IMG/VR virus record: IMGVR_UViG_3300028586_000799 | Span: 1 to 52,934 of that record | Length of the DNA stretch: 52,934 nucleotides | Direction: 5' to 3' (one strand) | Origin: a virus | Lineage: Duplodnaviria > Caudoviricetes | Shown: positions 1-52,934 of the stretch, one piece after another | Layout of the letters: the number at the start of each line of letters is the position of its first letter | Numbering within the stretch: position 1 is the first letter of the stretch | Notes under the pieces: model-generated | Told to the model about the DNA's origin: nothing | What the model saw: only the letters and a program-made list of their open reading frames with translations | Database searches by the model: none | Made by a program: the position numbers and the translations under genes

Positions 1-228
1 ATGGGAACATTAGAATTAGCACAGCCAGTACAAGGAGTATCACTACGATCTCTGGTTGTACAAATGAAAGTGGGGGAGGAAAAGCAATTTCCTATGGAAT
101 ATGACCAAGCGGTAAGATCAGACATCAGCAGAGCGATCAAGATCAAATACCCTGATCGAAAATACAAAACCCACACCAAGGATAAAGTCGAAGGTATGAC
201 GGTCCTTACAGTAGTCCGAGTTAACTAA
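1..228 (+). CDS. Small basic putative DNA-binding protein (Cro/excisionase-like position)
   Basis: 75 aa basic protein, first gene of the rightward early operon. Confidence 0.45.
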   Translation: MGTLELAQPVQGVSLRSLVVQMKVGEEKQFPMEYDQAVRSDISRAIKIKYPDRKYKTHTKDKVEGMTVLTVVRVN

Positions 229-391
229 CCAATAAAAAACCAAGAACCATGAAACAGATTAAAAACAACAAGGCAGTTGAGACTTTCGATGCCCTTGTAA
301 AACGCCAATCGCAAATCATTGTACAGTCGCTTTGTGCTCAAGCTTTCAGTAAGCTTCGCCAGAACTAATTAGTTATTAAAAAGGAAGCCAT

Positions 392-583
392 ATGCAAGAT
401 CGATCATTGATAATAGTCTGCAGCTTAATGTACTTCATATCTGCATCGATGGGTTTTTATGACGAAGTCATCACTCATGAAGATGTGACTTATAGAGGAA
501 TTGCATACTTATTCTTGCTAATAGCCCATATTCTAATAGTCCTAATTGTGGCACTGTCAAAACGTTCTAATTCCAATCACTAA
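392..583 (+). CDS. Small two-TM membrane protein
   Basis: 63 aa with two hydrophobic segments. Confidence 0.45.
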   Translation: MQDRSLIIVCSLMYFISASMGFYDEVITHEDVTYRGIAYLFLLIAHILIVLIVALSKRSNSNH

Positions 584-593
584 ATATTCCGTC

Positions 594-1373
594 ATGATGT
601 TAACAATCAAGAATTTTGAAAATGGCCAGTTTGGTCACCTTACCTCGCTTAAAAGCGAAAAGACTGGAAAGGTAATGTTCATCGCAAAAGAGGTGTGTGA
701 TCTTTGGGGACATAAAAACAGCAGACAAGCGATCAAAGATGCAAAGCTGAAAGAAGATGAAGTTATGACTTTTAAGAAGGGTCAGCATGCAGCTTTCTTC
801 AATGAGCTTGCTAGTAAGTACAACTTACTAGCAAAGAAAACCAATCAAATTCAACTTGTTAGCGAATCAGGCCTTTACAAGCTTGCGCTAAACAGCAAGA
901 AAGCTGAAGCCGATCAACTTAAGCACTGGATCGCTACAGAGGTCCTTCCGTCGCTAAGACAAACCGGAAAGTTTGTGATGCAGAATACGGTTACGAGCAT
1001 CGGCCAGCACAGTAGTATTCCGGTTCAGAAAAGCAACAGCCGGGATGTAAACCGAGTGAACTACCAGAATGGTGGTGTTCCTGAAATTGTAGAGTACAAT
1101 ACTAAGAGCTGTTTAGCTATGACCGGCTTCAAACCTAAAGAGATTAAAGATTCCGCTAAGAAGCTTGGTCTTAAATCCTGCCAGCGTACATCTGCCAAAG
1201 AAGTACTACGACACACCCGACCTGAAGTAGCCTGCACCATGTCTTTCATTGACAATGCAGTGAAGCAAGGGCAGAGCTTTGAAAAGTTTGTCGAGATCGG
1301 CAAGAAGTATGCAGCACCTCTTTTCAAGGCAATGCTTGAGAGCGGAATGCGTCCTGGTGAATTATCAATGTAA
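594..1373 (+). CDS. BRO-N domain phage antirepressor-like protein
   Basis: Motifs FIAKEVCDLWG, LVSESGLYKL, WIATEVLPSLRQTGKF typical of BRO-N; ATG at 594 preferred over TTG at 546. Confidence 0.85.
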   Translation: MMLTIKNFENGQFGHLTSLKSEKTGKVMFIAKEVCDLWGHKNSRQAIKDAKLKEDEVMTFKKGQHAAFFNELASKYNLLAKKTNQIQLVSESGLYKLALNSKKAEADQLKHWIATEVLPSLRQTGKFVMQNTVTSIGQHSSIPVQKSNSRDVNRVNYQNGGVPEIVEYNTKSCLAMTGFKPKEIKDSAKKLGLKSCQRTSAKEVLRHTRPEVACTMSFIDNAVKQGQSFEKFVEIGKKYAAPLFKAMLESGMRPGELSM

Positions 1374-1395
1374 ATCTATCTAACTACTACCTACT

Positions 1396-1602
1396 ATGGG
1401 AAAGCAATCAAAAAAGAAGAAGATAAAAGCACTAGAAAATGAGGTTCTGACATTACGCGCATTTGTGCATGGGTTTGCTTCATTCGTTGGCTACGATGGC
1501 CAGGAGCATGAACCTGTGCAATTGATAGAAATTGAGCCTTACATAGAGTTCCAGAAACAATTAAGAGAAACTGAAGCCAAATTCGCTTCAAAAGCCAGCT
1601 AA
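1396..1602 (+). CDS. Hypothetical phage protein
   Basis: 68 aa ORF in early operon with tight spacing. Confidence 0.55.
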   Translation: MGKQSKKKKIKALENEVLTLRAFVHGFASFVGYDGQEHEPVQLIEIEPYIEFQKQLRETEAKFASKAS

Positions 1603-1604
1603 AG

Positions 1605-1808
1605 ATGCAAATCGCCTATTTAAACAAAGGAAAGATAAAAGCCAAATCCAAGACCGACGAGATTTTGGAGTCCTTTTATCTCAGGGATATCCGCCTTTCT
1701 TACAACAAGAACCGGAAGGAACTTAATTCACTGGGGATAAGCGAGACTGAATTTGTAGCGGACATGAAGAAGATGATCGGTGCTAAGCACGGAATTTTCG
1801 GATACTAA
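1605..1808 (+). CDS. Hypothetical phage protein
   Basis: 67 aa ORF 2 nt after the previous stop. Confidence 0.55.
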   Translation: MQIAYLNKGKIKAKSKTDEILESFYLRDIRLSYNKNRKELNSLGISETEFVADMKKMIGAKHGIFGY

Positions 1809-1870
1809 AAAAGGGCATCTACTACCAATAGACGCCCCTGAAAATCAAGTAAAAACTTAATTCGTTTACA

Positions 1871-2035
1871 ATGACAAAAGTAGTCACTAATCCCGAGCAA
1901 ACCAAAACAATGGAATTGCCGCTTTGCTGGACCTGTTCCAAGGTGGTTATTCCAACGGAAGAATCAAGAACCTGGTACCGCTTTTCATTCTGCAGTCTTT
2001 GCTGCTATGATGCTTTTAGAGCCAAATTCAGTTAA
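1871..2035 (+). CDS. Small zinc-finger protein (not in ORF track)
   Basis: Manual translation MTKVV...LCWTCSK...FCSLCCYDAFRAKFS, 54 aa with two CxxC pairs. Confidence 0.55.
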   Translation: MTKVVTNPEQTKTMELPLCWTCSKVVIPTEESRTWYRFSFCSLCCYDAFRAKFS

Positions 2036-2038
2036 GCC

Positions 2039-2227
2039 ATGGATAACCACACAGCAAAAATTAAGGAAATCCTTAAAGGCATCAATCAGGAGATCGAGCA
2101 ATACGAGAAGGCCCAGGCTGAAGCTCACGAGCATGCAAAGTTTGTCGCCGGCAACATCGCTGGTCTGCGAAGAGCCCGGACCACACTAGAAATATTCTTT
2201 CACAACGATTTAAAACAGGAGGTGTAA
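2039..2227 (+). CDS. Small coiled-coil hypothetical protein
   Basis: 62 aa helical protein, abuts neighbours. Confidence 0.55.
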   Translation: MDNHTAKIKEILKGINQEIEQYEKAQAEAHEHAKFVAGNIAGLRRARTTLEIFFHNDLKQEV

Positions 2228-2228
2228 A

Positions 2229-2432
2229 ATGTTTAACGCTACTAATGACCTGACAGATCAGGACAAGGTATCAATGCAGTACCAGACTTTATTGCAGAAT
2301 AAGTTCAAGGACAGCATTCAAGAAGCGAAAAGGAAAGATTTCAATCGCTCAATCTTATCAGCAGCCAGAGACTTCACCATGCTACTTGCTTTTGTAGCAG
2401 CAGTGGTACTCATCTTCATCTCTGCATCATGA
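2229..2432 (+). CDS. Small C-terminally anchored membrane protein
   Basis: C-terminal hydrophobic helix LLAFVAAVVLIFISAS. Confidence 0.55.
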   Translation: MFNATNDLTDQDKVSMQYQTLLQNKFKDSIQEAKRKDFNRSILSAARDFTMLLAFVAAVVLIFISAS

Positions 2433-2647
2433 GCCGCGCAGCCTGGATAAATATCGACAGGATCACGTATGCGGTCATGATGTCCATAGCAGTAGCAACA
2501 GCCATTTTCTTAACCTAATCGCCATGATAAAGCGCCATAAAGATGATGAGGACAATACCAGATACGACTGGATCGTGTACCTCATGATGTTGATCGCAGT
2601 CATGCTGATCATAGTAATTAAATCCGTAACCCTTTAAACCTATTATA

Positions 2648-3637
2648 ATGTCAAAAGAAGTTGTAGTCAATGTAATGGCCGCTTTGAAAGCCGCCAAACC
2701 AGTTGAGCTTGTTGAGCTCGACTTTGTAAAAGAAAAATTTATCACCCTTCACAACCAGTTCAATGGCAATGAAAAAGGCGAGCAGGAGTACCACATGCAA
2801 GCATTCAATTATAAGAAGATGCTTTCCGAGAACGCCGCTTTAAGGGAGTGCAGCCCACTTTCGCTTTATGGTGCTTTCCTAGATATCAATGTGAATGGCC
2901 TTAGTCTGGAACAAGGGAATAAGCCTGATTGCTATATCACCACCAGAAACTTCAAGGTGGGTAAGGATGAGCAGGGCCGCGATACCTACGAGAAACGTGC
3001 GCAGCTTGCTATATCTCCTTACGGAGAACTAAAGATGCGTATGCGTGCCGGCCAAATCAAGCATGCTGATAATCCGATCGTTGTTTACGATTGTGACAAC
3101 TTCAAAATTGGCCTTAATGACAAAGGAAAACTTGTAGTAAAAGAATACGATGCAAGGTTGCCGCGCCCAGATGAGGCAAAGATCGTGGCTTGCTTTGTTA
3201 GGATTGAGCGCCATGATGGAAGCTTTGAAATGCCTTATTTGGATATGAAGGAAGTCGAGCGGCTAAAAGGCTATTCCAATCGTAATAACTTCGGATCAGC
3301 CACAAATGACAAGTCAAATGCTCTTTATACATCCAATGGCGGGCAAATAGACACAGGCTTCCTTAAAGCCAAAACACTAAAGCACGCCTTCAAGTCTTAT
3401 CCGAAAGTCCAAACAGGCAAGTTTACCATGCTTGAAGCGGCACTGGAAGAGGAACTGATGCCTACAGGTGTAGATTACGGCTTTGATCCGGATGATCAGT
3501 CATCACCAACTACTCAGGATGTAGAGCATGAAGAGGTGAAAGACGAGTTCACCCAGGCGCTTCAAGATGAATCTAAACCTGAGAAAATTGAGACAAAGCA
3601 ATTCGCAGGCGTGGACGATGATGAACCAGAATTTTAA
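2648..3637 (+). CDS. recT: RecT-family single-strand annealing recombinase
   Basis: LRECSPLSLYGAFL..GLSL, QLAISPYGEL, VYDCDNF, KTLKHAFK motifs and acidic C-terminal tail ending EPEF. Confidence 0.8.
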   Translation: MSKEVVVNVMAALKAAKPVELVELDFVKEKFITLHNQFNGNEKGEQEYHMQAFNYKKMLSENAALRECSPLSLYGAFLDINVNGLSLEQGNKPDCYITTRNFKVGKDEQGRDTYEKRAQLAISPYGELKMRMRAGQIKHADNPIVVYDCDNFKIGLNDKGKLVVKEYDARLPRPDEAKIVACFVRIERHDGSFEMPYLDMKEVERLKGYSNRNNFGSATNDKSNALYTSNGGQIDTGFLKAKTLKHAFKSYPKVQTGKFTMLEAALEEELMPTGVDYGFDPDDQSSPTTQDVEHEEVKDEFTQALQDESKPEKIETKQFAGVDDDEPEF

Positions 3638-3734
3638 TTAACCCGATTTATAAACCCGGCGGCCGCCATAGTCAAAAACCAAATCTTGTAAAAATGCAAC
3701 GGCCGCCTTTTTTCTCTTCTAAAAACAACCTTAT

Positions 3735-4961
3735 ATGTCAACTACAACTGAAGTACAAAAAATTGATGTGACTGAGATCGCATCCACCATGCAGGGAGCT
3801 GGAGAGGTCCTGACCAGAAATGAAAACCTTGCACTCAAAGCTGTGAACGGCGCTCAACTGCTCCTTGATACAATAGAAGGGCAAGGCATGAGTGATGAGC
3901 TTGATGCAGCGCTTAATGACTGGCAGGTAAAGGCTAAGCAAGCCGTTAAAGTAATGAACGATCGTAGGTCACCGATCACGCAGATCATGACGCGCATGGC
4001 TAGGTTCTTCACCGAGCAGGAAGGTAAACTGGATCCTGCAAAGGCGGATAGCGTGTACAGCAAAATTCAGCAGAAGCGTAATGCCTGGGCAAAGCAAAAG
4101 GCTGAGGAAGCCAAGAAACGTGAGCAGGAGATTTTGCATCAGCAAAACATTGCCAAAGAGCGTGTATCGTTCAAGGCTGATGCCGAAAGCCATATCCGCA
4201 GGATTTATGGTGAGAAACTTCTTACATTCAAGCAGTTCGCTGTGAAGATTTATAACAGTCTTTCCCTTGAGAACGTAGATGAGGTAAAGAAAGGCATCGC
4301 TGCTGTTAAGATCAATTACCCACTTGACAAGTTCAATGAAATTGAGCCTGCCGGTGCATTTGCTGTTTACCTTTCTGCTGAAGATCAAAAGCAGATCATC
4401 GTTGAAGTTAGGGATGCACTCTATGATGAGTTATCTGCCAACTTTCGCGAGAATATGGAAGCTGAAAAGGAGCGTTTGCTTGATCTTATTCCTTCCAGGG
4501 TTAATGAGCTAAAGGAGATCGCCAAAGCTGGTGCCGAGCAAAAGAAGAAGATGGAAGAGGAAGCCGAGCGCCGCAGAGTGGCCGATGAAGCTCGTCAAAA
4601 GCAAGAAGCTGCTGAACAAGCCAAACGCGATCAGGAAGCTATCGCTGCTAAAACGCAGATGGAAACTGCTACAACCTTATTCGATACCTCTGCAAAGCTT
4701 GCCGAGATCAAAGAAGATAGTACTGCTAAGGTTCGCCAGGGCTATAACATCATCGTTAATGAAAATGCAGGCTGGGGTGCAATCTTTATGTTCTACTTCG
4801 AGAAGCAGGCGGGAAGCTTGACTGTTGAAGAGTTTGGTAAGAAAACCAGCAATCAAATGAAAGCTTTCTGTGAGAAGCATGCTCATAAAACAGGCGAGAA
4901 GGTTGTCAGTGCGCACCTGGTGTATGAGGAAGATTTCAAGGCTGTAGCATCTAAAGGGTAA
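3735..4961 (+). CDS. Long coiled-coil phage protein linked to the recombination module
   Basis: 408 aa E/K/A/Q-rich heptads between RecT and the nuclease. Confidence 0.7.
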   Translation: MSTTTEVQKIDVTEIASTMQGAGEVLTRNENLALKAVNGAQLLLDTIEGQGMSDELDAALNDWQVKAKQAVKVMNDRRSPITQIMTRMARFFTEQEGKLDPAKADSVYSKIQQKRNAWAKQKAEEAKKREQEILHQQNIAKERVSFKADAESHIRRIYGEKLLTFKQFAVKIYNSLSLENVDEVKKGIAAVKINYPLDKFNEIEPAGAFAVYLSAEDQKQIIVEVRDALYDELSANFRENMEAEKERLLDLIPSRVNELKEIAKAGAEQKKKMEEEAERRRVADEARQKQEAAEQAKRDQEAIAAKTQMETATTLFDTSAKLAEIKEDSTAKVRQGYNIIVNENAGWGAIFMFYFEKQAGSLTVEEFGKKTSNQMKAFCEKHAHKTGEKVVSAHLVYEEDFKAVASKG

Positions 4962-4966
4962 AGGTC

Positions 4967-5455
4967 ATGGAAAGGAACTGGAAGCAGGCATCCCAATCAA
5001 GCGGCGCTGTGATAAATCAGAAGCAATCTTCTTCATCGAGGTATGTAAATCGCTATAGTGATGTTGCTTACTATGGCGGTGATCTGGTGTGTGAGTCTGT
5101 AGGCAATAAATCTGATTTACAGTTGATCATCGCTGCTCCATTACTGCTTGATGCGTGTAAGCAGTTTGTAAATGCTGCAGATGCACCTGAGACCGATATG
5201 CAGGAACTTCGAAACGCATATACTTCAGCTAAGCAGGCGATCGCTGTGGCAGAACCGGTCCAGCTTCTATTACCAGGATATGCGAATAAAGAAGCAGAAG
5301 CCTTCAAGAAAGCTAAAGAAGTAATAGCAACTATGTTGGAAGCTTTAGAAATGATCGATGATCTTAAGACGGACATGTGGTCAGATAAAAGGCACAAACT
5401 TGATGTTGCATTGGCTATAGGGCGGGACTTTGAACGTGAGGTATTAGGTAAATAG
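4967..5455 (+). CDS. Hypothetical phage protein
   Basis: 162 aa, contains the LIIAAPLLLDAC phage-type motif. Confidence 0.6.
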   Translation: MERNWKQASQSSGAVINQKQSSSSRYVNRYSDVAYYGGDLVCESVGNKSDLQLIIAAPLLLDACKQFVNAADAPETDMQELRNAYTSAKQAIAVAEPVQLLLPGYANKEAEAFKKAKEVIATMLEALEMIDDLKTDMWSDKRHKLDVALAIGRDFEREVLGK

Positions 5456-5457
5456 CC

Positions 5458-6129
5458 ATGGCACAAGATCCCTACTTTGGACGTCCGGAAGTTTCCAATT
5501 CAGACCTAAGCGCCTTAAAAGACCTTCTTTACCCAAAGCCTGAATTTGGCAAAAAGGAATACGCTTACGCCTTTGGAACGTTGCTAGATAATTTAATTAC
5601 TGAGCCTGAGAAAGTTGACTTGTTCAATCTAAAGGTTCAGTATCAAACCTATCCATATACAGCAGAAGATTTCGAGTTAGCCAAAGCAATGAAAAAGGCC
5701 TACATGAAAGATCCTTTCTGCAAAATGGTTAATGATAATGCCGACTATCAGGCAGTATCCACCAGGTATAATTGGATTATGAACTACAACGGTTTTGATT
5801 TCACTTTGTCGCAAGGCTGGCGATGTAAATGGGATTGCTTTCTTCCACAATGGAAGATGGGAGCCGATATAAAATCAACTGCAGCCGAAACGCAAAGTCA
5901 ATTTTATGCTGCATGCGAGCACTTCGATTATTTCAGAAGTCGCGCTCTATACATGGACATTGCTGGCACAGACAAGGACATGCTCATTGGCATCAGCAAG
6001 AAGAACCAGAAGGTTTTTAAGATCGCCATCAATCGCGGCGACAAGCTTTACGAACATGGTAAGGCGCAGTATGAAGAGTTAGCCTGGAAGTATTGGCTCA
6101 TGTTTGACGGACTTAAAATAACAGCATAA
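5458..6129 (+). CDS. RecE/exonuclease VIII-like PD-(D/E)XK nuclease
   Basis: VSNSDLS, FGTLLD, RCKWD...ADIKST, Y..SRALY motifs; near RecT. Confidence 0.7.
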   Translation: MAQDPYFGRPEVSNSDLSALKDLLYPKPEFGKKEYAYAFGTLLDNLITEPEKVDLFNLKVQYQTYPYTAEDFELAKAMKKAYMKDPFCKMVNDNADYQAVSTRYNWIMNYNGFDFTLSQGWRCKWDCFLPQWKMGADIKSTAAETQSQFYAACEHFDYFRSRALYMDIAGTDKDMLIGISKKNQKVFKIAINRGDKLYEHGKAQYEELAWKYWLMFDGLKITA

Positions 6130-6308
6130 TGGAAGCAATAAAAAAAGGCGACAAAGTAGTCGTAGTAGAATCAAGCGAATCAGACGAGGAATCTGTAAAG
6201 TTTGTCGGAAAGGAAGGGATTGTAGTCGCGGACTATGGAGATGTCTTCAAGGTCAAGTTTAACAACAGAGTCTGTAGGTTTTTTACCACTGAATTAAAGG
6301 TTCTATAA
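6129..6308 (+). CDS. Small SH3/KOW-like protein (not in ORF track)
   Basis: Manual translation MEAIKKGDKVVVV...VGKEGIVV...FKVKF...ELKVL, 59 aa; TAATG-coupled on both sides. Confidence 0.6.
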   Translation: MEAIKKGDKVVVVESSESDEESVKFVGKEGIVVADYGDVFKVKFNNRVCRFFTTELKVL

Positions 6309-6490
6309 TGGAAGCAATAAATGAATACGCTGCTTTAGTAGAGCGCATGCGAACTGCACAGCAAGAGTATTTCCGCACCCGGGCCATCTTAGCCTTAAAT
6401 GTATCAAAGAAGCTCGAAAGAGAAGTGGATGAGGCCACTGAAGCAATCCTCGGACCTGACAGAGTTAAAAACCAAACATCATTATTCTAA
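6308..6490 (+). CDS. Hypothetical phage protein
   Basis: 60 aa, MRTAQQEYFRTR...SKKLEREVD, ends QTSLF. Confidence 0.65.
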   Translation: MEAINEYAALVERMRTAQQEYFRTRAILALNVSKKLEREVDEATEAILGPDRVKNQTSLF

Positions 6491-6900
6491 TGTATAAAGT
6501 AACCCTACAATCCGGCACCTATGCCGTAGATGATGCGCTGCAAGGCTTCGACATCATAGAAAAACCATCAAGCAACGTCGCCTTTGTCGCCACTTGCATG
6601 ATCACCAATAGAATGTACGTCCAGTTCAAGAACGGATCCGGATACATATATTCTGAGGTTAACCTGGACACGCTTTCTGCTGTAAGTGCAGTTGACAGCA
6701 TCGGCAAGTTTATCAGTTCCAAAGTCGTGAAGCACTTTCCAAGTGAAAAGATTGAGAAGCCGCTGGTTAAGAAGTATTTGGAGCCATTATACACCCAGGA
6801 AGATTACGAGAACAAAAAAAGAGATGATGAAATGATCAGTCAGTCGATGGCTGCACATGGAAAATCAATCTTCGACGATCTCGACGAACCTACATTTTAA
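6490..6900 (+). CDS. KTSC-domain protein
   Basis: SSNVAFV...MYVQFKNGSGYIYSEV...SIGKFI matches the KTSC pattern. Confidence 0.7.
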   Translation: MYKVTLQSGTYAVDDALQGFDIIEKPSSNVAFVATCMITNRMYVQFKNGSGYIYSEVNLDTLSAVSAVDSIGKFISSKVVKHFPSEKIEKPLVKKYLEPLYTQEDYENKKRDDEMISQSMAAHGKSIFDDLDEPTF

Positions 6901-6913
6901 TTAAATCAACTAT

Positions 6914-7564
6914 ATGCGTACAAAATCAATTTCAAAAGAAGAGCTGAACGAGAAAATCGAAGCAGCTGAGGAAGCTCATGAGTTAAAGGCTGGTACTAAA
7001 ATCAAGGTGAATGAAGCCACCGTCGGTAAAGCTGGTGTAAGTGTTAAGTACTGGAAAGTAGTCACCCGGGACTTCGCCAATGCAAATGGCCAGGTTGAAC
7101 TAAGGGAGTTTGAAAACCCTGGACAGGAGAAGTTACCTTTCCTACCTCATCCGGATCTGCTACTTGCTTTCGATCTGCTTCGTAGCCACTTGATCATTGC
7201 CTGCCAACAAAAAGAAGCTTATGATGCTTATGGTGAATTCATCAGTCCTGTGACCTTCGAAAGCTATCAAGGTGAAGATGCAGACAACCCTTTAAACAAG
7301 TTCAAGGTGACTGGCTTCGCAATCAATGACAGCGAAACAGGAGTGACCATCACCGGCCACAAGCGCACCCGTGGCAGCGCCACCTTACCATTGTCTCAGT
7401 ATGCTGATTTCTTCGGCGGCGAGGATGCTTACGAGTTCGGTGATGAGCTTTACCACTGCATCAAGCATGCTCGTAACGAAGTGCTGCTGTACTACAACGG
7501 TAAAGTTGCACCAGATTCCCAGTACTCGCTTGACTTCGATGAAGCAGCAAGTGACATGGAATAA
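6914..7564 (+). CDS. Hypothetical phage protein
   Basis: 216 aa ORF with PHPDL motif, in operon. Confidence 0.65.
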   Translation: MRTKSISKEELNEKIEAAEEAHELKAGTKIKVNEATVGKAGVSVKYWKVVTRDFANANGQVELREFENPGQEKLPFLPHPDLLLAFDLLRSHLIIACQQKEAYDAYGEFISPVTFESYQGEDADNPLNKFKVTGFAINDSETGVTITGHKRTRGSATLPLSQYADFFGGEDAYEFGDELYHCIKHARNEVLLYYNGKVAPDSQYSLDFDEAASDME

Positions 7565-7586
7565 TTAATCTTTTTATCAAATAGGA

Positions 7587-7612
7587 TATGCGTTATCGAC
7601 ATGAGACGCATA
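7587..7612 (+). promoter_or_regulatory. Operator-like motif copy 1 (TATGY-N7-RCATR-N4-GCATA)
   Basis: TATGC GTTATCG ACATG AGAC GCATA; also within the perfect inverted repeat AGGATATGCGT/ACGCATATCCT. Confidence 0.6.
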
Positions 7613-7630
7613 TCCTTAATTTAAAACCAA

Positions 7631-7987
7631 ATGACTGAAATTAAAATAACAACCGATAGCCCTGAAGCAGCGTCGATCATCGTAGAAATTCTGATGGAAG
7701 TTGAACGTGCCGAAAGGAAGCACCCGACATGGCCCGGATGTCATGTGAAGCAAATAGCGTTCGTCGCTGAAGAAGCTGGTGAGCTGGTTCGTGCCGGGAA
7801 CCAACTTGATGAAGGCAAAGGAACCTTCATCGAAATCAAAGAAGAAGCGATCCAGGTTGCGGCCACTGCCATCCGGCTTTTGAAGAAGCTGCCTGAAACC
7901 GAAAAGCTGTATACGGAACCGTGCATCATTGATTTTCTTACCGATGATGATCAACTAAACATAAGTCAGGAGGTGCCAAATGCCTAA
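7631..7987 (+). CDS. MazG-like NTP pyrophosphohydrolase
   Basis: VAEEAGEL...IKEEAIQVAATAIR pattern of all-alpha NTP-PPases. Confidence 0.65.
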   Translation: MTEIKITTDSPEAASIIVEILMEVERAERKHPTWPGCHVKQIAFVAEEAGELVRAGNQLDEGKGTFIEIKEEAIQVAATAIRLLKKLPETEKLYTEPCIIDFLTDDDQLNISQEVPNA

Positions 7988-8267
7988 GACATTTAAAAGT
8001 TGGAAAGAAGCCAGCCGCGCAAATTGGGGTACAAACCTGGAAGCCGAAGTCGAAAACCTTAGTGCTGATCAAGTGAAAACCGGTGCTTTAATGCGGATTG
8101 CAGATGCCGTCGAACTTGTTGCAAAAGATCGAATTCAGATGGAAAAGGACTTGAATTTCTATCGTACGCAGTACCAAAAGTCCCAAGCTGAAATAGTTAA
8201 TCTAAACCACAAGATCAGCGGCTATAAGTCACACATTACCAGATTGAAGAACAAGCTTAACTCATGA
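7980..8267 (+). CDS. Hypothetical coiled-coil protein
   Basis: 95 aa, overlaps both neighbours. Confidence 0.6.
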   Translation: MPKTFKSWKEASRANWGTNLEAEVENLSADQVKTGALMRIADAVELVAKDRIQMEKDLNFYRTQYQKSQAEIVNLNHKISGYKSHITRLKNKLNS

Positions 8268-8482
8268 ATGCGGAACAACAATTTGCAATCAATTTGAAGA
8301 CATTGAGATTCGCAAAGCAGACTACTCAAAAGTCTGTCTCAAAAACACTGGGAGTAAGCTTAGCTACCTACAGGAACTGGGAATATGGAAAGTTCACCCC
8401 TAAGATAAAAGTACTCAAGACCATCTGCCAGCACTATGGTGTGACCGCACAATCAATGTTAACGGAAAGGATCGGGATATGA
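8264..8482 (+). CDS. XRE-family helix-turn-helix regulator
   Basis: NLKTLR...TQKSVSKTLGVSLATYRNWEYGKFTP. Confidence 0.85.
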   Translation: MNAEQQFAINLKTLRFAKQTTQKSVSKTLGVSLATYRNWEYGKFTPKIKVLKTICQHYGVTAQSMLTERIGI

Positions 8483-10170
8483 GTTTAGGAACCATCATGC
8501 AGATAGGGAACGTCTATAAGATAGAGTTCTCCTTCAGACCATCCATTAATGAGGCCGTGAAGCAATTACCCGAGCGAAAGTTCATCTATGCAGAGAAGTA
8601 CTGGACCGTGCCGGTAATGTACAAGACAGCAGTTAAGGCCTTTGCTGAAAAGCATAAACTTGACTTCAGTGACGAATCAGGCATTGAGCCTGAAACAGAA
8701 TTTGTTATACCTCCTTTACCTGAACTAAAGATTGACATCCCCACCAACCGTCCCATGCTTCCGTGGCAACCTGGAGGGGTAGCATACGCAATGGAAAAAC
8801 AGCGCTTGATTATGGGCGATGACATGGGATTAGGTAAGACCTCTCAGGCTATTATCGCCATGGAAGGATTGCACGTTACCGGTCGAGCAGCATATCCATG
8901 TTTGATCATCTGCCCATCAGCTGTAAAGGAAAATTGGGTACTGGAGATTAAAGCAAATGTGAAACGTACAGGCATTGTGCTCAAGGATAGCGTTAAGAAT
9001 ACTTACCCTGAGTTCTTTCGGGTTGGGATGAGCCAATACTTCATCTGCAACTTTGAGAGCCTTAAAAAGTACTTTGTAGATCGAATCGACACTCCGGAAC
9101 CAGGCAAGAAGCTTCGCATCAACAACATTCACTTTAAACAAAAATACCTCGACTTCTTTAAATCTGTGATCGTTGATGAGAGCCATAAGGTTAAAGCCCT
9201 AACCAGCCAGAATACGAAGTTCACCAAAGGTATTTGCACCGGCAAAGAAACGATCTTTCTCCTGACAGGTACCCCGATCGTGAACAAGCCAAAGGATCTT
9301 GTTTCCCAGCTTGGAATCTTAAACCGCTTAGGTGATTTCGGCGGCTATAAGTATTTTGAGAAGCGGTATTGCTCAGGGCCCAAGGAAGCTTCAAACATGA
9401 AAGAGCTGAACTACAAGCTTAATCTGATCTGCTTTTACCGCCGGAACAAGACTGATCCTGATATCAAGAAGTTCCTTCCGGATAAAGCTCGTCAGGTGAT
9501 CCAGTGCGAACTTGATCCTGAACACCGCAGAGAGTACATGCATGCTCAGGCTGATCTTGAGTCTTACATGGTGAACATCAAAAAGCAATCTGATGAGCAG
9601 GTGGCAAAGTCCATGAAAGGAGAGGTGATGGTGCGCATCGGGATTTTAAAGAATATCAGCGCTAGGGGGAAACTTAAAGATGCCTTCTCCTTCATTCAGG
9701 ATATCATCGACAACGGTCAAAAAATCGTGGTTTTTGCCAGCTTGAAAGATGTAATTGCAAAGGTTCAGGAGAAGTTTCCAAGGTCAGTTCGTGTCACCGG
9801 TGCTGAGGATGGTAAACAGAAGCAGGCAGCAGTTGAAGCTTTCCAGAATGATCCGAAGATTCAGGTGATTGTACTGAACCTAAAAGCCGGTGGAGTAGGG
9901 ATCAACGGTCTGCAGAATGTGGCCACTCAGATCTGCTTCATTGAATTCGGATGGCATGCTGCAATCATGGACCAAGCAGAAGACAGGCTTTACCGCACCG
10001 GCCAGCATGCAAACGTCATGTGTACCTATTTCCTTGGAAAGAACACCATTGATGAATGGAACTACAAGCTGATCAACAGCAAACGGGAAATCGCAAATAC
10101 TATAACAGGCGCAGAAGACCAAACCGAAGAGACCCTGATCGATAGTGTGATGACTCTATTTAGTAAATAA
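8479..10170 (+). CDS. SNF2-family helicase with N-terminal HARP-like domain
   Basis: GDDMGLGKT (Walker A), IVDESH (Walker B), LTGTPIVN, QAEDRLYRTGQ. Confidence 0.9.
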   Translation: MSLGTIMQIGNVYKIEFSFRPSINEAVKQLPERKFIYAEKYWTVPVMYKTAVKAFAEKHKLDFSDESGIEPETEFVIPPLPELKIDIPTNRPMLPWQPGGVAYAMEKQRLIMGDDMGLGKTSQAIIAMEGLHVTGRAAYPCLIICPSAVKENWVLEIKANVKRTGIVLKDSVKNTYPEFFRVGMSQYFICNFESLKKYFVDRIDTPEPGKKLRINNIHFKQKYLDFFKSVIVDESHKVKALTSQNTKFTKGICTGKETIFLLTGTPIVNKPKDLVSQLGILNRLGDFGGYKYFEKRYCSGPKEASNMKELNYKLNLICFYRRNKTDPDIKKFLPDKARQVIQCELDPEHRREYMHAQADLESYMVNIKKQSDEQVAKSMKGEVMVRIGILKNISARGKLKDAFSFIQDIIDNGQKIVVFASLKDVIAKVQEKFPRSVRVTGAEDGKQKQAAVEAFQNDPKIQVIVLNLKAGGVGINGLQNVATQICFIEFGWHAAIMDQAEDRLYRTGQHANVMCTYFLGKNTIDEWNYKLINSKREIANTITGAEDQTEETLIDSVMTLFSK

Positions 10171-10190
10171 CTAACAAAAACTAACCAATC

Positions 10191-10583
10191 ATGCAAGCTA
10201 CAGATATGTTTACCAGCGTCATTGACGCCCACCTGCAAAGTGTCGCGCAAGCGGATCCACTTTTTGCAGCAACATTAACAAAGCCTAACAAGAATATTAA
10301 AGATTGCTGCACATACATCCTCAATGAAGTAAAGAAGAGCGGGAGAAACGGCTTCGCTGACGAAGAGATCTTTGGGATGGCTGTTCACTACTATGACGAG
10401 GACGATATTCAACCAGGTGCAGCGGTGAAGGCTCAGGTGGTTGTAAATCACCGGATAGAAGGTACTAAGCAAAAGATGGAGAAAGCCATTGAAGCTAGAA
10501 AGCACTCCCCTGAGGTTAAGAAAGCACCTAAAAAGCCTGCTTCCGTAGATAAAGATCTGGTTAACCAAATTTCATTGTTTTGA
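10191..10583 (+). CDS. PcfK-like protein (family that includes AcrIIA9)
   Basis: DPLFA...KNIKDCCTYILNEVKKSGRNGFADEEIFGMAVHYYDED; directly upstream of PcfJ. Confidence 0.85.
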   Translation: MQATDMFTSVIDAHLQSVAQADPLFAATLTKPNKNIKDCCTYILNEVKKSGRNGFADEEIFGMAVHYYDEDDIQPGAAVKAQVVVNHRIEGTKQKMEKAIEARKHSPEVKKAPKKPASVDKDLVNQISLF

Positions 10584-10584
10584 T

Positions 10585-11877
10585 ATGAAACCAAGAAACA
10601 AATTTCAGGTCAGGGTGGATGCGCTTAGTAAAACGCTCTGGCCTATTGCAAAGAAGCTTGAGCCATGGGCATTCAAGAATTGTATCGAGCACGTTGGTCA
10701 TAGAAATAAGATGTGGACCAGCTGTTTAAGCTGTGGCCACGTTTGGCCGACTACCTCTATGCGGATCAAGATAGAGGTTTGTGAATCGTGCAAGTTCAAA
10801 CTAAAGCTTACCACAACGAGAAAACTTAAATCCCGTGACTGGGCGAGGTTCTGCGTGTTCGATGTTGTTGAGGAGTTTCAGGTGATCAGGTACTTTGATA
10901 TTAATTGCCTAATGAAAGCAAAAGAAAAGCCTTATTACTACACGCGTGAACTTATGCAGCACTGGATTTTGCCTGACGGAACCTTCGAGATCAGGAGTGT
11001 GCAAGTAGGTGGTATGGGATTATCTTATGATCACTTTTGCGGCGGTGAAATGTCGCTTAAGAGCAAGAAAGATCTCTGGAAGTACAATATCTCAGTATAC
11101 AAGGTACATCCTGAAATTAAGTTGATGCCTGTGTATAAGCGTAACGGACTGACATCAAAGCTGGAGAACATCAAGCCCTTTGATCTGCTAAAGTACCTGC
11201 CTAACGACGCTAAAGCAGAAACCCTACTAAAGGCCGGTCAGATGGGTTTATTAAGTGCTCACTTAGGTGAACGGGGCTCTGCGGTGTACCGGTTCTGGCC
11301 ATCTGTTAAGATCTGTATTCGCCAAGGCTACACCATTAAGGATGCAATCACCTGGCTAGATTACCTTGATCTATTGCATTATTTCGCCAAGGATCTGCGT
11401 AGCCCAAAGTACGTGTGTCCTAGGAATCTTAAGCTCGAGCACGACAAGCTGGTCGCCAAAAAAACGGAGGTTCAAAAAAGGCGCGACCTGGAGCAGAAGC
11501 GTAAACAGGCTGAACTTGATCAGAAATCGTATGCCGAAGCAAAGGCTGCATATTTCGGACTTGTCTTCCAGGACAATGAGCTAACCGTAAAGGTTCTCGA
11601 ATCCGTTCAGGAGTTCATGGAAGAGGGAGATGCCCATAAGCATTGCGTATTCACCAATTCATATTACAAGAAAGAAGATTCATTGGTGTTTTCTGCCCGA
11701 GTAAATGGCAAGGCAGTCGAAACAGTTGAGGTATCTCTGTCCAAAATGGAGGTTCAGCAGTCAAGGGGATTGCAGAATAAAGCGTCTGATTACAACAAAC
11801 GAATCCTTGATCTCATCCGAAAAAACATGCATGTAATTGCCTCAAGGTGTAAGGAGGTAAGAAGAGAGGTAGCATAA
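10585..11877 (+). CDS. PcfJ-domain protein
   Basis: N-terminal CxxC pairs; WLDYLDLL, PRNLKLEHD, EEGDAHKHCV, QSRGLQN. Confidence 0.85.
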   Translation: MKPRNKFQVRVDALSKTLWPIAKKLEPWAFKNCIEHVGHRNKMWTSCLSCGHVWPTTSMRIKIEVCESCKFKLKLTTTRKLKSRDWARFCVFDVVEEFQVIRYFDINCLMKAKEKPYYYTRELMQHWILPDGTFEIRSVQVGGMGLSYDHFCGGEMSLKSKKDLWKYNISVYKVHPEIKLMPVYKRNGLTSKLENIKPFDLLKYLPNDAKAETLLKAGQMGLLSAHLGERGSAVYRFWPSVKICIRQGYTIKDAITWLDYLDLLHYFAKDLRSPKYVCPRNLKLEHDKLVAKKTEVQKRRDLEQKRKQAELDQKSYAEAKAAYFGLVFQDNELTVKVLESVQEFMEEGDAHKHCVFTNSYYKKEDSLVFSARVNGKAVETVEVSLSKMEVQQSRGLQNKASDYNKRILDLIRKNMHVIASRCKEVRREVA

Positions 11878-11882
11878 TGGTT

Positions 11883-12137
11883 TCAAGAAATTGATTTGTA
11901 AATGAACATGAGCGCCATAATTCCACAGCAAATGATGCCCCACCACAATCTGAATAATGAACCTTCCAGTATAATCTTTTCTCGAAACCAATACAACGAA
12001 AACAGCCCTGAAGAAACAAAAAGGCATAATATGCCAAGCCCAAATAATTTCAAATCAATCATGACTAAAGATATAAAACAAACCAACATGTTTGCCAGCA
12101 CTAAGCGCCTGCAGATGAATGAAAGCATTGAACTCAC
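11883..12137 (-). CDS. Small membrane protein (moron-like)
   Basis: 84 aa, three hydrophobic segments, antisense to the early operon; competes with + ORF 11902..12207. Confidence 0.35.
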   Translation of the reverse strand: MSSMLSFICRRLVLANMLVCFISLVMIDLKLFGLGILCLFVSSGLFSLYWFREKIILEGSLFRLWWGIICCGIMALMFIYKSIS

Positions 12138-12238
12138 GGTTCAATCACTAAAAGCCTACAGGCCGAAATTGGAAGCCCTTGAACCAAAATTAACATTGGA
12201 AAGATAAATAATATGGATCTAAACCATAATTTGCAAAC

Positions 12239-12604
12239 ATGAGCAACAGTGAGAAAATTAATGTCTACGTGTACACCGGTTTACCCGATGAAAAGAAGGA
12301 TGAGTTTGTTGCTCGTGTTAAAGAAACTGACCCTGAACTCATTATCTCTGTTGTCGGTGAAAAGCTTGGTATAGCTGTAGATCAGATTAAAAGCAATACT
12401 CGAAAGCGTGACGTAGTAGAAGCCAGGTTCATTGCGGTTTCCCTGATCATGATTGCAAATCCTGAGTTTACATTGAAGAAAGTAGGAGAAATATTTAACC
12501 GGGATCACTCCACCATTGTTTATGCCCGCGATTCATTTAACCATCTTATGAAAACGAACAAAGTCTTTAAGGATAAAGTCGCGTTGGTGAAGCAAAGGGT
12601 GTGA
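12239..12604 (+). CDS. Stand-alone DnaA C-terminal (domain IV)-like HTH protein
   Basis: RKRDVVEARFIA...TLKKVGEIFNRDHSTIVYA. Confidence 0.8.
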   Translation: MSNSEKINVYVYTGLPDEKKDEFVARVKETDPELIISVVGEKLGIAVDQIKSNTRKRDVVEARFIAVSLIMIANPEFTLKKVGEIFNRDHSTIVYARDSFNHLMKTNKVFKDKVALVKQRV

Positions 12605-12629
12605 TCTAGCATTCTTTTTCCACTTGTAA

Positions 12630-12655
12630 TATGCTTAAATAACATATTGCGCATA
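12630..12655 (+). promoter_or_regulatory. Operator-like motif copy 2
   Basis: TATGC TTAAATA ACATA TTGC GCATA upstream of the replication initiator. Confidence 0.65.
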
Positions 12656-12800
12656 TAAATATAATTAACTAATTTAGCGGTTCCGGTTGGCAGCCGTAAG
12701 ACATTCAAACATTACCTCACAAGCCATCCTTGCGATTCTAGCAAGAAGTAAGCTGCCAACCTTAACGGCTTGTGGGGTAATGTTTACCAATCAACCTGGT

Positions 12801-13535
12801 ATGGATTATATAAAGCAGATAAATGCTTTTTGGGCTAAATGCGAGTTGGATATGGATCTAAAACCATCGTCTTCGATCGTGTACCTGGCATTGCTTCAGA
12901 TCAACAACAGATGTGGTTGGAAGGATCGTTTCCGCGTTTCCTTCGGCCAAGTCTTAAGTATGACTGGAATCACTAAAAACACGTACTATTCTGCATTAAA
13001 AGAACTCGTCGACGGTGGTTACGTTGTGTACGAAAAGGGTCCAAATCAGTATCAATCTGCCTTCTTTCAGATAAATATGCTATACCAAAATTTGGTACTG
13101 CAAGAGGAAAGCACAGGGAATGCACTTGGTACAGCACAGGGAATGCATCAGGAAAGCACAGGGAATATTCCTAAACCTTTAAAAACAACTAAACCAGAAA
13201 CAATAAAACATGTAGGTGGGAATAAAAAATTTATTCCACCATCACACACAGAGGTTCAGGAATTCTTTGAATCAAAAATCAATGAAACATTTTGGACACC
13301 TGATCAATGCAAATTTCAGGCTGATCGATTTGTGAACTTCTATGAATCAAAAAACTGGATGGTGGGAAAAACTAAAATGGCCAAATGGAAATCAGCAGCA
13401 TCTGGATGGGTTAACCGATCCATTGAAGATCAAAAGCAAAGAACCGGAAGCAATCAGAATGGTCAGCTATCAAAATTCGAAAAACTCCAAAAATCTTATA
13501 ACGAAGTCATTAACCCTTACTTACCAAAGCCATGA
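12801..13535 (+). CDS. Phage replication initiator protein
   Basis: N-terminal winged-helix-like region (YLALLQINNRCGW...ALKELVDGGYV), FIPPSHTEV, FYESKNW...WKSAASGW; internal iterons; start at MDYIKQ preferred. Confidence 0.75.
   Translation: MDYIKQINAFWAKCELDMDLKPSSSIVYLALLQINNRCGWKDRFRVSFGQVLSMTGITKNTYYSALKELVDGGYVVYEKGPNQYQSAFFQINMLYQNLVLQEESTGNALGTAQGMHQESTGNIPKPLKTTKPETIKHVGGNKKFIPPSHTEVQEFFESKINETFWTPDQCKFQADRFVNFYESKNWMVGKTKMAKWKSAASGWVNRSIEDQKQRTGSNQNGQLSKFEKLQKSYNEVINPYLPKP
13110..13166 (+). repeat. Three AGCACAGGGAAT iterons: candidate phage replication origin
   Basis: Exact 12-mer at 13110, 13133 and 13155, followed by an A-rich tract. Confidence 0.7.
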
Positions 13536-14341
13536 GTGATATCCAACTTTACCAGCAGCCAAACGGTTTAGCCGCCCTTCCGCAAAGAGTTGCCGAAATC
13601 AAAGCAGCCCTCTCAAGCCGAATGATCAAGGATCTTTCCGAGCCTGAACTTTTCGAATTGTTCAAATCTAATATTTCCAAATGCTATGTGATCTCCCGTT
13701 TTGCGGCACCTGAAGGAATTGAACTTACCGTGATCATTGATGAGACTATGAAAATGGCAAAATCAAGATTTGGCAATTTGAGATCAGATGAGATCAGCAT
13801 AGCATTCACCAGGGGAATTGCCAAAGAGTACGGCGACTACATGGGATTAAGCTTCATCACGTTTGTCGAATGGTTGAAGGCTTACATGAAGGAAGAGACA
13901 AGGATCAATTTAACCAAACCAGCGCCCGAGATTAAAACCGAACCAACCCGAGAAGAGAAATTTGATCTGTTTGTCACCAACGCTCTACAAGCCTTCAGCG
14001 GATATCAGGCCGGTAAAGACATTTCCCTTGTCGCATCTTCCGTTTACCGCTTCCTGCGCAGGTTGGATTTTTTCATTTACAGCGAGCAAGAACAGGAAGA
14101 GTTTTTAACCCGGGCACAGAAGGAAGTCATTGCACATCTCCAGCTAAAGAAAAGCACGGTACTGGATAAGAACCTCCGAAATCAGATTGAAAAACAACTT
14201 GCAGCACCAGAAACGCTTGAACAAACTATTATTCTTCATGCGCAACGCCTTGGATTGTACACTTACTTTCAAACTCTGATCATTGAAGAATCTGATCTCA
14301 AGCAGATGCTAGAAGCGAAAAAGGCACAAGTGTTATGCTAA
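13532..14341 (+). CDS. Hypothetical protein, helicase-loader-like position
   Basis: 269 aa, ATGA overlap with the initiator. Confidence 0.6.
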   Translation: MSDIQLYQQPNGLAALPQRVAEIKAALSSRMIKDLSEPELFELFKSNISKCYVISRFAAPEGIELTVIIDETMKMAKSRFGNLRSDEISIAFTRGIAKEYGDYMGLSFITFVEWLKAYMKEETRINLTKPAPEIKTEPTREEKFDLFVTNALQAFSGYQAGKDISLVASSVYRFLRRLDFFIYSEQEQEEFLTRAQKEVIAHLQLKKSTVLDKNLRNQIEKQLAAPETLEQTIILHAQRLGLYTYFQTLIIEESDLKQMLEAKKAQVLC

Positions 14342-14396
14342 ACACATTATTTCCCATTTCTCAAACTTCACAACATTAAAAGCAAAAATCTATAAA

Positions 14397-14642
14397 ATGG
14401 AACAAAAAAGCAAAACGGATCTTCAAATCTTCATTGAGAAGTTCCAGCCGTCAAAATTCAAAGAATTGAAAAATAGCATTGAGGTGCGTAGCGTCGTAGA
14501 TGTCGAATCAGCATCAAATAAAGCCACAGAATTGATTAAGTCGCTAAAACTGGGGCTAGTGGTGGTCAGAGATGCAAACGCAGCTTGTAGGGGAGCATTT
14601 GAGGTGAAAAACTTCCTTAACACTCTATCTTTTGATGCTTGA
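14397..14642 (+). CDS. Hypothetical protein
   Basis: 81 aa ORF with A-rich start context. Confidence 0.5.
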   Translation: MEQKSKTDLQIFIEKFQPSKFKELKNSIEVRSVVDVESASNKATELIKSLKLGLVVVRDANAACRGAFEVKNFLNTLSFDA

Positions 14643-15134
14643 ATTCGATCTAAGAAAATATTCTGTGAATAACAGTTTCAAGAAAATACTTAATACTTCT
14701 CCGACGATTCCCATACTAACTAGTATGATGATGATGATAAAAATCATTCTGGTGTTCCTAAGGAGATCAATAATAGACGTTTCTGAAGCAATCGCTTGAT
14801 TATCCTGCGGAGCTTGGTTAATTAAGAACTGAAGTAAAGAGGTGCATATAAAAGTCAGAGCGCAGAAGATAGATATTGCCGCAATCCGATTTAATCTAAA
14901 TGATATTCTCTCAAGGTCTGGCGTGGTGAGTGTTCTTGCCCATGCAAAGCAGGTGTTAGCTAGCGAGAGAAACACTGCAAAGCCAATACTAGTGAACTGA
15001 ACGGTAATTATGCTTGGATCCGAAACTAAAGCAGATGTAAATACAAATCCTGCAATGAGCAGGAAAATACAAAAGAGGACAAATAGAACTTTGAAATAGA
15101 TAAAGTTACTTTTCTTGTGACCGAGACGTGCCAT
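14625..15134 (-). CDS. Four-TM membrane protein (moron)
   Basis: 169 aa with four hydrophobic helices, opposite strand, AT-rich. Confidence 0.65.
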   Translation of the reverse strand: MARLGHKKSNFIYFKVLFVLFCIFLLIAGFVFTSALVSDPSIITVQFTSIGFAVFLSLANTCFAWARTLTTPDLERISFRLNRIAAISIFCALTFICTSLLQFLINQAPQDNQAIASETSIIDLLRNTRMIFIIIIILVSMGIVGEVLSIFLKLLFTEYFLRSNSSIKR

Positions 15135-15186
15135 TGGTTTTTGGCGAAAGTATCAAATTATAGCAATACATACAAATCAAGTCACC

Positions 15187-15813
15187 ATGACAACACGCGA
15201 AGTACACGAGGCTGTAAAAGCCTTCTTTGGAAACTACGAGTACCCGCTGCTAAACACTTTTGTTTTCACCTGGGAGTCCGACTTCTTTGCCATCAGCAAA
15301 TCCGGATACAGCGTAGAGGTGGAGGTGAAGGTAAGCCGGGCCGATTTCAAGAAGGACTTTACGCATAAAACGGATAAGCACATCCTGTTTACCAGGCATA
15401 AGGAATTTGCTTTCTGCAAAAAGATATACGATGCCAATGAGCATTCATTTGTGCATGATGGCGAATGGATACATCCAAAATCCTCAATGATCAGATGGAC
15501 CAAGCCCTGTGAAAGCCTGCCAAACAAATTCTTTTACGCTTGCCCTGAAGGCTTGATTGCACCAGGTGAGGTGCCAGCCTATGCCGGCCTGATCTATGTG
15601 CAAAAAGAGGATATAATGAAACCATATTGCCGGATCGTGAAGCAAGCACCATTCCTACACAAGAATAAAAAATGCTTTGACAATATCCTGCTCGGAAAGT
15701 ACTACCACCGGAGTAATGAAGTATCACAACTGCTGCAATCGTTCAGGCGGTACCAGAACCTAACCGACCACCAAGATCAGGAGCTTAAAAGGATCATAGA
15801 AAGGCTTCACTAA
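15187..15813 (+). CDS. MmcB-like PD-(D/E)XK nuclease
   Basis: ESDFFAI...EVEVKVSRADFKKDF...FFYACPEGLI...YAGLIY. Confidence 0.7.
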   Translation: MTTREVHEAVKAFFGNYEYPLLNTFVFTWESDFFAISKSGYSVEVEVKVSRADFKKDFTHKTDKHILFTRHKEFAFCKKIYDANEHSFVHDGEWIHPKSSMIRWTKPCESLPNKFFYACPEGLIAPGEVPAYAGLIYVQKEDIMKPYCRIVKQAPFLHKNKKCFDNILLGKYYHRSNEVSQLLQSFRRYQNLTDHQDQELKRIIERLH

Positions 15814-15817
15814 CGAA
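15758..15817 (+). repeat. Imperfect 60-bp direct repeat, copy 1 (3' end of MmcB-like gene)
   Basis: About 49/60 identical by eye to 16265..16324. Confidence 0.8.
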
Positions 15818-15885
15818 AGCAGTTATATGTAACGCTATTGTTACAATAGTTAATTTGTTGTACCTTGGTTACTCAAAATCAAAGT

Positions 15886-16233
15886 ATGAAAAGAGATCTA
15901 ACGTTATCAAAAAAAATCCTTGCATTCATCGAAGTAGAACCTGTGACTAGGTATGTAATGAATGTTAAAATCGAAGGCTACAGTAAGCAAGAAGTGGACT
16001 ATCATCTACAGCTGCTTGAAGATGCAGGGTATGTTCTTTGTCATCACACTGGGGATGGTCATAAACCAAAAAGGCTGACTAATGACGGACACGACTTTCT
16101 AGAAGCTTCTAGGAACGAAGGCGTATGGAATAAGATGATCAAAACTGGTAAAGACAAGGGGATAGAGCTATCATTCTCGTTAGCAAAAGAGATGATGATA
16201 TCTTACACGAAAGATTTGATAGGGCTGTCTTAA
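15886..16233 (+). CDS. DUF2513-family protein
   Basis: MKRDL..KKIL...YHLQLLEDAGYV...RLTNDGHDFLEASR..VWNK. Confidence 0.8.
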   Translation: MKRDLTLSKKILAFIEVEPVTRYVMNVKIEGYSKQEVDYHLQLLEDAGYVLCHHTGDGHKPKRLTNDGHDFLEASRNEGVWNKMIKTGKDKGIELSFSLAKEMMISYTKDLIGLS

Positions 16234-16264
16234 TTTGACAGACCGAATTCCCCCGCTCAAAAAG

Positions 16265-16324
16265 ACCTACCAAATCACCAGGATCAGGAGCTTAAAAAGA
16301 TTGTTGATAGGCTTCATTAACGAA
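16265..16324 (+). repeat. Imperfect 60-bp direct repeat, copy 2 (orphan gene 3' fragment)
   Basis: Encodes DLPNHQDQELKKIVDRLH* versus NLTDHQDQELKRIIERLH*. Confidence 0.8.
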
Positions 16325-16325
16325 C

Positions 16326-16351
16326 AAAGCCCCTCAAGTCTGAGAGGCTTT
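16326..16351. terminator. Bidirectional intrinsic terminator
   Basis: AAAGCCCCTCA-AGTC-TGAGAGGCTTT between convergent genes. Confidence 0.6.
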
Positions 16352-16367
16352 GATTGAAAGTTATAAT

Positions 16368-17171
16368 TTACTTAGCAAGTTTATAGCGAATGTTTGCGAT
16401 TGCAAGGCCTTCAACTGGCTCATCGCCAGTGGGACTATCACCACTTGTTAATGTGATCATCGTGAATGGTTCTGTTGCTTTTACCGCAACCAAACGTGCA
16501 CCTGATGGACTCTTTGTTACCACCTGACCTACTGAACCCTTGTTGCTATCAAAAACCCAGTCGCCGTACGAAGCACCAAATCTATGATTATAGTTCTTGT
16601 GATTTGGGGCGATCTCAAACCCGAACTCAATACATGGTTTGGACAGGTATATAATTAGCTCATTTCTGCTAATCGTTGTATATAATACCTCGGGATTTTC
16701 ACCCTGAACGTAAGGTGTTTCGCCCCAGGCCGATGTCCATCCGGTTTCGTTGGATGATTTCAATTTTAAAAGTCTTGCTTCTGAACCACCCGAAGCTCCA
16801 CTGAAAAAGCCGATCGTAAGTTTTCCATTTTGGATGGAGTGGTAAGTTTTGTCGTTGTCTAGTTTCGAAATATCAACTAAACAGGTCTCATTCAGATACT
16901 CAGGTGTGGGGGTTTGGATAACTGTAAAAGGAAATCTAGGGCCTCCATAAGGATCATCCGGGGGATTAGGAAAAATTAATGCCTTAGGTGCGTCTTTTCC
17001 TGCAGGATAATCTGCAATTCTGCCACCAAAAGAAAGTTCATAGGGAGCCTGCGCAGCCGTGTTGGAAAGCTTCGTGCCTGAATCAGCTACTGGGGTTTCT
17101 TCCTTAGAACAGGAATTTAATGTCGCAAGTAGGCCCACTGCGGCAAGAGCGGTAATAAAATGTTTTTTCAT
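16368..17171 (-). CDS. Lipoprotein, paralog A
   Basis: Signal peptide with LNSC lipobox then SKEE; shares FGFE.APN and AIANIRYKLAK with the neighbour. Confidence 0.8.
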   Translation of the reverse strand: MKKHFITALAAVGLLATLNSCSKEETPVADSGTKLSNTAAQAPYELSFGGRIADYPAGKDAPKALIFPNPPDDPYGGPRFPFTVIQTPTPEYLNETCLVDISKLDNDKTYHSIQNGKLTIGFFSGASGGSEARLLKLKSSNETGWTSAWGETPYVQGENPEVLYTTISRNELIIYLSKPCIEFGFEIAPNHKNYNHRFGASYGDWVFDSNKGSVGQVVTKSPSGARLVAVKATEPFTMITLTSGDSPTGDEPVEGLAIANIRYKLAK

Positions 17172-17351
17172 GTTTAATTTGGTTTTTGATGCAGCGAAAG
17201 TAGGAGATAATCATCTGATTAGTATTAGCGCGTAAACTCTTGTTACATCAAATGTTACCTGTGTTGCTAAGTGGGAAACTAAGTGTGAATATTGGGATTT
17301 ATAGGAGTGAAAACCTTCCGATATTAAAGGACTTTCAAAAACTACCAAACT

Positions 17352-18092
17352 TTACTTTGCCAGTTTATACCTGATATTTGCAATGGCGAAACCGAAGGGT
17401 TGGTTAATGTTTTCACCTTCCCCAGCAAACGCAATTTCAACTACATTAAACGGCCTTTGAGAATTAACAGCAAATAACTTTGCGCCTCCAGGTGTCGAGG
17501 CAACATCTTGCAGGTAGGCCACTTGTGGGTTTTCCTTGCTGTCATAGAACCCAACTGAAAAGGGGTAAGCATCATAAAGATTAGGAGCAAGTTCAAAACC
17601 GAAAGTAGTCACGTATTTAGATAGGTGCAATGTTAATCGATTTTTCTGTCTGGTGTACAGTACCGCAGGTGTTTCGTTTTCTACGTTTGGCAAACTGTTC
17701 CACACTGCAGTCCAGCCAGCTGGGTATCCAGGCATTCTCCTTACGCTGTCGGTAAACGTTACTTTAATCGAATTGTCAGCGATGCAATTAATTATTGAAA
17801 AATCACCCGGTGTTTTGATTTTTAACAAGGTTGTTGAACTCTGGTAATTTTTATCAGGTAGCGGGATGGTTATAAAGCCATAAGAGATGGGTGCTTGTTG
17901 TTGTTTCAACTTTGTGGTTGAATAAGAAGGTGCTTCTACAAATGTTCTTCCATCCTCAAGTGGCACACTTAATTGGTGCCGTTTGACATTCGACACTGAA
18001 TCAGGAGATTCGGCTTGTTCGTTTTTAGTGCAGGAGTTCATTGCTCCCAGGATGCCTAGCATTGCTAAAGCAGTTAAGATTCGTTTCTTCAT
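17352..18092 (-). CDS. Lipoprotein, paralog B
   Basis: Signal peptide with MNSC lipobox then TKNE; same C-terminus as paralog A. Confidence 0.8.
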   Translation of the reverse strand: MKKRILTALAMLGILGAMNSCTKNEQAESPDSVSNVKRHQLSVPLEDGRTFVEAPSYSTTKLKQQQAPISYGFITIPLPDKNYQSSTTLLKIKTPGDFSIINCIADNSIKVTFTDSVRRMPGYPAGWTAVWNSLPNVENETPAVLYTRQKNRLTLHLSKYVTTFGFELAPNLYDAYPFSVGFYDSKENPQVAYLQDVASTPGGAKLFAVNSQRPFNVVEIAFAGEGENINQPFGFAIANIRYKLAK

Positions 18093-18418
18093 TCTTCAAA
18101 TGATTAGTTTTAAACGAAAATAAACTATGAAGGCTTATTTCAATCAGAATATAATGTGTTGTGATCCTGATTGTTACCTGTGACAAGAACCGAGAAGTAT
18201 TCCGAGAAGCCACGATAGAGGAAGTGATGGAATAGAAAAGGGCAACCATTGCTGGCTGCGCGATTCAATTAACGCTCTCAAGGACAAATGTAGCAATCAG
18301 AATAGGAATAACAAGAGCCTTACGTTCAATTAGTGTAAAAATAACACTAAGCTTTTTTTTTCGGTGCCAAGTTAATTAATGCAGAAGAGTGAAAAAGAAC
18401 ATGCAAAAATAAAACACA

Positions 18419-18457
18419 TATGCTTTATAAACATATCAAGCATAATCGTTATATTTG
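18419..18457 (+). promoter_or_regulatory. Operator-like motif copy 3 plus Bacteroidota -7 promoter box
   Basis: TATGC TTTATAA ACATA TCAA GCATA then TATATTTG at 18450. Confidence 0.7.
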
Positions 18458-18619
18458 ATTGTACAAACGACGCGGCCACGTCAATAAGATCTTGAATGTC
18501 TTTGGGGTGATGCTGGCCGGCTTTGCTTCAAGGACATTTCTCATTTAAGGACTACATACACACAAACAACCCAGCCTGCATAGAAATATGCGGGCTTTGC
18601 CGGTCAAAAACCTTTTATT

Positions 18620-18727
18620 ATGGAACTATTGATCATTCTGATCGCGGTTGTAGCTGCAGGCTTAATCGCATCAATCGAAGGCATATGGCATGCTGCCGAA
18701 CTGGACGTTAACGATGTAAACTTTTAG
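18620..18727 (+). CDS. Small membrane peptide (not in ORF track)
   Basis: MELLIILIAVVAAGLIASIEGIWHAAELDVNDVNF, 35 aa. Confidence 0.45.
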   Translation: MELLIILIAVVAAGLIASIEGIWHAAELDVNDVNF

Positions 18728-18729
18728 CC

Positions 18730-18873
18730 ATGAGAACCATTAAACTGATGATCCTGGTAGCAGCTCTTGCGCTATCAGCCTGCGAGAAGAATTATCCTAA
18801 GCCTGAAAGACACAGGCAGCCAGATGAGGTGAAGATGCCGGCGAAAGTCATTGATGTAAAACCAAACTTCTAA
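18730..18873 (+). CDS. Small lipoprotein (not in ORF track)
   Basis: MRTIKLMILVAALALSACEKNYPK..., 47 aa, LSAC lipobox. Confidence 0.6.
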   Translation: MRTIKLMILVAALALSACEKNYPKPERHRQPDEVKMPAKVIDVKPNF

Positions 18874-18876
18874 AGC

Positions 18877-19131
18877 ATGAAATCTACCCTCAATCAAATC
18901 CAAGAAGTGATGATCATGCAGATGCGTGCCCTTGATCCAAAGGTAAGCATAGAGGCTGCACAGGCATTGAACGTGCTGAAGCTGCACCTGATCAACAAAT
19001 ATCATCGTGAGCAGCTGATTAAGGAAGCAGAACGTTTAATGCAACCGAACTGGTTCCAAAGGTTGATATTTTCATCAATGAGCCAAAAAAGAAGCGGGTC
19101 CCATCCAGGCACCCGCCGCAGTAACACATAA
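18877..19131 (+). CDS. Hypothetical protein
   Basis: 84 aa, 3 nt after the previous stop. Confidence 0.5.
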   Translation: MKSTLNQIQEVMIMQMRALDPKVSIEAAQALNVLKLHLINKYHREQLIKEAERLMQPNWFQRLIFSSMSQKRSGSHPGTRRSNT

Positions 19132-19642
19132 CTACTTGGTTATTAATAAATCGCATGCAATATAAGATAACTGGATTAAAGAGAGATTAAATTTTTGAGC
19201 GATGAAAGTACTTTACCGATTCACATACCTGCTACTGATCCTAACTGGCTTCATCTTGTTTGTCGTGATCATGATACTGGATCCATTCATTTGGGCTATA
19301 GCTGGTAAGTCACCTGCATGCCGGTTTTTCGATCGGTATACCAGTTGGCTAACTGCCTGGAAGAAAAGGGTGGTGATATGAGTAGTGAAGGAGCGCTAGA
19401 AGAAGTCATCGCTAAATGGCTGGCCGGACTTGAGTGGGGGAACGAAGCGCCAGAGCAGCTGGACTTGTTTGAAAAGCGGAGGTAATATTAAAATTCCCAT
19501 ATTATCTACTAAAACCCCCGCTCTAAACTCAAAAATAATTAACGCAATCAAAAATGAGTAACCGGCCATCCAGCCTTCATATGTAAGTATGAATCAATAA
19601 TTCAACAGAACCAAATAAATTTTAAAATAGATCTAACCAACC

Positions 19643-19987
19643 ATGTTACACTCTTATCAAACCACCCAGCAACCCGCTCGAACAAGTGTTCGCAGCACAG
19701 TGCAAGGTCAAACACCAGAGAAGATTATTGAAGCAGTATGCGAGGCTTTAAAAGTCAAACGAGATGATCTGCTTGGACCGGAAAGATCGGGGCAGCTTAA
19801 AGTAGCCAGGCGAATAGCGATCGGGTTAATCCTGATGTCTGATCCAATGATCACCCTAAAAGAAGTGGGCCAGATGTTCGGCCGCAACCATACTACCATC
19901 ATCTACAACCGGGATCAGTTCTATGACCAGAACGGCACCGATCGGGAAATAACGGATAAAGTGAAGATGGTGACTTACCTGTTTTAA
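19643..19987 (+). CDS. Second DnaA C-terminal-like HTH protein
   Basis: ARRIAIGLI...TLKEVGQMFGRNHTTIIY; paralog of 12239..12604. Confidence 0.8.
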   Translation: MLHSYQTTQQPARTSVRSTVQGQTPEKIIEAVCEALKVKRDDLLGPERSGQLKVARRIAIGLILMSDPMITLKEVGQMFGRNHTTIIYNRDQFYDQNGTDREITDKVKMVTYLF

Positions 19988-20009
19988 TCAATCAACTAAA
20001 ATCAATATC

Positions 20010-20516
20010 ATGAAATCAATCAAAAATGAACAGTTCAGCCAACCCTTAGCTGAAAACCAAGAAGAGTATAACACGCTTTATGTCCATGTGCAAACTGAAG
20101 ATGATCCAATGCGCCCTGTTACCGCATGCTTTAAATTAGCCTCGGAAGAAATCGCCGAAATAAACAAGACCGGGTTACTCTACTATCAGCAATGTACTTT
20201 TTACTACAGAGGATCCGATGGATTAGTTAAACCCGGCCTTTTTCACCCTATGAGCATCCACGTAACTAACCCGCTTGAGCCACAGGAGCCCTTAGTTCCT
20301 AAACCACTGGTACCACTTACCGAAATGTCGGGTGATCATTTTGAGCAGATATTTTACGCTGAAGGCTATGCTCCCTCATTGGTTAAGAGTAAGATTGGTA
20401 TGTTCAAATCTCTTTATGGCTTTGCAAGTTGTATTGCTGATATCGGGAGATTCAATAGCTATAGGCTTGCTTCTGAATTAGGTTACGACGTAGAATTTAC
20501 TTTGGATCCATCGTAG
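20010..20516 (+). CDS. Hypothetical phage protein
   Basis: 168 aa ORF in operon. Confidence 0.6.
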   Translation: MKSIKNEQFSQPLAENQEEYNTLYVHVQTEDDPMRPVTACFKLASEEIAEINKTGLLYYQQCTFYYRGSDGLVKPGLFHPMSIHVTNPLEPQEPLVPKPLVPLTEMSGDHFEQIFYAEGYAPSLVKSKIGMFKSLYGFASCIADIGRFNSYRLASELGYDVEFTLDPS

Positions 20517-20518
20517 GT

Positions 20519-20959
20519 ATGAAAGCACTAACCATTAAGAACCCATGGGCACTGCTAATCGCTGCCGGGATCAAAGACATAGAAAACCGCACCTGGAGAA
20601 CTAAATTCAGAGGTAGGACTTATATTCATGCAGGGCAGTCGCTTGCTTGTAAACCAACTGGATTACAAGAGCTATTAACACCTGAGCAGTTCAATATCGT
20701 AAACACCTATGAGGTCTACAGGCAGGTGCTAGGTTTAGGGTTTAAGAAGTCCTGCATAATCGGCGAAGTTGATATCGTAGACTGCGTACTCAATCATCCG
20801 AGCATTTGGGCCGAACAATCTGCAGTTGTTATGCGCAAGATTAATGGCGTTCATCAGCCTACAGAAGTCCCTGTTTGGAACTGGGTTCTTGCTAATCAGG
20901 TGCTCTATGACAAGCCGATCGAGAATGTAAAAGGGAAACTTAGCTTTTGGGAGTATTAA
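20519..20959 (+). CDS. ASCH-domain protein
   Basis: MKALTIKNPWALLIAAGIKDIENRTW...IHAG...KGKLSFWEY. Confidence 0.9.
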   Translation: MKALTIKNPWALLIAAGIKDIENRTWRTKFRGRTYIHAGQSLACKPTGLQELLTPEQFNIVNTYEVYRQVLGLGFKKSCIIGEVDIVDCVLNHPSIWAEQSAVVMRKINGVHQPTEVPVWNWVLANQVLYDKPIENVKGKLSFWEY

Positions 20960-21206
20960 TAATGCGGAGGCGCCGAAGACTTTCTCCGGACTCCCCACAA
21001 GCCATGCACAAAAGTCTCATATTACACAGCGTTTGCATTGTGAGGGTGCAGTCCGATCCCGTTTTATTATAAGAATAAGCTCAAGATTGCTTTCACAGCT
21101 ATGATGAGACGGGTTGCAACTTCTATGAAGCGCATCAACCTTTTAAGTTTCATTAAATGAATCAAAATTGTTAATAGAACGCCTCCGCAAATCAAATATA
21201 ATTAAA

Positions 21207-21383
21207 ATGGAGTATATCTACCACGGCGACAAGCTCACAGATCCAAAATACAAGAAGCAGCCATGTAAGGCTGTAAGAAGAAATGGAAAGTGCATCAGAG
21301 GCAAGAACAGCGATATGCTGGTAGAGTTTGCCGGTGGCGCTCAGGTCGTGATCATGGCAAGGATGCTACGGAAAATAAAATAG
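21207..21383 (+). CDS. Small hypothetical protein
   Basis: MEYIYHGDKLTD...GKCIRGKNSDMLVEF; followed by hairpin TAGCTA/TAGCTA. Confidence 0.55.
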   Translation: MEYIYHGDKLTDPKYKKQPCKAVRRNGKCIRGKNSDMLVEFAGGAQVVIMARMLRKIK

Positions 21384-21575
21384 CTACCCCTTGGATAGCT
21401 ATTTTAATCTAAACATTATCGTTTAGGTGGATAATTGATCAATTCGATCATTCTCGCGATTTGTTGTTGAGTGAAATTCATAAATCCCTCCATACCTCCT
21501 TTCTGTCATATATCTAAAATATATCTGTGGAGGGCATATCTGTAGTCTATAAAATAAAAGTTTAAAATAATTTCA

Positions 21576-22115
21576 ATGAAATCCGCTGCACTACTTAAAG
21601 CTGTTTACAAAGATTGCCTGGAACGCGGCTATGTTGCCGATGGAGATGATCTTTACCCTCCCAGTAATCCAAAGGCAATCGCTATAATGGAAGCCAGGTC
21701 CAAACGCAAACCGCGAACTAACCACATTAAGACCGGCTGGATTGACGATACTCGCAACATCAAGAATAAAGAGCAACGCGACATGTTTGTCATGCTGATT
21801 GAAAAGGAGTTAGGAGTGGAGGTGTGGCCAGAGTTCTACTTCAGCACTGAAAGACTGTACAGGTTCGATTATGCCATCCCATTAAAACCCCGGAATTCCG
21901 GGGAATTAAAGATCGCCATCGAACAGGAAGGCGGCATATGGGCCAAAGGCAACAGCGGCCATTCATCAGGCACCGGTATCCAGCGTGACATGGACAAGAA
22001 TAATCTAGCCATTGCCCAAGGCTGGGTGATCATCCGGAGAACGCCTGATCAGATGATGACGAGTGAGACAATTGAGCTGATAAAAGTTTTAATGAAACAA
22101 AGGATCGAACTTTAA
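21576..22115 (+). CDS. PD-(D/E)XK endonuclease (Vsr/DUF559-like)
   Basis: EFYF..ERLYRFDYA...IAIEQEGGIW..GH...DMDKNNLAIAQGWVIIR. Confidence 0.75.
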   Translation: MKSAALLKAVYKDCLERGYVADGDDLYPPSNPKAIAIMEARSKRKPRTNHIKTGWIDDTRNIKNKEQRDMFVMLIEKELGVEVWPEFYFSTERLYRFDYAIPLKPRNSGELKIAIEQEGGIWAKGNSGHSSGTGIQRDMDKNNLAIAQGWVIIRRTPDQMMTSETIELIKVLMKQRIEL

Positions 22116-22486
22116 TTTAGCCGGTAAATATAGGCATCGTCTATCAGGACACCATTTATGGTGTTTTTGGTAAATCTAATATCACATAGGTTGTAACCGG
22201 TCCTCGTAAAGGAAGTCAACAACTTATTGATGCTGTCATTTGGGCTGATAACCGAAATGGAATCAAAGGGTAAGTTCCGATCTTGTAATATCCTTAAAAT
22301 TCGTGTGTAAACTTTTATAGGACCTTCAGTGTCAGCCAATATTGTTGCAAGCATCAATCTCCAATCATCCATATCCTGTAAATAGAGCCAAAAAGCACTC
22401 GTAATTTCTAGGCCATTTTTGTCTAAAGTTCGTACTAGCTCTTTCCCCATTTCAATATCCTCTTTTACCAATGTTTCTTTACCCAT
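22112..22486 (-). CDS. HEPN-partner protein (putative antitoxin)
   Basis: Overlaps the HEPN gene; AFWLY..D..DWRLMLA motif; no canonical GS..DxD. Confidence 0.6.
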   Translation of the reverse strand: MGKETLVKEDIEMGKELVRTLDKNGLEITSAFWLYLQDMDDWRLMLATILADTEGPIKVYTRILRILQDRNLPFDSISVISPNDSINKLLTSFTRTGYNLCDIRFTKNTINGVLIDDAYIYRLN

Positions 22487-22878
22487 GACATTATTCCGTT
22501 ACGTCTATGATCTACTGCTGTATACAAATCTGAAGCTTTTACTCTTGAACTCCTTTGATATCTACTGGTTTCATTCCAGTCTTTAACTACACTCCAGTTA
22601 ACTTTGAAGTTTGAATTTAACCCGGATATTCTCAGTAAATCAGGTTCCAGCCCAGCTAACTTTACCAATTTGGAAACATCATGTGTAAAGCTTTCAGAAG
22701 CTAACCTTTTGTCTGGAAATTCATAGCGTTTGATGTGCTTAGCAATACACGCCTTTAGGGCACACTCGACGCTGTAACCACACAAGTAGTACGCTCCATC
22801 ATAGAACCCACCATCAAGTAAATGCTTAGCCTCAATTAATCTCAGCTTAGAAAGTTCCTTCAGTTCATTTCGAGTCAT
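22465..22878 (-). CDS. HEPN-domain protein
   Basis: RLIEAKHLL...YDGAYYLCGYSVECALKACI...THDVSKL...WNETSRY. Confidence 0.8.
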   Translation of the reverse strand: MTRNELKELSKLRLIEAKHLLDGGFYDGAYYLCGYSVECALKACIAKHIKRYEFPDKRLASESFTHDVSKLVKLAGLEPDLLRISGLNSNFKVNWSVVKDWNETSRYQRSSRVKASDLYTAVDHRRNGIMSWVKKHW

Positions 22879-22940
22879 TACCGTACTATGTTCGGGTGCA
22901 AGGTATGAAGTAGATTTTTTAGAATTTAATAAAAATGTAT

Positions 22941-22979
22941 TATGCTTTTACAGCATAAAGCGCATAATTCTTATCTTTA
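22941..22979 (+). promoter_or_regulatory. Operator-like motif copy 4 plus -7-like box
   Basis: TATGC TTTTACA GCATA AAGC GCATA then TATCTTTA at 22972. Confidence 0.7.
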
Positions 22980-23446
22980 TGCTAATGAATGATCAACACG
23001 CTTCATTAATGATCACCGTTTTGCGTAAAGACTATCCTGAAATTGCCACATTAATCACGGCTAAGATCAGCAAGAGCCTGCCGGAACGCTCGCTTTACGA
23101 CCTGCAGCATATAGATCAGATCGTTGCCAGCTTCAAATTAGCTAAAGGCATTACAGAGCAAAACTGGACTGAAGGGAAGAGCGAGATCAAGATCGTGGAA
23201 AGCAGGGATCTGCTGCTGGGTGTGATTCTGATGTTTTACCATCCGGAGAAGCTGATGGACCTGACGAGTTTAAGAACGAAATCAGGCGTGCTAAAGAATT
23301 TAGCATTAGCATTAGGAACCAAGCAGCCTGTTTTAAGTCTACGTGTAGCGATCGTGATTGTAGCGTTCAGGGCTTATGAGGAATTCAGACTTGAAGTGTA
23401 CCGGCTCTACGAGCTGATTAGAATTGAAAACAAATTTTTTGAATAA
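22979..23446 (+). CDS. Hypothetical protein (possible late regulator by position)
   Basis: 155 aa ORF directly after the operator-like motif. Confidence 0.55.
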   Translation: MLMNDQHASLMITVLRKDYPEIATLITAKISKSLPERSLYDLQHIDQIVASFKLAKGITEQNWTEGKSEIKIVESRDLLLGVILMFYHPEKLMDLTSLRTKSGVLKNLALALGTKQPVLSLRVAIVIVAFRAYEEFRLEVYRLYELIRIENKFFE

Positions 23447-23573
23447 TGTCAAAGCAAAATATCGAGATCAAACCGGCATGCAATATCAAAGACAATGAGA
23501 TAATAGTATTGCTCCCTTTAAGCCTCCACATTAAAGAATACCTACTCAGACCGTCAACTCTAAATTAACTATA

Positions 23574-23771
23574 ATGGCAAAGCAAATCAAACCTAAGTAC
23601 CCGATGGACCGGGAAAAACAAAGCCTGGCATTCCAAGAATCGCAGGTGACAACATCGCAGTACACCTCTGATCCAAGCATCACCATCCGCATTAAAGGCG
23701 AGTATTCAGATTCAGTACTGAACGACCTGCAGAATGCAGTGGATGATATTCTGAAGCATCACGACAAGTAA
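23574..23771 (+). CDS. Hypothetical protein
   Basis: 65 aa ORF. Confidence 0.5.
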   Translation: MAKQIKPKYPMDREKQSLAFQESQVTTSQYTSDPSITIRIKGEYSDSVLNDLQNAVDDILKHHDK

Positions 23772-23776
23772 CCATA

Positions 23777-23909
23777 TCAGAGTTAGCTCATGGCAGAGCG
23801 GCTCGGTGACCCCGGGCGACACACGGCACCAGCGTTGAAACCTGGTTGTAAAATGTGTAATCTGTAATCAAATGCAGATGGACTTAGGTTCGAATCCTTT
23901 GACTTTGAC
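23777..23909 (+). ncRNA. tRNA-like RNA (Val-GAC-like) with oversized variable arm
   Basis: Acceptor TCAGAGT/ACTTTGA, D arm GCTC-ATGGCA-GAGC, anticodon arm GCTCG-GTGACCC-CGGGC, T loop GGTTCGAATCC; ~65-nt insert; no encoded CCA. Confidence 0.65.
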
Positions 23910-24063
23910 AAAACAAACAGAGAGCGCGCAACTGAAAGAACTTTGGCTGTAGAAGTACAATACAACGATTGTTTTGCCCGGATAGCTAACGGGATAGGTT
24001 GGGCCAGAGATTCAAGTCCTGTAACGCACGGGTAATTTCCAACAGTTCAGGCATAGCAATACA

Positions 24064-24429
24064 ATGGTTAAATTAAGAACAGCTTTAATGTTGATTGGCC
24101 TAGTGGTCATGTCAGCACTTTACCCGGTCCAGGTGAAGGCTCAGGAACAAACGGATAACACGGAGTTAGTCTCTACGCAGGTATTCTCTGGTGAAGAGAA
24201 GAATCTTACAGACAGCTTGCTTTCAGTTGGAAAGGCTTTGACTGATCCAACGTTAAAGGCTACGGTAGTCGATGCAGTGAATGTGATCAAAGCGACGCCA
24301 CAGTCCGGCGGCATTGATGCATGGTACGCCTGGTTGATTGCAGCACTCGGTGCAGTCTTTGGAGTTTACCAGTACGTCAAACGGTCGCTCGCAAAGCCTA
24401 AGGTCACGAGCGCAAGCCGAACATACTAA
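24064..24429 (+). CDS. Exported protein with signal peptide and C-terminal TM anchor
   Basis: N-terminal h-region ending VKA-QE; C-terminal AWLIAALGAVFGVY plus basic tail. Confidence 0.65.
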   Translation: MVKLRTALMLIGLVVMSALYPVQVKAQEQTDNTELVSTQVFSGEEKNLTDSLLSVGKALTDPTLKATVVDAVNVIKATPQSGGIDAWYAWLIAALGAVFGVYQYVKRSLAKPKVTSASRTY

Positions 24430-24448
24430 AACCTAACAGAAAGATTTT

Positions 24449-24476
24449 AAAAAGCCCCACTGATCCGGGGCTTTTT
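24449..24476 (+). terminator. Intrinsic terminator
   Basis: AAAAAGCCCC-ACTGATCC-GGGGCTTTTT. Confidence 0.75.
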
Positions 24477-24758
24477 AATTTGATAACCAGCTATCCTAAA
24501 TATTTTAGTGATATCTCGCCATGTAAGGAGTTGCTACGCTAGTGGATCTATTAAAAAGAAGTTGGAGGTACGACATCAAGACCAGGTTGATGTGGACGGT
24601 ATGGCAGAAAACGTGCTAACAGCTTTTAAAGTCCATCTTAAAGAATTGAAAGATAATTAGAGCTACAAAGAAGTCTGCCTTGTGAAAAATATTTTTCAAA
24701 CCTTTGGGAAATAGGCGATTAAACATTAAATTCATTCACAATCAACTTGATAGCATTT

Positions 24759-25904
24759 ATGGATCTTTTATATGGTGCAATAATTGGGGTAGTTATAACT
24801 GAGTTGTATAATTACCTAAAAAGAAAATACATCCGTGAGCGGAAGGTGTCGAGCTTAAGAAAAGTTTTCAAGAATAAATTTGAGGTCGAAAATGGAATCA
24901 TGGCCTTAGATCATGCTATCCCGTATTATTTGAAGGAAAATATCCATTTGAGAGACTCAGGTAAGTCACTATTTATTGAAATACCTTCAACATATCGTGA
25001 AGAGCTGAAGCAAAATGGTTTTGAGTCACGCAGAACCACTATGTTTTCTGGCAGCTCGGATTTGTCAGAACTGCTAGAAAACTTGAAGCTTGAGAATTCA
25101 GGGAAGGTTGTTGAATTGGCTGCATCGGAAACCGCACAGGCCTTTCTTAAAGATCTTAATCAAGGTCATACTAGATTCAACAATCCTATGTTTGGAGTCT
25201 ATAAGATACGTTCGGAACGGATTTCCCAAGATGAAAATTCAGGATTTAGCATTGACTTCTATCAGACTGATTATTTTACACATAGAACCTTTGTAAACAT
25301 CTACAACAAATACAAGGATGTTCCTGGTAAGTTTGAAATCAAAAGCCTACAAGACTTGAATTCATATTCTCCATTCTTGGCTTCCTTTGGGATCGGCACT
25401 CTGTTAATTATAAATCAGGGGAACGGGGATGAAGTAATCATCGGCAAACGTTCGATGGGTGTTGTGGTAGATAAGGGGAAACTTCATTTTAGCATGAATG
25501 AAGCTTTTAGTATGAATGATGTTGATGAATATGGAAATCCAAGCTTTTCTGCCTGCCTTTTTCGAGGTTTGGAAGAGGAGTTGGGTATCAGTCCCATTTT
25601 CAAGAAGTATGTAACAAGCCACGAGTTCCTAGATCTTGTTTTAGGAATTGATAGGCTTGAAATGGGAATTACTAGTATAGCACGAATAGGTCTAAATGAT
25701 ACATTTACATTTGAAACACTTAAAGAGCTTTATTCGATCGCTAAAGACAGTAAACTTGAGACAACCTTTTTGACTGCTCTACCGATTAAAAATATAGATG
25801 TATTCTTAAAAGAAAATTCTACCAACGTAAGTCAAGGTTGCAAAATGGCTTTAATGGCTTTAAACGCTAGATATAAAGCAGGATACCTGAGGGAAGAAAT
25901 TTAA
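24759..25904 (+). CDS. N-terminal TM plus Nudix-like hydrolase (moron)
   Basis: LLYGAIIGVVITELY TM; IIGKRS...LFRGLEEELGI degenerate Nudix box; AT-rich. Confidence 0.6.
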   Translation: MDLLYGAIIGVVITELYNYLKRKYIRERKVSSLRKVFKNKFEVENGIMALDHAIPYYLKENIHLRDSGKSLFIEIPSTYREELKQNGFESRRTTMFSGSSDLSELLENLKLENSGKVVELAASETAQAFLKDLNQGHTRFNNPMFGVYKIRSERISQDENSGFSIDFYQTDYFTHRTFVNIYNKYKDVPGKFEIKSLQDLNSYSPFLASFGIGTLLIINQGNGDEVIIGKRSMGVVVDKGKLHFSMNEAFSMNDVDEYGNPSFSACLFRGLEEELGISPIFKKYVTSHEFLDLVLGIDRLEMGITSIARIGLNDTFTFETLKELYSIAKDSKLETTFLTALPIKNIDVFLKENSTNVSQGCKMALMALNARYKAGYLREEI

Positions 25905-25943
25905 ACGATGATCTTTGTGGCTATAGCTTAACTGGTTATGAAG

Positions 25944-25983
25944 TATGCGTACTTGACATATCGAGCATAATTGTTTAATTTTA
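25944..25983 (+). promoter_or_regulatory. Operator-like motif copy 5 plus -7-like box upstream of terminase
   Basis: TATGC GTACTTG ACATA TCGA GCATA then TAATTTTA at 25976. Confidence 0.7.
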
Positions 25984-26008
25984 CGTTTATTACCTCATTT
26001 AAGATCAA

Positions 26009-26485
26009 ATGGCAGGGGAAACCGAGAAAGCAAGGCTCAAGCGAATTGAGAAGTCTGCGACCGACAAACGAAAGAGATTTATTAAAGACTGCAACGCTGA
26101 TCCGGACCTAAAGCCATTCGACGCTAAGAAGCGCTATGCGCTGCACGCATTGAAGCTATGCCGGGGCAATATTTCCAATGCCAGCAAAATGATCAATCTT
26201 AGCCGAAGGATGATCCACAACTATATGGTTGATGATCCTGACTTTGATGAGATGGTTAAGCTGATAAAACTAGAGGTTTTGGATCATGTAGAAGATAAGT
26301 TGCTGCAAAACTGTGATGCCGGAAAAGAAACGTCCATCATATACTATTTGAACTGCCAGGGTAAAGAACGCGGCTACGGCAATGCGCTTAAAGTAGATGG
26401 CAAGATCAATAATATCAACTATAATGTGCCTGTTACCCCTGATGAGGTGAAAGATATTGCCAAAGCTTTAGAAGACGAGTTTTAA
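26009..26485 (+). CDS. terS: Terminase small subunit
   Basis: HTH (GNISNASKMINLSRRMIHNY), SIIYYLNCQGKERGY; directly before TerL. Confidence 0.75.
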   Translation: MAGETEKARLKRIEKSATDKRKRFIKDCNADPDLKPFDAKKRYALHALKLCRGNISNASKMINLSRRMIHNYMVDDPDFDEMVKLIKLEVLDHVEDKLLQNCDAGKETSIIYYLNCQGKERGYGNALKVDGKINNINYNVPVTPDEVKDIAKALEDEF

Positions 26486-26488
26486 GGA

Positions 26489-28048
26489 ATGCTGACCAAA
26501 GATGAAATAAAGAAGATCAAGGTGGCTACAGTCAAATGTAAGTCCGACCTTTTATTTCAGACCAGGTACCTGTTTAAAAAGAATACGAACAAGAAGTTTA
26601 TCATCGGTGAACATCATCAACAGATTGCGGATGTCCTAGAGCTGGTCCTCAAGGGTGAGCTTATCAAAGTGATGATCAACATTGCGCCCAGGTATGGTAA
26701 AACTGAGCTTGCTGTAAAGAACTTTGTTGCCCACGCATTGGCCTTGAATGCTTCAGCAAACTTCATTCACCTTTCTTACTCAGACGATTTGGCGCTGGAT
26801 AACTCCGAAGCTATTCGCGACATGGTTGAGACTGAAGCCTACCAGCAGATGTTTCCTCATGTACAGATCAAGCAGGACTCCGATGCTAAGAAGAAATGGT
26901 ACACTACTGAAGGTGGCGGCGTGTATGCCCGTGCTGCCGGTGGTCAGGTAACGGGATTCGGTGCCGGTAAGGTGGATGAGGAGAAAACACCGGAAGAACT
27001 GGAGGAAGAAGCCGAGTTCATGACTGAGCTGGACGGCATGCTTTCTGATCTAAATATCAAATCCGGATTTAATGGCGCCCTGATCATAGATGACCCGATT
27101 AAGCCTGATGATGCTGATTCCGATACGATCCGCGAACGGATTAACAACCGATTCAACTCGACAATCAGGAACAGGGTAAATAGCAGGAATACACCGATCA
27201 TCATTATCATGCAGCGTTTGCACGAGAATGATCTTTGCGGCTACCTGATGAGCCAGGAGGCTTACACTTACGATCTGGAAGAAGCGCTTGCTGACAGGAC
27301 CAAATGGTATGTGCTAAGTATCCCAGTGATTAAGAACTACGGAGAGGAAGGCAAGGAGGAAGCTCTTTGGCCATTCAAGCACACGCTTGATGAGCTGAAG
27401 GAAATGGAAGAGAAATTCCCGATCGTCTTCGGACGGCAGTACATGATGAATCCCCAGCCAAAAGAAGGATTCTTGTATGGTCCGTTTAAAACTTACCGTC
27501 GTGGTTTCCTTCCGTTCTCAACCACACCGAAGATCCGGAAAGCCTACATTGATACGGCCGACACTGGTACCGATTACCTGTGCTCCATTGTTTATGATGA
27601 GCTTGATATCGGAAACTTCGTGACAGATGTGATCTACACACAGGCAAGCATGGAGACTACCGAAGTTGAAGTCGCTAAGCAGCTTGCCCGGGAAGAAGTA
27701 GATCGTGCGCTATTCGAAAGTAACAACGGTGGGCGTGGATTTGCACGAAATGTCGAGAAAGGATTAAGGCTTATCGGCAATAAAAAGACTAAAGTCGAGT
27801 GGTTCCATCAAAGCGAGAATAAAGACGTGCGGATTTTCACTAAATCCGCTGATGTGATGAACCTAACTTACTTTCCAGAAGGGTGGGAGAAGCTTTGGCC
27901 AGTATTCTACAAGTCTCTAAAGACATACAAGGCTGCTGGAAAGAATAAGCATGACGATGCTGAAGATGCGCTCACCGGTACGACTGAAGACTTTGGTAAA
28001 AAGGTGATTGTGACCGCTCAAAGCAAACAAAAATTAGGATTCTATTAA
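26489..28048 (+). CDS. terL: Terminase large subunit
   Basis: INIAPRYGKT, LIIDDPIK, IIMQRLHEND, IDTADTGTD, HDDAEDAL. Confidence 0.95.
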   Translation: MLTKDEIKKIKVATVKCKSDLLFQTRYLFKKNTNKKFIIGEHHQQIADVLELVLKGELIKVMINIAPRYGKTELAVKNFVAHALALNASANFIHLSYSDDLALDNSEAIRDMVETEAYQQMFPHVQIKQDSDAKKKWYTTEGGGVYARAAGGQVTGFGAGKVDEEKTPEELEEEAEFMTELDGMLSDLNIKSGFNGALIIDDPIKPDDADSDTIRERINNRFNSTIRNRVNSRNTPIIIIMQRLHENDLCGYLMSQEAYTYDLEEALADRTKWYVLSIPVIKNYGEEGKEEALWPFKHTLDELKEMEEKFPIVFGRQYMMNPQPKEGFLYGPFKTYRRGFLPFSTTPKIRKAYIDTADTGTDYLCSIVYDELDIGNFVTDVIYTQASMETTEVEVAKQLAREEVDRALFESNNGGRGFARNVEKGLRLIGNKKTKVEWFHQSENKDVRIFTKSADVMNLTYFPEGWEKLWPVFYKSLKTYKAAGKNKHDDAEDALTGTTEDFGKKVIVTAQSKQKLGFY

Positions 28049-28058
28049 AATATATACA

Positions 28059-29426
28059 ATGGCTGAAGAAGTAAAAGAAGTAATGGACAGCACCGATATT
28101 CGCGCGCTGTTGCTCGCTGGCATGGTTGACGAGGCTAAGACTTTGTTTTCTACCAGAAAGGACAAGGTTGAAGATGCACTAAAGGAGTGGAATGTTGCTA
28201 CTCATAAGATTCATGACCGACCAAAGAAATACGTCGATAGTGAGGAGGTGCCGCAAGCCAAGCTTCCTTTACCATATCAGCAGAAGATCGTTCAGTCGGC
28301 AGTCGCCTTCCTCTTTGGGAAACCTGTTAAGCTGGTTCAGTTGAGCGAGGGCACCGATAAGGCATTCAAGATCATTGATGATTTATGGACTGAAATGAGA
28401 ATGGCAACGGTTAACCGTAAAAATGCGAGAGCCCTGTTCTCTCAAACTGCTTCAGCAAAGCTATTTGTTGAGTATAAGGATCCCGAGGCTGAAGGTACTG
28501 AAGCGTTCAACAGTGTGAAATGTATTTTACTGAACAAGGATAATGGAAATGACCTTTATTATAAAAAAGATCAGTACGGGGTAATGCAATGCATTGCCAG
28601 GGGATATACATCTAAGACCGCTGATAAGCTAACTGAGCATTTTGACGCTGAATTCAAAGACCTTGTTATTTCCTGCAAAAAATCAGATGGCTTTTGGATT
28701 GTTGAAAGTAGTGCAAACCTTGCCAAAAAGATCCGTTACAGCTATTATGAGCAGGAAGCAACAGAATGGGAACTTGTACAGGCGCTGATTGAAAGAACAG
28801 AAACACTTATCTCTAAACGTGCAGATAACAACGATTATACGGCCGATGCAATCCTTGTTTTAACTGGTGAGGTGACTTCATTACCAGGTAAAGAAGAAAC
28901 GGGCAAGGTGGTGCAGCTTAAGGGTGATGGTGCTGATGCAAAGTATCTATCTCCATCAATGGCCGTGGATATGGTTAAAGATGAGCGTGCGACTTTAGAT
29001 AACTACATCCTTTATTTCACAGACACAGTGGACTTATCCAGCGAGAATCTGAAAAGCTTAGGTCAGGATAGCGGAAAAGCACTTGTTATGAGGTTTTTCC
29101 CGGCAATCCTCAAGGCTATGGATAAGCTGGAGATATTTGAAGAAATGATCGATCGTGAAATCAACATCTTAAAGGCTATGGTGAAGAATATCATTGACGT
29201 AAGCCCAGGAATGGCTGTAGAGCTTAAAAATCTGAAGATCGGCTACGAGTTCGGAAATCCGCTACCAGACAACATCAAGGAGTTTGTAGATATTCTATCA
29301 GCATCAGTAGGGGGTAAGGCCATCATGAGCCGTAAAAAAGCAGTTGAACTTAATCCGCTGATCAAAGATGCCGATGCCGAAAACAAGCAGATGGATGAGG
29401 AAGAACTTTCTACTATTGAAGATTAA
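28059..29426 (+). CDS. Portal protein (SPP1 gp6-like)
   Basis: 455 aa after TerL; KIVQSAVAFLFGKPV, SGKAL motifs. Confidence 0.85.
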   Translation: MAEEVKEVMDSTDIRALLLAGMVDEAKTLFSTRKDKVEDALKEWNVATHKIHDRPKKYVDSEEVPQAKLPLPYQQKIVQSAVAFLFGKPVKLVQLSEGTDKAFKIIDDLWTEMRMATVNRKNARALFSQTASAKLFVEYKDPEAEGTEAFNSVKCILLNKDNGNDLYYKKDQYGVMQCIARGYTSKTADKLTEHFDAEFKDLVISCKKSDGFWIVESSANLAKKIRYSYYEQEATEWELVQALIERTETLISKRADNNDYTADAILVLTGEVTSLPGKEETGKVVQLKGDGADAKYLSPSMAVDMVKDERATLDNYILYFTDTVDLSSENLKSLGQDSGKALVMRFFPAILKAMDKLEIFEEMIDREINILKAMVKNIIDVSPGMAVELKNLKIGYEFGNPLPDNIKEFVDILSASVGGKAIMSRKKAVELNPLIKDADAENKQMDEEELSTIED

Positions 29427-29463
29427 TATGTTCAAAACGCATAACACGCATATTGTATCTTTG
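29427..29463 (+). promoter_or_regulatory. Operator-like motif copy 6 plus -7 promoter box
   Basis: TATGT TCAAAAC GCATA ACAC GCATA then TATCTTTG at 29456. Confidence 0.7.
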
Positions 29464-29524
29464 ATACTGATTGTTAGGGGCGAAGTTGCTTCATTCGGTT
29501 TATTTGGTTTTAAAGGTTAGTTTG

Positions 29525-29557
29525 ACCGGGCGAGAGTGGTTCCTTGCCCGGTTTTTT
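29525..29557 (+). terminator. Intrinsic terminator closing a candidate small RNA
   Basis: ACCGGGCGAG-AGTGGTTC-CTTGCCCGGT-TTTTT. Confidence 0.75.
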
Positions 29558-29599
29558 GTTGTCTCAATTTTGTAATCAAACCGCTTTGTCTATCAGATT

Positions 29600-30655
29600 A
29601 TGCCAAATAATATAAACAAGAAGTATGAAGCCAGGCATTTAGCAGGTATTCAGAAAAACCAGAAGCAGATACGTTCCGCTTATAAAAAAACGATTGAGAA
29701 GATATTCCAAGGTTTACCACCGATCAATCTCAAGTCCGGCACATTCCGCCTGTCTGATTACCCTGCTTTGAATAAGAAGGTCACAGAAGTGCTGGTTGAG
29801 TTCACCAAGGAGGTTAATGTCACCTTGCTGAACGGAATCAATGAGCAGTGGGAGCTATCGACTGAAAAGAATGCGGAGGTGATCCATAAGCACTTCAACG
29901 GCAAAAAGCTTGCAGGTGATGTCGAGCGCATGATCTATGATCCTCAAAGCGCTGCGCTTGATCAGTTCACTAAACGTAGGATCGCTGGTCTTGATCTTTC
30001 CGATCGAGTGTTGAAATATACCAGTCAGCTTCAGGGCCAGATCGAGCAGAATCTGTATGCCGGGATCAGTGAAGGTAGATCAGCTGCTGCCATGGCCCGT
30101 GATCAGGTCAAGTACATGGAGAACCCCGAGCCGCTTTTCCGCAGGGTGCGTGATGCTGAGGGCAAACTGCAACTTTCATCTGCTGCTAAAAAGTACTACG
30201 AAGATTTGGGTGCACCAGGTCAGGGCGTCTACCGGTCGCCTTATAAGAACTTCATGCGGATCACCCGGACAACCATCAACGATAGTTACAGAGAAGCCGA
30301 TATGGTCCGGTACCGATCCTTGCCTTTCATCATTGGCTACCAGGTTAATTTATCAAATAATCACCCGAGGACAGATATCTGCGATGACTTAAAAGGTACC
30401 TATCCAAAAACATTCACCTGGAGAAAGTGGCATGTTCAATGCATTTGCAACTGTACAGCTAAGCTTGCAAGCCCGGAGGATTACGATAAGTACGAACAGG
30501 CACTGCTTGATGGTACCGCTGAGAACTTCCAATTCAAAGACGTGGTAAAGGATATGCCTCAGAATTTTAAGACCTACGTGGAGAAGAAGCAGGGTTCAAT
30601 GGAGAACTGGAAGCGGAAACCAGATTGGGTAATCGAGAATGGAGTTATGATCTAA
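29600..30655 (+). CDS. Minor head protein (Mu gpF / SPP1 gp7-like)
   Basis: LSDRV, RITRTTIN, DICDDLKG...WHVQCICN. Confidence 0.8.
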   Translation: MPNNINKKYEARHLAGIQKNQKQIRSAYKKTIEKIFQGLPPINLKSGTFRLSDYPALNKKVTEVLVEFTKEVNVTLLNGINEQWELSTEKNAEVIHKHFNGKKLAGDVERMIYDPQSAALDQFTKRRIAGLDLSDRVLKYTSQLQGQIEQNLYAGISEGRSAAAMARDQVKYMENPEPLFRRVRDAEGKLQLSSAAKKYYEDLGAPGQGVYRSPYKNFMRITRTTINDSYREADMVRYRSLPFIIGYQVNLSNNHPRTDICDDLKGTYPKTFTWRKWHVQCICNCTAKLASPEDYDKYEQALLDGTAENFQFKDVVKDMPQNFKTYVEKKQGSMENWKRKPDWVIENGVMI

Positions 30656-31520
30656 TAAACTTCACGTTTACAACTCCCTCCATTTTTTTTAACTCTCTTA
30701 CAATTCTCTTTCTAATAGCGTATGGTACTTGATCTGCAAAAATGACGACTGATCCAACGTACAAGCTTTCATCTATTTTTACAAGAATATTATGTTCTTC
30801 AAAAATTTCCGGTATTATAGATTTCGAATTCGCTAAAGATTGTGGATCCACAAAATCCACTCTTAACTCGACTTTATTAATCACCACAGATGGTGCAGAG
30901 CCCATGTTAGCTACGCTCATCAATACCGCTTCCATTTGTTCAAGCTTGGTAAACAAATAATCTTCATTGCTCTCGGGAGCTATATTCTTGATGATAGAAT
31001 TTGCTTGGATTGCGTCATAAATCGGGTTTTCAGCGACGTATTCTGGTGCCAAAACAGTTTGAATTGCCGTTTCCAACTGCACCTTACACTTTTCTACACC
31101 TACATAGCTATCATCATAAAAAATTGTCCTTTGGTCTTTTACATCAAATGGTAAATCGGTGCCGTATTCGGCCATCATAACTAATGGTAATTTTACTGCA
31201 TGACGTACTGCAAGTTCATACATAACATTTGGATTCAGGCCCGTTAAATTTGCGATAACAAGTTTGTCCTCAACTAAGTGTCGCAGAATTTGCTTAGGTA
31301 TTGATCCAGGCGAGGCAATATGGTGGGCAGGAACAGCTTTAAATTTCAATCCCCTCAACACAGGCTCAATCACCGCACTAAGTAATCCGTTGGTTTTTTT
31401 ATTTATATCGGAATCGGGTGCACCAATAGGAGTGATGATGAAACAAGTTTCCGGTTCTCTTTCTTCTTTACTAAAAGGTTCTGATTGGTGACCTTGGTCA
31501 TTCGAATTGTTCTTTTCCAT
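30645..31520 (-). CDS. Nucleoside 2-deoxyribosyltransferase-like protein (moron)
   Basis: CFIITPIG...VIANLTGLNPNVMYELAVRHA...LPFDV. Confidence 0.75.
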   Translation of the reverse strand: MEKNNSNDQGHQSEPFSKEEREPETCFIITPIGAPDSDINKKTNGLLSAVIEPVLRGLKFKAVPAHHIASPGSIPKQILRHLVEDKLVIANLTGLNPNVMYELAVRHAVKLPLVMMAEYGTDLPFDVKDQRTIFYDDSYVGVEKCKVQLETAIQTVLAPEYVAENPIYDAIQANSIIKNIAPESNEDYLFTKLEQMEAVLMSVANMGSAPSVVINKVELRVDFVDPQSLANSKSIIPEIFEEHNILVKIDESLYVGSVVIFADQVPYAIRKRIVRELKKMEGVVNVKFIRS

Positions 31521-31548
31521 TGGAAAGCATATTTACTTAAATATAGCA

Positions 31549-31615
31549 AATGCTTTACGTTTCCCAATTCGTAAAGCATTAAAAAAGGTGCTCGAGGAAA
31601 TCCTCTTTAATTTTA
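31549..31615 (+). promoter_or_regulatory. Late-promoter palindrome copy 1 plus -7-like box
   Basis: AATGCTTTACG-N10-CGTAAAGCATT, then TAATTTTA at 31608. Confidence 0.65.
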
Positions 31616-31646
31616 GGCTTATTCTCAAAAAGCTTAAAAAACAAAC

Positions 31647-32285
31647 ATGAAGGACAAAGTATTGGCACGACTGCGAGCGCTGTTCCCAGGAGTGAACCTA
31701 TCTAAGACTCGTAAAGACAAGATCGCGGACTATGTGGTTTCTAAAATCACTAATGAGGACGAGATTGACGACAAGCTTAATGACTACAACGATTTCATGT
31801 CGTATGCGGACATTGCTAAAATTGACGACCGTCAACGTGAGGCCGACAACAAAAAAGCGAAGGACGATGCAGATGCAAAGGCGAAAGCTGATGCTGAAGC
31901 GGCAGGAAAAGGTGCTGAGGACAATCAGGACGACATGCCAGCTTGGGCAAAGCCATTGATGACTAAAATTACGTCTCTGGAATCCCAACTTGCTGGCGAA
32001 AAAGGCAAATCAACTATCAACGATTTAAAGGCTGCAGCTAAAGCTAAAGGTATTCCTGAGGCATTCGCCGCTAAATACCAGATCGGTGATGACTACGACC
32101 AGGAAACTGCGCTTGCTGCCTTAGAGACTGAGTGGACTGAATTAAAACAAATCGCAGTTAACGGCGAAGTGAAGGATGGTAAAGTCATTATTGGCGATGC
32201 TACCCCAAGCGGAACTCCAGCTGCAAAAGCAGCCATTAAATCCGGAATGGAAGAGGCTGTAAAAGGTTTAGTTGAAACAGTTTAA
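31647..32285 (+). CDS. Capsid scaffolding protein
   Basis: Charged helical protein with MPAWAK motif, preceding capsid genes. Confidence 0.7.
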   Translation: MKDKVLARLRALFPGVNLSKTRKDKIADYVVSKITNEDEIDDKLNDYNDFMSYADIAKIDDRQREADNKKAKDDADAKAKADAEAAGKGAEDNQDDMPAWAKPLMTKITSLESQLAGEKGKSTINDLKAAAKAKGIPEAFAAKYQIGDDYDQETALAALETEWTELKQIAVNGEVKDGKVIIGDATPSGTPAAKAAIKSGMEEAVKGLVETV

Positions 32286-32295
32286 TAATTAAGAA

Positions 32296-32877
32296 ATGGG
32301 TTTAGGATTAAAAAGAAAAGAAGCCACAGGCGACATCCCCGTTTATCAGGTTGTTCATGAAGTATCACAAGGCGGATACACACTTGATACAGACGGATTG
32401 GTTGCCGGCTCTATTATCCCGGCAGGAACGGTAATGATCGGGGACGACGCAACCCGAAAAGCAAAGGTGTTAAAATCAGCTACGATTGTTGAAGCGGCTG
32501 CAGCTGACGCTTTAGTTTACAAGGTGTCGAAGAATCATCAGTTTGCAACAGGCGACAATATCAGTTTAGGTGTTAAAGGCAAAGCTTATCCCGCTACGGT
32601 TGATAAAAGTAATGCTAATTACGACACATTGACCGTTCCAACCTCATTGGGGCTTGCAGCAGTTGGTGCAGTTTTGTTTCAGTCATCTACAACTGGTGCA
32701 ACAAATTCAGCTGTTGCTGGTGTGCCAACAGGAACTCTTTTAGAGTCACGAAAGGTAGAAGCTAATACAACACTAACATTAGCATTACGTGCGACCGTTT
32801 ACGCACGTAGAATTCCAGGTGTACCGGCCGATGTGAAAGCATTATTGCCGCTCATCATTTTTTCACAAAGCAAATAA
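32296..32877 (+). CDS. Head decoration protein
   Basis: A/G/T-rich, IIPAGTV motif, between scaffold and capsid. Confidence 0.65.
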   Translation: MGLGLKRKEATGDIPVYQVVHEVSQGGYTLDTDGLVAGSIIPAGTVMIGDDATRKAKVLKSATIVEAAAADALVYKVSKNHQFATGDNISLGVKGKAYPATVDKSNANYDTLTVPTSLGLAAVGAVLFQSSTTGATNSAVAGVPTGTLLESRKVEANTTLTLALRATVYARRIPGVPADVKALLPLIIFSQSK

Positions 32878-32884
32878 TTAGAAA

Positions 32885-33979
32885 ATGGCAGAACAATTTA
32901 AGTCTGTATTCGGTGACTATACCGAAAATATTAGCGTTGTTGCAAAGGCATTAGAAGCTGCAAAGGTTCAGCCGATCTACACGCAATACCTGGACTGGGC
33001 TACGCCAACCGTTGGCCTTGATTTCTCTACCGTTGTAGGTAAAGAGCGTCAAGCTTCTATGGCATCCGTAGTGGATATCGATGCTTTACACCCGCACCGT
33101 TCGCGTTCAGCTGCTGTTCGTGTTGATGGTGAGGTTCCATCGATCAAGGTTAAGCGTTCGTTAACTCAAAAGCAGTATCGTGATTACCTGATGCTTCAAA
33201 ACATCAAAACCATGAAGGATGCTGACAAGCTGAAAGCTATCGTCAAGTTCATTCTTGATGATATGAAATATGTAACTGACTCGGTTAAGGCCAGGATCAA
33301 TTACATGTATCTGCAAGCTGTTTCCCGTGGTTATATTGAGATCACTGCTGACAACAATCCAGATGGTATTGTAACTGATGTTATCCCAATGGGATTGTTG
33401 GAAACAAACTATAAGGAGTCATCCGATGATGTGTTGGGCGGAGGTTCGAAATTGATCACTGAGATCATGGACATGGTTCAGCTGGCTAAAAATCAGGGTG
33501 ATGAAATTTCCGAGATTCAATTATCCAGTGTTCTTTGGAACAAAATCAAGCTTAACAAGGAATTGATGAGCGAGATGAAAGCGTATTTCAACCCAGGATC
33601 GAACGCACGTGCGGTGTTTACCTTAGAGAACTTTAACAACTATCTAAAAGACAACAACGCTCCGAACTTCAAGATCATTGATTCAATTTCACGTGTTGAG
33701 ATTGATGGCAAACAAACCATCGTTCGCCCATTTAGTGATACTAACTTGGTTTTCGTTCCAGCTGGTAAATTAGGTATCATCCACAACGCTTATTCAATTG
33801 AAGAGCTTGAGCCGATTCCAAATGTTGAGTATACCACTGTTGACAGGATCCTTTTATCAAAATGGTTCCAACGTAACCCATGGGGTGAAATGACAGCTGC
33901 TGAGACTATCGCGATTCCTGGTATCGAGCAAATTGAAAGCGTTTATCATTTAAAAGCTGACTTAGTTACAGAAGACTAA
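32885..33979 (+). CDS. Major capsid protein (lambda gpE-like)
   Basis: 364 aa, synteny, LVFVPAGKLG motif. Confidence 0.8.
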   Translation: MAEQFKSVFGDYTENISVVAKALEAAKVQPIYTQYLDWATPTVGLDFSTVVGKERQASMASVVDIDALHPHRSRSAAVRVDGEVPSIKVKRSLTQKQYRDYLMLQNIKTMKDADKLKAIVKFILDDMKYVTDSVKARINYMYLQAVSRGYIEITADNNPDGIVTDVIPMGLLETNYKESSDDVLGGGSKLITEIMDMVQLAKNQGDEISEIQLSSVLWNKIKLNKELMSEMKAYFNPGSNARAVFTLENFNNYLKDNNAPNFKIIDSISRVEIDGKQTIVRPFSDTNLVFVPAGKLGIIHNAYSIEELEPIPNVEYTTVDRILLSKWFQRNPWGEMTAAETIAIPGIEQIESVYHLKADLVTED

Positions 33980-34305
33980 TGGCGTCACAAACAATTAAAA
34001 AAGCACTGCAAAGCATTATAAACTATCCTCTTAATGAGGGTAGTTTTGATACTGCCTTAACTCGTTTCGGTCTTGATGGAGAAGCTCCTTATGGGCCGGA
34101 TCACGTTAAGCAGGTTGATTTATGCGCTGCATGGCTAATTTTGATTGTCTGTACATCTGCAAACGTAAGTGAAGGCGGTTACTCGCTTTCTCTGGGTGAT
34201 AAGAACGCTTTACTGAAAACTCGGTCCTTATTGATCTCGGAGTATCCGGAAGAAAACCTGGATTCTGACAAACCAAGGGTTTCAGCTGTAAAAGGAATGT
34301 GGTAA
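33979..34305 (+). CDS. Head-tail adaptor
   Basis: NVSEGGYSLS motif; follows capsid gene. Confidence 0.7.
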   Translation: MASQTIKKALQSIINYPLNEGSFDTALTRFGLDGEAPYGPDHVKQVDLCAAWLILIVCTSANVSEGGYSLSLGDKNALLKTRSLLISEYPEENLDSDKPRVSAVKGMW

Positions 34306-34634
34306 TGATCATCCAATACCCTCATATCCTAAAATTTGACATCGTAACAGGTGGCGTAGAAGAAATAGACGAGAACGGCGATACTGTGATTGTACCCGGT
34401 GCTACTACGACCATTGAAGTTAAATGCAGATTTGAACCTAATGCAGACGGGCAAGTGATTGTTTCTGCTGATGGTGCAAAGGTTGAGTTTGGCTGGATAG
34501 TTTACATGCCACTTGATCAGATTGCTGTGGAAAGTGGTACTGTAATCCGAGGTTACAACGGTGATGATCTAATTGCTGAAGGTGACGTGAAGCGTTACAA
34601 CCAAGGCCAGTTAAATGCAAGGTTATGGGTATAA
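34305..34634 (+). CDS. Head closure protein
   Basis: Synteny; beta-rich protein of about 110 aa. Confidence 0.6.
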   Translation: MIIQYPHILKFDIVTGGVEEIDENGDTVIVPGATTTIEVKCRFEPNADGQVIVSADGAKVEFGWIVYMPLDQIAVESGTVIRGYNGDDLIAEGDVKRYNQGQLNARLWV

Positions 34635-35050
34635 GGCCACGCTTTACCGAAGCAGATTTGAACAACATGTTCATGGTCCGTACAGCAGCGATTGAAGATG
34701 CGATATTAAGCCGGTTGAAGTTTATCGGGGAAACCTGCGTGAATAATGCTAAGGCAAACGGAACTTACACCGACGTAACAGGTAACCTTAGATCATCAGT
34801 CTGCTATGTGGTGCTTAAGAACGGCGTAAAGAAATCAGAAGGAGCGATTCCTTCAGACAGCAGCGAGCGCATGGCAGAGCTTATTGCCGAACATCCAAGA
34901 GGCTACGTTTTGATTGTACTCGCTGGTATGGATTACGCAGCAGCTGTAGAGAGTAAAGGAAAAGATGTATTGACCGCAAGTTCCAAAATCGCTGAGATTG
35001 AAATAAAAAAGGCTATCAGGAACTTCAGAAAAACACTTAAAAACGCATGA
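34625..35050 (+). CDS. HK97 gp10-like neck / tail completion protein
   Basis: DVTGNLRSSV, YAAAVE motifs. Confidence 0.75.
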   Translation: MGIRPRFTEADLNNMFMVRTAAIEDAILSRLKFIGETCVNNAKANGTYTDVTGNLRSSVCYVVLKNGVKKSEGAIPSDSSERMAELIAEHPRGYVLIVLAGMDYAAAVESKGKDVLTASSKIAEIEIKKAIRNFRKTLKNA

Positions 35051-35478
35051 GTAATACTTCCATTACAGCTTTAAATATGCTTTATCAACATATCTCGCGG
35101 TCTGTTCTTATGACAGACGTAAAAAAGCCCAATGGTAAGCTTTGCAAGTACGAGCGTCCGCTTAACTCGGTCCTGGAGGATGTTGTGATAAACAGCTTGG
35201 GACTAAACAGAGAGGACGTTCAGGAGGGTGTTTTGAACGTGAATATCTTTGTTCCGAACCTTGTTCTACCATCAAACGCAGCTGACAAAAGTCAACCGGA
35301 CACTGCACGACTAAATTACCTGTTGAACCTGGCTAACATCGCTTTAGGAGAAGGAGAGGAGATATGGGAAGCTACCGGCAACTACTGCTTTGAACTCCAA
35401 CAAGACAACCTATTCCAGGACGAGAATAATCAACATTACCTCAACCTGAGAGTAGAATTTAATTCAACAAATAATTAA
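35047..35478 (+). CDS. Tail terminator protein
   Basis: Synteny before tail tube; LNVNIFVP. Confidence 0.6.
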   Translation: MSNTSITALNMLYQHISRSVLMTDVKKPNGKLCKYERPLNSVLEDVVINSLGLNREDVQEGVLNVNIFVPNLVLPSNAADKSQPDTARLNYLLNLANIALGEGEEIWEATGNYCFELQQDNLFQDENNQHYLNLRVEFNSTNN

Positions 35479-35489
35479 ACACCAATAAT

Positions 35490-35993
35490 ATGGCAAAGAA
35501 AGTATATGGCTTAAAGGCCATCACCATGGGGCCTGTAGCAGGTGACGGTGGCATGGGGACGACCCTAACCGAAGTATTAGGCGCTACCGTAAAAGGTACT
35601 GCTACCTTAACCTCTACTGCTCCGGAAACTGCGGAAATCGAGATTGAAGAATCAGACGACCTGTATGATGAGATTGTAACCAAGGGTATTGTGTGGACAT
35701 TAGCTGCAAGCACTTACAATGTATCAGCTGAAACTATGCTTGAGCTGTTCGGTGGATCCATTACAACCGGCGTGTGGTCACCTCCAGCAGACGGTACAAC
35801 TGTCACTGTAAAGAGATCTGTTGTCGCAGAAACCCGCACAGGAATCAAATTCCGCTTTGTAAACATGAGCTTAACAGCTACTGCAGAGTTCGCATTTGAT
35901 AAGACCAGGTTAGGTCAGATCAACTGGACTGGTAAGGTGTTAAAAGCCGGCAAAGCCGCTACACCTGCAATGTCAATCGACTTCGGAGTATAA
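35490..35993 (+). CDS. Major tail tube protein
   Basis: 167 aa T/G-rich; followed by hairpin 36001..36023. Confidence 0.75.
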   Translation: MAKKVYGLKAITMGPVAGDGGMGTTLTEVLGATVKGTATLTSTAPETAEIEIEESDDLYDEIVTKGIVWTLAASTYNVSAETMLELFGGSITTGVWSPPADGTTVTVKRSVVAETRTGIKFRFVNMSLTATAEFAFDKTRLGQINWTGKVLKAGKAATPAMSIDFGV

Positions 35994-36035
35994 ATCTTAC
36001 GGGTGCCTTGAATTAGGGCACCCTTATAATCTTCC

Positions 36036-36545
36036 ATGGAACAATCTGAATTAAATAACATACTCGCGCAGGTCGGAAAGACTGTGATCCAGCAGCCGAA
36101 AACGGTGGAGGTTGAAATCAGACCTAAAAACTGGTTGCAGAAACTCCTTATGAAAAAGGGCTTTTTGAAATCAAAAAAGGTTTTCACCATCTATCCAATT
36201 TCAGTTGGCAACAGGTTCCGTATTTCGCCGGTTGCACTCAAGATTCCTGAAGGACTCTTCTCAAAGAACGTTGAAGAAGGTGAGCTATGGAAAGCCATTA
36301 AAGACCATACAGAGGACTTAATCTACGTTGTGGCAGTCTGTATTGAAAACAGAAGAAAGGAGCCATCAGGGGCGCTACTTAGCTTCCTGCGATCTATTGA
36401 CGATGAAAAGTTTTACGAGCTTTTAGATGCTTCGCTATCAATGGCCGGAGTACCAAATTTTACAAAATCTATCATCTTGATAAGAGGACAAAATGTAATC
36501 ACTGCGAAGGATGCGGATGTGAAGCCTGCGATTACACCGGAATAA
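36036..36545 (+). CDS. Tail assembly chaperone (gpG-like)
   Basis: Between tail tube and tape measure; contains slippery A AAT TTT at 36455..36461. Confidence 0.75.
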   Translation: MEQSELNNILAQVGKTVIQQPKTVEVEIRPKNWLQKLLMKKGFLKSKKVFTIYPISVGNRFRISPVALKIPEGLFSKNVEEGELWKAIKDHTEDLIYVVAVCIENRRKEPSGALLSFLRSIDDEKFYELLDASLSMAGVPNFTKSIILIRGQNVITAKDADVKPAITPE

Positions 36546-36781
36546 TCAAAGATGAGTCTCAGGAAACCAAGGGAGGTGATAGCCCTTGGAGTATTATCGG
36601 TTCTTACCGGAAGTACTTTAAATGTAGCAGGGAGAAAGTCCTTTGGAAAACAAGCTGGGTGAACTTCAACATGGATTTAGCCACAATCCCAGGCTACGAT
36701 GCAAAGAATAAAAACGAAGATACCAAGGTGATAGCACCTGAAGATGAAGAAGCTGAATTAAGGAAAGAATTAGGATTATAG
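36461..36781 (+). CDS. -1 frameshift extension of tail chaperone (gpGT-like)
   Basis: Open -1 frame of 106 codons YKIYHLDKRTKCNHCEGCGCEACDYTG...GGDSPWS...ELRKELGL*, ending just before the tape measure ATG. Confidence 0.7.
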   Translation, partial: YKIYHLDKRTKCNHCEGCGCEACDYTGIIKDESQETKGGDSPWSIIGSYRKYFKCSREKVLWKTSWVNFNMDLATIPGYDAKNKNEDTKVIAPEDEEAELRKELGL

Positions 36782-36782
36782 C

Positions 36783-39700
36783 ATGAACGTAAACGGTGGA
36801 CCTTTAGATTTTGTAGCTGCTTTAGATAACTCGCAGTTTGGTGCCGCGATGCGTGAGATGCGCAACGATGTATCCAGGCTTACCGGTGATCTTCAGACTC
36901 AGGGTGCACAGATTGAGAGCTTCGCCAGTAAAGCCGCTGCCGCTGCTGCTGGATTCTTCTCTACACAGGCCGCTGCTGGATTTGTAAAGCAGATGGTCCA
37001 GGTTAGGGGCGAGTTTCAGCAAATCGAAATTGCTTTCAACACCATGCTTGGTAGCAAAGAAAAGGCTGATCAGCTTATGGCTGAAGCTGTTAAACTTGCT
37101 GCCATTACCCCATTTACACTTAACGATGTAGCCAAAGGCGCTAAACAGCTCTTGGCATACGGCTTCGCTGCTGGAGATATTACTCAGGAGCTTACGAAAT
37201 TAGGTAACGTGGCCGCCGGGGTTGGATCGCAGTTAGGAGATATTGTTTACCTATATGGTACAATGAAAGCTGGCGGCCGGGTTACTCAGGTCGATTTAAA
37301 CCAGTTTGCAGGGCGTGGTATTCCAATCTATGATGAACTTGCTAAAGTTATTGGCAAGACCACCGGAGAAGTCAGAGCATATGTAAGTGCCGGTAAAATC
37401 GGCTTCCCTGAAGTTGAAAAAGCATTTGGAAATATGACCGGCCAAGGCGGCAAGTTCTTCAACTTGATGCAGGAACAATCCAAGTCACTCACTGGTCAGT
37501 TAGCCAACTTAGGTGATGCCTGGGACATGATGCTGAACTCACTGGGTAAATCCCAGGAAGGTATCATTGGTGACGGTATACAGGCTGCAATCGAGCTGGT
37601 AGAAAATTATCAGAAGGTTATTGATATAATCGGAATTTTAATAATTTCCTATGGAGTATATAGAGCATCTCTAATTGTAACAGCGGTAAATCAGCGTATT
37701 GTAGCAGAAGGTCAGCTCCAAATGGCTTTATCGGGCAATACCTTAGCTGCATCACAATTAAGGGCAGTAGGAGCCACTACATTTCTCAATCAGGCATTAG
37801 TCCGTATTAGGACCACCCTGATGAGTTTTGCGGCCGCAACAGCTCCAATCGCCGTGATAACTGCATTTATCGCTGTGGGATATGCTCTTGTACAGTACCA
37901 GGATGCTGCCGAAATAGCTGAAAACTCGCTAACTGAAGCTAAAGAGAAGGGCGCTCGTGCCTTAGATAATGAAACCGAAAAGATTAATGGCTTATTGAAG
38001 ACCATTAAAGATCACAACGTTTCCAAGCGAGAACAGAAAGCTGCTTACGATGAACTTCTACAGACAACACAGGGTGCCTTAGATAAATATTCACAGGAGG
38101 AGATTGCAGCCGGAAAAGGTGCGGAAGCAATAGATAAGTACAAGGAATCAGTTCGTAAGGCTACCGAGACTAATCAGCAGTTTGCAGATTATAAAGGCTT
38201 ACAGGAACAAATTGATGCAATCAACGAGAAAGGGATTAAAGCCTTAAATACGTTTGACCGTCTCGCTATTTCCATCAAAAGAACTTTTGCGCCAACATCT
38301 CAAGGCATGTCTATGGGCCAGTGGTGGGACGAACTAATCAGTGGAAAAGCCGCGAAAAAGGGAATCATAGATAGCCAGCTGAAAGAACTGAAAGGCGCTC
38401 AAGATCTACTATTAAAGGGAAATCCAGACGTAGCTAAGTTAGTAAACACTAAGACTACTGCTGAACCACCGAAAACGACACCGCCAGTTACCCCACCAAA
38501 AACACCAGAAGAACTTGCCAAAGAAGCTGCAGCTGCTAAAAAGTACAATGCGCTACTTGAAAAGCGTAAAGACCTGGAGCGTGAGATCAGCCAGGATCTT
38601 GCGGGTGCCCGTGCTTCTGCACTTTCTGAAGAAGACAAGCAAGTTGCTGCCATCAATGCGAAATACGATGATCGTCTTGCTCAATTAGATAAGATAAATG
38701 CGAAGTTGAATCCTGAAGATCAGTCCAAGGCTAAAGTACAAGTTGAATCAGCTCGTAATGTAGAGCTCGGCGTAAATGGTATCGACACCATCATCAACGG
38801 CAAAGGCGGCTACAAGGAAGAGCTTGAACGTAAAAAGCAGCTGTTTGAAGAGTATGAACAGGCTCGGGTTGACTTTGGAGAAACGAAAGCTCGTGAATTG
38901 TACAGGAATGAGATAGGTGCTTACAAGAATTTTCTCGATTACCTGAACAACGACATAAACAGTCGTAAAGGAGATAACACCCTTTTAGCTACGAAAAAGA
39001 ACCAGGTAGCCGCCCCAATGGTGATAGAATCACAAGAAGAAGCCAGGAAACGGTATAATGGTCTACTTAAAGAATTCATGTCGTACAATGATCAACGTCA
39101 AGCCGCCATAGAAAGATACCAAGCAGATACAGCTTTACTTGAAGAAAAGGGCGTAGATACCTCGACCCGCATCACAAAGTACAAGGAAGAAATAGATGCG
39201 TTAAATGACCAGATTGTTAGGAGCTTACCTGAATTTAAAGCATTATTCGATGGAATAGATCAACTCTCAGACGATAACGCAAATAATATTGTAGATGCTG
39301 TAAAAGCGAAGTTGGCAACAACCAACATGAGTAAAGAGCTAAGAAGTGAAATTGAAAAGCTTTTAAAAAACACGAGTCTTGCTATTGCAGATCGTATGCC
39401 TGATCGTATCATTAACCTAGCTAACAGCATTGATCAGGTAACATCTGCAGTATCCGAAGTTGATGAAACTTTCGGTAAGCTGCTATCTACTGTAGGTAAT
39501 GTCGTTGGTCAGGTTGGAAACATTAAGAAAGGGATGATAGACCTTAAAGCATCTCAGGGTTCTGGAGATACATTAGGACAACTTAGTGCGGGACTTGGAA
39601 TTTTTGGTGCTGGCGTATCCATCTTCTCGTCGATAACTAAGCTATTCGATAATTCAGCTAAGCGCGAAGAACAAGCGGCCTACAGTAGGGATCTACAGAA

Positions 39701-40709
39701 CAAGCAAACAGAAGCGATTAACAAAGCACTGGAACGACAGGTCGCATTGATTAACGATGCTTATGGTACAGATCGGTTGGTCAAGTACCGAGAGGCGCAA
39801 GAGCAAATACGCAAAGATGAGGAGCTGTATCAAAAGCAATTAGCCAATCGGTATGCACTTACGGGGAATAAGGTGCTTGACGATGCGATCACCAGATACA
39901 ATACGACTGGAAATAAAGACTACTTAGGGGTTGTTAAAAATCTTGGGGATCTGGATAAATTTAAGTTGCCATCTGGACTAGCCGACCTGGAACGTCTGGC
40001 GGACGAAGGCAAACTTGATGAGGGTACTTCAAAAATTGTAGAGAACCTCATCAATGCTGAAAAGGCAGCAAAGGACCTCGCGAATCAACTCAAAGCCGAC
40101 ACAATAGGTTCATCGCTTGACAGCATTGCTGACGACTTTATAGGTGCTCTTACTGATGGCACACAGGACTTTGGTAAAACCTTCGAGGACACTATACGCA
40201 CATCTATTCTGAACGGCTTCAAGGGCGAGTTGATTAAAAATCAGCTACAGCGCTTCTATGATGACTATGCAATTGCCGCTCAGGATGGTAATCTAACAAC
40301 AGAGGAAATCGCCGCGCTTCGAAAAACATACATTGACGCTAGCGAAAAATCCAAGAAAGACCTAGAGAACCTTGAAAAGCTGACCGGTATTGATCTGACA
40401 GGTAAACCTGAGGAAAGCAACAAATCAACAGGTGGTTTAAAGTCTTCTGGCATTACGGCTTCTCAAGAATCTGTTGACGTAAATAATGCCATTGCTCGAA
40501 GTAACTACGAACAACTTAAGAGCATCGGGTTAACGGCTCTTGATCACCTTCAAGTTGCAAGACAAGGCATAGACAGCCTTCGTAATATTGAGCAACACAC
40601 ATTTAATACGGTAAATGAACTGAAGGCCTCGAATGAAAGTCTAAAAGCAATTGTGACTAACACCAAACCTGCACCGAAAAGTCAGGGATGGCAAGCTGTG
40701 GGGGGATAA
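36783..40709 (+). CDS. Tape measure protein
   Basis: 1308 aa; tape-measure N-domain (TPFTLNDV..AKQLLAYG, QFAGRGIPIYDELAK), helical repeats. Confidence 0.95.
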   Translation: MNVNGGPLDFVAALDNSQFGAAMREMRNDVSRLTGDLQTQGAQIESFASKAAAAAAGFFSTQAAAGFVKQMVQVRGEFQQIEIAFNTMLGSKEKADQLMAEAVKLAAITPFTLNDVAKGAKQLLAYGFAAGDITQELTKLGNVAAGVGSQLGDIVYLYGTMKAGGRVTQVDLNQFAGRGIPIYDELAKVIGKTTGEVRAYVSAGKIGFPEVEKAFGNMTGQGGKFFNLMQEQSKSLTGQLANLGDAWDMMLNSLGKSQEGIIGDGIQAAIELVENYQKVIDIIGILIISYGVYRASLIVTAVNQRIVAEGQLQMALSGNTLAASQLRAVGATTFLNQALVRIRTTLMSFAAATAPIAVITAFIAVGYALVQYQDAAEIAENSLTEAKEKGARALDNETEKINGLLKTIKDHNVSKREQKAAYDELLQTTQGALDKYSQEEIAAGKGAEAIDKYKESVRKATETNQQFADYKGLQEQIDAINEKGIKALNTFDRLAISIKRTFAPTSQGMSMGQWWDELISGKAAKKGIIDSQLKELKGAQDLLLKGNPDVAKLVNTKTTAEPPKTTPPVTPPKTPEELAKEAAAAKKYNALLEKRKDLEREISQDLAGARASALSEEDKQVAAINAKYDDRLAQLDKINAKLNPEDQSKAKVQVESARNVELGVNGIDTIINGKGGYKEELERKKQLFEEYEQARVDFGETKARELYRNEIGAYKNFLDYLNNDINSRKGDNTLLATKKNQVAAPMVIESQEEARKRYNGLLKEFMSYNDQRQAAIERYQADTALLEEKGVDTSTRITKYKEEIDALNDQIVRSLPEFKALFDGIDQLSDDNANNIVDAVKAKLATTNMSKELRSEIEKLLKNTSLAIADRMPDRIINLANSIDQVTSAVSEVDETFGKLLSTVGNVVGQVGNIKKGMIDLKASQGSGDTLGQLSAGLGIFGAGVSIFSSITKLFDNSAKREEQAAYSRDLQNKQTEAINKALERQVALINDAYGTDRLVKYREAQEQIRKDEELYQKQLANRYALTGNKVLDDAITRYNTTGNKDYLGVVKNLGDLDKFKLPSGLADLERLADEGKLDEGTSKIVENLINAEKAAKDLANQLKADTIGSSLDSIADDFIGALTDGTQDFGKTFEDTIRTSILNGFKGELIKNQLQRFYDDYAIAAQDGNLTTEEIAALRKTYIDASEKSKKDLENLEKLTGIDLTGKPEESNKSTGGLKSSGITASQESVDVNNAIARSNYEQLKSIGLTALDHLQVARQGIDSLRNIEQHTFNTVNELKASNESLKAIVTNTKPAPKSQGWQAVGG

Positions 40710-41632
40710 TGGAGAACGTATATTTTTTAAACGGTCAGAATATGCAAGACCAGTTCGGGATCATCCCGGCAAAGGCACCTAGTAGCAATATTGCGCTTGA
40801 AGGTGCTTGGGACATGCCTGCGCGTATTGGTAAAACGCACCATATCTGGCATGATGACAACAGCCTTGAACCTTATCTGCGTGCAGACGAGATATTCTTT
40901 GGCGGTCGGGACTTGTCCTTTCACTTCTTTGTAAAGGCAGCAGATAGGCGCACGGCAGTACTAAAGTTATATAAAATGTACGACTTCATTAATTCATTCA
41001 CTGGCCCGGCTCCCTTCAGTTCGATCAACTTCGGGTCCTATGATGTGGTTGTAAACAACGAAATCAAGATCGACTACATAGGATCAGGCATGTGCAAGGG
41101 CGTACTTACCATGCGTGAACCAGTGGTTAACATGAATGGCGGTATACCGCCAGCAGATGGTGATGGTGCTTCTTCCATCGACAAGATTAGTCTTTCCACT
41201 TTAGGGTGGGAGGTAGTATCAATGACCGATCAGTATGGCAGGCCAGCAGCAAAGTCAACCGAAGTCACTGCTTACGGATATGAAGGGGCAAAGGTTGCCA
41301 AGGTTGGGCACCGTACCATTAACCTGGAACTGGTTACTCAGAAGAACGGATACACTTTCGACTTCCTTCCTACAATAAAAACCTTGATGGCTTTGCTTGC
41401 TGCACCATATGCGCGCACACTGGCACATAACGGCATCACTCGGGAAGTATTTGCAAAAGATGGCTTTAAGGTAACCATGCTTTATAAGAACGGCGAACAA
41501 TACACAGCAAAGGTGATGATCCCTCTAACGGAGATCAGGGTGCTGGAGACATGGAATTTATTAACAGACAACCAGGGGAATACACTTACTGTAGGTGTAA
41601 TTCCCCTAACAGAAATATTAAAAATGAATTAA
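40709..41632 (+). CDS. Distal tail protein (Dit-like)
   Basis: Directly after tape measure, TAATG coupling. Confidence 0.65.
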   Translation: MENVYFLNGQNMQDQFGIIPAKAPSSNIALEGAWDMPARIGKTHHIWHDDNSLEPYLRADEIFFGGRDLSFHFFVKAADRRTAVLKLYKMYDFINSFTGPAPFSSINFGSYDVVVNNEIKIDYIGSGMCKGVLTMREPVVNMNGGIPPADGDGASSIDKISLSTLGWEVVSMTDQYGRPAAKSTEVTAYGYEGAKVAKVGHRTINLELVTQKNGYTFDFLPTIKTLMALLAAPYARTLAHNGITREVFAKDGFKVTMLYKNGEQYTAKVMIPLTEIRVLETWNLLTDNQGNTLTVGVIPLTEILKMN

Positions 41633-41636
41633 GAAG

Positions 41637-41828
41637 ATGGCAGGCACAAAAGACATAACAACTGACACCCAGAAAGTAGCGCAAGTAAGGTCGGATCACA
41701 GGCTTATGATGGTTGATCCAACGACTAAGGCTCTCGTCTATGCCGAAATCAACCAGTTAGGCGAGGGTGACTCTGCGATTGGTGGTGCTGGCGCTCCTGA
41801 AACGGATGATGATATTTTTGATTTATAG
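41637..41828 (+). CDS. Small tail-associated hypothetical protein
   Basis: 63 aa, tightly spaced. Confidence 0.5.
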   Translation: MAGTKDITTDTQKVAQVRSDHRLMMVDPTTKALVYAEINQLGEGDSAIGGAGAPETDDDIFDL

Positions 41829-41830
41829 AA

Positions 41831-43621
41831 ATGACAGAGAAACATATAAGAAAAGAGTATTCAGATGGCAAGGTTGTATTGTCAAATGTTAGGGACAAAC
41901 GAAGTAATGAGACTTATTCATTAGTTAAAACCAATTTGTATTGCGATGGAACTGTCATGACCGCTGCGAAAGTAGATGGGGACATTTACCGTCGCTTTAA
42001 GGGCAGCAGTGAATATTTCGTGAGGGCAATGGATCTCACGAAATCCAGAACTTTAGCTGTGAATAACATACTTGAGCTTCGTTCTCTTTCTATAAAAAAC
42101 TTAATCCTTCTTAGGCTTGGATACTACAACAAAGTAGAAACTAAAGGATATTACACAGATGGGGATGGCGGTGGAACAGATTATGTCATCAACATAAATG
42201 CTTTCGGTGTAGATGACGGATTCCTTACAATAAAAGCCACCAATGGTTTGTGGGTTCAGTTTAATCCAGTTATAAGAGAAACCTTAAACGTCAAGATAGC
42301 GGGCGTAAAAGGTGACTTTATTAAAGACGATTCTGCTGACATTCAAAAGGTGTTTAATTCAATGAGAGACGGTGATGAGGTTCGATTTCCGAAATGCACC
42401 GGCTATAGATTGACTGTTCCAATTGTTCCTAAAAAGAAAAATATTAAAATGACAGGCGAGTTATGCAGACTGGCTTATGACAGAGATGTAGACGGAATTG
42501 TCTTTGATATGGCTAATATCAACAATGTAAACATATCTGGATTTACCAGCGATAATACAGTGACAGCCCAAACGTTTATAAGGGCAAACTCCTGCCACCA
42601 CCTTAATGTTAGCGTAGGCTATATTGACGGAACAAAGCTATTTCTTGATCTCACAAATTGCTACTGGCCATCAATTGAAAGAATTCAAATGCAAAGCGTG
42701 TACCAGGCATTTCAGTTTAAAGGTGGTACAAATTCATTCAACCTAATCAGCGTGTCTGTTGCCGGGAATGGAATTAGGTCAACAATAGATAATACTATTG
42801 GGGGTAACATTTCAAATGGATGTTCTTTCGAGGGTAAAAGTGGCCGAATGGTTTTTACTAAGAGCCGAGGTGTAAACATCACTGGTAACTACTTTGAGGG
42901 TTACAATGAAGCCGAGATCACTAATTACATTGAAATTGGGGCGGGCAATTATAAGGACTGCGGAGGTTTTAACATTGGTGGCAACTTGTTTTATGCAGGG
43001 GCTGAACACGCTGTCACATTGAGGAACGTAGAGGGAATTACCATTCAGGGCAATTTTATTGGAACAAAACACGCTTTGGATTTATACACGTTCGACGAGA
43101 GTAACCAGAATAATATTCAGTACGGCCCCAACGATTTTAGAGGTACAGGCGATGAGTTTCATATTCGGGGAACTGTTGGACAAGCATCCGTAAGCCCTGA
43201 ATACAATATGCCGATTACGTTTTTACCAACCTTAATTCAGCCTAAGACTGGGCAACTTGCAAACTCTTTGTTTACTGATTCTAAGGGACGCTTTATGCGG
43301 AATTACAATAGTCAAAATTCTGCATTAATCTCTAATGTGTATTTCTTTAATGAAGCCTTTTTGCCGGGCGCAACTAAAACAGTTCCCATAAATATAGGCC
43401 AGTTTGCCGACACCGGGTTTATCACTGTTAACACTGTGCTTAGTGCTAAATGTGCGGTTTATGTTTACGTCAGAAACACCAACAATTCTAATGGAGAAAT
43501 CTATCTGAAACAGATTTTTAACGACCTAGATGTAGTGTTAACCTCCACCGCCTTCAATACTCTTACGTTGAAGAATAATCTAGCAACTAATCAGGTGTTG
43601 GAGCTAAATCTAAAGGGGTGA
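41831..43621 (+). CDS. Tailspike / depolymerase with right-handed beta-helix (pectate-lyase-like)
   Basis: TKGYYTDGDGGG, NVKIAGVKGD..DDSADIQK, repeated I.GN.F rungs. Confidence 0.75.
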   Translation: MTEKHIRKEYSDGKVVLSNVRDKRSNETYSLVKTNLYCDGTVMTAAKVDGDIYRRFKGSSEYFVRAMDLTKSRTLAVNNILELRSLSIKNLILLRLGYYNKVETKGYYTDGDGGGTDYVININAFGVDDGFLTIKATNGLWVQFNPVIRETLNVKIAGVKGDFIKDDSADIQKVFNSMRDGDEVRFPKCTGYRLTVPIVPKKKNIKMTGELCRLAYDRDVDGIVFDMANINNVNISGFTSDNTVTAQTFIRANSCHHLNVSVGYIDGTKLFLDLTNCYWPSIERIQMQSVYQAFQFKGGTNSFNLISVSVAGNGIRSTIDNTIGGNISNGCSFEGKSGRMVFTKSRGVNITGNYFEGYNEAEITNYIEIGAGNYKDCGGFNIGGNLFYAGAEHAVTLRNVEGITIQGNFIGTKHALDLYTFDESNQNNIQYGPNDFRGTGDEFHIRGTVGQASVSPEYNMPITFLPTLIQPKTGQLANSLFTDSKGRFMRNYNSQNSALISNVYFFNEAFLPGATKTVPINIGQFADTGFITVNTVLSAKCAVYVYVRNTNNSNGEIYLKQIFNDLDVVLTSTAFNTLTLKNNLATNQVLELNLKG

Positions 43622-46600
43622 TGCAGAAAGTTTTACAGATATACCGCAACGAGCAGCCGCACCTGTTGGTCAACATCGATGAGGAAACTTTCTTCTCGCA
43701 GGTTGTCATGGGCGAGCACATTGTATCTAGTAGATTTATCTCAGATGGGCCGCTGGATATTGATGAAGGCGACTATGTAATCTTTGGCGGCGAAAGGTTC
43801 AGCATCAATAAAACACTTCCACCAGTTACCAAGTCCGCAATTAACGAGCTGTCTTATAATCTTCAATTCCAAGGCTACATTTACGACCTTCACTATTGCG
43901 CATACCGGCACTTAGGATCTTCAGAGTTTGAACTGTTCGCCACCGCTGATGTGTTCATCGGGATAATGGTTGGCTGTCTGAATAACATCTACACAGGTTG
44001 GTCCGTTGGCCAAATTGACGTAACCGAACCTAAGCTGATCCAGTTCTTTGAGAATGGAAAGGGCTTCTCCTGTAAAGGCGCAATCATAAAAATCGCTGAA
44101 GCATTCGGACTTGAATTCTGGTTAACAGGTAAGACACTCAACTTAACTGCTCAGGCTGGCGTAGACACCAACATCACCTTTGAATACGGTAGAGGAAGAG
44201 GATTATACGAGATTGTCCGGGGTGAAATCGACAACGAGCTTTATTTCAATCGTCTTTATGTAGAAGGATCAACCAGGAATATCCCGGTTGGTTATAGAGG
44301 CGGCATGAAGCGCCTGCAAATTGATGTTCCATATCTGCAGCTTGACATTCCAGCCGGTAAGCGGATCCGGGAAACCTCCGTTGTTATAGAAGAGATTTTC
44401 CCGAAACGTGTAGGCACCATCTCTGCTGTAAGTGCCGACGGGTTAAACATTACTGATACTTCAATTGACTTTGATCTGAATGGGCAGAAGATTGAAGGGG
44501 AAAAGGCTACAGTGGAGATGCTCACTGGTGAAAACTCTGGGCAATCTTTTGAGATTGACAAGTATAATCATACCAGTAAGACCATCATTCTGGTCCCAAA
44601 TACAGAAACCACCGGCAATGTACGGCCGAATGCTGCTTTCGAGATCAAACCTGGTGATCAGTACTTCTTTGCAGGGATAAAGGTTCCAGAAACCTACATA
44701 GCAGCCGCTGAAGCTGAACTCAAATTAAAGGGCATTGAATTGCTTAAGAAAGCCACGGCTTACGTGCCTCCGTATTCAGTTCGGGTGTCTGATAAATTCA
44801 TGCGGGACAATGGACTGAAAATCAATGCCGGTGATCGTGTAAGGCTCAAAGATGCTGCACTTGGCATTGATGTTAAGATCAGGGTGTCAGCTGTTAAATT
44901 CTCATTGGTTGATCCTTATACAGTGGAGCTGCTGATCAGCGATGTCATTCCATATGCATCTGAGGATAAAAACATCATCGAGATCGGCAATGCTAAGAAA
45001 GAAACAGTTGTAGTCAATAAGGTCAATGCGGAAAAGGCTCGCAGGAATATGCTCGATATCCGCAGACTTCAGCAGAATGTCTTTGATCCGGATGGATACT
45101 TTGATGGAACCAATATACGTCCGAACAGCATTGAAACGCTAATGCTTTCTGTTGGCGCCAAGTCTCAGAACTTTGGCTTGAATGGCGTTTCCATCAATGC
45201 AAACACAGGTGGCGATCCGAACTTTGTGACGGTATCTCAAGGAGCTTTAATACACTACGAAATTCAGATTGAAGGTTTAGGTTACGTCTGGCAGATGAGT
45301 GCCGTAGAGTTTCCGGCACTTGACCCTGCTAAAACTTACTTCCTTTCTGCCAAATGCAGAACAACCGCACTTACAGGGGAATGGGTATTATCTGAAACTC
45401 CTATCAAGACTGAAGAAGAAACAGGTTACTACCATTTTTATGTAGGGCTTTTCTATCCAGTGACACAAGGATCACGTGGCTATGATCTTACTAACGGCAT
45501 GACCTTCATTGTAGGAGATCGAATTACTACCGGCCGTATCCAGTCGCTTGACGGATTATCCTTCCTTTACCTTAGCCAAAATAAGTTCAATGTTGGTGAC
45601 CTTCTCACAGGCCTAGACTGGGATGTGACCAATGCAGGACAGCTTACTATCCGCGGAAACATCGTAGCAAATAACGCATCATTCATTGGATTGATCGTTC
45701 AGAACCTGGTCGCAGGCAAGGTGCGCATCACGGCTGCCGCGAACAATATCAGGATGGTGGATACGGCGAGAGATAAAATCATAATGCTGCTGGATGACGA
45801 TAGTGCATTGGAGGGCTCTTACTGGTCTACAGATAAAACAGTGGACAACCCAGATGGAACGCCCGATCCCAACCTTTTAGGCACGCAAATCAGACAGGAA
45901 AACGGTGCTGATGTAACTTATTACAAGTATGCTAAGCGCGGCGTAGGTGCTACTTTTGGCACGCCAGGAGAGGCTACAACCGCCATCGGCCGGGCTGGTA
46001 TATTCTCAACGGATAATAATGGTATAATACATATGCAGCGAAAGCTTGACCTTACAACAGGTCGAGGCTACATCAGGGATAACGTGTACAACGGTCTTAT
46101 TTATGAATCCTTGATCAACAAAACATCTGGGCTCAGGATGTCTGCACAGTTTAAGATTCAGACCATTGGAGGCATCAACTACGTGGTTGCTGATGAAGTG
46201 CAGACAGAAGTTGAGCGCATGTATAACCCGAACGTGATCGCTGATGCTGGTGATAATGGTAACTCCGGAGGTGGTGGCGGTGGCGTAATACTTGAGCCAA
46301 CTGATCCAACTCCTACAAATCCAACCACGCTAAAAGCGAAGTTCCCCTACAACGTGGGTGTGGCATTTAAAGACGCCCTGCTTAACGACACCCAATACGG
46401 CGGCATTGTAAAAACTGAGTTTGATCAGATGACTCCTGAAAACGGCTGTAAGTTTGGCAAGATCAGGCCGAATCGGGCAACGTTCAACTTCAACGAGCTT
46501 AATGATAATTTCAACTGGGCAAAAGCAAACGGCCTGAAAGTCCACTTGCATTACCTGCTTCCAGGCGGCGATGATAAAACGATCCAATGGTTCCTTGACA

Positions 46601-47370
46601 TGGAATCACTACCAAATGCTGCAGTAGAGGTTGAAGCAGAAATCAGACTTCACATCAAGACTGTACTTCAACACGTAATGGTTGGTACTTATGCCGGCAT
46701 GGTGGTTTCTATCGATATCGTAAACGAATGTCTAACTGGCGGAGGGAACGTCAAGGACAGCATGCTTAAGCGCCTATTTGGTGAGCAGTACATCGACATT
46801 GTTATTGACGAGTGCCAGAAGTGGGCGCCAAATATACCGAGGCTGCTTAATGACTTCGACTTTGAATATAGCACTAGTAAGGTTCAAGGGGTAATCGCGC
46901 TTCGTGACAGGATAGCTTCTCGTGGCTACACTTTAGATGGTATCGGCTCACAGATGCACAGTGTGTTGCGCATGATGACTGAGACACCTACAAGTCTGAA
47001 TGAGTTTAGAAGCCGAATTCAACTGATTGCCGATTCCGGCATGATGCTGCACATCTCTGAACTCGATGTTAGATGCAGAAGGGGAACGGATGGCGTGTCT
47101 TTAGGTCCTTATCCATTTATGACACCAGAATTGGAGGCGGCACAAGCAAACTTCTTTGTGCAGGTTCATAAAGCACCATGGGAGATCATGCCTCAGGGCA
47201 AACTACTTGCGGTGACTGTCTGGTCGCTTGATGACAACTCCAACTTCGAGAACATTCCGACCATGACCGACTACACGTCTATATGGTACCTGGAGAATGG
47301 CATATACAAGAAAAGGCTTGCTCACCAGGCGCTGATGAACATGGAAATAGGAACGGAATTAGAACTTTAG
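43618..47370 (+). CDS. Tail-tip / baseplate hub protein with C-terminal GH10 glycosidase domain
   Basis: N-terminal prophage-tail-like region (FEYGRGRGL, NRLYVEGSTRNIP, GDRVRLKD); Gly/Pro-Thr linker; then TPENGCK, DIVNE, NDFDFE, GIGSQMH, ISELD. Confidence 0.85.
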   Translation: MMQKVLQIYRNEQPHLLVNIDEETFFSQVVMGEHIVSSRFISDGPLDIDEGDYVIFGGERFSINKTLPPVTKSAINELSYNLQFQGYIYDLHYCAYRHLGSSEFELFATADVFIGIMVGCLNNIYTGWSVGQIDVTEPKLIQFFENGKGFSCKGAIIKIAEAFGLEFWLTGKTLNLTAQAGVDTNITFEYGRGRGLYEIVRGEIDNELYFNRLYVEGSTRNIPVGYRGGMKRLQIDVPYLQLDIPAGKRIRETSVVIEEIFPKRVGTISAVSADGLNITDTSIDFDLNGQKIEGEKATVEMLTGENSGQSFEIDKYNHTSKTIILVPNTETTGNVRPNAAFEIKPGDQYFFAGIKVPETYIAAAEAELKLKGIELLKKATAYVPPYSVRVSDKFMRDNGLKINAGDRVRLKDAALGIDVKIRVSAVKFSLVDPYTVELLISDVIPYASEDKNIIEIGNAKKETVVVNKVNAEKARRNMLDIRRLQQNVFDPDGYFDGTNIRPNSIETLMLSVGAKSQNFGLNGVSINANTGGDPNFVTVSQGALIHYEIQIEGLGYVWQMSAVEFPALDPAKTYFLSAKCRTTALTGEWVLSETPIKTEEETGYYHFYVGLFYPVTQGSRGYDLTNGMTFIVGDRITTGRIQSLDGLSFLYLSQNKFNVGDLLTGLDWDVTNAGQLTIRGNIVANNASFIGLIVQNLVAGKVRITAAANNIRMVDTARDKIIMLLDDDSALEGSYWSTDKTVDNPDGTPDPNLLGTQIRQENGADVTYYKYAKRGVGATFGTPGEATTAIGRAGIFSTDNNGIIHMQRKLDLTTGRGYIRDNVYNGLIYESLINKTSGLRMSAQFKIQTIGGINYVVADEVQTEVERMYNPNVIADAGDNGNSGGGGGGVILEPTDPTPTNPTTLKAKFPYNVGVAFKDALLNDTQYGGIVKTEFDQMTPENGCKFGKIRPNRATFNFNELNDNFNWAKANGLKVHLHYLLPGGDDKTIQWFLDMESLPNAAVEVEAEIRLHIKTVLQHVMVGTYAGMVVSIDIVNECLTGGGNVKDSMLKRLFGEQYIDIVIDECQKWAPNIPRLLNDFDFEYSTSKVQGVIALRDRIASRGYTLDGIGSQMHSVLRMMTETPTSLNEFRSRIQLIADSGMMLHISELDVRCRRGTDGVSLGPYPFMTPELEAAQANFFVQVHKAPWEIMPQGKLLAVTVWSLDDNSNFENIPTMTDYTSIWYLENGIYKKRLAHQALMNMEIGTELEL

Positions 47371-47380
47371 TCAACACAAT

Positions 47381-48736
47381 ATGAAAAACCTATGTAATTA
47401 CATTTTAGCACTGATGCTTGCTGTCAGCTTCAGCCAGTGCACGCCATCTGGCAACAATTCCAGTACCCAGCCGATTGATACGGCTACTATTCTCGAACCA
47501 CCTGTCTACGTGCAGCCGATGCCAGAACCGGAGCCGCCGATCATGGTTGAGCCTTCGCCTGATCCACCAAAAGAAGTTGAAGTGCCTGCACCTGATGTTC
47601 CCGACACCAATGTCGGAGAGATACCGGAGCCGCCAAAGCAAGAACCCGTAAAGCCTGAACCGGTGATTGAGGTTAAACCTACGCCGGTACCAGTGGAAGT
47701 ACCTAAGCCGGTTGAAATACCTAAGCCTGTAGAAACCAAACCGGATCCTGTAGTCGTTCCAGCACCAAAGCCTGATCCTAAGCCACAACCTCCAGTAGCT
47801 AAAACCTTAAAAGATTCTCCGATCACCTGGGGTGTAGCGTTCAAGGAAAGTGACCTGAACAAGCAAAAGGTCATTGATGAGACGTACAAGCACTTCAGGT
47901 CTGTAACAGCCGAGAACGGAATGAAGGCTGGTAAGGTGCAAAAGAAAGAGGGTGTATTTGATTTTAAGGAAGGCAAAGCACTTGTAAAGATTGCCAAAGC
48001 AAAGAACTTACGTGTTCATGCACACGCCTGCTTCATCTGGCCTTCGCAAGAAAAGAACCAACCCGAACTCCGGCATGAAGCAGCGAAGGACAGAAACAAG
48101 TACATCGCTCTACTCAAGAATACCGTACAGACCTACGTCCGCACCTTCAAGGGTGACATTACCGGCATAGACATTATCAATGAAGCATACGAGAACAACG
48201 GAAAGCTTAGGCCTTGCTACGCTTTAACCCACATGGGTGAAAATTACCCTGAGCAGATTGCAAAGTGGGTGAAGGAGGTTGATACTGAAGTTAAAATCTT
48301 CATAAGCGACTACGACTTTGAAACGCTAAGCCATAAGGCAACGGTTGTAATCAAGTATGCTGGTGATCTTAGAAAGAAGGGCCTGGTTGATGGGATTAGC
48401 TCTCAGATGCATACTGGCATGGGTATGAGCTATAAGGACTTTAAAAAGCGTCTTGATGAAATGGCTAAGCAAAACCTGCTTGTTCATATTTCAGAACTCG
48501 ACATTAAAGCTAAGGTTACGGTACCTGAAGCAGACCGGGCCGCGAAGTTCAAGGAGATTGCATCAGGTTTCCGTACACTACCAGCACCCCTCCAATACGG
48601 CATCACCGTTTGGTCGCATATCCATGAAGGTAATTTCCTAAATTACAAGAAAGATCCGGCAGCGTATGCACCGGTGATTTTTAATAAGCAATACGATGGT
48701 GGACTTGTACTTGACGCGATACTGCAGGTGAAGTAG
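47381..48736 (+). CDS. Putative lipoprotein: Pro-rich stalk plus GH10 glycosidase domain
   Basis: Signal peptide ending FSQ-C; ~100 aa P/E/V/K-rich; TAENGMK, DIINE, SDYDFE, GISSQMH, ISELD, ITVW. Confidence 0.85.
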   Translation: MKNLCNYILALMLAVSFSQCTPSGNNSSTQPIDTATILEPPVYVQPMPEPEPPIMVEPSPDPPKEVEVPAPDVPDTNVGEIPEPPKQEPVKPEPVIEVKPTPVPVEVPKPVEIPKPVETKPDPVVVPAPKPDPKPQPPVAKTLKDSPITWGVAFKESDLNKQKVIDETYKHFRSVTAENGMKAGKVQKKEGVFDFKEGKALVKIAKAKNLRVHAHACFIWPSQEKNQPELRHEAAKDRNKYIALLKNTVQTYVRTFKGDITGIDIINEAYENNGKLRPCYALTHMGENYPEQIAKWVKEVDTEVKIFISDYDFETLSHKATVVIKYAGDLRKKGLVDGISSQMHTGMGMSYKDFKKRLDEMAKQNLLVHISELDIKAKVTVPEADRAAKFKEIASGFRTLPAPLQYGITVWSHIHEGNFLNYKKDPAAYAPVIFNKQYDGGLVLDAILQVK

Positions 48737-48761
48737 AGAAACGAGCTTAAATGAACAACGG

Positions 48762-48791
48762 AAAGAGACAATTAGCACTTGTCTCTTTTTT
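48762..48791 (+). terminator. Intrinsic terminator at end of tail operon
   Basis: AAAGAGACAA-TTAGCAC-TTGTCTCTTTTTT. Confidence 0.7.
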
Positions 48792-48858
48792 AATGCCTTA
48801 CGTTTTCGGATTCGTAAAGGATTAAAATCCAGTGCCCTTCAGCTGGGCGGTAAATTTG
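48792..48858 (+). promoter_or_regulatory. Late-promoter palindrome copy 2 plus -7 box (lysis operon)
   Basis: AATGCCTTACG-N10-CGTAAAGGATT, then TAAATTTG at 48851. Confidence 0.65.
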
Positions 48859-48876
48859 TACATCAAGATTAGGTGT

Positions 48877-49464
48877 ATGGCAAATTTTAAGATTGCAGAG
48901 ATTTTAACGGGAATAAATGAAGGCGGATATGCGAACAACCCTGCTGATCGAGGCGGTGAAACCTTCGCCGGCATCGCTCGAAAGTTTTGGCCTAAATGGG
49001 AGGGATGGAAGAAGATCGACGCATATAAAGCCGAATATCCAAAGCTAAGCCCTGCATTAAAGAAGCGTTTCACATTAGCCAAATGGATAAACAGTTCAGC
49101 GAAGGTTCCATCTGAAGGTGTTACCCAGATGATATCCGATTTTTACCGAGTAGAGTTTTGGCTAGCAAACAAGCTTGATCAGATACGTGATCAGCAGTTA
49201 GCCAACACCATATATGATTTCGGTGTAAACTCAGGTAAAGGCCGTGCGGTACAGTTTCTTGAGCAAATCTTCGGAGTTAAGAAGGACGGTATTATGGATC
49301 CTGTTGTGATTGCCCTTGCCAACAAGGCCAACGCGAAGACTATCTATAATAAATACAATGCTGCTCGTGAAGCAGCTTACAGGTCCTGGGCTGTCGGTGA
49401 TCAGGCGCAGTTCCTTAGATCATGGCTAAGCAGGTTAGAACCATATATTGAAAATGCAGCATAG
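48877..49464 (+). CDS. Endolysin, glycoside hydrolase family 108
   Basis: EGGYANNPADRGGETFAGI, YDFGVNSG, FLRSWLSR; start at MANFK. Confidence 0.9.
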   Translation: MANFKIAEILTGINEGGYANNPADRGGETFAGIARKFWPKWEGWKKIDAYKAEYPKLSPALKKRFTLAKWINSSAKVPSEGVTQMISDFYRVEFWLANKLDQIRDQQLANTIYDFGVNSGKGRAVQFLEQIFGVKKDGIMDPVVIALANKANAKTIYNKYNAAREAAYRSWAVGDQAQFLRSWLSRLEPYIENAA

Positions 49465-49789
49465 AATGGAAAGTTTAAACCCAAAGGTGACCTTCGAGCA
49501 AATACTCAAGTCACCACCAGTTTATATGATGATGGTTGCTGTAGCGATTATGTCCTTTTTCGTGCATAAGTACGGAGTTGCAAGTGACGAGCGAAACGAT
49601 GCATGTGATGCCAGGGTAGAAAGACTTGAAAGGGACAATGCCAGGATACAAATGGAGAAAGACGTGTTAACGACGGCTTTGCTTGTGAAAAACGGGATTA
49701 TTCAACAACAAGAACAAGATAAAAAGGAGTTAGACAGCGCATTACAAAAGGTTGTACCCAAGGCGCGAAAAATCTTAAAAGAACAATAA
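49448..49789 (+). CDS. Holin-like single-TM coiled-coil protein
   Basis: One TM (VYMMMVAVAIMSFFV) plus coiled coil, in the lysis cassette; true start may be 49466. Confidence 0.5.
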   Translation: MKMQHRMESLNPKVTFEQILKSPPVYMMMVAVAIMSFFVHKYGVASDERNDACDARVERLERDNARIQMEKDVLTTALLVKNGIIQQQEQDKKELDSALQKVVPKARKILKEQ

Positions 49790-49790
49790 C

Positions 49791-50588
49791 ATGAAGAGCA
49801 TCATCAGGACCATTGTAGAAATCTGCTTAATTGCTGCAGTAGCATTTCTTGGATATAAGTTAATTCAATCCGAGAAAGAAAAGAATAGCTATAAAAAGGA
49901 GAAGCAGGAAGTCTCTCAAAAGATTCAGACTGAAGCCAAGGAGATCGCACGGAAAGTTGACGAAGACGGCATAGAAACCGTTCTGCATAATATCACTGGA
50001 AATAAGGTCGGGCCGAAAAAGGCTGCTTCTGCCGGCGCCAAGATCATAGACACCACAGCAATGGCTCTTGATATACGAACCAAGCAGCTGAAACAGATTA
50101 TGTCTGTTAATGGAACCCTTGCCATGGAGAATTTACAGCTGAAAAAGCAACTCAATGCTGCAAATCGTCCATTCTATACTTATTCCGGTAATGGACTTGA
50201 TCTTCGCTTTACTCCACCATCGGGCATTGAGGCTGACACTATCGCGACAGCAGACTTTACTGCTAATGTCGGGATCACTGCAACTCAGTACTGGAAGCGT
50301 GACTGGTTCCTTGGATCCAAAAAGAGCATACTTGCTGTAAGACCGAATTCAAAGAACTTCAAGATCAATGGTGCTGAATTCGTTGAAGTCGAGCAGAAGC
50401 AACCAACATTCGGCCTACGAGTTCAGGCGAATACCTCCTACAATTTCGACACCGGAGAAATCGGTTATGGACCTGCCGTGCGCTTTGATGTTGGCAGGTT
50501 TAGCTTTCAGGGTAGATATAGTAAATTCCCGAATAACCCGAAGTGGAAGCCGAGTGTTAATGCTAGTTACGATATTCTTAGATTTTAG
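49791..50588 (+). CDS. Spanin-like protein
   Basis: N-terminal TM, coiled coil, C-terminal amphipathic beta strands ending in Phe. Confidence 0.5.
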   Translation: MKSIIRTIVEICLIAAVAFLGYKLIQSEKEKNSYKKEKQEVSQKIQTEAKEIARKVDEDGIETVLHNITGNKVGPKKAASAGAKIIDTTAMALDIRTKQLKQIMSVNGTLAMENLQLKKQLNAANRPFYTYSGNGLDLRFTPPSGIEADTIATADFTANVGITATQYWKRDWFLGSKKSILAVRPNSKNFKINGAEFVEVEQKQPTFGLRVQANTSYNFDTGEIGYGPAVRFDVGRFSFQGRYSKFPNNPKWKPSVNASYDILRF

Positions 50589-50594
50589 AGAAGG

Positions 50595-50837
50595 ATGTTA
50601 TTTGCCGACAAGCACAAATTTAAAGTAGGTGACAGGGTCATCGAAAAACATAGAAATGGACTAGGAAACATTGCTCAAGGAATTGTAGTAAGAGAGATCC
50701 TATTAAATTATGATGATGGAACATATCTGTGGTGTTATACTGATGTTGAAAAGACATCTTCGAACGTTTTCGATTCTAAAAACTCATCTGATCCGTTTCT
50801 GAGCAAATGGAAGCTCAAAAAAACTAACCCAAGCTAA
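50595..50837 (+). CDS. Small SH3-like hypothetical protein
   Basis: KFKVGDRV motif, 80 aa. Confidence 0.45.
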   Translation: MLFADKHKFKVGDRVIEKHRNGLGNIAQGIVVREILLNYDDGTYLWCYTDVEKTSSNVFDSKNSSDPFLSKWKLKKTNPS

Positions 50838-51555
50838 AACCAATATGTCCATTTCTAATTGTGCTCCCAGAAAAGGATATTCCATTTGCGGTAAAGGTAT
50901 CTTTAGTCCCACTTAAATTCCAACCTTGGTAGTACATTTGGAGCCTCTCTACTATGATGCCATGAGGTGGAACTGCTCGCAAAGCCAAACATATTCTACT
51001 AGCTCGTTCTCTAATTGTAATAAGTGGTCCAGTCACTTCGACGTCCCAGTTGCTATTGAAAGCTTTCCATTCATTTTTAATGATAAAGAGAGATTTTCCC
51101 CCAATGGAATCGTAAAACTGTCCACTTAATAAAAATTGAGTTCCAGGCTCCTCAGGTGGTTCAATAGTGAATAGCGCTTCATCTTTAATCATTATAGGAA
51201 TTTTCACTTCCTCCATTTTAATGCCACCAAAGTCAATAAACGGGGGTGTTCCCTCAAAGTCGAAATACTCACTTGAGTATCCAGCCTGCTTGCACTTTGG
51301 AAGTTCCATAGCCCGCCTAATTGTTGTAATAGACAACATGCCTCTAGTTTTCTTAGAATGGCATTGAGAGCACAAAAGTGTTATATTGGCGGGATCGTGA
51401 ACTTCAGCATCAACCCACAGTGGCTGCACGTGTTCATATTCGTATATACCTAATCCACATAATACACAGCCGAAGCCGCTATTTTGCCGGACTTGCCTTT
51501 TTGTTTCGGACGGGATTCTTCTTGAAAGACCAAATCGGTTTATCGCGTTGAGCAT
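50824..51555 (-). CDS. HNH endonuclease domain protein (moron)
   Basis: GCVLCG...YEHVQP...NITLLCSQCHSKKT plus beta-rich C-terminal domain. Confidence 0.8.
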   Translation of the reverse strand: MLNAINRFGLSRRIPSETKRQVRQNSGFGCVLCGLGIYEYEHVQPLWVDAEVHDPANITLLCSQCHSKKTRGMLSITTIRRAMELPKCKQAGYSSEYFDFEGTPPFIDFGGIKMEEVKIPIMIKDEALFTIEPPEEPGTQFLLSGQFYDSIGGKSLFIIKNEWKAFNSNWDVEVTGPLITIRERASRICLALRAVPPHGIIVERLQMYYQGWNLSGTKDTFTANGISFSGSTIRNGHIGFSLG

Positions 51556-51731
51556 TAATTAGTAATTTTTCGAAATATACGAGATGATGTATACAAAACA
51601 ATCAAGCAACTCACAATTTTCCGTAGCGATATGGTATTGATCTGCTTCTTTGGTATGCAAGCTCTATTATGCACTCAAATTGATAATAAATTTGAGTGGA
51701 CTGTATGATTAAAGTGATCTATTTTGAGCAC

Positions 51732-52934
51732 TTACCATCCTATAGTTTTCCCCCTCAATCGTGTATCCATGTGGTTCACAAGATCACGTTTATACTTGTC
51801 ATAGCTTGCCGTATCCCGGTGGCCGGTAAGGTTCATGATTTCAGCATCTGAATACCCAGCATTGAGCAGATGGGCAACTCGCGTATGTTTTAGCCCGTAG
51901 AGCGTAAAGTCATCAGACAAACCTAGTGGAGTCCTAATATCTTCTCTAAATACCCTAGTGAAGTAATTTTCACTGTGCATTTTTGAACTTACATCACCCT
52001 GGTACCCGATCACGTAGTAATTTGATGGATACTTATCAAGCTGCAGCCCTGCAAGCATTTCTGCAAGCTCATCACATATAGGTACGGTTCTGCTTTTTGT
52101 CTTCCCTACAATCTTTATGTACCGGCCAGTAATATCGACGTTCTCGATCTTCAAATGTCGGATCTCATCAGGTCGCATGCAACTGAAGTAAATAAACTTA
52201 GAGAAGAAAAGCAGCTTAGGATATTTCTCCATCTTCTGCTTTACTTTTTCAGCAACCGTGTCGCCAAAGTACTGATTCTTCATAGGCTTGGTCACCTTCT
52301 GCTCCAGCTGCTCATCATTGCCGATATAGAAGCTATCACGCGTCACCCATTTGCGCGGGTTCTTAGCAAACCAGTTCAGAAGCGTTACCCAGAAGTTGAG
52401 GTGATTGTTGTAGGTGGTGCCGTTCCACTTGTGGAGCTCCTGCAACCAGGTAAGCATGTCCTTGATAAACTTCGTATCCAGGTTATCCAGCCTGATGTCT
52501 GCAAGCTTGCATTCAAACAGGTAGTTCTCAAACTTTCCGATGTATGATCGGTAAGCATTCATCGTATCACCTGCAAGGTTCTTCTCAGCCTTGTTCGCAA
52601 GAAACTCTTTGAAAGCATTCAGCAGGGTAGGAGATTTCGGGTTCTCTTCAAGCTGTATTTGCGCTTTCACTTCATGGATCTTCTTTTCCGTGACCACATG
52701 GGCTTCAAAGGGATTGTAACCTGCTTTGAGGGATTTATTAATCTCATCTATCAACTCGTTCAGATAAGCTTCTTTCTCCTTTAAGGTATGAATGTAGTTT
52801 ACACCCTCTTTGACCTTGATGAATTTAAACTTACCAGTACCGGGATTCATGAACGAATAATAAGCATACCATTCTTCGTTCGGATCTCCGGTTTTACCTC
52901 GATATCCTTTAGCCCATTTGTACTTTTTAAGCAT
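51732..52934 (-). CDS. int: Tyrosine recombinase / phage integrase
   Basis: MRPDEI (R), GK (K), LKHTR (HxxR), TGHRD (H), YDKY (Y); N-terminal arm-like and SAM-like regions. Confidence 0.95.
   Translation of the reverse strand: MLKKYKWAKGYRGKTGDPNEEWYAYYSFMNPGTGKFKFIKVKEGVNYIHTLKEKEAYLNELIDEINKSLKAGYNPFEAHVVTEKKIHEVKAQIQLEENPKSPTLLNAFKEFLANKAEKNLAGDTMNAYRSYIGKFENYLFECKLADIRLDNLDTKFIKDMLTWLQELHKWNGTTYNNHLNFWVTLLNWFAKNPRKWVTRDSFYIGNDEQLEQKVTKPMKNQYFGDTVAEKVKQKMEKYPKLLFFSKFIYFSCMRPDEIRHLKIENVDITGRYIKIVGKTKSRTVPICDELAEMLAGLQLDKYPSNYYVIGYQGDVSSKMHSENYFTRVFREDIRTPLGLSDDFTLYGLKHTRVAHLLNAGYSDAEIMNLTGHRDTASYDKYKRDLVNHMDTRLRGKTIGW

Follow-up and report, generated by a model that had tools for sequence, protein, structure and literature searches.

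A tRNA-derived, non-decoding element with a two-hairpin insert at the early-late junction of a provirus

Introduction

What does a provirus carry in a sequence that can be drawn as a tRNA with two additional hairpins in its variable loop: a tRNA, a mimic of one, or the remains of one? The question is raised by a non-coding slot of 292 nt where the early and late regions of a temperate phage meet, a provirus probably of Bacteroidota type, within a stretch of 52,934 nucleotides (positions 1-52,934 of IMG/VR record IMGVR_UViG_3300028586_000799, hereafter the window). Phage tRNAs are now regarded as weapons against tRNA-cutting host nucleases, and a phage RNA that displayed every tRNA-processing and tRNA-binding surface but took no part in decoding would, if true, be a different tool, a decoy or a processing signal, and one that standard annotation would overlook. 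The original prediction, made from the letters of the window, labelled the element as tRNA-Val(GAC)-like and left a tRNA mimic and a decayed tRNA as alternatives. Here we describe its anatomy, its relatives at the same slot and the readings that they allow.

Results

Anatomy of the element

The features that had been predicted are all present when the sequence is read directly from 23777 to 23908 on the + strand (Table 1). The shell is made up of a 7-bp acceptor stem, with six Watson-Crick pairs and G23780.T23905, followed by U8-A9, a perfect D arm, G23800 at the position of G26, a GAC hairpin at the anticodon position and a consensus T loop. The nucleotides expected to form tertiary interactions, U8, A14, G18, G19, A21, G53, T54, T55, C56, G57, A58 and C61, are intact throughout. 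The insert of 65-66 nt, folded into two hairpins, lies exactly in the variable loop, between G44-A45 and GGAC (46-48), and the exact GGTTCGAATCC of the T arm occurs once in the window. No CCA is encoded, positions 23909-12 reading CAAA.

Table 1. Coordinates of the element, its parts and its neighbours in the window.
Feature	Position	Strand	Remarks
65-aa gene, left of the slot	23574..23771	+	conserved; relatives with 54-86% identity in 5/6 related records
Acceptor stem, 5' strand, TCAGAGT	23777..23783	+	pairs 7/7 with 23902-08
U8 + A9 linker, T23784 and A23785	23784..23785	+	direct reading
D arm, GCTC-ATGGCA-GAGC	23786..23799	+	A14, G18, G19, A21; reading and fold
Anticodon-type hairpin, GCTCG-GTGACCC-CGGGC	23801..23817	+	U33 present; G32, C37, C38 atypical
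Insert hairpin 1, ACACA..GCACCAG..CUGGUUG..UGUGU	23819..23858	+	minimum-energy fold
Insert hairpin 2, ATCTGTA-ATCAAA-TGCAGAT	23860..23879	+	7 bp; minimum-energy fold
T arm	23883..23901	+	loop TTCGAAT at 23889-95 between GG and CC; direct reading
Acceptor stem, 3' strand, ACTTTGA, and discriminator C	23902..23909	+	reading and fold
Candidate second, more degenerate tRNA remnant	23975..24034	+	direct reading; weak
Conserved 3' module, ATTCAAGTCCTG-N26-CAGGCATAGCA	24010..24058	+	just before start codon 24064
121-aa gene, right of the slot	24064..24429	+	N-terminal hydrophobic stretch; relatives in L002, L003, L004

Three points were not part of the original prediction, namely the pairing of G32 with C38, the identity of nucleotide 37 and a surplus nucleotide next to the T stem. 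G23806 (position 32) can pair with C23812 (position 38), and the minimum-energy fold draws the anticodon-type hairpin as a 6-bp stem with a 5-nt loop. Position 37, where a purine is usual in tRNAs, is occupied by C. The T stem, TTAGG/CCTTT, consists of three pairs (G-C, G-C and A-U, with G53-C61 present) and two U.U oppositions, and the surplus nucleotide, G23901, is either unpaired between the T stem and the acceptor or paired with C23883, which would result in a T stem of six layers (a 7/6 branch of 13 layers). The register of the acceptor branch can be drawn in several ways. In the minimum-energy fold T23784 and A23785 pair with G23901 and T23900, giving a 9-bp acceptor and at most three T-stem pairs but leaving one U unpaired and the D stem without a preceding linker, with 7/5+1 or 7/6 branches equally possible, and in the register of ARAGORN the acceptor is shifted by one and a single linker nucleotide precedes the D stem.

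Measured against a canonical tRNA, the element has the 7-bp acceptor, U8, the 4-bp D stem and the D loop with A14, G18, G19 and A21. It departs from it in the anticodon loop, where an open loop of 7 nt with Y32, U33 and R37 is expected and only U33 fits, and in the variable region, which spans 65-66 nt as against 4-5 nt in class I tRNAs or an arm of about 10-24 nt in class II tRNAs. A loop that G32 and C38 can close, C at position 37, a T stem with few pairs and one nucleotide too many lead us to regard the element as non-decoding. The tRNA-Val(GAC) label does not denote a decoder: the element is real, tRNA-derived and non-decoding, and it is no working tRNA-Val.

A tRNA-like structure beyond chance

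In order to compare the element with random sequence, we used a rule-based scan for the shell, in which an acceptor pairing 7/7 must be combined with U8, with a D stem of 4 bp accompanied by A14 and GG, and with a correctly placed GTTCRANNC. The element was the single site in the window, and one of 300 dinucleotide shuffles gave a site. Likewise, when ARAGORN was allowed to skip up to 100 nt, the element was its sole call in the window and 20 shuffles yielded none. The folding energy of the whole element had a z-score of −2.70 (2 of 200 shuffles folded as well) and that of the insert alone −2.49, better than 197 of 200 shuffles. A tRNA-like structure is present in the sequence beyond what chance would produce.

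Standard tools did not report it. ARAGORN with default settings called no tRNA and no tmRNA gene, and Rfam gave no match at the gathering score. With the Rfam tRNA model a stretch of 551 nt and the 53-nt 5' half were both without a match at E≤10, as was the whole window at E≤1, and the sole tmRNA match scored 3.1 bits. Together with the anatomy, these results bear out the expectation that the element is neither a class II tRNA nor a tmRNA.

The surroundings of the element

Downstream in the same slot, the candidate second remnant shows a 6-bp terminal helix, a D-arm-like GATAGCTAACGGGATAGG and a T-loop-like GATTCAAGTCC and has no anticodon arm; it folds no better than its shuffles (z = 0.09). 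The 3' module that overlaps it is common to the window and two related records, L002 and L008, which were also the only viral contigs returned when its pattern was scanned for, genome contigs returning none. A short direct repeat, CAATACAA(C/T)G, occurs at 23958 and 24057. A mobile repeat of the MITE or REP kind was considered for the insert and rejected, the window holding neither a second copy of insert hairpin 1 nor flanking repeats. The search for promoters and terminators returned two weak sigma-70-like matches, both downstream of the element, and no + strand terminator; TAnnTTTG, the Bacteroidota promoter consensus, is absent from the + strand between 22800 and 24800. Contigs from the RNA library of run X3 cover 24133-24418 only, within the 121-aa gene, a gap over the element that does not count against its transcription; X4 covers only 24235-24495. 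A HEPN-domain gene (22465-22878) lies about 900 nt upstream of the element; neither it nor a 124-aa partner turned up in the collected loci of the relatives, and NCBIfam had no match for them.

Relatives at the same slot

Scans of viral, metagenome and genome contig collections yielded six related viral records. The slot is without any such element in four of them (L003, L004, L010 and L011), and in L002 only vestiges are left, the 5' half being missing while the T-loop and acceptor 3' remains can still be aligned. This absence in four of six relatives and the loss of the 5' half in L002 indicate that the element is dispensable. The remaining record, L008, is a close relative (92% identity in TerL and 86% in the 65-aa protein) and holds a different tRNA-like element in the same slot (L008:1706-1851), in which the 7-bp acceptor is perfect, the D arm is of class II type, the T stem has 5 bp and the centre, of 86 nt, folds no better than shuffles (z = −0.32). 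It scores 28.1 bits on the Rfam tRNA model, whose cut-off is 29, and no tRNA above that cut-off was found in five whole related records. Homologs that are ordinary tRNAs, with this copy alone disrupted, would have counted against the original prediction; the relatives at this slot are not ordinary tRNAs.

The element itself is retained in one further contig (X5), which is 92% identical over 23571-24481. Three of its 133 positions are changed there: G23780 to A, which turns the G.U pair of the acceptor into A-U, A23850G in the internal loop of insert hairpin 1, and C23869G in the loop of insert hairpin 2. None of the three breaks a pair, an outcome with a chance of about 0.15 by a rough estimate. 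In the flanking genes, 29 of 198 positions are changed on one side and 34 of 418 on the other (Fisher p = 1e-4 and 0.016, respectively, against the element). The block of low divergence, with 11 differences in 23769-24168, reaches about 100 nt into the downstream ORF, so that the conservation could be due to recent recombination just as well as to selection. In another contig (X6), 212 other letters stand in place of 23624-24043.

Beyond these records, neither the viral nor the metagenome collections contained a copy of the stretch from the D arm to the anticodon hairpin, of the D and T arms at the expanded spacing or of the 22-mer hairpin; the insert itself was searched for within the window. 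GenBank phages showed no similarity to the 1-kb region or its 292-nt spacer, nor to the element of L008 or the two elements of provirus G006 described below. The sole match of one metagenome scan (L007) was discarded as a chance match inside a high-GC coding region. Three of the four matches of one viral scan (L020, L022 and L023) lack tRNA-like features, with nothing reported by ARAGORN or the Rfam tRNA model, and look like chance, probably in coding sequence.

Discussion

A functional mimic or a decaying relic

The two alternatives that were offered at the outset, a mimic or a decayed tRNA, both survive the analysis, the former helped by relatives that are not ordinary tRNAs and hurt by the dispensability that absence in four of six of them implies. 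We slightly favour, with a probability of roughly 0.45, a functional tRNA mimic, that is, a tRNA-derived, non-decoding RNA cassette at 23777-23908. Such a cassette would have kept the shell of a tRNA, from the acceptor/T minihelix and D arm to those nucleotides that form the elbow between D loop and T loop, and its two extra hairpins would grow from the variable loop, which is also the site of the extra arm in class II tRNAs. Since it has no promoter motif of its own, it would share the transcript of the rightward early operon. The shell may then be recognised by RNase P and by the enzymes that form tRNA 3' ends, and their cuts in the polycistronic RNA, between the 65-aa and 121-aa genes, would release a stable RNA of about 132 nt that shows the surfaces of a tRNA and takes no part in decoding. 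Its role could be either that of a punctuation mark for processing or stabilising the transcript or that of bait for tRNA-binding proteins, for example tRNA-directed nucleases.

In favour of a mimic stand a shell and a folded insert beyond chance, the intact tertiary nucleotides, changes in X5 that spare every pair, the L008 element and the lack of tRNAs above the Rfam cut-off in the related records, and the recurrence in other proviruses of RNAs with a shell and an enlarged centre, described below. Several observations count against a mimic: the two U.U oppositions, the surplus nucleotide and the lack of CCA; the replacement in X6; centres that cannot be aligned between the window, L008 and G006 elements, and an L008 centre that folds no better than shuffles; and the missing match to the Rfam tRNA model. 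The degenerate second remnant next to the element suggests a graveyard of tRNAs. The main rival is a relic, in which a phage tRNA gene of the Val-GAC type would have been inactivated by a 65-nt insertion into its variable loop and be decaying while relatives delete the slot, a reading that is itself quite plausible and falls just short of the mimic. G32-C38, C37, the U.U oppositions and the surplus nucleotide would kill decoding and weaken the T arm. The element is missing from four of six relatives and vestigial in L002, has neither CCA nor a promoter motif of its own, adjoins a remnant without an anticodon arm and is called neither by Rfam nor by ARAGORN at its defaults; about two broken pairs among some 38 are consistent with recent inactivation, and the conserved block in X5 may be a block of recombination. 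However, decay is expected to give scattered mismatches and not a tidy two-hairpin insert, better folded than nearly all of its shuffles, at a site that tolerates an arm. The acceptor, the D stem, the anticodon-type stem and the elbow nucleotides are all intact, and the only stem change in X5 preserves its pair. The presumed intact ancestor is present in no relative, L008 having instead another expanded tRNA-like element with an intact shell, and phage genomes seldom keep 292 nt of useless DNA. If the element is a relic all the same, it offers a snapshot of phage tRNA cassettes that take up insertions and then erode.

Other readings of the locus

A third reading places the function mainly at the level of DNA: the slot would link the early to the late module as a mosaic joint or a site of recombination, with the tRNA-like sequence as a passenger acquired from another source. 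The window, L002 and L008 do hold differing cassettes within shared, conserved flanks, of which the right one, ATTCAAGTCCTG...CAGGCATAGCA, is near-identical in all three while the neighbouring proteins differ by 14-35%, and the CAATACAA(C/T)G repeat lies at 23958 and 24057. This reading leaves the intact shell and the structured insert unexplained, no other copy of any part was found in the window, and the three stretches searched for in the viral and metagenome collections had no copy there; we consider it highly improbable.

It is scarcely credible that the element decodes, as a tRNA-Val(GAC) that receives an amino acid and serves on the ribosome in spite of its giant variable region. Canonical spacing does allow a cloverleaf with U33 and the anticodon GAC, class II tRNAs demonstrate that an arm at the variable position is compatible with translation, and irregular tRNAs from soil metagenomes can be active, as stated in the available text of PMC5389517. 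Against this, the minimum-energy fold closes the loop to 5 nt through G32-C38, C stands at position 37, the T stem is weak, one nucleotide is in surplus, and the tRNA finders (ARAGORN at default settings and Rfam) reject it. A two-hairpin region of 65 nt also far exceeds the variable arms described in the portions of PMC5389517 and PMC7609411 available to us.

An interrupted tRNA gene, whose middle part would be removed from the RNA, is suggested by the intron mode of ARAGORN, which reads 23778-23909 as tRNA-Leu(taa) interrupted by an intron of 41 nt and L008:1706-1852 as tRNA-Thr(agt) interrupted by one of 62 nt, but it is very unlikely, because the anticodon stems are poor (two G.U and one mismatch in the five pairs of the window's), the perfect hairpin at the canonical anticodon position is disregarded, and no Rfam intron or ribozyme family matches. 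Bacterial tRNA introns are known as group I introns of 200 nt or more, and we know of no bacterial splicing mechanism for inserts of 41-66 nt. The intron readings appear forced, the lowered thresholds yielding 11 calls, judged spurious, in the 6.3 kb of L002. A group I intron was rejected on the same Rfam result and on the insert, which has 65-66 nt and lies in the variable and not in the anticodon loop.

Comparison with known RNAs

With class II tRNAs (Leu, Ser, Tyr and Sec) the element shares a canonical acceptor, D arm, T loop and elbow nucleotides and an extra arm between the anticodon stem and the T stem. Class II tRNAs carry one arm, whereas here there are two separate hairpins over 65-66 nt, a D arm of class I type, a defective anticodon loop and T stem, and rejection by the finders. 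The class II arm has an upper size of about 24 nt. The accessible part of PMC7609411 gives it only as 'greater than 10' nt.

tmRNA, too, combines a tRNA-like acceptor/T domain with a large insertion, which replaces the anticodon region or adjoins it. The element differs from it in lacking G3.U70, its wobble being at 4.69 and replaced by A-U in X5, and in having no pseudoknots, no tag frame and a length of 132 nt, whereas tmRNAs exceed 230 nt; the ARAGORN tmRNA search was negative and the best Rfam tmRNA score was the 3.1 bits given above.

Irregular tRNAs offer another comparison. Mukai et al. (2017, PMC5389517) report, in the text available, allo-tRNAs as well as polycistrons of tRNAs that are irregular, with noncanonical cloverleaves from soil bacteria and from soil and litter metagenomes, some with possible five-stem junctions or an extra loop and some inactive in translation. 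What defines allo-tRNAs there is an acceptor branch of 8/4 or 9/3, a D stem that is long and ends in a tetraloop, and a single long V arm. The D stem of the element measures 4 bp and its loop 6 nt, its branch can be drawn as 7/5(+1) or 7/6 as well as with the 9-bp acceptor of the minimum-energy fold, and it carries two hairpins; the Sec-like D arm and single long V arm are absent from it. The same excerpt suggests a link between irregular tRNAs and toxin-antitoxin genes; in the window, the HEPN-domain gene lies upstream of the element.

The closest match for how the element may work is, by analogy, with tRNA-like processing signals. The t-elements of plant mitochondria and the phage RNAs cut by RNase P (P4 CI RNA, P1/P7 C4 RNA and phi80 M3 RNA) are, in the sections of PMC5499578 at hand, non-decoding structures within longer transcripts that are recognised by the machinery of tRNA processing and define RNA ends. 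The P4, P1/P7 and phi80 RNAs are described in those sections as hairpin-like and without an equivalent of the T loop, whereas in the element the shell is complete, T loop and D arm included.

YrlA (Chen et al. 2014, PMC4201824) is a non-coding RNA of about 100-150 nt that, as far as the consulted portion of the paper states, mimics D and T arms with conserved tertiary nucleotides, also occurs in phages, is cut by RNase P and undergoes CCA addition. In the same portion, its acceptor-like stem is a closed stem-loop, its ends lie at the anticodon side, and it is joined to a Ro60-binding helix with GNCGAAN0-1G; the element ends in its acceptor stem and has no Rfam match. No Ro60-type (TROVE) family was present among 37 window ORFs scanned with Pfam, a set without the late-region ORFs, and the features that mark a YrlA-type RNA are lacking.

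The idea of a decoy or of escape has its basis in phage tRNAs with altered anticodon loops, which escape tRNA-directed defence nucleases (van den Berg 2023, PMC10264068; Azam 2024, PMC11555353, both from partial text). The element resembles them as a phage-borne, tRNA-type molecule with an unusual anticodon loop; those tRNAs, as the partial text has it, work and restore translation, whereas the element is unlikely to decode. A narrow literature search returned no account of any tRNA whose variable region forms two hairpins over about 65 nt.

A possible wider class

The shell scan was also applied to the collected loci together with the window (184,251 bases, both strands), and it returned only four expanded elements and one ordinary tRNA-Asn of 71 nt. 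The expanded elements are those of the window (132 nt) and L008 (145 nt) and two paralogous RNAs, A (132 nt) and B (118 nt), in an unrelated provirus, G006. RNAs A and B both have a perfect shell, an encoded CCA and a conserved centre in the form of a three-way junction, and five shell pairs differ between them on both sides and are still paired, as read from their alignment. The pair shows that RNAs made of a shell and a centre are maintained somewhere. The window element likewise has an intact acceptor/D/T shell and an enlarged centre within the span of 118-145 nt.

We tentatively raise the possibility, which we think doubtful at present, that some phage RNAs, about 120-145 nt in length, form a class not yet described in which the tRNA shell is kept and the anticodon/variable region is replaced or enlarged by hairpins, so that they are tRNA mimics. 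Such a class would be found at the early-late junction of temperate phages, would be overlooked by tRNA finders and would, for example, lure tRNA-directed defence nucleases or punctuate phage transcripts in an RNase P-dependent manner, and the window element, the L008 element and the two CCA-bearing paralogues would be independent examples of it. Their centres cannot be aligned, A and B alone sharing one, and a common family of the window, L008 and G006 elements is thus without support. Nevertheless, a single scan gave four shell-plus-centre elements in three proviruses, which suggests that the finders may systematically miss a category of phage RNA. The 17-mer D-arm string of the window element recurs in RNA B.

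Genomic setting

The window (52,934 bp) spans an entire IMG/VR provirus record, whose completeness is estimated at 93% and which has a tyrosine integrase gene at its right end. Its early region holds RecT, SNF2 helicase and PcfK/PcfJ-like genes and two DnaA-C HTH genes, and beyond the terminase genes there are more long rightward ORFs, one of them of 1308 aa. The large terminase is nearest to those of uncultured gut phages (54%) and Bacteroides phages (46%), which suggests that the host is probably a member of the Bacteroidota; public runs holding DNA of the window carry the label leaf-litter metagenome. The slot of 292 nt that harbours the element is non-coding. A conserved gene for a 65-aa protein borders it on the left, and the gene on its right encodes 121 aa, with a hydrophobic stretch at the N terminus. 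The slot marks the junction of the early and late modules, with the small terminase gene ∼2.2 kb further downstream. Since a sequence search around the slot found neither a promoter nor a terminator belonging to the element, it would, if transcribed, probably be transcribed within the rightward operon.

Coordinates of the element and of associated features (window positions unless a locus is named; X5 is a public sequencing run, L002, L008 and L013 belong to related viral records, and L021 and L025 are loci of the unrelated provirus G006)
Feature	Coordinates	Strand	Remarks
Acceptor stem	23777-83/23902-08	+	7 pairs, one G.U
U8-A9	directly 3' of acceptor 5' strand	+	
D arm	23786-99	+	
Anticodon-type hairpin	23801-17	+	loop GUGACCC
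Two extra hairpins	23819-58 and 23860-79	+	
T loop TTCGAAT	23889-95	+	T stem with two U.U
X5 change G23780A	23780		acceptor, G.U to A-U
X5 change A23850G	23850		internal loop
X5 change C23869G	23869		loop of hairpin 2
Slot	23772-24063		non-coding
Possible second, truncated tRNA remnant	23975-24034		behind the element
Conserved module ATTCAAGTCCTG-N22-26-CAGGCATAGCA	24010-24058 (N26); L002:2935-2993; L008:1903-1947 (approximate)		
Direct repeat CAATACAA(C/T)G(A/G)TT	23958-23970 and 24057-24069		
L002 tandem duplication TCGGCTCCACAAAA x2	L002:2915-2942 (approximate)		within the vestigial spacer
L008 element	L008:1706-1851 (= L013:3008-3152)		IMGVR_UViG_3300031132_000048
G006 RNA A	L025:1192-1327		
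G006 RNA B	L025:1531-1652		
G006 RNAs, coordinates also given	L021:810-931		
HEPN-domain gene and small partner	22112-22878	-	
Small and large terminase genes	26009-28048		
Tyrosine integrase	51732-52934	-	right end of the window

Anatomy and tRNA origin of the element

The tRNA-Val(GAC)-like RNA with a two-hairpin variable region is a real feature and was rightly described in the original prediction, each part of which was found in place by direct reading. No CCA is encoded at its 3' end. The minimum-energy fold of 23772-23915 recovers the acceptor, the D arm, the anticodon-type hairpin and both extra hairpins (−46.6 kcal/mol, z = −2.70, 2/200 shuffles equally stable), and the insert folded alone gave z = −2.49, with 3/200 shuffles equally stable. 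The insert occupies precisely the position of the variable loop (G-A, insert, G-G-A-C, T stem), the same place at which class II tRNAs carry their arm. Because G32 and C38 can pair, the minimum-energy fold prefers a 6-bp anticodon-type stem with a 5-nt loop; position 37 is C. A surplus nucleotide can be placed in two ways, either as G23901 between the T stem and the acceptor or in a G23901-C23883 pair that gives a six-layer T stem and a 13-layer branch, and in the ARAGORN register a single linker nucleotide precedes the D stem.

The ARAGORN and Rfam searches proposed with the original prediction made no call at the element by default ARAGORN or by Rfam: default ARAGORN reported 0 tRNA and 0 tmRNA genes in the window, and Rfam gave no match at the gathering score, nothing tRNA-like at E<=10 in the 551 nt around the element or in its isolated 5' half, and no match at E<=1 in the whole window. 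We also scanned for a tRNA shell, for which the criteria were 7/7 acceptor pairs, a U at position 8, a D stem of 4 bp together with A14 and GG, and a correctly placed GTTCRANNC. In the window only the element satisfied these rules, as did a sequence in 1/300 dinucleotide shuffles; when the D-arm rule was dropped 163/300 shuffles had a match, and therefore the specificity rests on the D arm. The hairpin with U33 at the canonical position is additional to the features demanded by the scan. With a skip of up to 100 nt allowed, ARAGORN called the element as its only hit in the window and made no call in 20 shuffles. Thus the likeness to tRNA is not due to chance and the element is tRNA-derived.

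Related and parallel RNAs

Both flanking genes and a 155-aa gene further left served as protein queries in the search for relatives, which returned only six among viral records and none among genome and metagenome contigs. In four of the six the slot is empty of the element: the spacer is 0-3 nt in L003 and L011, 3 nt behind a different upstream gene in L004, and ∼40 nt followed by a different gene in L010. The 137-nt spacer of L002 holds the conserved 3' module without the 5' half of the element, and its vestige aligns to the T loop and the acceptor 3' strand. In the closest relative, L008 (65-aa protein 86%, TerS 95% and TerL 92% identical), the same slot is filled by a different element. 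Its acceptor is perfect over 7 bp, its D arm is of the tRNA-Leu type and its T stem has 5 bp; a hairpin occupies the class II variable-arm position, and an 86-nt centre stands where an anticodon arm would be expected. The Rfam tRNA model gave this element 28.1 bits, below the cut-off of 29 (model positions 1-71, 86 nt inserted), and default ARAGORN made no call on it. Ordinary tRNAs beside a single broken copy, the alternative raised with the original prediction, were not what the examined relatives held, and no tRNA above the Rfam cut-off was found in the five whole related records searched. Downstream of the L008 element are the conserved module and a hairpin resembling an intrinsic terminator; an ORF on the reverse strand and an SRAP-family gene come next.

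The 17-base string of the D arm, used as a query, matched an unrelated, higher-GC provirus, G006 (IMGVR_UViG_3300001682_000194), in which we found two paralogous RNAs, A and B. The shell scan (positions 1-72) gives them lengths of 132 nt and 118 nt. In each of them the acceptor stem, D arm and T arm are perfect and an ACCA end is encoded, and they share a centre of ∼70-85 nt that takes the place of an anticodon arm and forms a GGCGG/CCGCC stem around two hairpins (three-way junction). On direct reading of the alignment, five shell pairs are changed on both sides and still paired (acceptor 2 and 7, the third D-stem pair, T-stem 50-64 and 51-63), with one broken pair, 49-65 in B. Neither ARAGORN nor Rfam made a call on A or B. 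Across all retrieved loci and the window (184,251 bases, both strands), the shell scan found five sites, namely the window element, the L008 element, A, B and one ordinary tRNA-Asn. Together with the A and B shells, this indicates from sequence comparison that RNAs with a tRNA shell and an expanded centre exist and are maintained in at least one provirus. The G006 centres could not be aligned to their counterparts in the window and L008, and the comparison thus gives no support for a common family. A DUF1064 gene lies on one side of the pair and, at a greater distance, a DUF3102 gene on the other, at what is probably an early-late junction, and a hairpin, CCCGGAAAGACGGGC, is repeated around A and B.

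A near-identical copy was found in an X5 contig, which spans 23571-24481 at ∼92% identity (72 differences, 3 gaps) and differs from the element at just three positions (3/133). Divergence is higher in the upstream gene (29/198) and the downstream gene (34/418), with Fisher p = 1e-4 and 0.016 against the element. The low divergence is compatible with purifying selection, but two points temper this reading: we estimate the chance of three harmless changes out of three at roughly 0.15, and a recent recombination block would account for the low divergence equally well, because the low-divergence block (11 differences in 23769-24168) reaches at least ∼100 nt into the downstream ORF. X6, a second public run whose contig has 212 other letters in place of 23624-24043, is a further lineage without the element.

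Mimic or relic

The element is tRNA-derived yet no working decoder, a phage-borne irregular or pseudo tRNA, and its architecture is unusual and recurring, with a patchy distribution. We slightly favour a non-decoding tRNA mimic or processing module, with a probability of about 0.45, because the shell and the elbow nucleotides are intact, the structured insert occupies the only position that tolerates one, the X5 acceptor change preserves its pair, and the architecture recurs in L008 and G006. The element may quite possibly be instead the relic of a tRNA cassette that was struck by an insertion and is now eroding, to which the patchiness, the remains seen in L002, the weakness of the T stem, the missing CCA and promoter, and the apparent second remnant adjoining the element all point. 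The two readings stay close to each other. As a mimic or processing module, and by analogy with known tRNA-like substrates, the element would be co-transcribed with its neighbours and recognised by RNase P and 3'-end enzymes, and the stable RNA of ∼132 nt thus released could work as punctuation or bait. Such substrates are described for the t-elements of plant mitochondria and for the P4 CI, P1/P7 C4 and phi80 M3 RNAs of phages (PMC5499578), and for YrlA (PMC4201824).

Among the published RNAs compared, the nearest are the allo-tRNAs and irregular tRNA polycistrons of soil metagenomes, which in some cases may form five-stem junctions or have an additional loop and in some cases are translation-inactive (PMC5389517; PMC7609411). 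The element departs from the allo-tRNA hallmarks described there (8/4 or 9/3 branch, Sec-like D arm, single V arm; PMC5389517), and the published five-stem forms, compared by description only, might be closer. Phage tRNAs evading anticodon nucleases frame the decoy idea, yet they are described as working tRNAs (PMC10264068, PMC11555353). Membership of the element in an as yet undescribed class of phage RNAs with an expanded tRNA-like form is conceivable, although we consider it less likely than not.

Neighbouring features

A 137-aa HEPN-domain gene (Pfam E = 4e-7) overlaps a 124-aa partner of unassigned family (PHROGs 5737 and 5760) ∼900 nt upstream of the element on the opposite strand, and the two may form a prophage-borne toxin-antitoxin or defence pair. 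Some HEPN RNases cut tRNAs. The pair was not found in the examined loci of the relatives, and therefore no link between it and the element can be claimed.

In the possible second remnant, a terminal helix of 6 bp, a stretch resembling a D arm and a T-loop-like GATTCAAGTCC can be discerned; an anticodon arm is missing, and the fold of the remnant is no better than those of shuffles. Next comes the conserved module. It is near-identical in three phages despite differences of 14-35% between their neighbouring proteins, and it could serve as a leader for the gene downstream, fold as a hairpin (CCUG/CAGG) or mark a joint at which modules recombine. The second copy of the direct repeat includes the start codon of the 121-aa gene, which suggests that the start region of this gene may have been duplicated upon insertion of the second remnant.

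The type-P5 twister ribozyme gives a match below threshold (22.5 bits; the cut-off is 37.6) at L023:9348-9429 (-), on an unrelated viral contig. The 155-aa and 65-aa genes abut in the relatives' loci L012 and L013, unlike in the window, where ∼125 extra bases (23447-23573) lie between them, including a 40-aa ORF (23446-23568).

Follow-up and report, generated by a model that had tools for sequence, protein, structure and literature searches.

A conserved pair of GH10-family enzymes, one in a distal tail protein and one on a proline-rich stalk, in temperate Bacteroidota phages of decaying plant matter

Two neighboring genes of a temperate, long-tailed phage of Bacteroidota, from a lineage living in decaying plant material, each encode a GH10 domain, and the pair is conserved among related loci. 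The window analyzed here is the whole 52,934-nt stretch of IMG/VR virus record IMGVR_UViG_3300028586_000799 (positions 1-52,934; Caudoviricetes). We give about an even chance to the reading that the two proteins form a conserved two-enzyme system, a virion depolymerase plus a late, off-virion, membrane-tethered glycanase, both acting on a beta-1,4-xylan-type glycan. If substrate and locations are as we infer, the pair extends phage depolymerase systems by a new variant. This matters in that the GH10 family lacks an earlier description on phage particles. Passages of two papers list “xylanases” as a hydrolase class among phage depolymerases (PMC6872550, PMC13123978). A literature search found no printed description of a virion GH10 together with a stalked GH10, in agreement with the initial annotation, which knew of no such matched pair. 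A GH10 profile run against 50,697 GenBank phage records matched only 3-4 unannotated fragments, and sequence look-alikes of the window's two GH10 proteins were not found among the other DNA of the scan.

The features of the region are collected in Table 1. The distal tail module begins with the tape measure gene. The protein in the distal-tail-protein (Dit) position has no Pfam or PHROG match; it is kept at 55-83% identity in four related loci (G001, G003, G004 and G005), and the gene in the equivalent position of named Bacteroidota phages is annotated “distal tail protein.” The gene for the large GH10 protein lies downstream of both, an order shared with named Bacteroides and Porphyromonas phages; the public gene call (P0001) begins one codon later and yields 1249 aa. 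The body of this protein matches 69 phage records and has ~29% identity with proteins annotated as tail proteins in phages of Bacteroides, Riemerella, Porphyromonas, and Elizabethkingia; against PF06605 (Prophage_tail) it scores 31.0 bits, slightly below the 31.3 cut-off. Because of the PHROG tail families, the identity to tail proteins, and the post-tape-measure position, the first enzyme is placed on the tail, where the initial annotation had put it, and by sequence the 1250-aa protein is a distal tail protein of the Tal type. Residues 691-883 have no PDB sequence match; the region that they form with the linker is common to P0002, P0006, and L008.

Table 1. Coordinates of the tail module, the two GH10 proteins, and the lysis region in the window
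Feature	Position	Strand	Basis
Tape measure protein, 1308 aa	36783..40709	+	PF20155 TMP_3 E 8.9e-26; phrog_9959 (tail length tape measure) E 4e-164
314-aa protein in distal-tail-protein (Dit) position	40688..41632	+	position only
596-aa candidate beta-helix (pectate-lyase-like) tail protein	41831..43621	+	Atlas feature score 0.95
Large GH10 protein, ORF, 1250 aa, GTG start	43618..47370	+	
Conserved body of Tal-like distal tail protein, aa 1-690	43618..45687	+	phrog_19846 E 3.5e-143
Beta-rich region aa 691-883 plus G6 and P/T linker	45688..46323	+	AF2: beta strands, low-moderate confidence
Linker, aa 884-902 (G6 run aa 884-889, P/T aa 894-902)	46267..46323	+	
Virion-borne GH10 module, aa 903-1250	46324..47370	+	PF00331 match
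Tail GH10 acid/base Glu1037 (N-E motif)	46726..46728	+	
Tail GH10 nucleophile Glu1148 (S-E-L-D motif)	47059..47061	+	
Short stalked GH10 protein, ORF, 451 aa	47381..48736	+	
N-terminal hydrophobic helix, aa 1-20, ending Gln19-Cys20	47381..47440	+	Kyte-Doolittle
Pro-rich stalk, aa 21-140 (~120 aa)	47441..47800	+	composition
Stalked GH10 catalytic domain, aa 141-451	47801..48736	+	PF00331
Stalked GH10 acid/base Glu268 (N-E)	48182..48184	+	
Stalked GH10 nucleophile Glu372 (S-E-L-D)	48494..48496	+	
Endolysin (GH108)	48832..49464	+	PF05838 E 1.4e-18; phrog_315 endolysin E 4.6e-28
Two lysis-region proteins, 113 aa and 265 aa	49448..50588	+	N-terminal hydrophobic segment, coiled-coil-like sequence

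Against a curated cut-off of 22.1 bits, PF00331 matches the tail protein at aa 905-1220 (155.6 bits, E 2.3e-45) and the short protein at aa 143-447 (155.9 bits, E 1.9e-45), and a six-frame profile search gives the same result for both copies. Sequence matches to PDB xylanases reach E 4e-23 for the tail domain and 1.6e-26 for the stalked one. AF2 models of both are (beta/alpha)8 barrels (pLDDT ~85-95 for the tail GH10, >90 over most of the stalked barrel), and the best Foldseek matches are in each case all GH10 xylanases (target TM 0.83-0.89 and 0.84-0.88, respectively). Both catalytic Glu motifs are kept when aligned with solved GH10 xylanases. The layout originally described, a 1250-aa tail-tip protein ending in a Gly/Pro-Thr linker and a GH10 barrel, followed exactly ten bases past its stop by a second gene for a stalk and another GH10 domain, is borne out in each of these respects, and such an architecture is far beyond chance. 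Each domain is apparently an active enzyme and may be an endo-beta-1,4-xylanase, although the specificity of a GH10 enzyme is not readable from its sequence.

Both catalytic Glu are kept in each of the 31 phage GH10 domains compared, of which 18 are stalked and 13 belong to large proteins. Among the stalked domains, the 15 subsite positions examined are all canonical in 18/18 clade members. Each of the 13 large-protein domains departs from the canonical residues at the -1/-2 subsites: the Gln “Q87” is lost in every one (residue names follow Cex numbering), and subsets change W84, K47/H80, or D235; the tail GH10 of the window itself has P in place of W84 and D in place of Q87. It could be argued from these alterations that the tail GH10 is a lectin-like module that only binds, or a tail lysin directed at the cell wall, rather than a polysaccharide depolymerase, and C-terminal cell-wall hydrolases are found on Tal proteins of other siphophages. 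We regard this as very improbable, given that the E-N, Q-x-H, and W273 positions are retained along with both Glu in 13/13. We know of no GH10 that cuts peptidoglycan, and the outer membrane of a Gram-negative host would be in the way of a wall-directed enzyme.

The comparison set comprises seven related loci, every one metagenomic. At least two GH10 matches occur in 5/5 related IMG/VR proviruses, which are not fully independent because they derive from just three metagenome identifiers. A GH10 in a tail protein together with a separate stalked GH10 is present in 7/7 related loci, extending to relatives the pairing first noticed in the window. In all seven, the stalked gene comes directly after the Tal-like gene and is the last before the lysis genes or endolysin. 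The pair is kept even where the structural proteins have only 22-45% identity to those of the window, as in G002 and G004. The virion GH10 sits at the Tal C-terminus in five loci; in G003 and G005 it is contained in an upstream protein of ~825 aa. Its carrier is flexible, but the presence of a virion GH10 seems to be needed.

The two GH10 domains of the window share 28% identity over 303 columns and so are not recent duplicates. The stalked GH10s form one clade (SH-aLRT 100) with short branches and 54-85% pairwise identity; clustering at 50% identity leaves the whole clade as one cluster among 1.84 billion representatives, and beyond it the bit score of the next match falls from 468 to 192. 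The virion GH10s, by comparison, are 21-95% identical (median 25%) and fall into deep mosaic lineages: between G002 and G004 the modules are 95% identical and the Tal bodies 32%, while between the window and L008 the Tal bodies are 90% identical and the modules 32%. Judged by these alignments, the partners evolve differently, the stalked enzyme being conserved and the virion enzyme swapped and diverged. Their divergences show no co-variation (Spearman 0.16 over 21 non-independent pairs). The proposal that the two enzymes are matched to the same receptor finds no echo in these patterns. That the virion enzyme diversifies while the stalked one is conserved is puzzling if both cut the same polymer.

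The N-terminus of the short protein bears on where the second enzyme acts. Its hydrophobic helix (residues 2-17 in the AF2 model; maximum Kyte-Doolittle 15-residue mean 1.89) ends in S-F-S-Q-C, and the Cys is kept in 7/7 signal-bearing orthologues as well as in the homologous N-terminus of the distant P0050. A canonical lipobox has Gly, Ala, or Ser at -1. The lipobox of P0050 is of this kind (I-G-G-C, Gly at -1), whereas the residue is Gln in 7/7 Cys-bearing orthologues. Leu-Ser-Ala-Cys is cited as typical in a paper that also gives a “Q-rule” for Bacteroidetes signal peptidase I (PMC5837995), and a cut before Gln19 fits that rule about equally well. Export of Bacteroidota lipoproteins to the surface is signaled by acidic residues at about +2 to +6 of the Cys, as in K-(D/E)2, Q-A-(D/E)2, or SDDDD (PMC5080379). 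This acidic signal is absent after Cys20, with no acidic residue from +2 to +10 and the first Asp at +14. In 8/16 aligned orthologues the Cys is lacking and a short cationic amphipathic helix takes its place; the two types have switched at least three times on the domain tree. What stands of the lipoprotein-like signal read by the initial annotation is the hydrophobic helix and the conserved Cys; the Gln at -1, the missing surface-export signal, and the Cys-less half of the orthologues leave the lipoprotein reading a weak one. The N-terminus may be an export signal of either the lipoprotein or the signal peptidase I type, an assignment we hold as uncertain; in the Cys-less orthologues, the amphipathicity of the helix suggests membrane tethering.

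Downstream of the helix, the stalk (32% Pro, 16% Val, 17% Asp+Glu) is disordered in the AF2 model, with pLDDT <50 over most of its length; among orthologues its composition is kept while length and sequence vary. A helix on a flexible Pro-rich tether could also dock to the baseplate, which would make the short protein a virion component, a second depolymerase on a particle with two or three glycanases. We think this rather unlikely. In its favor, the slot between Tal and lysis genes is the usual siphophage site of receptor-binding or fiber proteins, and the stalked gene is the last of the tail module in 7/7 loci, with gaps to the Tal gene of 3-23 bp in four of them (the window included; read from coordinates). 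A strong terminator-like hairpin stands between this gene and the endolysin in G005, which argues that it is not simply a lysis-cassette gene. The N-terminal helix pattern is common across the short-protein family, and P0049 has the same helix and stalk ahead of a ~350-aa domain (no family match; beta-helix-like by eye) and then a GH10. Klebsiella phages reportedly dock a second depolymerase through a short conserved N-terminal peptide. Named Bacteroidota phages have, in a similar slot, a “tail protein” of ~455 aa, but these proteins are unrelated in sequence. Known fibers do not resemble a monomeric enzyme held on a disordered tether, and slow, conserved evolution is unlike that of receptor-binding proteins. 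The export-type N-terminus with Cys (in the window and six orthologues) would take the protein out of the cytoplasm, the site of virion assembly; since such a hydrophobic signal is hard to reconcile with cytoplasmic assembly, the short protein is probably off the virion.

Timing is suggested by the surroundings of the gene. No plus-strand terminator was found between the tail and lysis genes (40.5-51.8 kb of the window), and together with the 10-bp gap and the shared orientation this points to late co-transcription of the short GH10. The upstream gap is 240-340 bp in G002, G004, and G005. The G005 gene is bracketed by hairpins; around the short GH10 of G004 and G002 there are no clear promoter or terminator signals. 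The motif TAnnTTTG was found 43 times in the window against 47 expected, in a promoter scan that does not cover Bacteroidota promoters. Of the lysis genes that follow, the endolysin likely has its true start at the ATG at 48877, and its slot is taken in G001 by a PF11860 muramidase. The 113-aa and 265-aa proteins keep the same order, at 49-67% identity, in G001, G002, G003, and G005; they have no family match in Pfam or PHROG and are candidate holin- or spanin-type proteins.

Late co-transcription bears on the suggestion, made in the initial annotation, that the cell-anchored GH10 strips the phage's own glycan receptor from the lysogen and so provides superinfection exclusion. The gene does adjoin a receptor-recognizing tail gene, recalling the logic of T5 pb5/Llp, and a conserved Cys accompanies the export signal of the window protein. 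However, its late operon position leaves no space for a promoter of its own in the window, the surface-export signal is absent, half of the orthologues are not exported, and stalked and virion enzymes do not co-vary as described above; we consider exclusion improbable.

The short GH10 might instead be an auxiliary metabolic or lysogenic-conversion xylanase, a role that the initial annotation also named: a phage-borne version of an enzyme of Bacteroidota xylan utilization, it would raise the access of the infected or lysogenic host to plant xylan. The cellular proteins closest to it, at 27-36% identity, appear to be lipoprotein xylanases of Bacteroidota, and its layout of anchor, linker, and GH10 resembles that of P0048 and P0055, probable cellular lipoprotein GH10s by lipobox and acidic motif (27-32% identity). 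The canonical xylanase subsites of the clade and the leaf litter and straw habitat would suit such a role, the longer upstream gaps could hold a promoter, and the flanking hairpins in G005 give the gene a moron-like setting. A purely metabolic gene, on the other hand, would not need strict linkage to a virion GH10; there is no promoter room where the gene sits tight behind Tal (the window and three loci); orthologues without an export signal would not reach xylan before lysis; and the acidic surface-export signal is missing. The stalked family was also found in no GTDB species representative. On balance, the metabolic role is doubtful.

Under the two-enzyme reading that we prefer, the first enzyme would be a GH10 endo-beta-1,4-glycanase on the distal tail and a depolymerase for entry, with which the tail tip would cut through a coat of beta-1,4-xylan-type glycan surrounding the host cell. 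The coat may consist of polysaccharide made by the host itself, or of plant xylan located in or on the surroundings of the cell. The second enzyme would be made late, from the gene that closes the late tail operon, and would not be built into the particle; held on host membrane or debris through its N-terminus, it would remove glycan of the same class at lysis and afterward, keeping progeny from becoming trapped, and could thus be called a receptor-destroying or matrix-clearing enzyme. Progeny release was also among the roles suggested in the initial annotation.

The habitat of the window phage is leaf litter and straw, that is, decaying plant matter: near-identical sequence is present in a second leaf-litter study (metagenome search), and a straw metagenome run contains 151-b pieces identical to it. 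Plant xylan is therefore a serious candidate substrate. The initial annotation, made from the letters only, had no sight of this habitat. A more specific version, unlikely in our estimation, is that the phage targets no glycan of host origin, that the virion GH10 binds and cuts plant xylan captured on, or surrounding, a xylan-degrading host, and that the stalked GH10, tethered to membrane debris at lysis, frees progeny from the xylan matrix in the manner of a neuraminidase. The environmental polysaccharide would then serve as a primary, bridging receptor, steering the phage to actively feeding cells, and this would be the first phage with adsorption and release dependent on a polymer not made by its host.

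Comparison with known systems may help to place the pair. Siphophage Tal proteins of the lactococcal Tuc2009/TP901-1 type carry C-terminal peptidoglycan hydrolases or peptidases in Gram-positive phages. The window protein likewise joins a conserved N-terminal hub body (weak PF06605) to a variable C-terminal enzymatic module; here, however, the module belongs to the xylanase family of glycanases and the setting is that of a Gram-negative host (Bacteroidota). The short protein resembles the surface lipoprotein GH10s of Bacteroidota xylan-utilization loci in having an N-terminal anchor, a low-complexity linker, and a GH10, but differs from them in the residue at -1, the absent acidic signal, the Cys-less amphipathic anchor of half the orthologues, a stalk that is a Pro/Val/Glu/Lys rod, and a gene housed in a phage late operon. 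T5 Llp is a small lipoprotein, encoded beside pb5 and made early, that blocks a protein receptor; it and viral receptor-destroying enzymes are thought to neutralize the receptor and spare progeny from loss on debris. As with pb5/Llp, the gene adjoining a receptor-recognizing tail gene encodes a (predicted) membrane-anchored protein, although in the window the partner is a 451-aa enzyme, probably late, that does not co-vary with the tail enzyme.

Tail-spike and fiber depolymerases (P22 endorhamnosidase, Klebsiella capsule depolymerases) share with the tail GH10 a glycan-cleaving enzyme on the distal tail and an enzymatic module exchanged between differing tail proteins. Theirs are trimeric beta-helices, whereas the tail GH10 is a (beta/alpha)8 (TIM) barrel, the right-handed beta-helix being typical of but not obligatory for depolymerases; a Gly/Pro-Thr linker joins the barrel to the C-terminal end of a Tal-like hub, and a second GH10 with a gene of its own is present in every case. 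As in tail-spike and fiber depolymerase phages, a classical beta-helix candidate is also carried by the window phage. This 596-aa protein, a candidate second depolymerase of conventional type, has no Pfam, PHROG, or PDB sequence match; the 180 Atlas features that it has in common with viral PF12708 clusters are no more than a lead. Its slot is occupied by a 798-aa PF12708 protein in G001 and by a GH10-containing protein in G003 and G005.

A distal tail protein (Tal) with a C-terminal GH10 domain and, beginning ten bases 3' of its reading frame, a second GH10 enzyme on a proline-rich stalk make up the pair described in the initial annotation, every observed detail of which (coordinates, PF00331, motifs, and barrel models) is confirmed. 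The first ~650 residues of Tal resemble tail families of PHROG (phrog_19846 at E 3.5e-143), with a weak match to PF06605 as well; its body matches 69 phage records, with ~29% identity to tail proteins annotated in phages of Bacteroides, Riemerella, Porphyromonas, and Elizabethkingia. PF00331 (GH10) covers aa 905-1220 (E 2.3e-45), after a G6 and P/T linker; aa 660-903 gave a single chance-level match (E 4.9) against PDB sequences. In alignments of both GH10 domains to solved xylanases, the acid/base (N-E) and nucleophile (S-E-L-D) motifs fall in register, and the models of both are confident (beta/alpha)8 barrels for which every top PDB match is a GH10 xylanase (target TM 0.83-0.89). The 596-aa protein encoded next to Tal is without Pfam, PHROG, or PDB sequence match; the Atlas groups it with viral beta-helix tail proteins of the pectate-lyase-like kind, which at a score of 0.95 is a lead only, and the phage may therefore bear a conventional depolymerase besides GH10.

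Features of the GH10 region and of related loci (window positions unless a locus is named)
Feature	Position	Strand	Remarks
ORF, 121 aa	12239-12604	+	
ORF, 114 aa	19643-19987	+	
596-aa protein	41831-43621	+	Just 5' of Tal gene; candidate pectate-lyase-like beta-helix tail protein
Tal, 1250 aa	43618-47370	+	3' of tape measure, Dit-position gene (Dit, distal tail protein), and 596-aa protein
Stalked GH10, 451 aa	47381-48736	+	Hydrophobic N-terminal helix to Gln19-Cys20; stalk aa 21-140, 32% proline; PF00331, E 1.9e-45
GH108 endolysin	48832-49464		
TAnnTTTG copy	48851-48858		Before endolysin; only a hint
113-aa protein	49448-49789	+	3' of endolysin, conserved; one hydrophobic segment and coiled-coil-like sequence; no family match
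265-aa protein	49791-50588	+	Conserved; N-terminal hydrophobic segment, coiled-coil-like, beta-rich C-terminus ending in Phe; no family match
HNH-endonuclease-like gene	50824-51555	-	phrog_6544, E 6e-80; between lysis region and integrase
Third GH10 gene of provirus G002	L026:14919-17063	-	~1 kb upstream of tape measure gene
Hairpin, provirus G005	L007:9910-9923		Ends only ~12 nt before short GH10 ATG
Hairpin, provirus G005	L007:11163-11189		Strong (10-bp stem and T-run); between short GH10 and endolysin
GH108 endolysin, provirus G005	L007:11232-11864		

Pattern scans yielded five related IMG/VR proviruses (G001-G005; 5 of 40 candidate stretches), to which a close metagenome contig (L008) can be added; all loci are metagenomic, and the five proviruses stem from three metagenome identifiers. 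Each provirus has two or more GH10 matches (three in G002). By synteny and a GH10 profile built here, the layout is identical in 7 of 7 loci, window included: the stalked GH10 gene lies directly 3' of the Tal-like gene, and genes for an endolysin and for two small, conserved proteins of the lysis region come next. G002 and G004 keep the pair even with structural proteins at just 22-45% identity to those of the window. The virion GH10 is also present in all seven loci, but its carrier differs. In the window, G001, G002, G004, and L008 it is the C-terminal part of the Tal-like protein; in G003 and G005, whose Tal proteins gave no GH10 match, it lies inside a ~825-aa protein between the Dit-position gene and Tal. 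The same slot holds a PF12708 beta-helix protein in G001 and the 596-aa protein in the window.

The endolysin slot is filled by non-orthologous enzymes, a GH108 in the window and G005 and a PF11860 muramidase in G001, and the two GH108 endolysins are 94% identical against 58-67% for neighboring genes, which, with the other family in the G001 slot, suggests recent exchange of the endolysin cassette. The 113-aa and 265-aa proteins are candidate holin or spanin-type lysis proteins of Bacteroidota phages. The third GH10 protein of G002 (715 aa) has a very canonical N-terminal GH10 (E 1.6e-78), with ~400 residues beyond it without assignment, and clusters in the tree with the GH10s inside the G003 and G005 tail proteins.

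The two enzymes have evolved in contrasting ways. In a tree of 49 of 52 GH10 domains (three partial ones dropped), 18 stalked enzymes form one clade with short branches (SH-aLRT 100), while the large-protein GH10s form several deep, long-branched lineages; the two domains of the window, 28% identical, fall in different clades, and recent tandem duplication was rejected on these grounds. Over all pairs of the seven loci, identity is 54-85% (median 66) for the stalked GH10 and 21-95% (median 25) for the virion GH10. The virion module also parts company with its carrier: G002 and G004 share GH10 modules 95% identical on Tal bodies 32% identical, and the window and L008 share Tal bodies 90% identical with GH10 modules at 32%. 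Window-type modules (76-98% identical) sit on database proteins with barely alignable N-terminal bodies, and an aquatic run holds one with 6 differences in 1091 b alongside pieces ~10% diverged.

Among 5.8 billion proteins, 16 are close relatives of the stalked protein (53-88% identity), and beyond these identity is at most 33%; in an exhaustive search of 1.84 billion cluster representatives (3120 matches at E <= 0.001), its family is a single cluster (P0019, 468 bits), the next match scoring 192 bits. For the window-type tail GH10, viral contigs gave 0 of 2 confirmed candidates from the single protein and 0 of 117 from an alignment (A1), and a search for shorter proteins gave one match (26% identity) among 1682 candidates. 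Metagenome contigs gave 15 confirmed of 150 candidate stretches, of which only L008 is close (52%), the remaining 14 being ordinary GH10 genes 22-32% identical.

At the 15 subsite positions compared (Cex numbering), 18 of 18 stalked enzymes are canonical. All 13 large-protein GH10 domains keep both catalytic Glu and lack the Gln "Q87", with further changes in subsets at W84 (window type), K47 and H80 (G003 and G005), and D235; a role for the tail GH10 in binding alone or as a wall lysin seems scarcely credible. Judged from these comparisons, the virion enzyme behaves like a receptor-facing module that is swapped and diversifies, and the stalked enzyme like a conserved housekeeping tool. This contrast speaks against a pair strictly matched to a single variable receptor, and the earlier proposal of a virion and a cell-surface copy acting on the same receptor is weakened by it and by the correlation between the two sets of identities (Spearman 0.16 over 21 non-independent pairs). 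The two-gene logic resembles that of receptor-neutralizing partners such as T5 Llp; that the stalked enzyme strips the receptor and so confers superinfection exclusion appears highly improbable here.

How the stalked enzyme is delivered varies within its family. Among 16 aligned members (the window protein and 15 relatives, partial P0014 excluded), 7 have a hydrophobic helix then Gln-Cys, 8 have a Cys-less cationic amphipathic helix of 15-18 residues, and 1 is truncated; the seven loci divide into two with the Cys-bearing signal and five of the amphipathic type. An o-spanin reading of the Cys and Pro-rich N-terminus was rejected since those five are without Cys. Both types follow a common residue pattern, and a tree of the catalytic domain alone shows at least three switches between them, its basal lineages, G003 included, being amphipathic. 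Such interchange of a lipid or signal anchor with an amphipathic helix suggests membrane association as the common function.

The lipoprotein-like signal first proposed for the window protein holds in part. The hydrophobic helix stands, as does the Cys, invariant among signal-bearing members, and a distant homologue (P0050) with a clearly homologous N-terminus has a canonical I-G-G-C lipobox; against a classical lipoprotein, residue -1 is Gln in 7 of 7 Cys-bearing members. Signal peptidase I cleavage just before Gln would be in line with the Bacteroidetes Q-rule (PMC5837995, PMC10653852), and Q-rule proteins are encoded by Porphyromonas phages (PMC10367356). On sequence, the N-terminus is an export or membrane device and not clearly a lipoprotein, and the window protein is probably exported by the lipoprotein or the signal peptidase I route. 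Surface exposure in Bacteroidota is described as needing an acidic lipoprotein export signal (PMC5080379). None follows Cys20 of the window protein, whose first acidic residue is at +14; a cell-surface location is therefore not predicted, contrary to the initial annotation.

The helix-plus-stalk module gave no usable match in the Atlas. One protein from the representative search (P0049, 822 aa) has the same amphipathic helix and Pro-rich stalk, then a ~350-aa domain that looks beta-helix-like but matches no family, and, after another Pro-rich linker, a GH10 (41% identical); evidently the module can carry more than one enzyme. The ~455-aa "tail proteins" after Tal in Bacteroides phage Versailles and Porphyromonas phage005b are unlike the short GH10 (E 0.74 and 2.8).

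The Tal-to-stalked-GH10 gap is 10 bp in the window and 3-23 bp in three other loci, and no plus-strand terminator was found at 40.5-51.8 kb of the window; together these point to late co-transcription with the tail genes. Gaps of 240-340 bp precede the gene in G002, G004, and G005, and in G005 terminator-like hairpins bracket it, the first of which could, from its distance to the ATG, be a 5' regulatory stem-loop instead. Regulation may thus differ between phages, and the stalked GH10 is not simply a lysis-cassette gene. The TAnnTTTG promoter motif is not enriched in the window (43 found, 47.3 expected).

In the reading we prefer, with confidence evenly poised, the virion GH10 would serve as a depolymerase for entry, and the stalked GH10, produced late and outside the particle, would be held by its N-terminus on membrane or debris and remove the same glycan class at lysis, letting progeny escape. 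A stalked enzyme tethered to the virion as a further depolymerase is doubtful; the predicted complex of Tal aa 1-700 with short-protein aa 1-60 scored 0.00, run without controls, and counts neither way on docking.

The settings in which the phage occurs are rich in xylan. In a leaf-litter run of a separate study the 9.6-kb stretch is present in full and essentially unchanged, several identical 151-b pieces occur in a straw run, and a bovine run has relatives 87-90% alike across Tal and both GH10s. Together with the cellular proteins closest to the stalked enzyme (27-36% identity), which include look-alikes of Bacteroidota lipoprotein xylanases, this makes plant xylan a serious candidate substrate, to stand beside a host-made beta-1,4-glycan; sequence cannot decide between the two. 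Such evidence would also suit an auxiliary or lysogenic-conversion xylanase, a role we think unlikely for the stalked enzyme.

Phage depolymerases set host range and serve as anti-biofilm tools; those characterized are almost all beta-helix enzymes acting on host capsules. The tail GH10 would work like these, and differs in its enzyme family (GH10, a TIM barrel), in its fusion to a Tal-type protein, and in the constant presence of a conserved stalked second enzyme with interchangeable N-terminal devices. Among 50,697 GenBank phage records, GH10 matched only 3 and 4 unannotated gut-metagenome fragments, and full-text literature searches, in which word-start matching of "GH10" mostly returned GH108 and the like, turned up neither a virion GH10 nor a GH10 pair; "xylanases" do appear as a depolymerase class in two Klebsiella phage papers (PMC6872550, PMC13123978).

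A xylanase-family TIM barrel appears, on this evidence, to be an obligatory tail module of the lineage that moves from one tail protein to another. Little is known of phage receptors in Bacteroidota, and if the substrate is a host glycan, the pair would bring to the biology of their phages a new enzyme family and a two-enzyme logic of entry plus release. If it is plant xylan, phage particles in litter, straw, and gut-type habitats would be equipped with true hemicellulases, with a bearing on virus movement through plant biomass, and "viral carbohydrate-active genes" in soil metagenomes would have to be understood as serving infection rather than metabolism. The repeated swap of Cys signal and amphipathic helix on one enzyme amounts to a natural experiment in late-enzyme delivery by phages.

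The window itself is an IMG/VR provirus record (52,934 b, estimated 93% complete) encoding an SPP1-type portal, an HK97-like capsid protein, a 1308-aa tape measure, a lysis region, and, at its right end, a tyrosine integrase, and is therefore taken as a temperate, long-tailed phage. Homology of tail and terminase to phages of Bacteroidota hosts, with Bacteroidota-type signal features, places the probable host at phylum level only; terminase matches also include E. coli, Clostridium, and Streptococcus phages. Host searches of genome contigs confirmed 0 of 59 candidate stretches with the stalked-GH10 alignment and 0 of 126 with a capsid alignment. The HNH-endonuclease-like gene is without counterpart in the five related proviruses. 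The 121-aa and 114-aa ORFs match the same ORFs of G002, G003, and G004 (42-47% identity) and may therefore be paralogues within the window.
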